Below, in pieces: positions 1 to 64,000 of a stretch of 64,000 nt of DNA. Under the pieces are notes generated by a model that was not told the DNA's origin, searched no databases, and worked only from the letters and a program-made list of their open reading frames with translations. This DNA is from Callorhinchus milii (lineage: Eukaryota): NCBI RefSeq assembly GCF_018977255.1, contig NW_024704742.1, positions 124,001-188,000 on the forward strand. Direction: 5' to 3'. The number at the start of each line of letters is the position of its first letter. Position 1 is the first letter of the stretch. A program made the position numbers and the translations under genes.

Positions 1-1092
1 CTGAAATGCTGTACGCTGTCCAGCGCCCTGAGACGTCCTCCCAGCGCGAAAGACGCTATACAAATGTAATTTGTTGTTGTTGTTGTTGTTGTTGTAAGGA
101 AACTTGCCTTACATTTCGCCCTGTCCTGGAATCAAACCCAGGTCCTCTCGCTTGGGAGGCGAGTGCTCTAACCAATATGCTGCAGAACTCCACAGACTGA
201 TTGCAAAAAAGTATTTGTACTCCGCTAACTCTGAATGCCAATCCAAGATGATTACTGAATTAATTTTGAAATATCCTTGATCATTTGTGTCAAAGTCTTG
301 AAAATAGTCAATAATTATCTACTAAAATAGTTTTGTGAAAATCACCTGAAATCTGATCCAAGATCTTGCATTTTTTATCCCATTGTTTCAAACTGTAACC
401 AGTTTGCAAATGAAGACTAAATTTAAGATTTTTCCATAATTCTGTATGACCTTAAATTTTAAGACAAAACAGTCTTACAGGGTGAAACTTGTTGGGCCAG
501 TTTGAAGTTAAATGTAAAAAAAAAGTCTGATGAAATGGTGACAATAGTATTTGCTCATCACGTGAACATTGGAAACTGAGTAGCCCAGGGGAAACTGGTG
601 ATTAGCATAAGGGTTTCATTTTTAATACAAAATTTAAATTTACAGGAACTCTCCACTTGAAACTAAGACACCGCGCAAAGGTGACTGGATTCATAGAAGG
701 CTTTTTTAGAATAAATGCTATGTAGGTATTAAGTTTCACTTCCTCAATGTAATTGAGGCAGTCAAGAAAAGAAGCCCTATTGCAAATAACCAGCAGCTCA
801 AAGCCGGGGCTAAAATACCCATTTCAGTAAATATTAAATTTCCAACATCACAATCTGTGGGTGGGTTGAATACTGAAAAGCATGTTTCTTGGAAGTTGTG
901 CTTTTTTGTAAGGTTACATATAATTCCACAGACTGTACAGTGTCAAAATAAGTCAAAGTCTCCCTATGCACTTCACATACATCCCTATGCAATCCTCTTC
1001 TACCTTGTGTACAGATTAGTTCAGATGGGTTGGGTAATGTTGCTCATTATTCGGTGAAAATTCCCAAATGTCACAGTGTCTGAAATGAAAGA

Positions 1093-1480
1093 ATAATAAT
1101 AATCCTTGGATTTTATACAGCGCCTTATTACATCTTCAAGACGTCTCAAAGCGCTTCACAGAATATACTGTAAAGTGAATTGACTGTATATTTTGTGGGT
1201 GAAACATGACAGCCAATTGCATACAGCAGCGTCCCACAAATAGTCGTGGATTGAAGTGACCGATTTATTATTACAGTATTATATTTTTTTGAAGGAATTA
1301 TTACCCCTGAAAAAGCAATCTGCCAATCAACTAACAACTGGGTTCCTACTTACTGCTAGGTAAACAGAGGCGTGTGGAGTAAGGAAACTTGCCCAACGTT
1401 TCACCCTGCTGGGAGTCTAACCCAGGTCCTCTCGCTTGCAAGGCGAGTGCTCTAACCAGTAAGCTACAGGATCTCACAAT
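1093..1480 (-). mobile_element. tRNA-derived SINE (Deu-like body, L2-type tail)
   Basis: Reverse complement of the head GAGTCCTGTAGCTCAGTGGTTAGAGC...GGTTCGATTCCC (A/B boxes), the body GCTGTGCGCAATTGGCTGCC and the tail GCGCTATATCAAATGCAAGG(ATT)n. Confidence 0.9.
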
Positions 1481-2151
1481 AAATTCAGGCTTCGATGTGA
1501 TTATTCATCTCGGATCACACACAGCGTTTACTCATCAGCCCAGTGTGAATTTCTATTTCAGATCTCCATTAGTGCAAATGTTATTTTTGAATCTTAATGC
1601 CCAGTTTATTTCATTAGCATTTTTTGATACCTTCCCTTGTGTCATTTTCAATGTTAATACTGGCAGAGCTGATTGAATGTAGTTAATTGGTATGATTTGT
1701 TGGTGCGTGCTACGTTCTGCAGTGAAAAGGTACTCTGTGAACCACATGATAACAACTGGACTGTCGCCACACTATTGTGACAAAGTCTTGGGAGTGGGGG
1801 AGTAGCCTAGTACCTGACAAGTGCTTACATGTATCCAAACCAGATTGAGCTCCACATATATATGCATTCTACACATGGAAATTTCCCTGTGAAGGTACAT
1901 AATATTCAGGAAGATTTGGGCAGGATAGATTTTGAAGTAGATGAAAGTAATGCAATGATTGTCAGAACATGGAATAGTAAAACATAAAGGGTTGCCCATT
2001 TTGAAAAGTGAAGGGGAAATTGATTTGGGAGTGACTCTTTGAAGATTTCCAGTGTGAAGCTGCCTTGAAAAAAGTTAACCAAATATTATTAACTGAAATT
2101 GTGTGATTCGCTATAATAATATAGCTTTCATATAGTCTCTTTCCCATTAAA

Positions 2152-2470
2152 AATAATAATAATCCTTGCATTTGATATAGCGCTTTTCACATCTTCTCGA
2201 CATCTCAAAGCACTTCACAGAATATGCTGTAAAGTGAATTGATGGTATATTTGTAGGCGAAACGCGGCAGCCAATTGCGCACAGCAGGGTTCCACAAACA
2301 GATGTGGATTGAAAATGACCAATTTATCATTGTTTTGTTTTTGGAGGGATTATTATTAGGCTGCGTGTGGAGTAAGGAAACTTGCCCAAGGTTTCGCCCT
2401 GCTGGGAATCGAACCCAGGTGTCTTGCTTACAAGGCGAGTGCTCTAACCACTGAGCTACAGGACTCCAAG
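2152..2470 (-). mobile_element. tRNA-derived SINE, full length
   Basis: Same family, with intact head, body and (ATT)n tail. Confidence 0.9.
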
Positions 2471-2511
2471 TTGGGAGGACATCTCAAAGTGTTCACAGAA
2501 TCTACTATAAA

Positions 2512-2920
2512 GTGTGGAGTCCTGTAGCTCAGTGGTTAGACACTCACCTGGCACGCAAGAGGCCTGGGATTGATTCCCAGGCAGGGAAAACATTGGACAA
2601 GTTTCCATGCTCCACACACACGCGCGCGCGCCTCTGTTTACTAGCAATCAGTAGGAACCCGGTTGTTAGTCGATTGCCGGATCACTTTTCCGGGAGTAAT
2701 AATTCCTATAATAATAATAAATTCATCACTCAATCCATGACTTTTTGTGGGACACTGCTGTGTGCAATTAGCTGCCACGTTTTGCCCACAAAAAGGACAG
2801 TCAATTTACTTTACTGTATATTCTGCGAACTGAGCTACAGGACTCAACACTTTGAGACATTTCGAGGATGTGATAAGATGCTATATGAAATCCAAGGATT
2901 ATTATTATTGTTATTATTAT
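2512..2920 (+). mobile_element. tRNA-derived SINE, full length (long variant)
   Basis: GTGGAGTCCTGTAGCTCAGTGGTTAG head through to the (ATT)n tail. Confidence 0.9.
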
Positions 2921-5900
2921 ACCTCACTGATTCTAGTTTGAAGGCAATTTGCACAAAGCAATGTCCCACAAACAGCCATTAAACGAATGACCAATTTTAT
3001 CTGGAGGATTGTTGTGCAGGACATGGGGAGAAACTCCATTCCTTGTTCACAGGATCTTTGATATCCAACTGAACAGGAAGAGAGGACCTTGGTTTACCAT
3101 CTCATCCATTCATCCAAAGGACGGCACCTCTGATATTGCAACACACCTTCAGCAATGGATTGTCGGGCTAGACTATAAGAGTTCCAAGGCCCCATGTGGG
3201 ACTTGAACCTGCAACCTTCTGACTCAGAAACGAAAGTACTTCCAACTGACTCAGGCTGATAGACTATCAAATAATTAAAAGAGAATTACAATCTCAAATG
3301 CTGGTTAACGCCATTTTGCTGTCAGAATTTTGCTTGCCAATGTTTCGTTCGACTTTTTGGCGCCTTTCTCCAGCAGAAAAAAGCAACAAAAGCGAAAACA
3401 CCAGCTGCCATCGTAAACCACAAGGTGCATCGATGTCTGAGCTTATTAAGGTACGAAATAGTAGGTTCTAAACTGCATATATCCTTTCTATTTTCTCTAC
3501 AAAATTTAATTTTGCATGTTACTTTGCATCTGCACTCCAGTGTAACCAAAATTAGATAATGTGCTTTCAGGGAACTGACAGAAAATAGAGGTCAGAATGC
3601 TGTACTACCTTTTTAATGATGTAATCAGGGTGGTCCAACCTTTTGGCTGTAGAGAGCAGTATTTTTGAGAAATGTACGCAGCCCACATAAGCAATATTTT
3701 TGTATTTCCCTTACAGAACCATAACCTCGAAGAATCATATAGAAGTTCTATGTTCTAAATTGAGTAACTACTACTTAATTTCACTGTGTTTCAGTTGCAA
3801 TGCAACTTTAAATAGGCAATGCAAAAATTCATACAAATTATAAAAGAATAATATATTTTTAACAATATGCATGAATAATCAATCTTCGTAACCATGCAAC
3901 ACTTCTCTCAGGAATTTTCAAATTTATTTCTTGAGCACTACAGTACGCAATGAAGCACCTCAATGGCAGTTAAACACTTTCTTGAATAGGTACAATACAA
4001 TATAAAATTCCATTTGTTTAGTGCATTTCACATCGGGAGGACTTCTCAAGACGCTGGACAGTCAGGGATTTGGACCCAAGCGGGGGTGGGGAGGTGGGGT
4101 TGATGGATACCTATCAATTCAAGCTAAACCTTAAATCAAGGGCCCTTAAGACTTGTCTTTCGTTGAAATTACCGTTCAGCCTGCCACATACATGGGCTCT
4201 CACTGGGCCTGGAAAGAAGACTAGCACCATCTCTGCTCCCCATTGTAGACTGGAGTTTTCTCCATAGACGGGCTTAAGACCCCACAGTCTATGGGGAAAA
4301 CCGCTAGACTTGACAGGTATGAAGAACATTTGGCAGACCAGCTGAAATCATCCCACCGGGCTGGATAAATTCCTTCCAAAAAAAAAAATTCGGTCAGTCA
4401 ATCCACAATGTTTGCGGGACACTTCTGTGTGAAATTGGCTGCCACGTTTCACCCACAAAATATACAATCAATTCACTTCACTTTGAAGCTCTTTGAGACA
4501 TCCCGAAGACGTGATAAGACCCTATATCAAATGCAAAGATTATTATTATTTACAGCCCCCAGGCCCCAGTTGATATGATTTGGGAAAATATGGGGAAACT
4601 GCATTTGTTACATCTTTCCATCTCACCTAAATACCTACTCCTTCAACCCTATTTTGCACCACTTCCCTTTCTCTTACTCCCTTGCTTGGCTTCCAACACT
4701 GTCTCTGTGAATTGCTCCAAGGTAATGGTAGCTGAGGCCACAGATATGCCTGAAAACAATCCTTTTCTCATGATTATTCTGCCTTTATTCAGATAGCAGA
4801 GATCATACACAAATTGGGATGGCGCTTCAAAAAATGCAACAAGCCCCTTGCTCTCCACTAGAGTGTCAGCCTAAACTGTGGACTCAAAATCCTAACGTGG
4901 GGTTTGAAGCCACATCCTTCTTATTCTGAGGCAAGAGTGCTACCAAATGAGCCAGGGTAACATCATTTTGGTTAGCCAAGCGGAAAGAATATTTAGAACA
5001 AAGTTCAATTAAAATCGGTGTAAAACAAAAATGGAATGAGAAATGTAAGAAACACATCCCGTCCACAATAAATCATTACGTTTATTGCTTGTTCAGTGTC
5101 ACTGATCCCACATTAATCGGTATGTGTGAATCACATAAAGATTTAACTGTGTATGAATGGAGATTCTCCTGCCCCAGGCTCCACAAGCCTATCACACCCA
5201 TCCTCACTTGACTACCTTGTTTCTCCATCCCCCAGCAAATGTTCTTAAGTGCTGTGCTGCTTCCTATTCAGGGCGCCTATACATGGCGAAAAGTGGGCAA
5301 GTTTCTTTAACCCACCCACACGCCTCTGTTTATCAGCAGTAAGTAGGAACCTGGTTGTTAGTCGATTGGCAGATCGCTTTTCCGCGGGTAATAATCCCTT
5401 AAAAAAAAATTTGGTCACTCAATCCATGACTGTTTGTGGGACCCTGCTGTGCGCAATTAAGCTGCAGAGTTTCGCCCACAAAATATACAGTCAATTCAGC
5501 TTATTGTATATGTGAAGCTCTTTGGGATGACTTGAAGGCATGATAAGGCATTGTATCAAATGTAAGGATCAAATGTAAGGATCATTCCCTACTCCGACTG
5601 CTGCTATTGGTATGAGGCACCTAATGGCAGCAAAAAATATTGTGCAATCATCAGATTTCCTGCAGTTTCATATTTAAAATTTTGTAAACTATAAAAGGAA
5701 TATAACCTTTCACAACTGTTAGCCTTCATATACCATATGCCTCCTAACCACAACACTTTCTCAATATATCAGACATTCTGCTCTGATCATGCTTCACATG
5801 CCATTAGTGAGGTAAGATATGCGGCTGAAAGAAGTAGAAGGATACCTTCTCCCTTCAGAAATTTTCCAGCCAGGAAGACATTTAAATGCCTTTTTTTTGT

Positions 5901-6795
5901 CAATTTGGGAAAACATAGCTCATACAACAACAACAAATTGCATTTACATAATGCACGGAGGATGTCCCAAGGTGCTGGACAGTCAAGGGTTTGTATCTGA
6001 CTTGTGGGCTGGAGTCAAAAGGGTGTTGGTGGGAAGGTGACCAAAGGCACGGTCGAAGAGGAAGGTCTTGATAAAACATACTCAGGTAACATTTAGCTCA
6101 ATATCTTGAATGTGAACTTTGGAGGTGTCACTCTCAACTCTCACCTCTTTTCTCCAGGAATAGGCAATAACCACATGAGATTATGGTGCTGTATCCATTC
6201 CCTACGTCCACTATGGAAATCCACAAATCCACCGTGAATGTGAGTCTTTGACTGTAATCTAGCAGACAATCTTCCGCAGGAAACCTTCATTTGGTTTAAG
6301 TGACATCACTGGGGATCCCAGTCCTAGGCACAGCAGAGGATACAACACTAATTTGTTGTGGTGACAGTTAGTTAAATTGCCACATGAACAGCAAATGAGT
6401 AGATTTCAAGACCCTTATCTTCGATCGTGCCTTTGGTCGCCCTCCCACCTCTCTGCCTTCCCTCACCCCTACCCCACCCCTCCCCCATGCTCGGGTCCTG
6501 ACCCCTGACTGTCCAGCACCTTCGGACGTCCTCCCGATGTGAATGGCGCTCTATAAATGTAATTTGTTGTTGTTGTTCTAAGGTGTCCCAGGACACTCAT
6601 ACATATCCATGGCAATAATATGTTACACATTTGGTCAAAATAACTTTGATTACGATTCCTGTAGGTCTTTCAAACTAGCAAGGTTGGATGAGATCCATAA
6701 GCCTTCAACAATGTTGATTTCATTACCAGAAATTTCCATATTTTAAACACACAAGTAAAAGCCATCAAAGCATATTGCTCTGTCATTTCTAAGGA

Positions 6796-6917
6796 ATTAT
6801 GCAAATATTTGCATAATCAGGACTCCAATTGGCTCTTGGGAAATTCCAGCCCCAATTCTTGACATAACTAATCTTCAAGTGGTAGGACCAGAATACGTCA
6901 GCCTAAAGATTGAGTCA
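6796..6917. promoter_or_regulatory. Putative inflammatory enhancer about 2 kb upstream of chemokine A
   Basis: Palindrome ATTATGCAAATATTTGCATAAT with two octamers (6796-6817), NF-kB GGGAAATTCC (6838-6847) and AP-1 TGAGTCA (6911-6917). Confidence 0.45.
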
Positions 6918-8361
6918 TGATGAATGGGCCACCAAAATTAGTTATTATACTATCAGAGCAATATGCCAGAAAAAAACAGATGCTAGGTTTGTTCAAAGGC
7001 ACAACAACAATTTCAATGTCCAGCTTTGATGTTAATTAACTGCAAAAATAACTCTTGCCAGCTGGTTTTCACTTCCACAATTGGACTTGGCCCCTAAGAA
7101 ACTGCCCTAAATGAACTGTGATCATTGTCATACATTGCAGGCTAACTTATTTGTGAAAACACACAACACCAGCTTCAGGACAGACACTATCAGTCTACTG
7201 AAACCTAACTATGTACAATTTGCACCATATCGCCCCATCCCAAAAGTTATTAATAATAATCCTCGCATCGTAACTGATACAGCGCCTCATCACGTCATCG
7301 AGATGTCTCAAAGCGTTTCACAGAATATCCTGTAAAGTGGATTGATTGTGTATTTTGTGAATGAATCGCAGAAGCCAATTGCGCACAGCAGCGTCCCACA
7401 AACAGCCATGGAGAGAGTGACACATTTTTATATAAGGGAATGTTGGCCAGGACACTGGGAGAAACTCCCTTCTCTTTTCATCACAATAATCAGGAGCAAA
7501 TAGGCTTGGACCGATCGGCGTAATGCCAAGCAAATCAATTGATCCACTGTGGTGGATCCAACCATGATATGGTGAACCACAGAGAGCTGTGTGGCTGTAA
7601 AAGTGAGATTAAATATTATGCTCAAGCTTTCATAATTAACTATTTTTAGTTTTCTCGCCCACGCTTAAGTTCATAATGTGTAATGAAAAAACAATTAAAG
7701 AAAAAAATTATCATTTCATTTAATATAGTGCCTTTCAGGTCAGGAGGATGTCCCAAACAAAATTTGTTGCACAGGGTAGAGTCTGTGATTTTTTTATAAC
7801 ATTTTTGGAGGGATTAGTGCCCCCGGAAAGTAATCCGTAAAAGTTAACGAATCGATTAACAACCAGTTCCTACTTACTGCATATTTACTGCTAGGTAAAC
7901 TGAGGTGTGTGAAATAAGGAAACCAGTTCCCTCGCTTGAGAGACGAGTGCTCGAGAAAGAAGAGGAGGAAGAAGAGAAAAACAGTCTCAACCGTGGCCAC
8001 CTGGACCCAAATGTCTTCATTGTGTCCTTGGCCTGGAGAGGTGGCAAGGGTAAATGATGATATTCCCATAACATCATAACACAACATCATAACATAACAT
8101 CATAACACTGCACTTGTGCTATTTCACTGTCTTCCTACTGCTCTTTGGGAAGAGGGGTTGGTAGCTTCATAGGTAAGGAGTTAGGAGGATCTGCTACTCA
8201 TCCGACATATGGCTTTTCTGTGACAGATACTGGCGAGGAGCGCATGATCGTTTGCAGCTTTATAAGGCTGGGTGGATGTCATGAATGGAAAGATATTATG
8301 TGACAGATCATCAATGTAGGATTGGATGATTTAGGTGAGCTCTGTCAATAGGACGCATGGC

Positions 8362-8572
8362 CAATGGTGGATTAACAAGGGCGCCAATGGTGCTGAGGCA
8401 CCAGGTCCTCACCTTGGAGGACGTGATTCTGGCTATATGGAAAATCAGGAAATTTCCTAAGGCCTCCGAGATTGTCTGCCGATCCCCCCTGTGATTGACT
8501 GTTACGCCCCCCACACATACACACAAAAATTGACCCCCTATTTTACGATTTCAGAGAGCCAATTCGCCACTG
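8362..8572. mobile_element. Putative hAT-like MITE remnant
   Basis: Imperfect terminal inverted repeats CAATGGTGGATT...AATTCGCCACTG resemble the CAGTGGCGGATT-type hAT termini. No clean 8-bp TSD. Confidence 0.45.
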
Positions 8573-8715
8573 GGCACCATTGCTTATAAATATAAGCACA
8601 AAATGTCAATCTGGCCCTGGACACAGAACACTTGTTATGTCACCATTGTTTTCTCCTGTTCCGTTCTGAGGTAATACTTCAACCACAGGCATTGCATTCG
8701 TTTCTCAGATTTATT

Positions 8716-8791
8716 GGGAAACCTCTGGCTCCAACAGCACAAAGCAATCTTTGTTTCGTAATCTTCATGCTTATCAGAGTTGGTCATAAAA
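8716..8791 (+). promoter_or_regulatory. Putative proximal promoter of chemokine A
   Basis: kB-like GGGAAACCTC (8716-8725), C/EBP-like TTTCGTAAT (8754-8762) and TATA variant CATAAAA (8785-8791) sit immediately upstream of exon 1. Confidence 0.5.
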
Positions 8792-8848
8792 GGGTGACCT
8801 GCAGGCAATCGCAGCAGCAAAGAGCTGGAAGTCAAGCCAAGAACAAGA

Positions 8849-8927
8849 ATGAGGTGCAGAATTCTTGTGGTCCTCATGCTGCTTGGATTTTGTGCACCTT
8901 TCTGTAAAGCCAGGAGAACATCTCTTT
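8849..8927 (+). CDS. Chemokine A exon 1 (signal peptide)
   Basis: ATG AGG TGC AGA ATT CTT GTG GTC CTC ATG CTG CTT GGA TTT TGT gives a hydrophobic signal. Phase-1 donor T|gtatgt. CATAAAA lies about 60 nt upstream. Confidence 0.75.
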
Positions 8928-11900
8928 GTATGTAATATTTTAATATCTCGGCAATTTTCTCATTCTCTGCCTTGTGTGGAATACATTCCTGTACTTTACC
9001 ACTTTCTGTTCTTTGCATGTGAAAGGTTTACCTGTATTTGTCATTCCCTCTCTTCATTATTTGATAAACTAAATTTGATTACTTCATACAAATAAATTGT
9101 TTATTTTCTATACAGTCAAACCTGTCTCAAACAACCTGGGCCAAAGTGGGCCACCAAGTAAGGGTTTGTTGGTGTGTGAACCAGGCTGTCCAGGGTGTTC
9201 CAGGGTGACTGTTAACAGGGGGTGGTTGCTGAATGGAAGTAGTTACTTGACTATATTTAAAAATTAAAGTGCGAGAAATGTTAATACAGACAGTGTTAAA
9301 CTTTTATGTTTGAGCGAGTGAGTGACTTCTAATTAATGGCAGTATTCTTTCATGTATTAATACCTTTACATTTGATATTATTTATCGGGATTGTCAATTA
9401 ATATTCTTCTCAAAGTAAACCATCTGCTAATTTTGTAAAGTAAATATTTAAAATCTGTCCACTGGGTCAATGACTGTAAAAGTTTGAATGAGTAAAAACT
9501 CAGCAAACTTTGCATATAAATATGGATATTTGAACTTTATACCCTAGAAATTCCCTTTACAGTTCGAATAGTACCTTAAAATCTTGAATGTCCATCTGAA
9601 CAGGCAGGTAGGTCTCATCCAAAGGTTAGTACCTCCAACAATGCAGTGCATCTTCAGCACCACATTGGAGTACTAGCACCAATGACTATATGAGTTCCAA
9701 CTCCCATTACAATTTACAATCTATACCAATAAAACGTCAATCTGTCTGTCTGTGTGCGCTTCAAGAAGGATCTCATAAATGATTGACGTATAGACATGAC
9801 TTATACCTCATCGGAAAGGTCTTGTAATGGGAGCGACATGGGCATATTTGTTTTCAAGTATCTCCTATTGTTCATGAGTTATAACCTAAATTGTATTTCA
9901 GTTTTGCATTTTTTTGCTGCAGTCACACCTGGTGGCCATGCCAGTTGCCCTAGGCAGTGTGGCATCGTGCATCACAGAGTAGCCAAGTAGCGATGGGAAC
10001 AAAATAAAGAACACAGATAAAGCTAGGCCACAGCAACAACAACAAAATTACATTTTTAAAACACCTTTCATGTTGGGAGGAAGTCTCATTATAAATTATA
10101 CAGTTATATTTATCATTATAAAGATGCTTAAGCAAAAATTAAACCTTTCAAGGATAAGCAAGTATGTCTGTCTGTGTGTCTGTCTGTGTGTCAATCTACA
10201 TTCCATGTTGCATCCTTTGGTTGCAAGCAAAGCTGCAACAGGTACAGCTAATATAGTATATTTCATATTGGGAGGATATCCCAAAGTGCTTACAAAGCTG
10301 GCTGGACACCTGAGCTAGGGGTGGAACTGTAGGGGGATGGAGAGCAGAAAGATGACCAAAAGCACGGTCAAGGAGGTAAATCTTGAGACCAGCCTTGAAA
10401 GAGTGGGGAGGGAGCTCCAGAGAACGGGGGCAGATGGCTGAAAGCCTACGCGCTTATGGTGCGGTAGATAGGGAAGGAGTCATGGAGCAAGTCATTGTTC
10501 GCTGAGCAAAAGGAGTGGCAGTTTGAAAGAAGTCATGGAAGTCAGTGGGACAAGACAACAGAGGGATTTGAAGATCACAATGAAAATCTTGAACTCAGTC
10601 CACTGGGGGATAGGGAGATAATTCCCTTTTAGAATAGCGAGACAGTGAAACAGGTGAGCCAACTAGTGGAAGTAGCTTCTTCCTGGTTAATTATCAAAAC
10701 TGTTAAAACCCTGTTAATAGGAACCTAGAAATCTACAGCGCAGAAGGGCCATTCAGCCCATTGAGTCTGCATCAGCTCTAAGAGTAAAATCATCTCAATC
10801 CCACCACTCTACATTATCCCTGTACCACTTCAAGCTAATCTCATTCATACGCCTGTATACTAGGAACTCCCCCTAAGAGCGTTAGCCCCAGCGCCTTGGG
10901 ACCTTCTCCTGACATGAAAGGCTCTATACAAATGTAATTTTGTATTGTATTAACATCTTTCCTGAAATGACTTGCTCAAACCTGGTTGCAGTACATAGTT
11001 GTGACCGAACCAATGATTTATACAAACGTAGTATTGTTGCTTTACTTTTGTACTCTATGCCCCTGTGTATTCTACCAGCAGGCTGTCTTTACACTCATTG
11101 TCATTTGCATAGTCACTTTCAATGACCTATGCATTTGCACTCCCAAATTCCTTTACTCCTCACTTCTTGGAAGATACTGTACTGCCTTTCAATATATTAC
11201 TCCCTCCTCTCATTTTTTTCTACCAAAATTCAATCCTAGTATTGTAGCATATCGGTTATAACGCTCGCCTCATAAGCCAGAGGACCTGGGTTTGATTCCC
11301 AGGCAGGGCAAAACGTTAGGCAAGTTTCCTTACTCCATGCGCCTCTGTTTATCTAGCAGTAAATGGGAACCCGGTTGTTATTTGATTGGTGGATGCATTT
11401 TCCAGGGGTAATAATCACTTCAAAAAAAAATCAAAAATAATAATTTGGTCACTCAATCTACGACTGTTAGTGTGGGGCACTGCGGTGCATAATTGGCTGC
11501 CTCATTTTACCCACAAAATATACAGTCAATGCACTTACAGTATATTCAGTGAAGCGCTTTGAGACATCTTGAAGACATGATAAGGCGATGTGTCAAATGC
11601 AGGATTATTATTATTACTAATCCTCATATCAAACCTAATGATGTTATGGTCGCATTTTGCTAAATGTTCTGCTACTCTTAGCATTAGTACTTACTGGTCC
11701 CATTTTACTTCCCGATAGTCCACAACAACTGCTGAACTCAGTCTGCTCTACTCGTGAACAAAATAAATTATTTTGAGATTGTGCTACTTGCCTCTAAAAT
11801 TGGAATAATCCCTTTATCCACTGTAATTTGTAGCTTCATATTCCGAAGGAAAAATGAAAACGTACCTACGTTGCCGATGTATCAAAACTCAGTCAACATT

Positions 11901-14531
11901 CATCCATCCAAAGCACATCACAAATGTTGACTTAATTACCAATGGCCCACACTGCAGTGTTGATGAAATCATGTAAGTGCTGTTCATGAAGTCTCACATT
12001 TATGGTTTATTATTAGAAGCAGTTTATTATTAGAAACAGTTACAATGATACAGTTTACACAAAAATTCTATCAGGTGGGATCATTGTACCCTTCAGGTTA
12101 AACATTAACCCGAGGTCCCATCTGCCTGTTCAAGTGGATGTTAAAGATCTCATGGCACTATTCATAAAGAGAAGGAAGCTTCTCTCAGTGCCTTGACCAA
12201 TTATCTCCTAGACAAAATTGGTCATTCATTCCATGGCTTTTTGTGGGATATTGATGTGTGCAATTGGCTGCCACGTTTTCCTACAGAATAAGCAGTCACT
12301 ACACTCTGTAGCACATCCTGTGATGCATTTTAAGCTGTTTCAATGTATTGATTTGTTGAATTATTACCACGGGCCAATATAGTGTAGCAAATTTCTGTGC
12401 ACAACATTGAATGTTGACTTCAGCCGCCAGCAAGTGGATAGCTACTAAATCAATCGGTATGGGAAACTTGGCATAGGAAATAAAATTATTATTATTATTA
12501 TTAAGTTGGAAAGTGAAGCATTTTCCTTGTTTTTCAGCATTACACTCATCAAAGGAAACAAAATCTGTTTGGATCCAAATGAAAAATGGGTGCAGATGGT
12601 TATCAATATAATACAAAGGTATTGCTTCACTTCTTCAATATAACAAAAAGATCTTTTGCAAAATTAAAATCCATCAACTACAATTATAAAAAGTGTGAAA
12701 ATGTAACATTTGACGTGATATTTACCATCAAGTTGAGTTAGGCCTGTGTTTGCCATTGAATTGTCAACATCCGGGACAGACTTATAGGCCACCCCAACTG
12801 GCTCAATAGTCATTGGGGCAGTTTCAGGTCCAACCATATTGATAAAGTTGAAGAGTCAGTTATCAGCTAAGACATTGACAAGAATAAGAATTTCCAACAA
12901 TGTAATAATATCATTATTATGATAATATCATTACTATCACATCGAATGTCTCATTTTGTCACCCCTTCGAGGTTGCAATTCTGGTAGCAAAATATTGCAA
13001 AAGTGCAGGCTTTTTTGAAAAGAAATTCTGTGCACAATTTTGAAGGCAGGATTCAGCGTCCAAGAAGTTGAAGGCTCCTAAGCGGTGGCGGTTTGGGTCC
13101 TCGAAAAGGCATGGGAGTTTCAGGTAAAAGGTGGACACTGATTCGCGAGGGCACCGATTTGGCATAAAACCTCTTTGCGTATTTAAAAATTATGTCGGGC
13201 ATGAAGGACTTTGAAGATGAATATGAGGATTTTGAAATCATTCCATTCAGTGATAAGGAACCAGTGGAGCCTGGATTGCACTGATGTGCTGGGGTACAGA
13301 GTTTAGTGCTAGTGAATATATGGGCTGCAGAGTTTTGGATTAACTGGATTTTGTAGATATCCAGTGAGAACGCAGGATGTCAATGGAATCCTGGAGAACA
13401 GAATCCTCAAGCACGCCCAGGATTTAATACATTATTATGTTCACGGCTAGTCCTCTAAGGGGACACTTTGATATTTGCTCAGCATTCAGTATCACACATT
13501 CCCCCATCCCCTGCCAACATCTGTGTGCAGTTCCCATCAAAGTGAAGGCTGTCAGGCCAGAGAGATTTTATTACACAAAGGATACAGAAAGCAGGAAAGG
13601 GGTTTGGAGATTATATGAAGTCCTGTAGCATAATGGTTAGAGCACTCACCTCGCAAGCGAGAGGACCTGGTTTGATTCCTGGGCAGGACAAAACATTACA
13701 CAAGTTTCCTTACTCAACACGCCTCACCCAATCCACGACTGTTTGTGGGATCCTGCTGAGCACAATTGGCTATCACGTTGCACCCACAAAATACACATGC
13801 AATTCACTTTATTCTGAGAGATATCTCATAAACGTGATAAAGCGCTATATGTGGAGTCCTGTAGCTCAGTGGTTAGAGCGCTTGCCTCGCAAGCAAGAGA
13901 CCTGGGTTCGATTCCCAGCAGGACAAAATCTTGGGCAAGTTTCCTTACTCCACACGCCTGATAATAATCCCTCAAGAAAAAAAAGCAATAATAATTTGGT
14001 CACTCAAACCACGATTGTTTGTAGGACACTGCTGTGCGCAATTGGCTGCCACATTTCGCCCACAAATATACTGTCACTTTACAGTATATTCCATGAAGGG
14101 CTTTGAGATGTCTAGAAGATGTGAAAAGCGCTATATCAAATTCAAGGATTATTATTATTATATCAAATGCAAGGATTGTTATTATTATATTAATGTATTT
14201 TCATCCTAAATACCAGTCTAATTTTGTTTGTAAAATTGTTCAGAGCTTGAAAAAATATTCACTGCATTACTGCAAACAGAACTTTAACAGCATTTTTAGG
14301 CCTAAGTGGGAGTGTGCCTATAAACCTATCTTAATATGTTTTATTTTTTTTCTAAAAATCAGATCACAAAGTTCTCCTGGTGGGCGGCGTCCAGCACGTC
14401 CATCAGTCGAAAGAAGTATGACGGAAATGGTCAAGGAATACATGGAGATCTTACTGATGGATGAAGATCTAATAAAGCCTCATTATTTGCGTCATCCTAG
14501 AAAATATGGTGGCAGACTATTCAATGAGTAA
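8849..14531 (+). CDS. CXC chemokine, CXCL8/IL-8-like (gene A), 4 coding exons, 155 aa with long C-terminal extension
   Basis: Exons 8849-8927, 11834-11972, 12538-12618, 14363-14531, all GT-AG with intron phases 1/2/2 typical of CXC genes. Translation: [155 protein letters not shown]. LRCxCIKT..FIHPK, GPHC..EII and ICLDP..WV are CXCL8 hallmarks. Exons 1 and 4 are less certain than 2 and 3. Confidence 0.85.
11236..11617 (+). mobile_element. tRNA-derived SINE in chemokine A intron 1
   Basis: Diverged head, body and tail of the same family. Confidence 0.85.
11834..11972 (+). CDS. Chemokine A exon 2 (CXC motif to Cys3)
   Basis: tttgtag|CT...[38 protein letters not shown]|gtaagt; 139 nt. Confidence 0.95.
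12538..12618 (+). CDS. Chemokine A exon 3 (Cys4, C-terminal helix)
   Basis: ttttcag|[29 protein letters not shown]|gtattg; 81 nt. Confidence 0.95.
13614..14190 (+). mobile_element. Two tandem tRNA-derived SINEs in chemokine A intron 3
   Basis: Heads at about 13614 and 13849; duplicated tail TATCAAATGCAAGGATT. Confidence 0.85.
14363..14531 (+). CDS. Chemokine A exon 4 (putative, 55-aa tail)
   Basis: The acceptor follows a T-rich tract (ttattttttttctaaaaatcag). The phase is compatible with exon 3 and the frame is open to TAA at 14531 in non-repeat sequence. ATTAAA lies near 14619. Confidence 0.65.
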
Positions 14532-14889
14532 CGCCACTGAATGCTATTCCCACTCACGTTGACAATGTGATGTGCAACCATTGTAGGTTCCAAACGATGG
14601 CAGAATCGCCATCTTGATATTAAAATCTTTATCAATAGTTAAAAAACTGCATGTAGTATATTTTATTTCCAGGTAACAGAAATCTTCCCTCATCTTCACG
14701 CATACAACAAATTACATTTATGTAGCGCCGTTCACATCGGAAGGACGTCCTAAGGTGCTGGATAGTCAAGGGTTTGCACCCGAGCTGGGGTTAGAATCAA
14801 GAGAATTGGAGGGTAGGGAGAGTGGGGGTAGGAGTGTGGCCGGTCTTGAGCTGGACCTTGATGAAGGCAAGGAATGGGACAAGGCAGAG

Positions 14890-15485
14890 GGATTCTGGGA
14901 TTCTGGCATGCTTTCACCTCATCCAGGCTAGACCACGCCAACCTCTCTGCTTGCTGGGCTTCCCGACTCTTCCCTCCACAAGCTGCAAACCATCCAGCGG
15001 TTTGTGTCCTCTCCCGCACCAGGCTCCGTGACCCAATCACCCCCATCTTTGCCCAGCTCCACTGGCTCTCAATCCCCCAGAGGATTGAGTTCAAAATTCT
15101 CATCCTCACTTTTAAATCCCTCCACAGTCTAGCCACACTCTATCCCTGGGACCTTCTAAAATCCTATCAATCTGCCTGCTACCTCTGCTCGGCAAGCACT
15201 GGCTTGCTTCACATCCCCAGCCCGGCCTGCCCCATCATCAGCGGTAGGGGCTTCAGCCTTTATACCCCCACCGACTGAAAATCCATTTCGCCTCACCCTT
15301 CCCTTACCTCCTTCAAGGTTCATCTCAAGACCCTCCCCTTTGTCCACGCTTTTGGTCATCTTCATCATCTTCATTATTTGGACCCCACCAAATCCAATCC
15401 CCAGCCTGAATGCAAAGCCTTGACTCTCCATCAACTTGGGACATCCTCCTGAAGCGAATGGCGTGATAAAAATACAGTTTGTTGC
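14890..15485 (+). mobile_element. L2-clade LINE 3' fragment
   Basis: Translation HAFTSSRLDHAN...ITPIFAQLHWLSIPQRIEFKILILTFKSLH matches the L2 ORF2 C-terminus. Confidence 0.9.
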
Positions 15486-17284
15486 TGATTTGTCCCTTTT
15501 GAATTCTTAACCCTACATTTCTTTCACCACAATTATTTTGCTCCAACACAGTTTTAGAATAATAGTGTTCTCGGTCTGTTTGATTGCTTTTGTTCCACTA
15601 TTTCATAAATCCCACAAGTCAGTAAGGTTATAAAGGGGAAAACATGTTGTGATCTTCTTTATCATCCAAACATGTACTGCTACTATGTTATTTATAATAA
15701 TAATATAATAATAATCCTGGCATTTGATATAGCATCTTATCATATCATTGAGGCATCTCAAAGTGCTTCACAAAATATACTGTAAAGTGAAGTGATTGTA
15801 CAGTTTGTGAGCGAAACATGGCAAACAATTATGCACAACAGTATCTCACAAACAGTCGTAGATTGAGTGACCAATTTATTACTTTTTTTAAAAATTATTT
15901 TAAGGGATTATTATGTCCGGAAAAGCGATTACAAATCGACTAACAACTGGGTTCCTACTTATTTAGATGAACAGAGGCATATGGAGCAAGGAAACTTGCC
16001 CAACGTTTCACCCTGTTAGTATGTGGTAACTCTCACTGACTTAAGCAACTAACGGCTGCAAAGTATATTGTGCAATCATTTGTGCACAGCCTGCAACATC
16101 AAGTGCTTTGAGACATCCACCCGACCTGAAAGGTGTTACACAGTATAAATATAAATTATATTGTATTTGTTTGCGAACAGACTTTGTCTCGCTGATAATG
16201 TGCATTCCAGGCCTGAAAGGTAAATACTCTGCCTCTCTGACTAGAACTAGAGGCACAAAGGTTTTTGTGGGCATCAGACGCGTGGGTGATCAAAAACAAT
16301 TAGTATGCTATTGCATCACAACAACAACAAATTACATTTATATAGCGCTTTCACGTTGGGAGGTCATCCTAAAGTCCTGGACACTCAAGGGTTTGCACCC
16401 AAGCTTGAGGAATCAAGAGGGATGGAGGGCGATGGGGATGGGATCAAAGTCATAATAATAATAATAATCCTTGCATTTAATATAGCGCTTTTCACATCTT
16501 CTCGACGTCTCAAAGCGCTTCACAGAATATACTGTAAAGTGAATTGACTGTGTATTTGTGGGCGAAATGTGGCAGCCAATTGTGCACAGCAGCGTCCCAC
16601 AAACAGTCATGGTCAAAGATGAAAGTCTTGAGACAACTAGTATGGGCTGTCTAAAGCTAAGGGGTGAGGCGGAGGGGCTCCTGGATATTCCAGATGGTGG
16701 GCAGAAAGGGTGGAGCAGGCAGGTTACGGCACATGGGGCAGGTTATTGCTCGCCAATAAGGGAGCAGATAGGTTGTTAAGAATTTAGTAGGTCACAGAGG
16801 TAGGGAAGAGCAAGACCATGGAGGGTTTTAAAGGTGAGGATGAGGGTCTTAAACTTGATCCTTTAGGGGACGGGAGGCAAACTTTAACCAAATATCACCA
16901 ACTTTACTGTTAAGCATCCAGCTGCCTCTGCTCTACTGGCTCAACTCTCCTAACTGTCCCTCGAAACCTCCGATCCACCATCGGCGGCCATGCCTTCAGC
17001 CGCTACGCCCAAAAGCTATGGAACAACCTCCTTCAATCCCTTAGACTTGCCCCCTCTTTCCCCGGTCTTTGACCAGGCCTATGGTCACCTTCCCCCACCC
17101 CTTTGCTCGGCATCGGGCTCCACCATTGTTAAGCGCTCTGGGACCCCGCCCAGTATGGAGAGCATTATATAAATGCAAGTTGTTGTTGTAAGCCAAGATT
17201 ATTCAGTTATTTTGTAATAAACATTTCAGAAACATTTTAACATGAGCATGAAATGTCCAACCAAAAACAGTCTGGTACCATTCA

Positions 17285-18215
17285 AAAAGGGAAGAGAGTT
17301 TCTCCCAGTGGCTGAAGGCACAGCCGCCGAGGGTGGAGCGGGGGACGAGGAGGAGGCCAGACCCAGAGGAACAAAGGCAACGGGTACTGTTTAGAGGGAA
17401 AGGAGGTCAGAGAGGTCGGGAGGTGCAGAGGAGTGGAGGGATTTGAGTACAAGGGTGAAGATCTTGTAGTCGAACCTCTCTGGGATAGGCAGCCAGTGCA
17501 GACTGACAAGGACTGGGGTGATCGGGGAGCAGAGTTTGGTGCGGGTAAGAATGCAGGCGGCAGAGTTTTGTATGACCTGGATTTTATGAATGGTAGTGGA
17601 GGGGAGACAGGCAAGGAGGGCATTTGAATAGTCCAGCCGAGAGGTGACAAAGGCATGGACCAGGGTTTCAGGGCTTTTGGAATGTTTCAGCGGCTTTTGG
17701 AGTGAGGTATTGGCGGAGACTGGCAATGTGTCAGAGGTGGAAGAAAGCAGTGTTGGTGAGGGACTGGATGTTGGGGGAGGAAGGATAATTGGGGGTTGAA
17801 CTTGACGCCTAGGTTGCGTATGGGTTCGGAGAGTTTTAGAGGGAGGTCAGGTAGGTGGAGGAAGTGAGAACCCTGTGCTTTTAGACGTTGACAAGAGTCA
17901 AAGAGTATGGCTTCCGTCTTGTCAACGTTCAGCTGAAGGAAATTTGCGCTCATCCAGCCTCTGAGGTCTGACAGGCAGCTGACGGAACATCAGGGGATTG
18001 GGGTCACAAAGAGAGGTGGAAAATTAGAGTTGGGTGTCGTCCGTGTACATGTGGAAATGGACCCCATGTCTGCGGATGACATCCCCAAGGGAGCATGTAG
18101 ATCAGAAAGAGAAGGGGGCCAAGGATGGATCCTTGGGATACCCCGCAGGTAACCAGGTGAAAGCGGGAGGAGAAGCCATTTGTGCAGATGTACTGCTAGC
18201 AGTTTGTGAGGTAAG
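17285..18215 (-). mobile_element. L2-clade LINE ORF2 fragment (degraded)
   Basis: [33 protein letters not shown] and LHWLPIPERFDYKI; frameshifted. Confidence 0.92.
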
Positions 18216-18549
18216 ACTCCATGGCTTTTTGTGGGACGTTGCTATGTGCAAATTGGCTGCTGGGTTCTCCTACAAAATTCACAGTCACTACACTTTAAAG
18301 TATATCTCATGAAGTCCTTTTTAGACGTCCTCCCAATGTCAAAAAGCAAAATCAAATGCAAAGATTATTCATTTTTATTTCCATGACAGAAAGAGACAGA
18401 CGTCCATTTCTAAGCTTTAAACTCACAAGTAAATGCATTAAAATGGCTTATTCTGTCACTCCCTAGAAAACCTTTGTATGATCAGGACAAGTACATATTG
18501 GGAAATTCTATATTACAATTCTTGATGTAACTGGTGTTTAATCCATCAA

Positions 18550-18955
18550 CTGATAAACCCTCTGACCTGCCCGTACTCGACTCTTCTGTCTGTCCCCTTT
18601 TCTCAGCCGGTACAAGCCGACTGCATGTCCGCGCCACCATCAGCGACCATGCCATCAGCCACTACCAACCTCTGGAACTCCCTGCCTTAATCCACTTCAA
18701 CCTCTCTGGATTGTCCTTTGGCCTCTCTGCCCCCACCCTCTGGAACTCCATCCCACAGTCCCTCCGCCTCGCCCCCTCCCTTGCCCTCATCAAGACCCAT
18801 CTCAAGACCGTCCTTCGACCGTGCCTTCAGTCTCCCTCCTAACCCTCCACTCCTCCTGATCCCAACCACCAGCTCGAGTGCGGATGCCTGACTGCCCAGC
18901 GCTTTGGGAAGTCTTCCAGACTTGAAAGATGCTATAGAAATGTAATTTGTTGCTG
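18550..18955 (+). mobile_element. L2-clade LINE 3' end
   Basis: [13 protein letters not shown] motif and TGTAATTTGTTG tail. Confidence 0.8.
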
Positions 18956-21900
18956 TTTAAATCCCAGTTTAAGATTTATCTGTTCAACCATGCTTATGGT
19001 CACTTCTCCTCCTTGGCTTGGCATCCACCTACATCACTTTGCAGTTATCTGAGATTCTGGGTAAAGGACGCTATATAAATCCATGTTGTTGTTGCTGGGT
19101 CTCGCTAACCAGATAACCTGTCCCAGCAATGCATGGGTTATCTTAGTTAAATAAGAACACACAATTGGGCAGTTCCTACTTTAGCACATAGGTTGCCAGT
19201 GTACCAAAACATGACAAATTATCCTTCACTATTCCTCTCAATCTCCAAAAAAGTCTTTGCAATGTTCAGGAGTGAAAGGGCTAGGACTGGTCATCTTAAA
19301 CCAAGAAAAATGTGGTTGACTGTGGTAGATCCAATTGTGTTAATGTTAACCACAAACAGCTGTGTGCCAGTAGAAGTGAAAGAGATTAAATATTATGTTC
19401 ATGCTTTCATAATAATCCTTGAGGTTGATATAGTTCCTTTCATATCTGGAGGACGTCTCAAAGCATTTCAAAGGATTTATTGTATAGTGTAGTCACTGTG
19501 TATTTTGAAGGCAAGCAAAGGAAAGAAGGAACTTGTATTTTTATAATGCTTGAGAAGAGGAACATGTCTCCCAAGCCACTGGTTGAAAAGAGAAGGGAGT
19601 TTCTCCCACTGTCCTGGCCAACTTTCCCCCAAATAACATTGGTCACTCACTTCATGCCAGTTTGGGATATTGCTGTATGCAAATTGGCAGTCACGTTCAC
19701 TCACAAAACAGTCACTACACATTAAGGTGTATTGTAATAATCCTAACATTTGATACAGCACCTTATCACATCATTGAGAAGTCTCAAAGTGCTTCACAGA
19801 ATAAATTGTAAAGTGGATTGACTGTATTTTGTAGGTGAAATGAGGCAGCTCATTGTACACAGCAGCGTCCCATAAAAAGTCGTGGATTGAGTGACCAATT
19901 TTCTTTTAAGGAATTATTATCAAGTGAGATAACCACAATGCAGTAGGACTCCAAAAACTACTGCTGGGGGCAGAGGCTGCTTTTGTGTGCAAACGAACAT
20001 GGCAGCCAATTTGCCAAGACCCTTCAGATAGCAGATGTGAGGAAGCACACCAGCTGGGTTGCTAAGTTTAGTTTTTAGCTAGCGATCAGCAATAAATAGA
20101 TCAGACCTGCCCTCACCTCACCCCTTGCGCTGAACACCTTTCTGAGCGCTGTGAGAGTGAAATGCACAGCACTCTCCAGCTCCAAAGAGGTAAAGGAAAG
20201 CCTCACTTATTAGCTGCTGCACTGACGCTGTTTATACAGTGTGAGACTGGCTTTAGCTCCTCTGTATCTCCACGATGCATTTGTGTGTCAAAACCACATT
20301 CAGAACATTCTTCAAACAAATGAGGGAAAAGTTCTATCTTCTCATGAGAGCAGTGTCCCTTTAAATTTGCCCCCACCCCCAAAAAATATCCTGTGAAGCA
20401 CTTTGGGACTTCCTCCTGACATGAAAGATTCTATACTAAATGTTAACATTATTAGGATTATTATTATCACAACAATTTCTGTCTAATGCGTTTTTGTTCG
20501 TAGAACAGTTTTTGCACCAGTCAGATCTCTAGAACGGTCATGAAGTGAATAACCAATGAATCTCAAGGGAGAAACTCTCCTATTTTTGAACAGTTCAAGT
20601 TATCATGCAATATCTCCCTGAAAACAGAACCTTGGTTTTACTGTTTCGTACATAAGTCAAAGACAAAAGATCTCTGGCCATGGAGAGTTTCTGCTCAGAG
20701 GAGTGTCAATTTAGATTATGAGCTCAAATGCCAATACAAGACTTGAACCTCCCATCTTATGAGTCTTGACCCTGACACCAACTGAGACAAACAAAGCCAC
20801 AATATTAATAACGTTCTGCACTTGCCCCAGTGTCTCACATTGTCAATTTGTTAACCACATCTTAAGCAACCACAGTTTCCTTCACTTTAGGAAACAAAAT
20901 ACAGGAACTGTAGCATTGAGGAGAAGAGTGAACCATCTTACACATGAGCACATACAAGTTTGATTGGAGAAAAACTTGGCTTATCAACCTTCCCCGGACC
21001 CAACAACTCCACTTTATTCACTTATTCCATCTCCAGTTTAATTCACACTGGATCTTGTTTACTCGCTGTCCTGTGTAAGCCCTGATCTCAATTCTGAAAT
21101 AATACAATTTAATAAGAATAGTCCCTGCCTTTGATATACAGCCTTTTGCAACAGAAGGATGTCTCAAAGCACTTCATATAATTTCCTGTAAAGCGTGGTG
21201 GAGTAGGAGTCTGTTTCTTATATCATTGATGTGTGAAGAAAAATTTCTTCCAATCTCAAAATAATGTTATAAATTTAAATTATACCACCTTATGCTTTTG
21301 GGGGGTGATTTCCTCATTAATTTACTCCGCCACTTTTCTCCCCTACTCTCCTTTTATCCTTAACTTTTTTTTAACTTGAGTATGAGTCTGCAGAGCAGCA
21401 GATCACAATCCTGTCCTCACTTGATGCCCACTCCTGAATACCTCCAGCAGAGGGCACTGAATAATAATTCTGTTCTTATCACAATATTAATAATCATTGC
21501 ATTTGATAAAGCACTTTATCACATCATCAAAACTCTCCAGGCAGATTGTTTGCCAAAACCCTTGGAGACTTCCATCTCCTTTTGGATTGCCACGCAATCT
21601 TCAACGTCTAATCTGAAGATGACCTCCATCAATACAGTGCTATATGGAGTTATTAGGTTTGTGAGCTGCTAACCCCATATAGACCTGTCCACTCCCTCCG
21701 CTCAGTGGACTCCGGCCTGCTCCATGACCACCATCGGTGGTCGGGCCTTCAGCCTCTCTGCACCCATCCCACATTTCCTTTGCCTCGTCCCTTGATGTCT
21801 CTTCATACCTGTGGATGTGCACCACACAAGGCACGGCAAAACCTTGGGCAAGCTTCCTTACTCCACACAGAGCCTAATAATAATCCCTCCAAAACAATAA

Positions 21901-22579
21901 TAAATTGGTCATTTTCAATCCACGACTGTGTGTGGGACGCTGCTGTGCACAATCGGCTGCCGCGTTTTGCCCACAAATATATGGTCAATTCACTTTACAG
22001 CATATTCTGTGAAGCACTTTGAGACGTTGAGAAGATGTGAAAAGCGCTATATCAAATGCAAGGATTATTATTATTATTATATTCCCTCCATTGCCTCCAT
22101 CAAGGCACGTCTTAAACCCTCCTCTTCGACCGCGCATTTGGTCATCCGCCTATCCCTACCTTTCCTGCACTCCAACCTCCCTGATCCCAACTCCCAGCTC
22201 GGGTCCAAAACCCTGACTGTCCAGCACCTTGGGACGTTCTCCCGATGTGAAAGGCGCTGGGTAAATGTAATTTGTTGTTGTTGTTGTTGATTCTGCAGCA
22301 CTGCACTAGAGTGTTAGACTAAAAGTCCCGGCTTACTGCTTAAATCCACAACCTCTGACATAGAGGCAAGATTTTTTTTCTTTCCAACCATGACAAATTG
22401 ACACTAACATAAAATACACCAGAGGGACCCACAGTCTGTCCCAGTCATGAGCAAAATAACTTATTTGGAGATTGTGTTACTCATACTTGGTAAAAATGAA
22501 ACTTCAACTTTGGAATCATCTCTATACTCACTGTTTAACAATTACATTTCAGTGATGTGAACTTCAATTTCTATTCTAG

Positions 22580-22893
22580 TAAAGAGAAACATAGACATAA
22601 GGGCTCGAAACTAGGGTGACAGTGAGGTACGACACAGTAAAATGTCATCCGTCCACAGCAAATCACCGATATTGAACTCTTTCCCGTGACCCACGCTGCC
22701 GTGACCTGGAAGTTATGTAAGCCTTGCATTTATAGTTTATTGTTAGAGGCACGATCACACTGCTTTCACAACGATTCTACCGAGTTGGCAAGTGAAGCAG
22801 TTTTATTTTCAGGATAACTATTCAGAACAGAAACAAAACCCGTTTGAACGCTAAAGCAAGATGGGTGCAAAAGGTTTTCGTCGAGCGTCAAAG
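22580..22893 (+). pseudogene. CXCL8-like chemokine pseudogene (paralog of gene A), exons 2 and 3
   Basis: Exon 2 remnant 22580-22716 reads LG*Q*GTTQ*NVIRPQQITDIELFP/DPRCRDLEV AT|gtaagc, with three stops and two apparent 1-nt frameshifts. Exon 3 at 22813-22893 (81 nt) reads ITIQNRNKTRLNAKARWVQKVFVERQ with Cys4 changed to Arg. The upstream intron is alignable to that of gene A. Confidence 0.9.
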
Positions 22894-22957
22894 GTATTTT
22901 TTGATTTCTATAAAAAAATGCATTATATTATGTAAAATTAAAATCACATCATTCTTT

Positions 22958-23540
22958 GTACCTGCCAACCCCCTAGGGAAGACTCAAACCCACACTTGAT
23001 GGATGTCAAATGACCAACTAGTAATTATCCTCCTGGGTGGGAGGTTAGCGGAGTCTCCGTGGAACTGAAGTCGATTCAGGGTGACATGTTTGGCAACGGA
23101 ATGTCGGAACCGATTCACACATCTGTAGCAGTCTCAGTAGTCTGGTTCGGTATTCCAGAGCACTGCTGATGACAATACAGCCAGCATGGCTCATCATTAG
23201 ACCTTGGAAGGGCAGACCAGTCACTGGGGGCAGAGAGTTATCCCACTCAGCTCCTGTTAACCCTGCAAACCAAAGCCCTAGGGTGGCTCTAGCTGGACAA
23301 GCAGCAGGAAAGCTTGCCAAACAATGCTCTCAATGGCAAGCTATGTGGTTTTAGCTGGTTACATTCCAGCAATAACTTAACACACAATCTGGAGGTATCC
23401 AAGCTTTTGCCAACCTTCAGCTTATACTCTCCAGAATTAGGTAAGCAGGGGAATTTCACCAGGGAGAGATTGTGCATTCCATTCAAGATACGGGAATTTT
23501 CACATATAGGTGAGAAACATGAAATTCTCAGCCTGGTTGT
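22958..23540 (+). repeat. Unclassified ~600-bp dispersed repeat, copy 1
   Basis: Alignable by eye to the reverse complement of 25595-26220. Fragments also occur near 1790-1900, 37300-37365, 38810-38870 and 59370-59470. Confidence 0.8.
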
Positions 23541-24454
23541 TCACTAGACATTAATAACGACAGGAATTTACGACAATGTGATATCACCAGTGACTCGGAT
23601 AGCACAGTGCTGAGCTGAGCCTGATTGAGATCAGCACTAGGAAGGAACCTGCAGTGTTTGATAAAGCATTCCTTATGATAGTTAGCAAAAGTGACATGTT
23701 ATGCAACATCAGTTTTCATCCCCTAATATTCTGCAGTCACCACATTCCAATTGTTGGAAGAAAAACATTTTATCAGTTTTACCAGTTGTTCCACCACACA
23801 CNAAAAAATGACCACAAGTTGTTTCACTTTGTACAACAAACATTTAGAGAATTATAGTCAATTAAAGATGCCCTTAACACTTGTTCCTTTTGCTAATTAC
23901 AGATAGAGGACATCAGGTTTATCCCACAATTTAAGAGCTGTTTGGGCTTATGTGTCCTGAAAACATTAAAATCCATATAAAAAGTTTCCTCTTTCAGAAT
24001 TATACCTGCAATTTATAAGGCTGATATATAAGGCTGGATTTCAATTTGGTTCAGATATCAATCTTAATAAGAAAAACACCTCCTCCCCTTCAACAAAAAG
24101 CTAGACCATTAAAGGTCATGATTGCAAATAGTGACATGAGAACAATACAGTATTAAGGGATTTACTGGATCAAGTTCTATCAAAAGCTTGATTGGGTATT
24201 AGAAATTTCTCATTAAATCATTTCAAATCTACACTGTAAAATGGTTGAATGTTTTTCATTGTGCAGAAAATAATAAATTCACATTTTGTCATTGTTCAAT
24301 TCTTGTTCCTTTGTTCTTTTCATCCAAGTTATTTCACTCAACAAGCTTTAACTTAATGGAGGGCTCAAATACAATTTGAAGCATAGTACTTAAGTTAATC
24401 CACACCTGCAATTCTGTGTACAATTTTAGTCATCGCATTATAAAGGTGCTAACC

Positions 24455-24930
24455 ACCACCACCAAATTGACATTTTTACAGTGCCTTCCATATTGGGAGG
24501 ACGTCCAAAGGCGTGGACAGACCAGGGTTTGTGAGCTGGGGTGGGAGTGGGTGGGGGGGGTGAACAACACACTGAGGGTTGAGGTTGGGAAAGATGACTG
24601 AAGACGCAGTCAAACAGCAAGGTCTGGCGGTGACCTTTGAAGGAGGCGAGGGAAGGGGTGAGCAGCAGAGTTTCTGGAATAGAGTTCCAGGGATTTGGGG
24701 CAGAGAAGCTGAAAGGCTGAATACCAACAGTGGGATGGGCAGGTTACGGGATGTACACGGCTTGAGGAGGTCACAGAGGTTAGGGTGGAACAAGTCCATA
24801 GAGGGATTAAAGCTTAGGATGAGAATTTCAAACTTGATCCGCTGGGAGATGGGGAGCCAGCACAGATGGGGAAGGTGGGGTTAATGGGCTGCAGAGTTCT
24901 GGAGAGTCTGCAGCTTGTGAAGGGAAGGGT
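24455..24930 (-). mobile_element. L2-clade LINE 3' fragment
   Basis: Similar to the other L2 3' ends in the window. Confidence 0.75.
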
Positions 24931-25594
24931 TTGATAGTCTAGCAAGCATGGTTGGCGTCAGTAGGCGCTTAAGGCAATGCAGATAAGAGCAATGAGGATG
25001 TTCCACAGTATTATAGAATGAGCAAAGATTACACAAGCTGGAGCTCTTCTGCCTTGAAAAGACACAACAGTGGGGACATTATAGATGTATGTAAGATAAA
25101 AAAAACAATAGTTCCCTTAGCCAGAGTTTTTATCCGCAGCAAATAGAATCTGGCCTCTTGTTTAGTGTGTGTCCAAAGGGCTGACAATGATCCTCATAAC
25201 AGATTTATAGCACATTGCATTTTAGTAGACACACAAGAAATACACTTAATCTCTTGTGTTTCACAACTTTTAAGTCTCGGTAGTCCGGTTGCAGACATCA
25301 TCTCTCTGCATTAAATCAACTCCTATCTCAACTGTCACTAGAGCATGCAATGAGAAGCCAATTCACTGACAGTAAATCAATATGAGTTATCTCATGTTTG
25401 CTGGCCTTTGTAATGTAAAAGAGTGATAATACTCTTACAACAGATTTTGCTTTGATGAAAATTATCTACAACATGTACGCACATGACTTGAATGTATGCC
25501 ATTTCGACAATTTCAATGCTCTACTAAGATGTTCAAACATTTTTATGGTCAGTTGAATGTCTTACATGTGGGGATACCTATTACTATACATAAT

Positions 25595-26220
25595 AGGATC
25601 CTAATCAGACTGAGAGTTACATGCATCCCACCTACACATCGAAACCTCCCCGTGCATTGGAATGAAATACGCACTCACTTCCTGGAGGGATGCTTCATGC
25701 TTACCTAATTTTGAGAATATTAGGTGCAGGTTGGCAACAACCAAGGTTTGCAAACACAGAATATGCATTGGGGTACTGCTGGGGTTTAGCCAGCTAAAAC
25801 CACATAGCTTGCCATTGAACATACTGTCTGGCAATTTTTCCCATTGCTTGTCCAGTTAGGACCATCTGACCTATTTGGGCTTTGGCTGCAGGGTTAACAG
25901 GAGCTGAGTGGGATGACTCCCTCCTATCAGTGACTGGTCTGTCTTTCCAAGTCCTGCCAATGAGTCAGGCTGGCTGTGCTGTCATCACAGTGCCGCCCTG
26001 GAATAGTGTGGACATACTTGGCTCAGAACCAGACTATCAAGACCACCACAGAGGGCTGGCTTGATTCTGATATTCTATTGCCAGGCATGTCACCTTAGAA
26101 CTAGTTCAGCTCCTAGGAGTCCCTGCTTACCTCCCTCCCAAGGAAGATAGTCACTAGTTTGGTCGTTTGACATCCAACTAGCACGGGTTTGAGCTCTCGC
26201 TAGATGAATTGTAGGTATCA
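25595..26220 (-). repeat. Unclassified ~600-bp dispersed repeat, copy 2 (inverted)
   Basis: Shares CAATGGCAAGCTATGTGGTTTTAGCTGG and TCCCACTCAGCTCCTGTTAACCCTGCA with copy 1 in the opposite orientation. Confidence 0.8.
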
Positions 26221-28379
26221 GGATCTCCCTGCGAGCTTCCTCATGGGCAACACAGCTCAGCATGAAATGCTTAATCCATTGCCACCATCCTCCTACCCAC
26301 AGCTCAGACACACGTTCCTCTCCATTGAGCAATGGTTGCATCAGTTGGAGGTGTGGAGCTTGAGCAGCAGCTGCTTATCTCTCTGCAAGCGAATCAAGGT
26401 TGATTCAAAGCCCTGAATATATGATTGTGCATTTACAAACTCAAACTCCAAGTATCATCATCCAGCAGCTCAGATTCCTCATCAGCTATCTGACAGACAT
26501 CTGCCCGTCAAGGTTTAAGCTTCACCTTTTTACGTCCATGTCGTAATATTCTTTTTTAGGAAGCTAAGGAGATGGTAAGGAGAGTATTGAAGAAGTCCAA
26601 ACTCAAGACAATGAAACCATGAATGAGAATTTCAACATGGAATGAGGTAAAGCAATGATCCAAAGTTGGTCTTAGCAATGGATGGGGAACTTGAAGCACA
26701 ACTGGGGTTTAAGGAAGATGCCAAGATTGTGCACTGGTTGATTTTAAACCAACATGAGCAGTCAGGGAAGTTGGTGCTGGGATTAACCGAACAAGATGTT
26801 TTGTTAACAGTTTGGTTTATATTTAGCTGACCAAAATGAAGACTCATCCAAAATTTAATAGCAGTTGATCAGAATAGCAAAGCTACTGGAATGAAGGGTA
26901 GAAACGGAATGTTGAACACTTCTATATATATTTCAGATCTCTTCTTATCTTTTCACACAGAGACTTGTTCGGATGTGAGAATACCAAGAAAGGTGGCAGA
27001 ATCTGGCAGACTCAATTGTGGGTATCATGAGGGAACTAGACAGGTTTCAGGTATATGCAAAAATACAGGCTTGAAGCAGTATGGGGGAAGTGGGAATGAA
27101 AGTACAGCTTATTCTGAGAGCCAGAACAGATTCGATGGACCGAATGGCCTCTTTCTACACTGTAAATGTCTTTGATTCTATCTCAGGGGAGTGGGATGAA
27201 ACAGAGAGCCCTCACACAGAGCCAGCACAGACACTATGAGCTGAATGGCCTTTCCTGATAATTTCTATGGCCCTATGATTCTAGATCTACGTTTTGATTC
27301 ATTTGAGGATTAGAAAAACACTTATGAAGTTATTTGCTTTATTTGCTCCTTTCATCCCGAGCTGCCCAGTTCATACATACCACCCAGTCTCTATGTTTAG
27401 AGATCAATCTAAATGGCAGGCTTGTGAATTTTAACCATAGAACAATGTTACATTAAACTCACAGTTAATTCACATCTAAACATCTGCCACCATGTTATTC
27501 TTGCATTTCCTGTTGTCTGTTAGTAAAATAGTGATGGGGCTTTCCCAGCATTTGCCTAAATAAAAATAACTAAATGACTGAAGAAACTACTGCAAAATCT
27601 AAGTCGGGTTAATCCAATTAACACTCCTTTTGTGGCTACAACAATCATCAGGATCATAAGCAATTGGTTCTATTCCCTAAAACTTCCAAATGGCATCACA
27701 GGTGGGTGTGAGCAGAATGAACAACAGGATCCAACGTGAGTCCATCTCTCCTTGGATTTGTAATGCCAGTGCACTGACACAGTTTACTAACAAATGACTT
27801 GTTTCCTCAAAATGACTCTGCAGATCAAACTGAAACGAGCACGTGTTATTTTTAGGCAAGTTTCATTTAGCTGTGAAATGCAATACATTTTCATGGGAAA
27901 GTAATACTAGCTGTTACTTAAAGCAGTTATATAAGTGGCAGACATCTCATACTCGCTAGTTCTTGCCTGATAAATGTATTAAGAACATAAGAAATGGGAG
28001 CAGGAATAGGCCATTCAGCCCATCGAGCCGGTGCCCCGCCATTTAATAAGATCATGGCTGATCTTCTAACCTAATACCATTTACCTGCCCTATCCCCATA
28101 TCCCTTAATCTCTTTAGTTTTTAAAAATCTATTGATCTCTGTCTTGAATATGTTCAATGACTGACTGAGCATCCACAGCCTCTGGGGTAGAGAATTCCAT
28201 ATATTCACTACTCTCTGGTGCAACAGCAAATCTTTTCACACTACATTTTGAGTACTGCACAGACTTACAATTCAGTCGCAACTACACATAAACACATTGG
28301 ATTAAGACACTTAATATTTTATATTTTGAAATAAATCTGCAATTCTATTTGTAATGGCGAATGCCATGGTAGAGAATTA

Positions 28380-29360
28380 AATAAATCTAATGGATAGCAT
28401 TATACTGGATATCTCACAGAGGATTAGTTCATATGTAGAAGGCCGTTCGGTCTATCTGATCTCAGCCTTCCAGAACATCCACCTTTACAGTATATCCTGT
28501 GAGACGAAGGTAGTAGACTGCAAAGATGAACAGGATAGGTTACAGGATAATTTGGGGAATTGGGCAGATCGATGAGAGATGAAATTTAATGTAGAGAAAT
28601 GCAAAGTGCATGGAAGAAGGATGGGACTATTATCTAAATGGTAAGAAAATAATCTGTTCAGAAAACAAAAAGGATCCGGTGATCCTGATTACCAATAATT
28701 GAAGCTATCACAACAGCCCTCGGGAGCAGTGAGTCAGGCAAACTAGATGCTGGGCTGTAGTAAAAGGGCAATAATGAGCCGAAATAGTGAGGTAATGCTG
28801 CTACTTTATAAATCACTTATGCGACCGCACTTGGAATACTGTGTGCAGTTCTGGTTACCACAATATAAAAAGGATGTTCCAGCAGATACAGAGGAGGGCA
28901 ACTAACATGATTGAGGGGTTGGAGGGACTGGACCTCGAGGAACAATTAGATAAACTGGGCAGGTTCACACGGGAGAAAAGAAGGTTGAGGGGCGAAATGA
29001 TTACAGTCGTTAAGATTCTGAAGGGACTAGATCATGTAGACCACGATAAGCTGTGTTACGTTATCCTGAACAGTAAAACCAGAGGACACGGCCTGCGATT
29101 GAAAGGGGTAAATTCAGAACAAATCTGTGGGAACACTACTTCAGTAGAGAGTAGTAAACCTATGAAGCAGACTCCCTGAGGAGACAGTGGAAGCAGAAAA
29201 TGTTGTTTGTTTCAAGAACGAATGAGATAGATTTCTGCTAGAAAATAATATCTCGGGATACAGTAGATAGTTTGCGACATGACATGTCAAGCGACTGCCA
29301 AGATGGTGGAAGGTGAACTAGATGGATCTTGGTATTCTTTTGTCAGCAAATTCTATGTTC
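28380..29360 (+). mobile_element. CR1 LINE 3' fragment
   Basis: LYKSLMRPHLEYCVQFW, IQRRATNMIEGL, KRRLRGEMI and TRGH motifs. Confidence 0.9.
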
Positions 29361-31169
29361 TTATTTTCTTACACTGTGCTTTGAAACGTCTCATTGACAT
29401 GATTAGGCGCTATATCTAATGCAAGGATTATTATTATCATTCTAAGGTCCTCTCTGAGGAGTCATCTCTCAAGACTGAAGAGCCCTAACTTGTCTAATCA
29501 TTCTTCTTAGCTCATTCTTCTGGGGATCATCCTTGTTGCTCTCCACTGAACTGCATCTAGGGCCTGGGTAGCCATTTATGTCACAGCAACCAGAACTGTA
29601 TGAGATATTTTTGCCACAAAATATACAGTCAATTCACTTTACAGTATATTCTGTGAAGCGTTTGAGACGTTTCAATGAAGTAATAAGGCACTGTATCAAA
29701 TGCAAGCATTATTATTATTACTCGGGGAGTAGCCTGACTAGAGCATTACANTTTTTTAAGACTTAAATTATACACAAACCTTTCAGCATCTTGAAAGCCT
29801 CCAGTAATGCTCTAGTCAGGCTACTAAGACTTGGTTTGGCTCTTGTGGGCTCATACCCCATATAACTGAGAAGCTTTTATGACACTAGACTAGAGCGATT
29901 TACAATCCCACAATTCTTACAGCACAGAAAGAGGCCATACAGGTCATTGGATCTGTCCTGCTGCTACCTCCACCCCGAGCCCCACCTACTCCCATTGGAA
30001 ATATCTACTCGCATCTCACCCTGGATTTTCTTTGATCCCCTCTATTATTTTAGTTTAAGTAATTATCCAAATCCATTTTAGAGGCTGTTGAGGACTTGGC
30101 TTCAAAAGCCATTTGTGGTGAGACTTCCACATTCTAAAAGCCCTCTGTGTAAAAACAAATTATTCTAAAGTTCCCCTTTGTTCATGTGATGACTGGACTT
30201 ATTAAAACCAACTTGATGCTTGACTGGGGTAACAGTAAGGTAGAAGGACAAGATCAAATGGGCTGAAAAGCAGCATTACATTCCAGTACCCTGGAGAGGA
30301 GCAGTAGGTTGGAGATGCAGGGGAATAACAGAAAATAAACCTGGAGATCTTGGACTAGATAACTTAATGTGTACAGTAGAGGAAGTGCTTGAGGTCAGTC
30401 CACAGGCTGGGATCAATGCTCATTTAAAGGGCACAAAGAGCAAAAGTAGCCAAAGTAGATATAGAAGCAATTGGTTTATGCCAATGCTAATTGGTGAATT
30501 GGCAAGGCTTCTAAAGAAAAGAGGTTCTGCTGCCTCCCAGTGGAGAGTGTAAGAAGGTAACAAGAGACATGCCATTGGCAGCAGGGTAATTGAGGGCTGG
30601 AGGCTGTTGCTCCTGACCCTTTGTATGCTTTGCGGTATTTGAGCTACAAAGACAGCAATGCGTGTTTGTAAGTCCTCAGAAAAGCTTGACTGGGAATTGG
30701 TAGGGCAGACTGAATATAATCATTACATTGCAGGTAAACCACAAATAAGGATAACCTTACCTTTAACATGATTTCATGACACTGCTATCATCTTCATGAG
30801 CAGACACAGCGTGGCTTTGTCTGTTTTCCTCTTTCCTGCTCCTCAGCTATAAGATCCTACAGGGGTGTGTCTTACATGATCTGTAGGGCACATCTTTCCC
30901 TCACAATAATTCAAAACTTCTTATTATTCATACCCAAGGAACAATTATATGAATGACAGATATTTGAGACAAATTGTCTTGCTCTGCTGGGTATAGAACC
31001 TGTTGGCACAATTTTAATTACCTGTACTGTACTTTGATTCCCGTCCTGTGTGATGTATCCCATTGTTGTTTAACAAAAACAATTAAATAATAATAATCTT
31101 CACATTTGATACAGCACTTTATCACATCGTTGAGATATCCCAAAGCCCTTCACAAACTATACTATAAAT

Positions 31170-31515
31170 ATAATAATCCTTGCATTTGATATAGTGCTTT
31201 TCACGTCTTCTCGACGTCTCAAAGCGCTTCACAGAATAGACTGTAAATTGAATTGACCGTATATTTGTGGGCATAACGCCAATTGTGCATAGCAGTGTCC
31301 CACAAATATTTGTGGATTGAGTGTTGTTTTTGAATTATTACATCCAGAAAGCGATCCACTAATTGATTAACAATCCGGTTCCTACTTATTGCTAGGTAAA
31401 CAGAGCAGGGTTGGAGTAAGGAAGCTTGCCTAAGGTTTTGACCTGCCTGGGAATCGAACCCGGGTTCTCTCACTTTCGAGGTGAGCGCTATAACCACTGA
31501 GCAGCAGGATTCCAG
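31170..31515 (-). mobile_element. tRNA-derived SINE just upstream of chemokine B
   Basis: Full-length reverse copy. Confidence 0.85.
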
Positions 31516-31873
31516 GCTTAACTAACTCTGCCCAATTATCGACTTCAACTTGGTAAGCAAAACTTTTTTTTTTTAAGACATATCAAGACATATCCAGGAG
31601 CTAATTCTTAGATGCCTCCTTTTTCTCTCAGATGGTCAAAACTCTAAGAGAGGCGAACTAGCATCTGGTTTCTATACTGACGCGACTTCCTAATATGGAC
31701 CAGAAACCATCTCTTGTAGTTATTTAAGGAAACAAGCTCACAAAACAGGCAAAAAAAGTTGTTCAGTTTCATACGGTTGATAGGTACAGAATCAAGCTAA
31801 CAGTTTAGGTACGGAACAAAACCGGCAGTGAGAAGACAAAGAGTGGTCTTGTGATTGACTGTTTTTTCTGGCA

Positions 31874-31937
31874 ATGATGAGTCACTGTCTACTGGGAGCC
31901 CTTGTTGCAGTTCTGCTTTATGCAACTTTTGTGACAG
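31874..31937 (+). CDS. Chemokine B exon 1 (signal peptide)
   Basis: [22 protein letters not shown]|gtaatt; 64 nt, phase 1. TATTTAAG at 31721. Confidence 0.85.
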
Positions 31938-34900
31938 GTAATTGTTCTATTATTATTTTATATAGTGTTTTATTCTGAGTATGCCTTTAATTTACTGACT
32001 AGCCAGGCTAGTGTCTTTGCACAATTATTGTTTAAACGCTACCCTGCATTAGGGGGGCTGTGTAAATACAAATTGTTGTTGTTGACCCACTGGTATCAGT
32101 CAATGTATTGCACCTATGGTTTTTTGATTTGTACATTTGCAATGCATTGATGGAATGAGATTCAGCATGAATGGAGTCTTCAAAGTATGTTTGTGAACAC
32201 TAATGTTGTATATCAAACATAGTATTCCAATCGCTATAACATGGAACAAACTCATAAAGGAAACAGCCTTCATAGATTTAACTCGATTAATTTTTTTGTT
32301 CAGATATCCAGATAGAGCTTTCAAACACCTGTTTCACTTTATCATTAGAAAGCTGGATATTTTGTTAAGAACAGGATTCAAAGTGCAGGTAGAAGTGATT
32401 AAACATTGCATGAAAGACGATTGCTCCCATGTTTTCAGCTCAAATAAAAGGCACGTCATTGATAGAGTGTTTAGTACCGGAGAAAGCTGCTTTGAGACAT
32501 CCTCCTGATTTGAAAGGCACTATACGAATGTAAAATATTTGAAATTTTTGTTGCAGTTTCACATGATTATGTACAAGGGCAAAATATGTATCAGCCTGAC
32601 TCAGGTTAACAGCACTCCTGCTTTTGCGTCAGAGATCGAAGTTCAAGCCCCACTTTGGGACATTGAGCTCACAGTCTTGGCTGATACTCCAATGCATTAT
32701 TGGGGATGTGCTGCATTGTTAGAGGGCTGTCCTTTTGATGAGGGGTTAAACTAACGCCCAACCAGGCTGAAACACCTTGCTGCATTCTCCCCCCATCCCC
32801 AACCACCCCCACGGTGACTAGTTTCCAGAATAGTGTCTGTTTTATCTAAGAATAGAGCCATATTATTAGCTTATCAAATGCAAGGATTATTATTATATAT
32901 CATGGAAATTACAGTACAGAAAGCCATTCAACTCATTGAGCCTATGCTGACACCACTGCAGCAATGTACATTAATACCAACTCCCTGCTCTTTCCAAANT
33001 TTTTTTTACATTGTACATTTTATTCTTTCAATACATATCAGTGTCATTGAGTGTCATTACGGTCTTAGGTTCAACAGTCAGTCTTGGCAAACAATTCCAT
33101 GTTTTAATAATCCTCTGCGTGAAGTTTCTTCTAACCTCCACTCTAAGGGGTACAAGTCCCCCAGGAATTCAGGTGGACATTAAAGATCCCAATACTGCTG
33201 CATAAAAAGAGAAGAGAGTTTTGCTTGGCTTCCTACCCCAATTAAAATGTGTTATTACGTTCATGGCTGTTGTGGGATAATCCTGTGTGCAAATTAGTTG
33301 CAAATTCGCTCAACAACAACAATTTACATTTATGTAGCGGCATTCACACAGGGTAGTTTCGGAGTGCCTACAAAATACAGATCTTTACAGCAAAATCCTT
33401 CACTATAAAAGTGCTTTGAGACATTCTCCTAACGTGAAAGACATGGTCCCCAAATGCAAGAATTATTATTATTATTTATATCAGTACATCCAAGTACATA
33501 TTTCTCAGAAAGGAAACTACTGAGAAATAAATACATATTGAAACCAACCGCCTTCCTCCTATTTGCTATTTGATAATAAGAGTGCTCAGATTTAATCACT
33601 TTTGTCTGTCTTCACAGCCTCTTCGCCAACGACAACAGTTCTGATTGATTCAAAATGTAAATGTTTAAAAGTGACATCCAGAGAAGTAAACCACCATGGC
33701 GTGAAGGAGCTTGCGAGAGATATAGAGATTGTGTGAGTAGATACTATGTTGTATACTTTCTGGGCAATCTTCAAGCCTGGATTGCAGTGATGTGCTATAG
33801 TTAGCATGTACAGTTATATACAGTGCTCCTTTCTGGCACATTAGCATTGCACAAATTGTATTGTATCCTCATTTCAATAAAGACTTTCACAAACTGAGGT
33901 CATCGGGTTTTAAGGGCAAGACATGGAATCAGCATTGGCTGAAGGGAAGAAAGCAGAAGTTCTATGTTAGGGGAGCTCGGTCAAAACGTGGGGAGGTATT
34001 AAGTGGGATGCCTCAGGGGTCGGCATGGGACCCCTCCTGTTCCTCATATATATTAATAACCTGGATTCACAGACCCAGTGATAGGATAAGGTAGTTGAAT
34101 TTGACAATGACAAAATGTTAGGCAAACTATGGAATCAGCAAAGGTCCTACAAAGAGCTGGATAGGGTATGCACATGAGCTGATAACTGGCAAATGAAGTT
34201 TAAAACAGATAAATGTCAGGTGCTATTCCTAGGAGTTAGTTCCATGGATGGGATAGAACTTATCAAGGGAAAAGCTAAGTGTTTTAGTTGACTCATCGCT
34301 CATTATGTCAAAACAAGCTGAGGCAGCAATGAACAAGGCAAACAGGACCCTGGGCTATATTGCCAAATCTGTTGAGTTCAGATCCCCATAGATCATACTC
34401 AGGCTGTAAAGTGCTCTGGTGAGGCTGCACTAGAGAATTGCGCACAGTTCTGGGTGATGCAATAAGGGAACATAAGGGAACTGCCCAGTATAAGAAGAAT
34501 GTGCTCAGAGCAATGATTCGACAAGTTAGGGCTCTTCAGGTGTTAGCACACTTAAACCAAGATCCTGTCTGCTTGCGCAGATGCACGTTAAAGATCCCAT
34601 GACACTATTCAAAAAGAGAGGGGAATTTCTCTGGTGCTTTGGCCAACAATCCCCCAGATGAAATTAGTCATTCATTTCATATTGTTTTGTGCAAAATCAT
34701 TGCGCACAAATTGCCTGCCACATTCGTCTCCAAAATACACAATCAATGTACATTACAGTAAAATCCTTTGATGTGCTTTGAGACATCCTTCGAATGTGAA
34801 AGGAGCTGTTTAACTGCAAGGATTATTTATCTGCCTCAGGGACATAGTTCTAATGTAATCTGTAGCAACAAAAATACAATGTCACCCAAAGGTTTTTAAG

Positions 34901-36997
34901 TAGATTCCGTTGAAGTCATCAATACAGTCGATTCTGACAATGAGGGGAAAATAATTTTAATTATAGATTTCATCTGAGGTGAAGCACATTTAAAGATTGT
35001 GATAAAAATATCACTTTAGTTTGGTTTATGTAGAGATGATATGAAATTACTAAAAAATTTAAATATATTTTATTAAATAATAATTAAATATTAAATGTTT
35101 TGAATTTAAATTTTACTTTAGTCAATTGTTCTGCTTTGGGACAGTAACACAATTAAAATAATAATGTATGAGGGTTTAGCTAGATGTGCTGAATTAAATT
35201 TCATTCTCACATCCACATCTTCTTGTGTTTGACGGTTTATCCCATCCTTTAGATGAGACGTTAAACCGAGACCCTGACTGTCTCTTCATTTGGACGTTAA
35301 AGATTCCACGACACTATTCGAAAAGAGACCGGAGTTTCTCTCAGTGTCCTAGCTGACAATCCCGCAAAAAAAATTGGTCATTCACATCATAATTGTTTGT
35401 GGGCAATTGTTATAATAAAAAAACTTTGCATTTGATATAGTGCTTTTCACGTCTTCTAGATCTGACAAAGCGCTTCACAGAATATACTGTAAAGTGAATT
35501 GATTGTATATTTGTGGGCGAAACACGGCAGCCAAATTGCGCACAGCAGTGTCCCACAAACAGTCGTGGATTACATTACAGTATATCCCATGAAGGGCTTT
35601 GGCATATTCTTCTGACATGAAAGGCACTATTTTAAATTTAAGGATAATTATTATTTTATTATTACTATTTATATATTCAGATACTGCCAGATCATCTTAA
35701 CATTTCAATCGACTTACATTCTGGGTTGGTTGAGGATGGAAATTACTTGTTATAACATCAGAACAGAGGGAGAGGTACTGGGAGTGGGTGTTTAGCAGTT
35801 TTGAGTTGCTAGATATGAGCATGCACACTAATTTCTTGGGAAAACTGTTGGTGGAGATAAAGCAAACTTTCAATAGCCTATTTTTTTTTGGCTTTCCGCT
35901 CAGCACAGTGTGTGAGATGACCTGCATGCATCAACTTCCCAAGTCTCTGGCTATTTTGCTGGGACAATTTTATAAATAACCTTATGTACTATTTTCTTTT
36001 AAAAAAGACATGAAAACATAAACCTCATCGAAGCTGGCTTTGATCAGACTAGAGTGGCGGAGGGCCAAAACGGTGTAATCAAAAAAGGGACAGCAAATGA
36101 CAAATTTTGTATCGGATACACGGCACGGAAACAGGCCATTTGGGCCAACTAGACTGTGTCTGTCATGCTGCGGTCCACTTTACGAATTGAATGATAAAAA
36201 AAATAATTTGGTCACTCAATCTACGACTGGTTGTGGGACGCTGCTGTGCGCAATTGGCTGCCGTGTTTCTCCCACAAAATATAGAGTCAATCCACTTTCC
36301 AGTATATTCTGTGAAGCGCTTTGAGACGTCTCGAAGGCAGGAAAGAAAAGGATTTTGTGCCNAAAAAAATCTGTGTTTTTTTAAAGAGCTTATTTCTAAA
36401 ACCATCTTTGAATTATGGGTAAACCTTTTGTTTATTTTCTCTCATGTTTTGTACTTAATCTTTTACATTCTGTGCAGTTATTTGGTATTCTTTTAGAGAT
36501 TCCTTAATTAAACTACTGAATTATAATTGAAAAACATTCAATTGGCAACATTATTATAATTTCGCCTCCTAAGGAGATTGTATATCGAAATCCAGGCTTC
36601 CAATTGTCCATTGGTAGCTAGTCTGAGCTTGTTGTCTGCACCCGTGGTTAGTTAGTGCACTCCCCACACTCGCTGGAGGGGAATGACTTGATGTAACAGG
36701 TTACAGAAACATTCGAGAAGCCTAGACCGTGACAACTACATAAAATCATGATACTTACTTACGATGACTAATTTCCTCCTGTTGCAGAGTTCCAATGAGA
36801 AGCAGGGAGAAGATTACTGATCCACACTCTGGCCCTCGGACCAAGTTTGTCTACCAAATTTCAGATTTGTAAGTCTTCTCATTCTTCAAATGTGTAAACA
36901 CCGAAGACGGCTGATCACTTGACACCTCTTCCTCAAGTATCCATATTTGTATTTATTTCTATACAGGCTCCGTGATAAACAGAACGCATCTCTTTGA
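31874..36997 (+). CDS. Atypical CXC-chemokine-like protein (gene B), 4 exons, 96 aa, lacking Cys3 and Cys4
   Basis: Exons 31874-31937, 33618-33732, 36788-36868, 36967-36997, all GT-AG, phases 1/2/2, with no stops. Translation: [102 protein letters not shown] at 37934. Confidence 0.75.
33618..33732 (+). CDS. Chemokine B exon 2 (CKC motif, Cys3 segment missing)
   Basis: gtcttcacag|[41 protein letters not shown]|gtgagt; 115 nt. Confidence 0.85.
33920..34540 (+). mobile_element. CR1 LINE fragment in chemokine B intron 2
   Basis: [16 protein letters not shown] and [10 protein letters not shown] motifs; degraded. Confidence 0.8.
36788..36868 (+). CDS. Chemokine B exon 3 (Cys4 missing)
   Basis: gactaatttcctcctgttgcag|[29 protein letters not shown]|gtaagt. 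81 nt, the same length and phases as exon 3 of gene A and of the pseudogene. Confidence 0.75.
36967..36997 (+). CDS. Chemokine B exon 4 coding part
   Basis: atttatttctatacag|[13 protein letters not shown] after a 98-nt intron. Confidence 0.65.
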
Positions 36998-37933
36998 TTA
37001 TCCACTCGTAGATATCTTAATTCATCCTAATCTTTTAAGTGGGTCAGATTATTAGCTGTGGAGTGTCTGTGGTTGTGGTTTCCCCGGCAGACCTCTGATG
37101 AACACACAGTGATGCAGTGCTGTGTGAGGGAGAGCTGCATTGCCGGAGGTGGTATCTTTTGCATAAAACATTAAACCAATGTTAAATTTGACTATTCTAG
37201 GTGGGCATTAAGAATACCATGACACAGTTTGAAAGAAAAAGGAAGAGTTATTTTTGTTCGGCCGGGTGTCTGACACATGTGGAAACCTATTATACTCTGA
37301 TTAAGAGTATCCAAATCAGACTGAGTATTCTACATATGTATGCTACGCACACATGGAAATTCATTTAAACCGATCTTGTAATCTTATGATTTGATCCGAT
37401 GCTCTTTTTTCCCCTCAAGTACCATTTTTTAAAGGACTAGAAATGGTTTGTGTTTAGCCAATATTATAATAGCACAAGGGGCTATTGTTGGACACCTCAA
37501 AGATTAGCAGTAGTCGGGCTTTGAGACATCTCGATGATGTGACAGGTCATTCTATCAAATGCAAGGATTACTATTCCACTGTATATTGCCCTGGTCAGTC
37601 GTACCCTGTACAAAGGATTAATGTGTGCCTAATGCCAGTTATGTCATGTAATTCATTGCAGCCTCGAAAATTGTGTCGGAGGGCCAAAAACATTGAAAGA
37701 GGGAGATGACGCAAATGAACCGATGTGCAATCCTGCACCTCCACCTGCTGACACCTGTTATGGCTATGACAGCAACATACATATAAACATGAGTCCTCCA
37801 ACAGTGAGACCACGATCTGTTCGGCATGACTTTATGTCAGATGCACCATAGATTGCTTCTGTGACCATGTCATGCAGCTGCAACTGTGTTTATTTTCTTT
37901 TGCTTACTTTTAGTAGACCATTTCTGTTATTTC

Positions 37934-37939
37934 AATAAA
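37934..37939 (+). other. Putative polyadenylation signal of chemokine B
   Basis: AATAAA in a T-rich context about 940 nt after the stop codon. Confidence 0.45.
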
Positions 37940-40318
37940 AGATTATTTTCCAAATTATGTAATTTGACGAGATGTCATGATCCATGTTACTCCCATCCTC
38001 CTGAACAGGATGCATGGAATGGCATCACATAGAAGCACACAAGTCTGTGTAAGTGCACAATTGAATTGGATCATGCTGTCTTTGCCTCTTCTCCAGTGAT
38101 TAAAAAAAATGTAAAACAATAAAATGTTATGCTTTCAAATACCTGAGCATGTGCGTCTTAGGTCTGTATTGGTCAATTTAGGGATTACAAAAAGCTTGGT
38201 GGTGAATTCTAAACACCAGATTACGGCTCTCCTGCTTGGCTCCTGTCAGCATCTGCATTACCTCAGGCACTGATCTATCCAGAGACTCGCGCCACCTCAT
38301 GGAGCTTACATCCAAGCTCTTAATCATTCTCTCTTCCCTCACCTCACAACATTGGCAGTTCCACCTCTATCTCAGCCCTCGGGCTGCTGAGATCCTCTTC
38401 CATACCCGCAGCACATCAGGTTTGATTACCAACACCTTCTAACCAGACTCGCCAGCTCCTCACTATACAACAACTTGCATTTATTGTGCCCCTCATGCAA
38501 GATTATGACAAGACTCACACATTTCTTTCTGCGCTGCTCTGTGCTGCTCACAAGGAAATTCTCAGGGAGATTCTTGGCACCTGCCATCCACCTAGTGAGG
38601 GATCCAACCTGCACTTGGATGTCAAATAATCAACTAGGGACTATCCTCCATGAGCCAGGGGAGGGGAGGGAGGAAGGAAGCAGGGTCACCTTGCAGTTGA
38701 ACTGGTTTCAATATGACCTGTTTGGCGATGGATTGTCAGAACAGAATCAGTCCTTTGTGGCAGTCTCATGAGTCTGGTTTCTAAGCCAGGCAGGTCTACA
38801 GATCTCTAGAACACTGCTGATGACAGGCCTGTCCACTCAGCTCCTGTTAACCCTGCAAAGCAAAGCCCTAAGAACACCTCTCTCCTCAACCTTGTTCCTC
38901 CAACCCTCACCCACCTGTCACGTGAGGTACTTTGAAAAATCCTTCCAATGTGCAAGGAACACTATAAATGCACGTTGGTGTCTCTGTTTCAATACCACCA
39001 TCTGGTGGTAAGATCCTGCCCATGTATATGAAAAGGTGAATCATTGTGGAGCAATAGTACACCATCTAGTGGCTCTCATTTTATCAAACTGTGTTGCCCG
39101 AGGTATCCAACCTCCTAATACTTTAATACCTCACCCAGATAAGAGAAAATGTTAAAACTATTGGGGTTTGCTGTACATTACCCAACATTTTCTAAAGGGA
39201 AAAGAAAAGGAAGGTTTTGAAAACATGGCACCTGAATTGCTCTAATGAGTCTCAATTTGACCATTCAAGTACTGAAACCATTTTTGAACACAGTCCAAAA
39301 TGTTATGCGGGCAGTGATGAGAGCTCTAACATAATAAAAATGTAATGTATTAAAATGAAATAATGTAATAAAAATAGCCTAAATAGATTACTTAAAAACA
39401 AACTTGGTCATCTATTTTAAGATGCAAGAAATGTAGAAACATTTTCAAAATTGAAAAAAAGATGTATTTTCTCAGTAATTTTTTTGGGTTGCACCATGGT
39501 TGATACATAACAAGCCATTGCCAACACATTTTTGATGTTACTCTTATTACAGTAATACCTTATACATGTAAAGCGCAAATTGTTTTCATGATTACCAATG
39601 TCTACATTTAGGAGCTGGACAATTAAGCCTTTATATTAGTGGCTAAATGCATTAGTACGCAAATATACAAAATTTACTAGGTCTTTAAACCTCTAGCCAA
39701 AAAGTGCTTGTATGGGCCTTCAACTTCAATGTATTCTGATGGTGGTCACTAGTCGTGAAGCAAGACAGTGCCTCGATACACATGTTTCCAGCAGTCTACT
39801 GCAACTTTCTCTCTCCCCCACCCCTGGTACATAGACACTCTCTGTGTGGAGGTTTGTTTTGCAAAATTCTCTCCACATAACCACTGTAATACCAAAATAA
39901 GAGACATTATACATAGGAAGGGGAGGCATTGCAACTGAAAACCAGTGACCAGAGTCCTTAATCCATCAAATCTTGATCACAGGAATTAGGTTTTAATACT
40001 AATTACATTCCTGCCAATTCAATAAACTTCTCCTAGACATTTGGTCTTTCATCTCCTTATTGGTCCAACTCATGTCTGAATGAATCAGATTTCTACAGAC
40101 TGACTTCATGTATTATGAGAAAGTATTCCCTTTATATCTCAACAGCAAAATGGCAAGCACTATAGACATTGAAAAGGGGCTAGTATGCAAAGCGTTAGCA
40201 GCAAATCTTAAAATGTGTTTTACAAGATTGTTCATCGAAGTATTTGCATAATAAAGCCATCAATGATTCTACACAGCAATAATCTCAAATCTTGCAGAAC
40301 TGCCTCCTTCAGAAGAAA

Positions 40319-40384
40319 TTATTCACCAACACCACCACCACACAGTTTTAGAAGAGCATTCCTGTAATCACCCGAAGTATCTTT
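40319..40384 (-). CDS. ANXA5: ANXA5 last coding exon
   Basis: ttttgcag|[24 protein letters not shown]. Confidence 0.95.
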   Translation of the reverse strand, partial: KDTSGDYRNALLKLCGGGVGE

Positions 40385-43300
40385 CTGCAAAAGAGTAAAT
40401 ATTGGTGTCATTTACAAATTCTAGGATGCAGTTTCGAAGCATTCTTGGAGACTATGAAATCCAGATTTATATTTTGTTCCAGCAGAAGTGAACTTTTCTG
40501 AACTATCCAGGGTCCTACACAACTATTGTAGATGAGTTTAAGAGACATGAGACCACAGTGGGCAGGGGGTGGGGGGGAAGTGAAACAGAAGGAAGAACAA
40601 TTATAAGGGGATAAGGGATAACTGATGAGCACACAGTTTCCCTATTCTGAAATGAAATTTCTTCCAAGAGAAAAAAATGCTTGCAGCACAACATTCATTT
40701 AAATGTTTGAAAGATACTGAAGGTCCAGAATGGCGAAGCTCTTAAAAACATGGATATTATATTGACAAAATCAATACATCCACTTTCAGATATAGCAAGC
40801 AGATAAAATTCTAGTACTTTAGAAGAGTGTGACAGCAGTTCATGGACCAATTTTCCCCTTTATTTGGCATTAAGAACATAAGAATTTGCTAGACCAAAGT
40901 CCATGCAGTTCACCTTCCACCATCCTAGGAGTCATGACCCAAACTATATACTGGATTCTGAGATATTATTTATAATAATAATACTTGCAATTGATATTGC
41001 GCTTTTCAGGTCTTCTAGACGTCTCAAGAACTTCACAGAATATACTGTAAAATGAATTGACTGCATATTTTGTGGGCAAAACGTGGCAGCCAATTGCACA
41101 CAGCAATGTCCCACAAACAGTCATGGATTGAGAATGACCAATTTATTACTGGTTTTTTTTGAGGGATTATTATAAGACATGTGGAGTAAGGAAACCTGCC
41201 CAAGATTTCACCCTGCCGGGAATCAAATCCAGGTCTCTCGCTTGCAAGGCGAGTGCTCTAACCACTGAGCTCCTAAAAGAAAGACGCTTACTATTACCCC
41301 AGACAGCACAGAAGTGGGTGAATGGACAGAATGAATCCTCTGTTCCAACAAATAATTTTCTTGTGCAGTTCCAGTGAAGTTATATCAGTATCTAGGAAAT
41401 GGACATTTGTAGCGAAAGTATCACTTTCCTTTCCATTTATTCGAAAGATGAGAGAGGAATGCATTCAGCATGTTCTTTGCCTTTCCTCCATACACTTACT
41501 CCCCCTTACTTCATCTACTCCCCACTCAGAAGTTGGTGATTTAAATCTGAGAGTTTAAATGGCAAGTTGTCATTATTGTGGCATGGACGTACCTTGATCG
41601 CAATGTACAGGGATTTTCCAAACTTCTGACGGAATTTCTCACGGATATCCAACATGTCTACTTCACTCCTTGAAATCATGATTCTGATCAGAGTGTCATC
41701 ATCTGTGCCAGCTCCCTAGTCACAAAACCAAAGACTTTCAATATGAAGGGATCGTCTTCAGCTAATTCACCACATTCATCAAGCTGCAATTTTACTGATG
41801 GTCACAACATGTATTTATATGGCACCCTTCATGTCGCAGGCTAAAGTCTCGTAGCACTTCACAGGGACAAGATTTTTAGACTCCCAGAAATACAATAAAT
41901 CTCCCTGTAAAAAGACTCCTCGAATCCATTAACCTGACCCATGCAACAAAAATTAACGATCGGAATGAAGAGAGTCTTCTTTAAAAAGTGTTAAAACATC
42001 ATCCAACAGATGACCCACAAATTAATTCAATACAAGAGAACCTTGTTTTAACAGTCGTCTGGGTCCAATAGTTCAGAGTACAGTGATTCCTGCACATAGT
42101 GTGTATGCAGGAAGAGACGTCAGTGATCTATGACAACCTGAAAGTTGGCTTTTTTTATACATGAAACTGACTAGTCATTACTGGTCCACAGAAGACACAT
42201 TATTTATTATTGAGGTAGCATTATACTGAAGGACACTATAATGGGTTCCCATATATCAGACGATTTTCAGCCTCATGCTTTATTCAAATGATGCCCAGTC
42301 AAATAAATTCAACATCTTAATTCCTGATTGTGCATGTTTTTCCTGCACACATAATAAATAATAATAATCCTTCCACCTCTCAAGGACATCCCAAGGTGTG
42401 TGACAGGATATACTGCAAAGTGTAGTGACTTTTTGTGGACAAATACAGTAGCCAATTTGTGTACAGCAAAGTCCCACAAACAGCCATGATCAATTTTATT
42501 TAGGGGATTGTTGGCCCGGACTCCAAGATAAACACTCAAATAGTGTCATGAGACCTTTAACAAGGCCTCAGTTTAACAACTCATCCAAAGGACAGCGATG
42601 CAACAACGCAGCACACCTGCAGCATGGCAATGGAGTGTCAGCTTAGATGATACAGATTCCAAGTACCATCATGGGGCTTGTACCATTCCATTGACCCATT
42701 TAACACAAGACAGCAGCAGGTTTCAATCCTACCTTCCTCGGTGCAACTTTACTTTAAGACAGCATGGCCCTTTAAAACTAAGAACAGAATCTTAAATGTT
42801 CTTCCTGCCAACTGGAGCCCACACAAAAATAAAGGGTTCGAAATGATAAGACACTCGCTGTTCCTTGAAGTAGTTACAAAAATATTCTTAAAGTACCTTC
42901 ATGGAATTGTGCAGGCTTTCGGCAAAATACTCAGGGACATCTCTTACACATTTCACTGAAAAGAAAGCAGCAATTTATATAAACAAAAGACAATAAAAAT
43001 CCTTAATATACATCAATATTCTGATTGCCATTTCTTCACATCATTAAAATTGGGCACAAGAATTCAATTGATCTCTGAGCATTTGGAGCTAGAAGTTTAA
43101 TTCACAGATAAATCAGTCGAGATTAATTCAGATTAAATCACAATGCTTATCACACATTCCTTACCGACAGCCAATAATGCATTAGCCAGATTCCCTGATG
43201 TCTCCGAAGAAATGCTTTCCTCGATTTGATAGCCGGAGATTTTCATGTATTGGTCAAATACTAAAAAGAAAGCAATACAGTGAGAAAACTTTATCAAGTT

Positions 43301-46300
43301 GGTTACACAAGAGAGCTCTACACTTCCCCACAGCACACACTTCATTTGCAGGCATCTAAACCAGCAGGAGAAGTTTCAGACACTTTGACGTTTCTGCCAG
43401 TTGAAGTGGCCAATCACAAGACACTGTAAAAATCAGCACATACCCTTCCGAAGGTGATGAATATTTCTTGTCCCAATAATCGTGAGAAACTTCGACTCAT
43501 CAGTGCCACACTGCAACTCTCCAGCCTGAAACAGCTCCTGATGCAGAAATTTTACTAAATGAGAAGCTATTTTTTTTACCTTTATAAATGTTAACTAGAT
43601 CAGACGAAATGTAGCACCAACCGCATGGGAGATCTGACAATCTGATGGTAAGAGTTTTAAATTACTCATACACCTCAAAAGTTCTTAGCAAAATGGCCAT
43701 TGAATTCCTTCTCGAACTGCATTTCAGAGATACTTTTTCTGTACTAAGCTATATTTTTATGTACATCCTGTTTTCTGCAGTTTAATTGATGCAGCTCTAA
43801 CTTTTGCGACAACCCATCCCCATCACTCCCCCCCGCCCCCACCTCGCCCACACACACACAGTGGACTATAAATTCACATCCCAACATGTTGCTTAAACTC
43901 ACATTATTCTGGCCCAGATACAAGTCTTAGTAACACTTTTTCATAACCATATTTCAGTGCCTAGTACTGGAAAATGTTTTCCTAATAAGGTTTGTTATAA
44001 AACTCAGGAGTGATGTTATAGCAAAATGTGAAACGTTAGCTTTTGCAAACTATTCTTGGAAAAATCAAAGAAAATCAAGGTCACTGCAATAAAGCAATAT
44101 TACTGTAAACCATAAGTAAGTTATAATTGAAACTTTTTCACCAACCTCAGCATCCTGCTTAACAGAAGCTTCTTCAGTATGTCTGCCCTGATCACGATTG
44201 CCCTAAACCGGGAGAGAAATGTAATTTAACAGCTAAGCTTCTCACAGCTGGACAACTGAACTACACAATGTACAAGATAGTGTGAAAGTCAGTTTGTTCA
44301 AATCACTTCCGTTAAGTTAGTATTCCAAGCATTCTCAATGAAGAAAGATATTTGAAATCAAATTTAATTAAAACGCAAGACTGAGCTTATTCAAATGCAT
44401 ACGTTGTACCTCAATTTATCTAAGCTTCATTTGTGCAATATAGGCAGACATGAGTAGTGCTCACCATCACCACTATTCAGATGCACTACAATAGTAAACC
44501 AAGAGGACGTCTGGAAGGATGAGGTCAAATGGGTCAAGAGAGCCATTCTTCCAATGCAATCTTCTGATCTTGTGATCAGTCGGCAGGAGTTGGCCACGTA
44601 CCAACTTCAGTCTCGCCCTCTTGTGGCGAACTGTAGAAGCACAAGGACTCAAAGCCACATTGCTTTACACGGACATTGTTTTTATTTAAAACGAGTCCAC
44701 AGAAGGATGGGTGAACATAAAAAAATTGAACGTTCCTGTTGATTCAAAGATTCCCAAGCACTGCAAGCTGTGGACAGTCAACCGCAGAGTTACAAGGAGT
44801 TTTGTTGTACAAGCACAAAATGAATTGAGAGATTGATTATCTTTGCATTTGATTTAACACCTTATCGCATCTAATTTTTTTTACCTGGAGGAGAATTACC
44901 AACATCCTTCCAAAATGGCCAGAGGTGTCATTGACTATGTCTTCTTCCAAGTCCTTGCCATACTCTTGATGATAAAAGGATTCAAATAAATCAGTGCCAG
45001 GTATTACTAAGATGTAATCACATGCATCTCACTTCTGGTAATAATGAACTTCTTTCACATTTCAAATTTCCTATCTTGTTTATGGCTTAGATTTTGCTGC
45101 TGAACATGTGGCCCTTAACAAATGCAGTGCAATTCCTGAACAGCCAACTGAAAGATTTATACAACATCTAAAAAACAAGTCAAGTATTGTCCCAGGGCTG
45201 CACCCCAATAAGTATAATGGGACAGTTTAATAATCATTAACCCCAAGCAGAATACATCCTCAATTTGATGGCAGAAACAACTGCTTTTTGGGAGGGGCTT
45301 TGGGGGAAGGGGGTGGGGTGGATGAAGAGAAGCGAAAGACTAAGAGTTAGAATTCCATTATTGATCCCTTGCCGGCAACAACAGACCCTGTACACGATGA
45401 AACTAATGCTACTCTCTCAGACAACTAGACTGGGATATGGGTCTCAGTTATTGTCAGTGCATTCCATCTTTAGAATGGAGGTGGGAGTGGAAAGGGTATA
45501 CATATGTGTGTGTGAGTGGAGGGGTGGGGAGGGGAAGGAGGAGATGAAACACCTTGATCTGGGATTCTCTGAGGAGAATCTTTCACAACACCTCTGTCTT
45601 ACCTTCTTTGTAAGCGGCTTTGATCTCATGGATTTCCGCATTTGTTCTTGAGGCAAGAATTTCAATCAAGCACTTTTCATTAGTTCCTGCTCCCTGTAGA
45701 GGAAAAGAATTAGAGCCAATTAAGTTGATTGTTCGAGTCATGGTCATCAGAGCAGGACGGCACCTCACAACAAATGATTAATACAAATTTTAAGAGCAAA
45801 CCACTTTGAAGATTGCTGGTGAGGCAGCATTAGACGCTGGATCAGCTTTTAAAACTAACACTTAGTTTTTGACATCTTCTTGGTGAAAACACAGTGTTAT
45901 GCTCGTCAAGACTAAGCCAAATCCCTTTGCATACTTGACACTAAGTATGGATCCATTTTTTTTAAAACAGTAGTAGCCAGAGATTAACCCAAAGTACAAA
46001 CCATGGACTATATAATTACCTCCACTACAGCCCACAGCAGAACAAGAGTAGGCTAACAACTCAATGACATTGTTTGAATCCTTCAAATTTCTTTGGAGAT
46101 TTTTAGCTCATAAACATATTTATCCGAAAAGACATGCAATGACGTGGTGGTGAGAAAGGAAGAGTGAACAGGGACAAAAAGGAAACAGGAGAGATCCTAG
46201 AGATTACTTGCATACAAATCTTTAACTCCAGGATGCTAAAACTGCAATCACATCCTAAAGTTAATGGCAAGGTCATTTTATTACAAGAAAAGGAATATCA

Positions 46301-49300
46301 TCCAAGGATCATTCTGTAGAGGGCTTTAGAGCACTGGAAAACTAATCACTGAAGCAGAAATTGAAAGCACACTATTCCTAGAGGAGAGATTTTTCAGGTG
46401 AGTCTCATTCACTTCCCAATGCAGTAAATAAAGCTCTTGTTGAACAATCGTTCATTACTGGTACTGCTGTTAAAGAGAGGTCAGGCAGACTCAGAAAACT
46501 GTCATAATCATTTCACAAATGGGACAGTCTTTGTCTGGGTCACACAAGACTGCAAACAGACAGCTAGGAAATTCCAAGGTCAAGGCACAGGAACAAAGCT
46601 CTGGTTTCCTGGTAACCAATTTGGATTTAAGCATTGCACTCGCGTAATAAACAATGTAAACTGGGTTACAATGCCATTCTGAGATCTGTGCTAATTTGTC
46701 CAGAAGACACACTGCTGCCCAATTAGAAATGTGGTAGTGTGTTGGTCAGGGAGAGAGGAAATATAAATCTCCATCCCATTAATAAAGCTGAGATTGTCAA
46801 TCAACATTTCTGATTCATTGATGTAACCAATCACATGATCATGATGTCACTGTGTACTATCCAGCTGGCGTTGTGCTAAAAAAATTAAATTACATAAAGG
46901 TTAATGGTTAGCCTGAACCAAACACTCAAAACCAGTCCCTTCACTACAACTTTTACTGAACACGTGGTTAACAGTCATGCAGTTTGTGATTCACTTTACG
47001 GGTTCAGGAGAACAGCCCATCTTGCTTCCTGCCACGTGAAACACACTTCAAGCATATTTGAATTCAAGCAGTGTTGGGTGGATGTTTTCTTAACTATCTT
47101 TCAAAAATTCAGCTTGTTCAAGAGCATCCCTGATTGAAGAAATATCAGGAGACTCACTGCTGGACACTTAAGTAATTTAGATACCCAAGTAATCTATTAC
47201 TGACGAATTTAGAATAAATCACCCACCTCATACTGAAGTTCCCAGATTTAACAAACCTGAAATAGAACTGCCACTTAGATCATTGTTTACTCCAGAGCCT
47301 TTTTTCTGCCCTAATTATTACACTGCACAGTTGACATTGATTAACAGATGTGTCAACACTCAAAACACTGCAGAAACTTGGGTTTGTAAAGACTAAAAAT
47401 CACCACCACAGCTGGTTTACCCATTCTCTTTATCCCCTCCCCCACTTTCCCCAACCCCTACCCCACCATGTTAACATATAAACCTTCAACAGTACAAGTC
47501 ACGTTCTACTGAAATAGTTAGAAATGAAACTTCACCTCCCTCACGCCTGTAGCCTGATTGCTTCACAGAAAAGCTGTAAACAGATACCTGAAGTTTTTCC
47601 AGAAAAATAAAGAACGTTTACCTTAAGTGCATCGCGCAACTGAGAGACATCGTACTCAAGGCGAGTCTTCATCATTCCAACAATCAGTTTTTCAAATTTC
47701 CCACCCAGTTCAGATTTTAGGTCCTCAACCAGATCCTGGTAAGAGAAATTGTATTGGATAACAGAGCAGTCATTGAACAAGTAAATAGGTTAGTTAGCAA
47801 TAGAGTTAAGCACCTTCCTCTGACCACTGCAATTATGTTTAATTGTAGTGGGACGTCCTCCTGACGTGGAAGGCGCTACACAAATGTTTTTTTTATTTGT
47901 TGTTTAGGGAAAATTAATTCACTTTTTTTTAAAATGATAAGCCTATCCAGTCAAACAGTGATCAAATAATACAAACAAGTTCCCTAGACAAAATGATAGT
48001 ATTTAGAAGTTGCTTTTCTTTTTTTTATCTACAGTTCTGTTTGGTCCAGTACTTTTGAAACATCGTCAATGGCTTTAGAACTTGCAATTGAAAGATTCTT
48101 TAAAACTACATTTTGACAATTCATTTCCCTTTTATTATGAAAACAGAGGTCGAGAAAATCAATTACTCTGCGGAAAGGGAATCTTACGCAAGCAAATTTT
48201 GAGTAGATCTATAAGGAAAATAGATGGAATAAGAAATTTGAGATGTCCTCTCAACCTGAAAGGCACTATTCAAATGTAATTTTGGATTGTATTGCATTTC
48301 TCTTAACTTCTGAAAGAATCTATCCCAATTTCAGACATGTCCAAATGATAACTTGTTTTCTTTTTCAGATCCCGACTTTCTGTTTTTGTTAGAAGATACG
48401 AGTCATTAACTTTCAAAACAAATTTAATCAATATTTCAGCTGAACAAACACAAAGCAAACTCTGAATACTTTTGGACATTGCCTACCTTGCCAAACAGAG
48501 TTTTGTACGCTTTACACATCTGCTTGCGTTGGGCACTGCTCCGGTTTGTCAAAAGATTAATGATGGAATCTTCATCGGTACCTGTAGCCACATAAATGTA
48601 AAGCTTTAGTCTTATTAAAAGATAAAAAGACATATACGACCACATTTTAATAGTATTGCCAAGCTTCTTATCATGTCGATTGTTACAGTCATTCTCAACA
48701 AAAAAGTTTTAAACAAGAATCAATCGTTTGAAAGGATGTGTGTTAAACAAGAATATACAATATCTGCTACAAATTTGAATAGCAACAGGTACAGTGCACG
48801 TTAACATTTGGCTAGAAACAAACTGAGAATTCATAAGATTTGATGATGTTGAGTACTTGCCAAGTCCCTTCATTGCTTTCCTCAGAACTTCAGAATCATT
48901 ATTTACATCAAAGCCTGGATGATCCTTAATGGTTCCTCTTGATGCCTTACCAGCATATTGCAATGAGAGGGTGGTGGGGGGTGGGGGGGAAAGAGGAAAA
49001 ACAATTAGTTTCTATTTCTCACTTGAAAAGAATTTCTATACATTTTTCTAGGCTCAGTCAATACTTTTCAACTAGGATCCTACCAATGGTATAATGAGTA
49101 ACATCATCCTCTGCAGTTTTCATTCCAGTTCATTGATGATAATAATAATATTAATAATAATAACAACTTGCATTTATATAGTACCCTTCATGCCGAATGG
49201 GATCTCAGAACGCTTAAATAATAATAGCATTTGATATTAGTGTCTTAAAACGTCATTGAGACATCTCAAAGCGCTTGCAAAAGTATATTGTAAATTGGAA

Positions 49301-52300
49301 TGACTATTTGTGGGTGAAACATTTTTTTAAATTAAAATTTTTAAATTTGGATTTGGCTTGCTTAGTAATTGTAGTGCTTGAGGGAGTTTGGAGGGGAAGG
49401 GGTTAATCCAAGAGCTTCCACTCTTGATAACTTTTCAGATGATACTGACGATCAGATGGTACTGTTGAACAGTATCAAGTGACTCTGTCCTGCTGAGGTT
49501 TCACATTTATGTTACTGTATTGAATGCAGCGTATTCCATTTCTCATAATACAATGTAAACCTTTGACTGGAGGATTAAATGACTCCGAAACTATTCTTAT
49601 CTGAATTCAGACTCAAGTAGTTTGCAAACAATTGCTGAACAAACATTGAACATTGTTTTAGTTCACTTGTACTACAATAGCCTTCAGCCTCCGTCTCCCC
49701 CAAGTGATTCTACAAAATGAAGTTACTCATCCAATTTTACAAGGCTCAGGCAATAACCAACGGCACGAAAACAATTTGATCTCTTTGCTCCTCTTGTGTA
49801 TCGTTAATCTGATCCATCTGAACAACAGTGCATCTCAGAACAAGGACTTAAATTAAACTGATATGTATATTTGCCATAATTACAGCCCCGTTTTTCACAA
49901 AATAACACAAAAAATGAAAACGTATATGTTTATAATAATAATTCTTCAGTTTGATAAAGCACCTTAAAGCATTTCACAGAATATACTGTAAAGTGAATTG
50001 ACTGTATTTGTGGGAAAACACAGCAGCCAATTGTGCACAGCGGCGACCCCACAAACAGTCGTGATTGAATGACCCAATTATTTTTATGTTTCACGGAGTA
50101 GGAGAGAGAATGAGGTCACGGGGTGTGGATCAATCGGAGGTGATAGTGCAGATGGTCACTGACCTGAGAGAAGGAGGGCTGTGGGCAACGAGCCAACACT
50201 GTGACCCAACAGCGATTGCTTTGCAGTGGACCTTGGCATGTGGCCTGGGGTCGAGCAAGCCAATGGTGGGCATGTGTTACGACCGTTGTTGGGGGTAGTG
50301 CAAGTGGTTTCTGGAAAATTCTGCAGTTGGTGATGGCAGTTGTAGAGGAGGAAGCAGCAGCCATTAACTAGACTGGCCTCAGCCTCTACCCAAAGCTGCC
50401 CACTATCTTATAATCGGCAGAAAGTCCCGGTTAAAGTTTGTACTTTTCCTATATGATTATTTGTATGTTTTGTTATAATAATAATAATCCTTCCATTTGA
50501 TATAGCGCCTTATCATGTCTTCGAGACGTCTCAAAGTGCTTCACAGAATATACCGTAAGTGAATTGACGGTATAGGCAATATGTTAGGTTAAACTGAGAT
50601 TTATCCTGTTTTTTATTTATATATGGTCATTTGAGGTATTGTATTGATGTAAATGTCATAAAGAGAAAACATTTTTAATGGATAAAATAACACAAAGTCC
50701 GAAAAAATAAACAAATTTAAATGTAAAATAACAGAATTTCACAGGGCTCTAGCCATAATCAATGAAATGACAGCTATCAGAATTTAGCCAAGTAACTTAT
50801 ATCTGCAACTAAACCAGAAAATTCAGTATAGGAAATAGTTTATAACCAACTCACTGTAAGCAACATCTGAACATTGGGTTAAAAAGACGAGTCTCCCTAT
50901 CTCGGATAATGATAAGTTACTGAACTAAATGGTGAGAGAGAGATCTATAATTTCCCCTTATGGAAATGTTGATGCATGACTATTCAAATGCAGGAAGAGC
51001 CAGATTTAGGGTTTACTTTACTTCTGATCCTTTGCCCATAATACATACGTTTGATATAGTACCTCACCGCATTGAATGTTTCGTAATAATAATCCTTGCA
51101 TTTGATATAGTGCATTATCACGTCTTTGAGACGTTTCAAAGCGCTTCACAGAATATCCTGTAAAGTGAACTGTGTATTTTGTGGGCGAAACACAGCAGCC
51201 AATTGCGCACAGCCATTGCTTCATAGCAATTATTGTGAAGGGCAGTGATTATTTGTTGGCAAATTTCAGCTGGACCCATTGCACTGTAGTGCATTAAATC
51301 AAAAGAGTATGATTCCTATCTTATATAAAGGCTACTCTCTCCCCTCCCTCTCAGAAAAGTTTCCCATTGCTGAAATCTGCCAACTTTAATGGGGGCGGGG
51401 GGAGGGCAGACATTGCTGATGTTTACACAACCCAGTTGTTACTATGCCGGCTGTTTTAGAAGCATTTTTCCAATTCAATGTATTCTTTGGTGTTCACTGC
51501 CTCGGTTACCATCTTCTTGCTTCTACAATGGAGATAGACTAACAACATTCAAGAATGCTAAGAAAGGGTTAATATCCTGGTTAAGGATCTTATTCCAGAT
51601 ATTTACTGTACTGAAACAAAACTGTCATGATACAAGATGGGGTAGATGTATATGAATGAGTCATAATGCCATTATTTCACCACAGACCAAATAATCCTAC
51701 AGCGAGTTCTATCAAAATACTGTCGTAAGAGATTCAAGATGCAAAGCCATCAACAGCTTTACTTGGGAGTGAATGTGAGAAGGAGAAAAAAACCTTTATG
51801 ATTTCTAGTAGTTAGGGTGTGGAGAATCGCGCCACAGTAATTCATTCCAGATGTAAAATATAGATGATTTTAACAGTGGTTTCAAGCTTCTTGCAAGTAT
51901 CTGATACTACAGGACTCATGAGTGAAGTTATTCTTAACTGGGTCACGGTATTATAATAATCTCGGCATTTAATATACAGTAGCTCCTTTCGGGGGGTGGA
52001 GGGGGAATGTCTCAAAGCATTTCATAGCTAATTATGCGAAGTGTAGCAATTGCAACAGTCAACTTGCACACAGCCAAAAAGTGAATAACCAATTTTATTG
52101 TCCAGAACATTGAGAGGACTCCCTTTTTGAATATTGGCATGAGATCTTTAATGTCCATTTGGACAGACAGACATGAATTCATTTTAAAGTCTGCACAGCA
52201 GCAGATCCCCAGGACTGCACTGAAGTGTCAGCGGAGACTATATGAGTTCCAAGTCCCGACCTGGGGCTTGAACTCACAACCTTCTAACTCAGAGATATGA

Positions 52301-55300
52301 GAGCTAACGACAAAGTTCTATTTGAGACTTATTTTACTTTGGAATCTTGCCCTCACACTTCAAGTTTCTCTCTCTCTCTCTTTCTCTCAATATATCCCTC
52401 CTCTCCCCCTTCCTAACTTTGTATAAGAAGTCCCAATCCTCTTATTGGGACGTCCTCCTAACATGAAAGGCGCTATACAAATGTAATTTTGTTGTTGTTG
52501 GTGTTGTTATTCAATTCAGAAAATCAAACACCAACAAGGTGTTTACAGAAAGCCAATTTAGCAGATATTCTACTTAAAAAATGATCTATAATCTGCAGTT
52601 TGTCCAACTAGTCCACAGGAAATTAAAGGAAGCTTTTGAGCATTTCTGTTACAGGCCTCAATTTAGTATTTTTTAAAAAAATTATATACCTTTAAGTCAG
52701 AAAGAGCAATACTGCAAGTGCCAAAGTTAACAGAATGTTACACTTCCCCAACTTGGATTGGGTGGGGTGAACCATCTGTTCATTTTGGCACATGATATGG
52801 ATTATTAACTCATGAATATACCGAACTCCCTTACTTGCACATTGTAGCCAAAAAACGTACAACAATTTGCATTTATATATAGCACCGGCGAAGTGGTTAA
52901 GGAACAAGAAGATTTTTTTAAGATTGCAAGCAATCTTTTTTAAAATATAGAGAACTCGCTATAGGGCCGTTCTTTTGGAAAAGCAAAGTATTAAACACAA
53001 ACAGTTGCCATGGAGTATGATTTAGCAATTTGATTCAGGTGACGTATTAAACTGAAAACATTTACTAGATGCTAATATGCTTTGTGTCAGATCTGCCGTG
53101 TTCAAAAGATTAAACAATGACAGCACACCTTTTCCGTCCCTCAAAGTGGATTAGAATAGATCGTACTCCAGTACCAGGAGCCAACAGAGCTATTCCATAA
53201 ACCTTTCCAACAATGAAAGTCAGAGATACTGGCAAGCCAGCCTTACAAAGCTTTCTGACTCACTGTGAAGAACTATATGTACCCTATGGGCGGGAGGAAA
53301 GAGAAACACTGACATCAGCACTCAGCACAATCCAGAAACTAGTGTGTATGTATATGTGAGATAGAGTAAAAAAAGAGACTTCTTTAGAAAAATTCTACAC
53401 GCAAACATTCATGTGCAGACTTGCTTTGTAAACAGTTTTCAAACAAGTTACTTGTTATAAATACTTAATTGGCTTCCCGACATCTTCGTCACTTATTGGT
53501 AAGGTTTGTTTTATTTCTCCAGTGGACACTTTGTAGGTCTGTTGTGCCACATTTGAAAGATGCAACATACATAATTCCCACAGCGTTCATTTCAGGAGAA
53601 AGAAGACAAACGTAAATTGCTGCAAACCAGATGAACAGCCAGATCTCAACAGGTACTCAAAACATTCAAAAAGAAAAACAGCTGAAGACTTTGAACAGAA
53701 TATCAGATGGCAGAGAAAGCCATTGTTAAGACTCCGAAATTCCAGACACTTACAAACATAATAAAATCAACTCTTTGTATTTACTCATTTCTTCTCTGCT
53801 CGCCCCCCCCCTACATGGCTAACTGGCACATCCCCCACCACCCCTGCACTGCCGTTCAGTGGCTGAGGCTTCAGTCACTGCGCCCACTAACATCTGCGAG
53901 CAGAAGTGAAAATGATCACAAGATCAGTTTGGATGAAAAAAAAACTTCCTCCCATCTGATCTCATTTTTCCAGAACACCCACCCTACTGATCCACAATCC
54001 CTGCATCAAACTGAGTCCAGTGCTGACTCCCCCAACCACCCTTCCTGGCAACTTGGTCGTCATTAATTAACTTTGTCCTGAAATTGCGCTGTATACCTCT
54101 AACCCTATGTCCTCTTGTTCAACTGTTTTGGTGCATCCTGAAGTATTGATTTGGGTTTGCTTTTACAATCCCATTTAAAATGTTACACTCCTCTATGAAG
54201 TCCCCCTATTAGTTATTGTCTTTTCAAGACTGAAGAGCCCTAGTTTATCAAATCGTTGCTTGTAGCTCATGTTTGTAAGTGTCTGATTTCAGAGTCTTTT
54301 ACAATGACTTCATCTGCCGGCTTATTTTACAGTTGTGGAAAGCAGTCAACTATTTGGTTTCCTTTTTGCCTGGCTAAATTAAAGCAAAAGCTGCTCTTTA
54401 AATCCCACCTTAAACCCATATAATCGACTGCTATGGTCAGCTCCCCCTTCTCTCTTAATCAGCATCCAACCGCACCACTGAAGCACTCCAAGATATTACC
54501 TTATGTGAAGAGCACTATATAAATGCAAGTTGTTGTTGTTGAGACACAAAGAATCATGAAACGAACAAAATGCAAACGATGAAAACCAACCTTTAAAACA
54601 TCAAACTTCATAAAAACCTGCACGCTCCCTCTGCTTAGCCTGCTCCATGCCCTCCACCCAGCCGGCCCCACCATCAGCAGGAAGTCCTTCAGCCTCTCTG
54701 CCCCCAGCCTTTGGAACTCTATCCCACAATCTCTTTGCCTTATTCCCTCCAAAGGTCCATCTCAAAACCTTCCTCTTCGACCGCTCCTTTGGTCACCTTC
54801 CTACCCCCACCCTCCTACCCTCCTGATCCCAACCCCCAGCTCAGGGCCAAATCCCTGACTGTCTAGGACCTTGGGACATCCTCCCAACATAGAAGGCGCC
54901 GTACAAATGTAATTTGTTGTTGTTAAACTTTCTGAAGTCAGAACCTAAAACCATCATGATGATACAACAACCCTAGAAGGTAATCTTACAGCAGTGCACC
55001 ATTTGTTTAGAAATTAAATTACATATTAATTATAGCCCTAAGAGCAACACCTCCATTTTCAAGGACATCTCCAGTTCGGCAGATGATCCTAACAGGTGGG
55101 TTTTGGTGATTTGCTTGGACAGTAAATCTTGCAGCTCACTGAAGGGAATTAAAAAGCCTGAACTTTTTGCCATTACAAAGCAACATTTGTGGAGAAAATA
55201 AAGCATTGCAGCCAAAACCATCCCACACGCTTATCAGAAGGCAAAAAACTGCAAAAACACCAGCACAGTTGTAATCAAACAGAACTGTATATTTTTAGAT

Positions 55301-57107
55301 TACAAAAAGCCACGGTAACCCAATGAGGAAACGAGCTGTGAGCCAATATTCTCAGAAACCGAACTCCAGTCATATACTTGTATCCTGTTTGGTTAAAGTT
55401 TTTCTCTGGCTTTCTCCAGCAACTTGAAATCAGTTCAACATTTCCACCCATTCATTGCTTTTTTTTAAAAAAGGCCATCTACAGCTGCATTTCCTAATAA
55501 AACTATGAGGGGTGGAGAAGGGGGAGGAATGCACTCAAACTCACATGATTGTAAGCATTCATCATCATCATCAACAACAACAAGATTACATGTGTATAGC
55601 GCCTTTCATGTTGGGAGGACGTCCCAAGGCACTGGACAGTGACAGCATTTCAGACCCGAGCTGAGGGTGGGGGGGGGGGAGGGAAGTGGGGGAGGGGAAA
55701 GGGGGGTGACCAATGGCACGGTCGAAGAGGAGGGTCTTGAGGCGGGAAGGAGGCTAAGGCGGAGTGACTGGGGAATGGAATTCCAAAGGTTGGGGGCAGA
55801 GTGGCTGAAGGCTTTCCCACCAATGGTGGGGCGGGTGGGGCAGGGGACGTGGAGCAGCCAGAGCCGGCTGAGGGGAGGGAACGGGTAGGTTGGTAGGGGG
55901 TTAGGAGGTGGCAGAGGTATGGTGGGGCGAGGCCATGGAGGGCTTTGTAGGTGAGGACCAGGATCTTGAACTGGATCCTCTGAAGGATAGAGAGCCAGTG
56001 GAATCGGGCGAGGGAGATGGGGTCACAGAGTTTGGTGCATGAGAGGACACGGGCTGCAGAGTTCTGGATTATCTGCAGTCTATGGAGGGAGGAGTTGGGA
56101 AGGCCGACACGCAGGCATTTGCATAGTCGAGCCTGGAGGTGATGAAAGCATGAACAAGAGTTTCAGCGCCTGAGGGGTGAGGGAGTGGTGGAGTCGGGCA
56201 ATGTTACGGAGGTGTGGGAAGGCAGAGCGGGTCATGGCTTGGATATGTGGGAGAAAAGACAGTTGAGGGTCGAACAAGACACCGAGGTTCCTGACTGGCT
56301 GGTGAGTTGGTGAGTTGAAGTGTGCGACCATGGAGGTTGATGCTGCCAGAGCCTGAGGTGCGGAGGCGCTGGCGTGAGCCAATCAGGAGGGCCTTAGTCT
56401 TGTTCACATTCAACTGTAGGAAGTTTGCCCTCATCCAGGACTTGATGTCCGACAGACAGTCTGTCAGGACAGCAGTGTCCTGGAGTTGAGGGTGGGGGCA
56501 GAAAGATAGAGTTGGGTGTCATCCGAATACATGTGGAAGTTGACCCCATGTCTGCGGATGATGTCACCGAGGGGGAGCATATAGATAGTAAAGAGGAGAC
56601 AAGGACAGAGCCCTGGGGGACGCCAGACGTGACAGTGCGGGGGCTGGAGGAGAAACCGTTAGAGACAACGAAGTGGAGACGTGAGAGAGATAGAAATTGA
56701 ACCAGGCAAGGGCTGGTCTGCGAAGATTAAGAGAGGCGGTGCATGAGGATGGAGTGGTCAACACTGTCGAAGGCGGCAGAGAGATCGAGGAGGACAAGGA
56801 GGCAGAGGGAGCGCTGATCACAGATGTTCAGAATGTCATTAGTTGTTTCCATGCCGTGGGCAACAACAACAACAACAACAACTTGCGCTGGTCACACAGA
56901 GTTAGCGACTCAGAGACGCTGTAACAACAACAAGATTACATTTGTACAGCGCCGTTAACTCAGAGAGTAAGTCATATCCTATTTGATCAGAAAAGCCAAA
57001 ATAAAAACATTTCAACATAGTCACATCTGCAATTTCTTCACTGAGATCCCACTGAAAGTTTCCCTCCTTTCAAAAGTTGTGTAACTTACCCTGAGATCTG
57101 ATGCCAT
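40319..57107 (-). CDS. ANXA5: Annexin A5, 12 coding exons, 325 aa
   Basis: Exon lengths 18/85/95/114/91/80/57/94/96/59/123/66 give 978 nt and fit the conserved annexin structure. Four annexin repeats ([30 protein letters not shown]) carry acidic caps. The motifs KTLFGK, [14 protein letters not shown] and VFDxYMxISGxQIEE..ETSGNL best match A5 from memory of the human paralogs. Confidence 0.88.
40973..41275 (-). mobile_element. tRNA-derived SINE in last ANXA5 intron
   Basis: Near full-length reverse copy. Confidence 0.85.
41593..41715 (-). CDS. ANXA5: ANXA5 coding exon 11
   Basis: [41 protein letters not shown]; 123 nt. Confidence 0.95.
42897..42955 (-). CDS. ANXA5: ANXA5 coding exon 10
   Basis: [20 protein letters not shown]; 59 nt. 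Confidence 0.95.
43165..43260 (-). CDS. ANXA5: ANXA5 coding exon 9
   Basis: [32 protein letters not shown]; 96 nt. Confidence 0.95.
43444..43537 (-). CDS. ANXA5: ANXA5 coding exon 8
   Basis: [31 protein letters not shown]; 94 nt. Confidence 0.95.
44146..44202 (-). CDS. ANXA5: ANXA5 coding exon 7
   Basis: [19 protein letters not shown]; 57 nt. Confidence 0.9.
44885..44964 (-). CDS. ANXA5: ANXA5 coding exon 6
   Basis: [27 protein letters not shown]; 80 nt. Confidence 0.95.
45603..45693 (-). CDS. ANXA5: ANXA5 coding exon 5
   Basis: [30 protein letters not shown]; 91 nt. Confidence 0.95.
47622..47735 (-). CDS. ANXA5: ANXA5 coding exon 4
   Basis: [38 protein letters not shown]; 114 nt. Confidence 0.95.
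48487..48581 (-). CDS. ANXA5: ANXA5 coding exon 3
   Basis: [32 protein letters not shown]; 95 nt, AG/GT bounded. Confidence 0.95.
48861..48945 (-). CDS. ANXA5: ANXA5 coding exon 2
   Basis: [29 protein letters not shown]|gcaagt (GC donor); 85 nt. Confidence 0.9.
54600..54925 (+). mobile_element. L2-clade LINE 3' end
   Basis: CCTTCAGCCTCTCTGCCCCCAGCCTTTGGAACTC...GTAATTTGTTGTTG tail. Confidence 0.8.
55570..56850 (-). mobile_element. L2-clade LINE, 5'-truncated RT/ORF2 plus 3' tail
   Basis: GVPQGS-like and FHMYSDD RT segments, [30 protein letters not shown], and a (TTG)n tail. Confidence 0.92.
57090..57107 (-). CDS. ANXA5: ANXA5 first coding exon (MASDLR); exon spans 57133-57090
   Basis: tttgcag|GGAGTGTG...AAACC ATG GCA TCA GAT CTC AGG|gtaagt; strong Kozak context, phase 0. 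Confidence 0.8.
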
Positions 57108-57284
57108 GGTTTATAGCAACTGCAACACACTCCCTGCAAACACAACAACAACAAGTTAGCCAAGTCCAGGGTGGGCAGCTGTGGGGCTGAGCTCCAGTCT
57201 CACCTCCACCGACACACAAACTAAAGCTAACGGTTTAAAATGGGGCCACGTTCAGCACTGCCTCCTCTTCACATCATGTAACTG

Positions 57285-57512
57285 AGTCTCTCTCTTTCTT
57301 TCTTTCTCTCTCTCTCTCTCTCTCCTCTCTCACTCTCCCTCTCTCGTTTACTCTTTTTACTTCTTTCTCTCTGTCCCATCGTTCTCTCTCTCTCTTCCCT
57401 CCGTTTTCTCTTTCATTCCCTTGTTCTCTCTCTCTCTCTCTCTCACACACGATCTTTCTTTCTCTTTCCCTCTTTCTCTTCCCCCTTCCCCCCCTCCTTC
57501 CTTGTTTTGTTT

Positions 57513-57543
<31 letters not shown>

Positions 57544-57560
57544 GTCTCTCCCCCTCCATC
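57285..57560. repeat. (CT)n/(GA)n-rich low-complexity tract in ANXA5 intron 1
   Basis: Nearly pure polypyrimidine run on the + strand with (TC)n blocks. Confidence 0.95.
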
Positions 57561-57617
57561 TTACCCTCACACTAAACTGTTTGTTTAAACGTTTAACCTT
57601 ACAGTAACCGCCCTCAC

Positions 57618-57800
57618 CAGCCTGTGCCCTGCACTCTGCCCAGTCAGGTCCTGGTGAGATATCAGCAGCTGAGGCTGAGGATCCCCAGTGACTGCCACAC
57701 CCAAGTCTGTGCCTGAGAGAGAGAGCGAGACACAGAGCATAATAACTCCGCCTTCTGGGAAGTGCACTTCCTCTTCCCTGGAAACTGGCCATTGCCACGT
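57618..57800 (-). promoter_or_regulatory. ANXA5: Putative non-coding first exon and promoter of ANXA5
   Basis: GC-richer unique sequence ending in the donor CTG|gtgagg at 57618, with ETS-like GGAAG motifs near 57760-57780. Annexin genes normally have a non-coding exon 1. Boundaries are approximate. Confidence 0.45.
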
Positions 57801-58244
57801 CCTGAACCGAGTTTCCAGGTTCATCCCGAGTCTGGAAACAGAAATCCATTCAACCACAACAGCAATAAATAAGGTTGTGGGTTCAAATCCCACGCCAGGA
57901 CTTGAATTCACGTTGTCTAAGCCGACAACACGATACAATAATTATATTTGTATCGCGCCTTTCACGTCGGGAGGGCGTCTCCCAATGCAGCACTGGTGGC
58001 GGGTGGGTCGGGGGGGGGGGTGGGAGGGGGTTGCATTGTCGGAGGTGCCGTCCTTCGGATGAGACGTTAAACCCAGGTGGATGTTAACATCACGTGGCAC
58101 TATTCGAAAAGAGAAAGAGTTTCTCGCGCTGTCCTGGCCAACAAAACCACTTGAATAAAATTGGTCACTCGTTTCGTGGCTGTTTGTGGGACATCGCTGT
58201 GCGCAACTGTCTGCCACAAATACCTACCTACCTGTTTACCTGTT

Positions 58245-58561
58245 GTGGAGTCCAGTAGATCAGTGGTTAGAGCGCTCATTTTGCAAGTGAGAGACCTGAG
58301 TTCAATTCCCGGCGAAACCTCGGGCAAGTTTCCTTACTCCACACAGAGCCTAATAATAATCCTCCAAAACCAAAAACAATAATAAATTGGTCATTTTCAA
58401 TCTACGACTGTTTGTGGGACATCGCTGTGCGCAATTGGCTGCCGCGTTCGCCCACAAATATACAGTCAATTCACTTTACAGTGTGTTCTGTGAAGCGCTT
58501 TGGGACGTCCTCCCGACGTGAAAAGCGCTATATCAAATGCAAGATTAATTATTATTATTAC
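58245..58561 (+). mobile_element. tRNA-derived SINE, full length
   Basis: Head, body and (ATT)n tail. Many additional partial copies elsewhere in the window are not listed. Confidence 0.9.
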
Positions 58562-61092
58562 CTACAAATAAACAGTCAATCCACTTTACAGTAAATCCTG
58601 CAAAGCTCTTTGAGACGTCATTCCAAGATGGTAAGGTGCGAGGATTCATACAATCATAGAAAATAGAATTATACAGCACAGAAGGAGGCCATTCCGCCCA
58701 TTGTGTCTGTGCCAGCTCTTTGAAAAGGATTATTATTAATAACAAATTGCATTTGTATAGCACCTTTCATGGTCAGAAGGACATTCCAATGAGTTGGATA
58801 GAGAAGACATTGCCCCTGAGCTGGGGGTTTGGAGTACAGAGGGATGGAAGTGAGAGGATGACTGAAGGTACGATCAATGAGAAATGTCTTGAGGCCGGCT
58901 TTGAAGGAGGCAAGGAAGGGGATAAGGTGGTAGGCTCTGGGATGGAGTTTAAGAAAAAAAATTCTACAGGGAGCAACCTCTGGCACTTTGCTTGATCTAC
59001 CTTTGATTGATCAATTCTGTTCTCTCTTGCAAGCTCCATTTGCTTTGTGGATTCCCACAAACACCGAGCTGAATTTTCCCTGGGGGGAGTGGGTGGCGAC
59101 TTTTGTCAATCTGCTGTATTTCATGCTGTGTCATGTCTCTGTCAGTGTGGCTCAGTTAGTTAGCAATCTCCTGTTGGGTCACACCCTGTGGGTCCAAACC
59201 ACATTCAGCCATAGTCAAAACTGCTGCACTGTGGGAAAGTGCTGCTCTTCAGACACAATAGCTAAACTGTGATCCTCTCTACCTATTTCGCTGGATGTCT
59301 TCATGCTTTTTGAGAAGAAAAGGAATGTTTCTCTCAGTGCCCTGACTAACAATCCTCACTGCATGGCTCAGGAACCGGACTGGAGAGCACCACAGAGGGC
59401 TGTCTCGATTCCGACATTCCATTGCCAGACATGTCACCGAAGAGCCAGTTCAGCTCCAAGGAGACCTCTCTCTACATCCAACTCCATCCTTGTACAAAAC
59501 TCAGAGATGTTACCCTATATGAAGGCTGCTATATAAATGCAAGTTGTTGTTGTATCTCAGAAGCGTTCAGGACCTTGTGTTTCCAGATACAACGTTAATC
59601 ATTCATTTGAGTTGGGGACAGGCTAGATTGGATTTGCATGAATTTTCATTAGTATTCAGTATATTAATTAATACTTCAACTTGGGTCGATAGTCTGATAA
59701 GATTCAATCTAATCAAATCATTAATTTATTTAACTCTAGTTAATAAAATATATAACATGTTGAGATCAAGAACAAATCTGATCATTAAAAAATACACCAA
59801 ACTAGCAAACAGTAAAGTTCCATTACTCAGTGATTCCTGTGAGAAGGGAGGGCTTGAAGACAGTGTTAAACTATCTGTTGATTTTCCATGATCATTTGCC
59901 TGAGCTGTTCCATAAACACTCAAGACTCAACTCCACCAACAAACTGCCTGTGTGCTGACAAGTACACTTCAGAGGGAGGCTACTGTAGTCAACTTTATCC
60001 TTCTCTTCAGTGCATATCTTTATTTGGGAACATCGACAGTTTATTTGCCTTGGAAAACCTGTTCCACTGTCAGTGGAACTGACTCATTTGGGTCGGTGAC
60101 TAGCCAGTGAGGACCGTGCAGTTTATTAAACAATCGCCCAAAGGATATGTAAAGCTATTTCTTCCATAATTGTGCTCAGTAATGCAATAGATATGCTGGA
60201 AATGGCTTTCCTTTGAGAGAGGGAAAGAAAAAAACTGATGCAAATTGAGGATTCTCCAACCTGATGAACAGTTTAATTCCCACAGATCGATCAGATTCTA
60301 AAGGGATATATTATTGAGGTATTCTAGTACAAAATACTGCAAATTAATAAGAATCCTTTACTTTGGAATAGCACAAATAACGTATAACACGGTATTGCAA
60401 AACATCTCACAGGAAATTGTGGTCAAGTGTATTTTTTTCAACTGTCAAGTATATTTTAGACAAACTTAACAGCCAATCAAGTATACTGTAGACAAACACA
60501 GCAGCCAATTTTCACACAACTAATCCTGCAAACAGCTTTGAAGGTTTGTTACTATAAAAAAAGATTGTCAAGAAGTGTCGAGATTTTACTGTAAAGTACT
60601 GTGACTGTGTAGTTTGTAGGCAAATGTGGCAGCCAGTTTTTGTGCACAAATGTATCCCATGAAGTAAATGACACATTTTATCTGGGGTATTTTTGGCCAG
60701 AAAACTAGAAAAATGTTTCGTCTTTTTGAAGTCCTTTGAAATCTTTAACATTCACCTAAACAGATGGTTAGGGCGTTAGACTCGAGTGTCACCTGAAAAA
60801 CGGCATCTCCAACAATGTAGTACTATATTGAAGTGTAAATTGTTGTTTGTGGTTTACAATTTCCTACGCAATGCAGAGGAAGTGATGCCATAGACAACCG
60901 AACAACCCAGATTAATTGTTTTGAATCTGAAACCTCAAGTTATAACAGGGTTGTCCTGCACTAGAAAACAGACTGTTTACTTCCCCAGTATAGATCTATA
61001 ATATAATACAGTATAATGATAAGCCTTGCATTTGCCTTATCAATTCATCAAGATATCTCAAAGATCGCAAATGTCACACCACTATTTAAAAA

Positions 61093-61415
61093 ATAATAAT
61101 AATAATCCTTGCATTTGATATAGCGTTTTTCACATCTTCTAGATGTCTCAAAGCGCTTCACAGAATATACTGTAAAGTGAATTGACTGTATATTTGTGGG
61201 CAAACGCGGCAGCCAATTGCGCACAGCAATGTCCCACACACAGTCGTAGATTGAAAATGACCAATTTATTATTGTTTTTGGTTTTGGAGGGATTAATATT
61301 ACGCTCTGTGTGGAGTAAGGAAACTTGCCCGAGGTTTCGCCCTCTGCCTGGAATTGAACTCAGGTCTTTCGCTTGCAAAGCGAGTGCTCTAACCACTAAG
61401 CTACAGGACTCCACA
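61093..61415 (-). mobile_element. tRNA-derived SINE, full length
   Basis: Reverse copy abutting a CR1 fragment. Confidence 0.9.
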
Positions 61416-61419
61416 AAAA

Positions 61420-62610
61420 AGGTGGAAAGGAAAAGATGGGGAACTATAGGCCAGTTAGTCTCACATCAGTGATAGAAAAAAATTTAGAATAATTGATTAA
61501 GGATGTGCTAGTGCGGTATTTAGGGGAACACAATGTAATTAGGCCAAGTCAACATGGCTTCACAAAAGGAAAGTCATGTTTGACAAATCTCATAGCGTTT
61601 TTTGAGGATATTTCCAGTAAACGAGATACGGGTGAATCAGTGGATGTGGTCGATTTGGACTTCCAGAAGGCATTCGATAAGGTGCCGCATAAAAGGTTAG
61701 TCCAAAAGATAAGGGCCCATGGAATTGGGGGAGCATATTAACGTGGATTGGGGAATGGTTAACGGGTAGGAAACAAAGAGTAGGGATAAACGGGTCCTTT
61801 TCAGATTGGCGGGATGTGACTAGTGGAGTGCCACAAGGATCAGTCCTTGGGCCTCAGCTATTTGCCATCTACATCAACGATCTAGATGAGGACATCAAAG
61901 TTAATATATCTAAATTCGCTGATGACACAAAACTAGGAGGAAGTGCCAACACAGAGGACGACATTAAAAAAATGCAGCGCGACATAGATAGGTTAGGTGA
62001 TTGGGTAGGTAGTTGGCAGATGAAGTATAATGTAGGGAAGTGCGAAGTCATCCACCTGGGTAGCAAAATCAGTAAAGCGGGTTATTTTTTAGAAGGGAGA
62101 GATTGGAATGTGTTAGCGTCCAGAGGGACTTGGGTGTCCTTGTACACCAATCACAGAAAGTTAGTCTGCAGGTGCAGCAGCAATTAGGAAGGCGAACGGT
62201 ATGTTAGCATTCATTATGAAAGGATTAGAGGATAAGAGTAGGAAAGTCTTGCTGCAACTCTATAGGGCCCTCGTGAGACCACACCTGGAATACTGTGTGC
62301 AGTTTTGGTCTCCTTATTTAAGGAAGGATGTACTTGCCTTGGAGGGGGTGCAGCATAGATTTACTCGGTTAGTACCAGAGATGAAGGGGATGAGTTACGA
62401 GGATAGGCTGACCAATTTGGGCCTATATTCTCTAGAATATAGAAAAATTAGAGGGGATCTTATAGAAAACTATAAGATCATCAAAGGGCATGATAGAGTA
62501 GATAGTGGAAGATTGTGTCCCCCGGTTGGAGAAACTAAAACCAGGGGTCACAACTTTAAAATCGGAGGCAGCCCTTTCGCACTGAGTTGAGGAAGAACTT
62601 CTTCACTCAA
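61420..62610 (+). mobile_element. CR1 LINE ORF2 (reverse transcriptase) fragment, frameshifted
   Basis: [45 protein letters not shown] and RPHLEYCVQFWSP, spread over three frames. Confidence 0.95.
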
Positions 62611-64000
62611 ACCATGGCAGACGTGAAAGAGAGAATGGCAATAACATGCACAATAACAAGTAAATTCATTTCTAGCCTGGAAAAAATAACTACAGCACCA
62701 ATAAAATGCACATAACATCAAGCAGTAAAATAACATGTGGATCAAAAGATGATGTAATATATTAGCAGGCCTAGCTTTAGAATTATCCCTATTATTAATG
62801 CAGGCTACACATGTTCCTGATGTGAAATGTCCCATTGAGTTACAATCTCCCAATTATTGTTTGCAGTGACTACAAATATGCTGATCTATCTTTACTGTGT
62901 GTCAGGCCTAATATATATTAAAATGTTTAACTGAAATGATTTGTTCATGCTTCGGAATAAGTGTAATGATATGCTTATCTGAATGATAACTTTCGCTGTT
63001 CAAATCTTCCAGTATAAAAATCAGTTCACTGTTTTCAGAAGTTAACCTTGTAAGGTTTAGAAAGAATATTTCATAATGAAATTCTCCCCCTCCCAATAGC
63101 ACTGGACACAAGATGACAAACACTACCTGCATGTGAAGATGCAGTGAAGATGCAATGTAATTGAGACTTTTTTGAATGTATTGGAAATTAGCTCTATCAA
63201 TAGCAATAACAATAGGGGGAAGGAATAAAGAGGCTGAGATATTACCTTTAAGTAATTCTAAGATCCTGAAGTGCACTGTGGACATGTTCACAACCATAGC
63301 CAATTCACAACTATGATGACATTCATTCATATGTAAGATCGAATGACAAGGATGATAATAACTGGAATAAAACCATTAAGCAATATGCTATGCAAATATG
63401 GCAAGTCCCCTTTGAACTAATGCTAAGATTGTCTAATTGGAATTCTGTTCATATATTAGTCAATGAGGGATTATGTAGTTTAATTTCTGATAGAAACATT
63501 CTTTATGCGCTTCTGCAATTTATTCTGTAAAGGGTACTTTTACTTTTTAAGTTTTCTGAGAAACTATTTAATGATAACTAAGTACATCCACTTAGAAGAA
63601 GAAAGCTGGGTTTATCTTGTTCATATTGCTGTCAGCCTGGCACCTCAATCTTGAGCTGATGCAATTTTATACTGATTTGGGAGTTGTGGTGGAAACAAAT
63701 GTTTGCTGTAGATGTAATCGATAAAAACATTGGAGCAGAGCTCCATTACATATTTGTCTGCTGTTCCCAAGCGAAGGAAATGGTTTTCTTTTAATGGATT
63801 AATTATTTAGCATTACTGAGGCCCAAGTCGATATTGTTACCTGCAGTTCCCTTGCCTTCTTCTCCCAAATTACAGATGGAAGCTAGAAAGGAGAGCCAGT
63901 GTGATCAGTCTCAGGATTTCCCAATGGTCTAGTTTTTGGGGATCAGCCAGGTGTCTGACACATGCAGAAACCCATCGCCATATTTAAGCATATCCAAACC

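Follow-up and report, generated by a model that had tools for sequence, protein, structure and literature searches.

In the elephant shark Callorhinchus milii, an apparently atypical chemokine gene proves to be JCHAIN, which encodes the immunoglobulin J chain

The window analysed here, 64,000 nucleotides of C. milii DNA (RefSeq assembly GCF_018977255.1, contig NW_024704742.1, positions 124,001 to 188,000), contains a gene of four coding exons on the plus strand, with GT/AG splice sites and phases 1-2-2, that we identify, with very little room for doubt, as JCHAIN, which encodes the joining (J) chain of elephant shark immunoglobulin. Exon 1 (31751–31937) carries the 5′ UTR and 64 nt of coding sequence from the ATG at 31874, encodes the signal peptide and ends in phase 1; its 5′ end is placed from the 123-nt 5′ UTR given in Dataset S1 of Kawasaki et al. 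(PNAS 2024, PMC10801876), whose coordinates were shifted by an offset that also puts the ATG of the neighbouring cxcl gene (gene A) in its correct position. The TATA-like box of the original prediction, TATTTAA, can be read directly from the sequence at 31722–31728 on the plus strand, 23–29 nt before this probable RefSeq mRNA start, and may function as such. Exon 2 (33618–33732, 115 nt) encodes the start of the mature protein with its CKC motif (Cys35 and Cys37) and ends in phase 2, and exon 3 (36788–36868, 81 nt), also ending in phase 2, encodes the ...DP.S..R..F.Y..SD region, the part of J chains that is best conserved. The coding part of exon 4 (37662–37851, 187 nt plus a TAG stop) follows an AG acceptor that keeps the frame, and supplies Cys91, Cys109, Cys119 and a C-terminal SDAP motif. 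The 3′ UTR extends in spliced contigs from 37852 at least to 38101, with candidate polyA signals in or after it at 37934 (AATAAA), 38099 (ATTAAA) and 38118 (AATAAA), all on the plus strand. The precursor has 149 residues, of which the first 22 form a signal peptide cut at the exon 1/2 boundary as judged by alignment with human J chain, leaving a mature protein of 127 residues with a near-neutral pI of 6.49.

Assembled contigs from three runs of unstated tissue, in two studies (X1, 809 nt; X5 and X6, 906 nt) join 31937 to 33618, 33732 to 36788 and 36868 to 37662, each with GT..AG ends; runs X1–X8 are classed as RNA by guess only, and the DNA-like run X9 contains none of the three joints. The X1 contig covers 31781 to 31933/37, continues at 33614/18 and reaches 38096, while the X5 and X6 contigs continue beyond 38200. 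Two artefacts that the original prediction had allowed for, a misassembled exon 2 and an exon hidden in gaps marked by N, are both excluded: an X9 contig spans 33451–34056 ungapped, including exon 2, and the two intronic Ns are single letters that X5 contigs cross with no change in length.

We find that the product predicted here matches NP_001279351.1 (annotated as the C. milii immunoglobulin J chain precursor; NM_001292422.1, LOC103188310) at every one of its 149 residues, including 100% identity over the 62 residues from exon 4, and the locus differs in nothing from that gene. The database cluster of this protein has 22 nr/RefSeq members, the others differing from it by 1–3 residues each, and all 15 of the members listed are 148–149 residues long and named J chain. 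Row 218 of Dataset S1 (PMC10801876) is this gene as well, and its coding exons of 64, 115, 81 and 187 nt, its phases of 1-2-2 and its pI of 6.49 are the values that we compute from the window. A homology search with the whole C. milii J chain returns only its own cluster; a whole-library phmmer search gives 11 proteins at E ≤ 0.001, and the matches looked up are all J chains, from basking shark, great white shark, frog, coelacanth, lungfish and donkey. The J chain gene at this locus is thus real, expressed and already known, and its discovery value is none, as RefSeq already annotates it and a 2024 paper, with the locus in a supplementary table, set out its chemokine ancestry.

Profile searches agree with this assignment. 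The whole protein matches Ig_J_chain (PF15097; E 7.2e-21, 74.9 bits against a cut-off of 27), with residues 27–125 aligned to profile positions 4–104 of 134, and this is the sole family returned at E ≤ 10; exon 2 alone (E 4e-4) and exon 3 alone (28.9 bits, cut-off 27) likewise match only Ig_J_chain. The chemokine profile IL8 (PF00048), proposed as a check on the original prediction, finds no match at E ≤ 10 in exon 2, exon 3 or the whole protein. Exon 4 alone matches no Pfam family, so that what assigns it to the gene is its identity with the database protein, the spliced contigs and conservation among cartilaginous fishes. Among solved structures, eight distinct J-chain sequences match, the best (E 1.4e-18) being human J chain in IgM/IgA complexes, and the shark CKC falls on the human CKC in this alignment. 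An AlphaFold2 model computed on an 11-row alignment has a mean pLDDT of 51.4 and a pTM of 0.38, too poor for structural statements.

Four coding exons with phases 1-2-2, a third exon of 81 nt and a signal peptide that ends at the exon 1/2 boundary are the organisation of a J chain gene; exon 3 measures 81 nt in all 16 JCHAIN rows of Dataset S1, and exon 2, 115 nt in C. milii, is 121–127 nt in the other rows. Relatives were collected by the phmmer search and a further search that started from the basking shark protein, giving an alignment of C. milii and 14 other chondrichthyan J chains (n = 15) in which the C. milii protein is 42–52% identical to the others. The elasmobranch proteins (basking shark XP_078396350.1, great white shark, whale shark, catsharks, rays and skates) have the same conserved core, with P62, D71, P72, S74, F80 and Y82 of exon 3 falling in invariant columns, and the C-terminal SDAP is common to 12 of the 15. 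Sharks and rays differ from C. milii in a middle segment of exon 4 that carries further cysteines and is absent from the latter. Human J chain (8bpe_J, 6kxs_J, 6ue7_D) shares the CKC, the conserved exon-3 block and the equivalents of Cys72, Cys92 and Cys101, and its gene likewise has four exons with phases 1-2-2 (PMC10801876). The C-terminal third of the C. milii protein is divergent from the human one; a review describes C-terminal conservation among cartilaginous fish J chains as poor (PMC4279169).

The neighbourhood is that of a CXCL cluster. CXCL8-like gene A (cxcl LOC103188309) lies upstream of JCHAIN, and an annexin repeat lies downstream on the minus strand at ~45.7 kb; this is the chondrichthyan arrangement as published, a CXCL8-like gene upstream and anxa5 adjoining, in which Dataset S1 gives the order cxcl LOC103188309, jchain LOC103188310, anxa5 (PMC10801876). 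A wrecked CXCL8-like pseudogene lies at ~22632–22951, in agreement with the original prediction, which had noted a pseudogene nearby. JCHAIN has the organisation of a chemokine gene, with four exons, phases 1-2-2, a CXC motif in exon 2 and a place in the CXCL cluster, and it shares with gene A the strand, the exon number, the phases, the CXC early in exon 2, the length of exon 3 (81 nt) and a signal peptide that ends at the exon 1/2 boundary. The exons of gene A match Pfam IL8 (24.7 and 26.3 bits) and encode all four chemokine cysteines and a WV motif. The J chain has no IL8 match, no WV and not the four cysteines of the C1-C3, C2-C4 pattern: its CXC pair alone stands at chemokine positions, and its other three cysteines lie in exon 4.

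The chemokine ancestry of the J chain has already been published for this very locus: Kawasaki et al. (PMC10801876) argue from the exon-2 CXC, the 1-2-2 phases, the 81-nt third exon and CXCL linkage that the J chain is a co-opted CXCL chemokine, and place it by descent in the CXCL gene family. The reading of raw sequence behind the original prediction independently recovered the same features, and was right in substance that a CXC chemokine gene had been repurposed into a translated, secreted protein, which is the J chain. Its count of residues also stands, with 20 between C2 and EI against 28 in gene A and an exon 3 of 81 nt in both genes. What does not stand is the view of the differences as recent, frame-preserving changes in a paralogue, namely an in-frame loss of 8 residues in exon 2 and a conversion of KICLDP to KITDP in exon 3: BLASTP of the second exons finds one 9-residue match around the CXC (E 0.009), and the third exons give no match. 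Searches of the window with blastn (31500–37400) return interspersed intron repeats only, with no exon match to gene A, and tblastn of the originally predicted 96-residue product at lax settings returns only noise outside its own exons. The absence of Cys3 and Cys4 is not recent, and the differences between the J chain and gene A are those of ancient divergence. The absent cysteines reflect an ancient re-wiring of disulfides that came after a neighbouring CXCL gene had duplicated in the ancestor of gnathostomes (Kawasaki et al. 2024, PMC10801876).

Kawasaki et al. (PMC10801876) raise the speculation that the cartilaginous fish J chain both joins IgM and keeps a residual chemokine-like or other immunoglobulin-independent function. 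The mature pI of 6.49, near neutral and unlike that of tetrapod J chains, which are described as acidic, is in keeping with such a function, as is expression of the J chain beyond plasma cells, with shark muscle and mouse dendritic cells as examples (both cited in PMC10801876); the C. milii protein has no match to the IL8 profile and none of the chemokine disulfides, and we consider this added role improbable.

Still less probable is the product originally predicted, a secreted chemokine of 96 residues that would found a new cysteine class, with C1 and C2 only, by splicing exon 3 to a terminal exon at 36967–36997, whether as the gene's chief product or as a minor alternative to the J chain. 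The four exons, GT/AG sites, 1/2/2 phases and open 96-codon frame of that model all exist as sequence, and both a pyrimidine tract and an AG mark its last acceptor, at 36967; the junctions of exons 1–3 recur in X1, X5 and X6. The proposed fourth exon and its polyA signal fare otherwise: in each of the three spliced contigs 36868 is followed directly by 37662, skipping 36967–36997, an intronic stretch with a short open frame behind a plausible-looking acceptor that the observed transcripts do not use. Of more than 1100 joints, the 15 best do not include 36868 to 36967, though a rare joint could be missing from such a list. The lengths of the database proteins (148–149 residues in 15 of 15 listed from the cluster of 22), the conservation of the distal exon 4, which 12 of the 15 chondrichthyan J chains share down to its SDAP, and the lack of an IL8 match at E ≤ 10 likewise argue against this model. 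With the last exon misassigned, three further cysteines were missed, so that the statement that only C1 and C2 are kept holds for exons 2 and 3, which have no cysteine besides the CKC, and fails for the protein, where the real exon 4 adds Cys91, Cys109 and Cys119; the product belongs to the J chain family (PF15097; NP_001279351.1) and to no new chemokine class. One wrong terminal exon can make a known gene look novel. That the locus is instead a CXCL8-like chemokine gene turned pseudogene too recently to have lost its open frame, as the missing Cys3 and Cys4 and the real pseudogene of the same CXCL cluster at ~22.6–22.95 kb might suggest, is rejected as vanishingly improbable, given splicing and assembly at depth in three runs, identity to the RefSeq protein, the 74.9-bit PF15097 match, cartilaginous fish orthologues at 42–52% identity and exons with no DNA similarity to those of the CXCL8-like gene beside it.

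We return to the J chain itself and to how it may be linked to immunoglobulin. Human J chain forms the disulfides Cys13-Cys101, Cys72-Cys92 and Cys109-Cys134, and is joined to heavy chains through Cys15 and Cys69; the second cysteine of the J chain CXC (human Cys15) makes the intermolecular disulfide to the heavy-chain tailpiece. The mature C. milii J chain has five cysteines, Cys35 and Cys37 from the exon 2 CKC and Cys91, Cys109 and Cys119 from exon 4. Cys37 aligns with human Cys15 and is thus the putative N-terminal immunoglobulin-linking cysteine. Cys35 and Cys119 align with human Cys13 and Cys101, and Cys91 and Cys109 with human Cys72 and Cys92, which suggests the same two pairs. The column of human Cys69, the second linking cysteine, is occupied by Leu88, and there is no cysteine after Cys119 and hence no equivalent of the human C-terminal pair 109–134. 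The N-glycosylation sequon is also absent, with K-I-T at residues 68–70 for N-I-S; Lys68, in the place of the glycosylated human Asn49, stands in a column that is at least 90% Asn.

By homology with J chains of known structure and biochemistry, the C. milii J chain would be secreted by plasma cells and built into polymeric IgM, with strands of its N-terminal half packing on heavy-chain tailpieces. Cys37 would form a disulfide with the penultimate cysteine of a μ tailpiece, while Cys35 would pair within the chain with Cys119 and Cys91 with Cys109. An intermolecular disulfide through the CKC, as originally suggested, is in agreement with J chains of known structure for the second of its cysteines, a correspondence that we draw from human biochemistry and the alignment. 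With Leu88 in the column of Cys69, Lys68 in that of the glycosylated Asn and no equivalents of the last two human cysteines, the human mechanism is not transferable whole to C. milii.

An equivalent of Cys69 is not universal in the J chain family, and its absence therefore does not exclude C. milii from membership. The cysteine is present in 13 of the 15 chondrichthyan J chains; C. milii and a sawshark sequence (P0034) keep the CKC and lack it. Galeomorph sharks present the mirror image, with CKL in place of CKC in 6 of the 15 and the Cys69 equivalent kept. Between them, the text and Dataset S1 rows of PMC10801876 and passages of PMC4279169 note the CKL state of sharks and do not mention the Cys69 state of the elephant shark. 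From these mirror-image states we draw a tentative reading, one that we think somewhat likelier to fail than to hold, in which the holocephalan J chain would be tied to IgM by one disulfide only, through the second cysteine of the ancestral chemokine CXC; one covalent link to a μ tailpiece would then suffice, and chondrichthyan lineages would have dropped different linking cysteines. The differing sets of immunoglobulin-linking cysteines in holocephalans, galeomorph sharks and other lineages are what this locus leaves of interest, and bear on how primitive IgM polymers hold their J chain.

We scanned the exon translations of JCHAIN and of gene A, the neighbouring CXCL8-like chemokine gene on the same strand, against Pfam, and find that exons 2 and 3 of gene A match IL8 (PF00048; 24.7 and 26.3 bits, cut-off 21.3). 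JCHAIN exons 2 and 3 match Ig_J_chain (PF15097; E 4e-4 for exon 2; 28.9 bits for exon 3, cut-off 27), which is the sole family found in the exons of this gene, with no IL8 match at E ≤ 10; exon 4 alone gives no Pfam match. The full product scores 74.9 bits against PF15097 (E 7.2e-21), again the only family found, hits eight distinct J-chain sequences among the solved IgM/IgA structures (best E 1.4e-18) and is identical at every residue to NP_001279351.1, "immunoglobulin J chain precursor". Over its 62 residues exon 4 shows 100% identity to the database entry "immunoglobulin-associated J chain [Callorhinchus milii]", a protein of 149 aa, and the C. milii J chain cluster has 22 members, with all 15 of those listed being 148-149 aa long. 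The predicted gene is real and expressed, and three of its four exons were placed correctly in the original prediction, but what it encodes is the known J chain and not the founder of a new chemokine cysteine class. The other listed cluster members differ from the window model at 1-3 positions, and single-residue variants among the cDNA-derived C. milii J chains, one of which carries Cys119 to Ser, may be clone errors.

The four exons originally proposed (31874-31937, 33618-33732, 36788-36868 and 36967-36997; 64, 115, 81 and 31 nt) have AG/GT boundaries, phases 1/2/2 and no stop, and encode 96 residues. Known J chains have a long fourth exon with more cysteines. 3' of the model, an open frame follows an AG acceptor on the plus strand from 37662 and closes with a TAG (37849-37851). 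Its inclusion brings the coding sequence to 64+115+81+187 nt plus stop, or 149 residues, with cysteines at positions 35, 37, 91, 109 and 119 and a further one, at position 5, within the signal peptide. A search of public sequencing runs with exon 4 and the 3'UTR finds a match in 12 runs from three studies, none recorded as RNA, the kind of run being guessed by the tool only. Four of these, X1, X5, X6 and the DNA-like X9, were aligned to window positions 31700-38200. Spliced contigs are present in X1 (809 nt, depth 122.8, extending from 31781 to 38096), X5 and X6 (906 nt), with joints 31937>33618, 33732>36788 and 36868>37662, all of them bounded by GT..AG, and none of the three joints is found in X9. 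The first two predicted junctions are thereby seen, and exons 1-3 stand; the predicted third joint, 36868>36967, is absent among the best 15. More than 1100 weaker joints exist, so a rare isoform may use it, but the spliced contigs use exon 4 at 37662. Two weaknesses weighed in the original prediction fall away: X9 spans 33451-34056 in one ungapped piece, and exon 2 is therefore no assembly artefact, and X5 contigs cross the two intronic Ns of the gene (32999 and 36362, among four single Ns in the window) with length unchanged, and the spliced contigs leave no space for a hidden exon.

The account of exons 1-3 and their neighbourhood was otherwise accurate. Gene A (8820-14570, plus strand; ATG at 8849 with 79 coding nt in exon 1, exon 2 at 11834-11972, 139 nt, exon 3 at 12538-12618, 81 nt) is an intact CXCL8-like gene with Pfam IL8 matches, a Y-L-R motif ahead of CRC, and the third cysteine 24 residues after CRC. 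Its exon 3 contributes C-L-D-P...W-V, and the gene has all four cysteines and the WV motif. The spacing from the second cysteine to E-I is 28 in gene A versus 20 in JCHAIN, and exon 3 is 81 nt in both, as predicted. The wrecked pseudogene is also there, at ~22632-22951 on the plus strand: a degraded copy of gene A exons 2 and 3 (66-69% DNA identity) with an in-frame stop, without CXC, with Cys3 and Cys4 both replaced and with the two exon pieces much closer together than in gene A. What does not hold is the proposed recent paralogue with several frame-preserving lesions. BLASTP aligns only nine residues around CXC between the second exons of JCHAIN and gene A (E 0.009 in a single comparison) and nothing between the third exons, and the locus DNA matches the rest of the window through intronic repeats only. 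The "missing" 30s loop and Cys4 reflect the ancient divergence of two protein families and are not chemokine deletions.

The evolutionary insight behind the claim is already published for exactly this locus. Kawasaki, Ohta, Castro and Flajnik (PNAS 2024, PMC10801876) make the case that J chain arose by evolutionary co-option of a CXCL chemokine, on the grounds of linkage to CXCL clusters, four exons with 1-2-2 phases, exons 1-3 of similar length, a signal peptide whose end falls at the exon 1/2 boundary and intrachain disulfides that differ completely, the same features that the original prediction picked up. Row 218 of their Dataset S1 lists jchain LOC103188310 (NM_001292422.1/NP_001279351.1; coding exons 64/115/81/187, phases 1-2-2, pI 6.49), with cxcl LOC103188309 (79/139/81/166, 'YLR'), our gene A, upstream and anxa5 downstream on the complementary strand. 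Our calculated pI of the mature protein (6.49), the gene A ATG with its 79 coding nt and an annexin at ~45.7 kb agree with these entries. The last is a minus-strand annexin repeat (G-A-G-T-N-E, then a typical annexin helix) at ~45693, in a gene spanning ~39.4-57.7 kb by Dataset S1 offset, which fits anxa5 placed as published for chondrichthyans.

The proposed working of the protein is based on homology to J chains of known structure. Human J chain is joined through Cys15 to the mu tailpiece cysteine and has intrachain disulfides 13-101 and 72-92. By analogy, the 22-residue signal peptide would be cut off at the exon 1/2 boundary and the mature protein built into polymeric IgM by secreting B-lineage cells, with Cys37 (human Cys15) forming a disulfide with the mu-chain tailpiece cysteine and with probable intrachain bridges Cys35-Cys119 and Cys91-Cys109 (human 13-101 and 72-92). 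Passages of a review (PMC4279169) hold that J chain is needed for pentameric IgM production in cartilaginous fish, and that mammal-like mucosal transport is unlikely there owing to the poorly conserved J chain C-terminus. AlphaFold2, run on an 11-row alignment, gives a model (mean pLDDT 51.4) that is too uncertain for use.

A phmmer search of the whole library with the product gives 11 relatives at E ≤ 0.001; the ones that were identified, from basking shark, great white shark, frog, coelacanth, lungfish and donkey, are J chains. Further searching yields 14 elasmobranch J chains and a 17-row alignment, 15 rows of it chondrichthyan, in which the elephant shark sequence shares 42-52% identity with the remaining 14. 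The SDAP C-terminus is shared by 12 of the 15, elephant shark among them; the CXC position is CKL in six (galeomorph sharks; five rows are so flagged in Dataset S1) and CXC in the other nine, including elephant shark. A cysteine aligns with the Ig-linking human Cys69 in 13 of 15, versus leucine in elephant shark (Leu88, 37663-37665) and sawshark. The conserved N-glycosylated Asn, at least 90% kept in the 17 rows, is Lys68 in elephant shark (36809-36811), where Asn129 is the only sequon. All 16 JCHAIN rows of Dataset S1 have an 81-nt exon 3, and exon 2 is 115 nt in elephant shark versus 121-127 nt in the others. Leu88, Lys68, the CKC/CKL state and exon 2 length are details that vary by lineage within a known family; J chains that retain just one of the pair of Ig-linking cysteines may be held to IgM through a single disulfide.

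A single offset puts the published coordinates of both jchain and gene A onto the window, with the RefSeq jchain mRNA starting at 31751, 23-29 nt after a plus-strand TATTTAA (31722-31728). The mRNA end falls at 38101, inside a genomic A-run just 3' of ATTAAA (region 38099-38123); X5 and X6 contigs extend beyond 38200, past an AATAAA at 38118, and the annotated 3' end may therefore stem from internal priming. X1 and X9 contigs carry A>C at 33688, which falls on the third position of an exon 2 Val codon and is synonymous in our reading of the frame. An interspersed SINE-like repeat of ~160 nt is very abundant in the window on both strands, with copies 72-89% identical at 35403-35571, 36196-36344 and over 25 further sites; jchain intron 2 holds two in opposite orientation, and this abundance accounts for the huge intronic contig depths in the locus.
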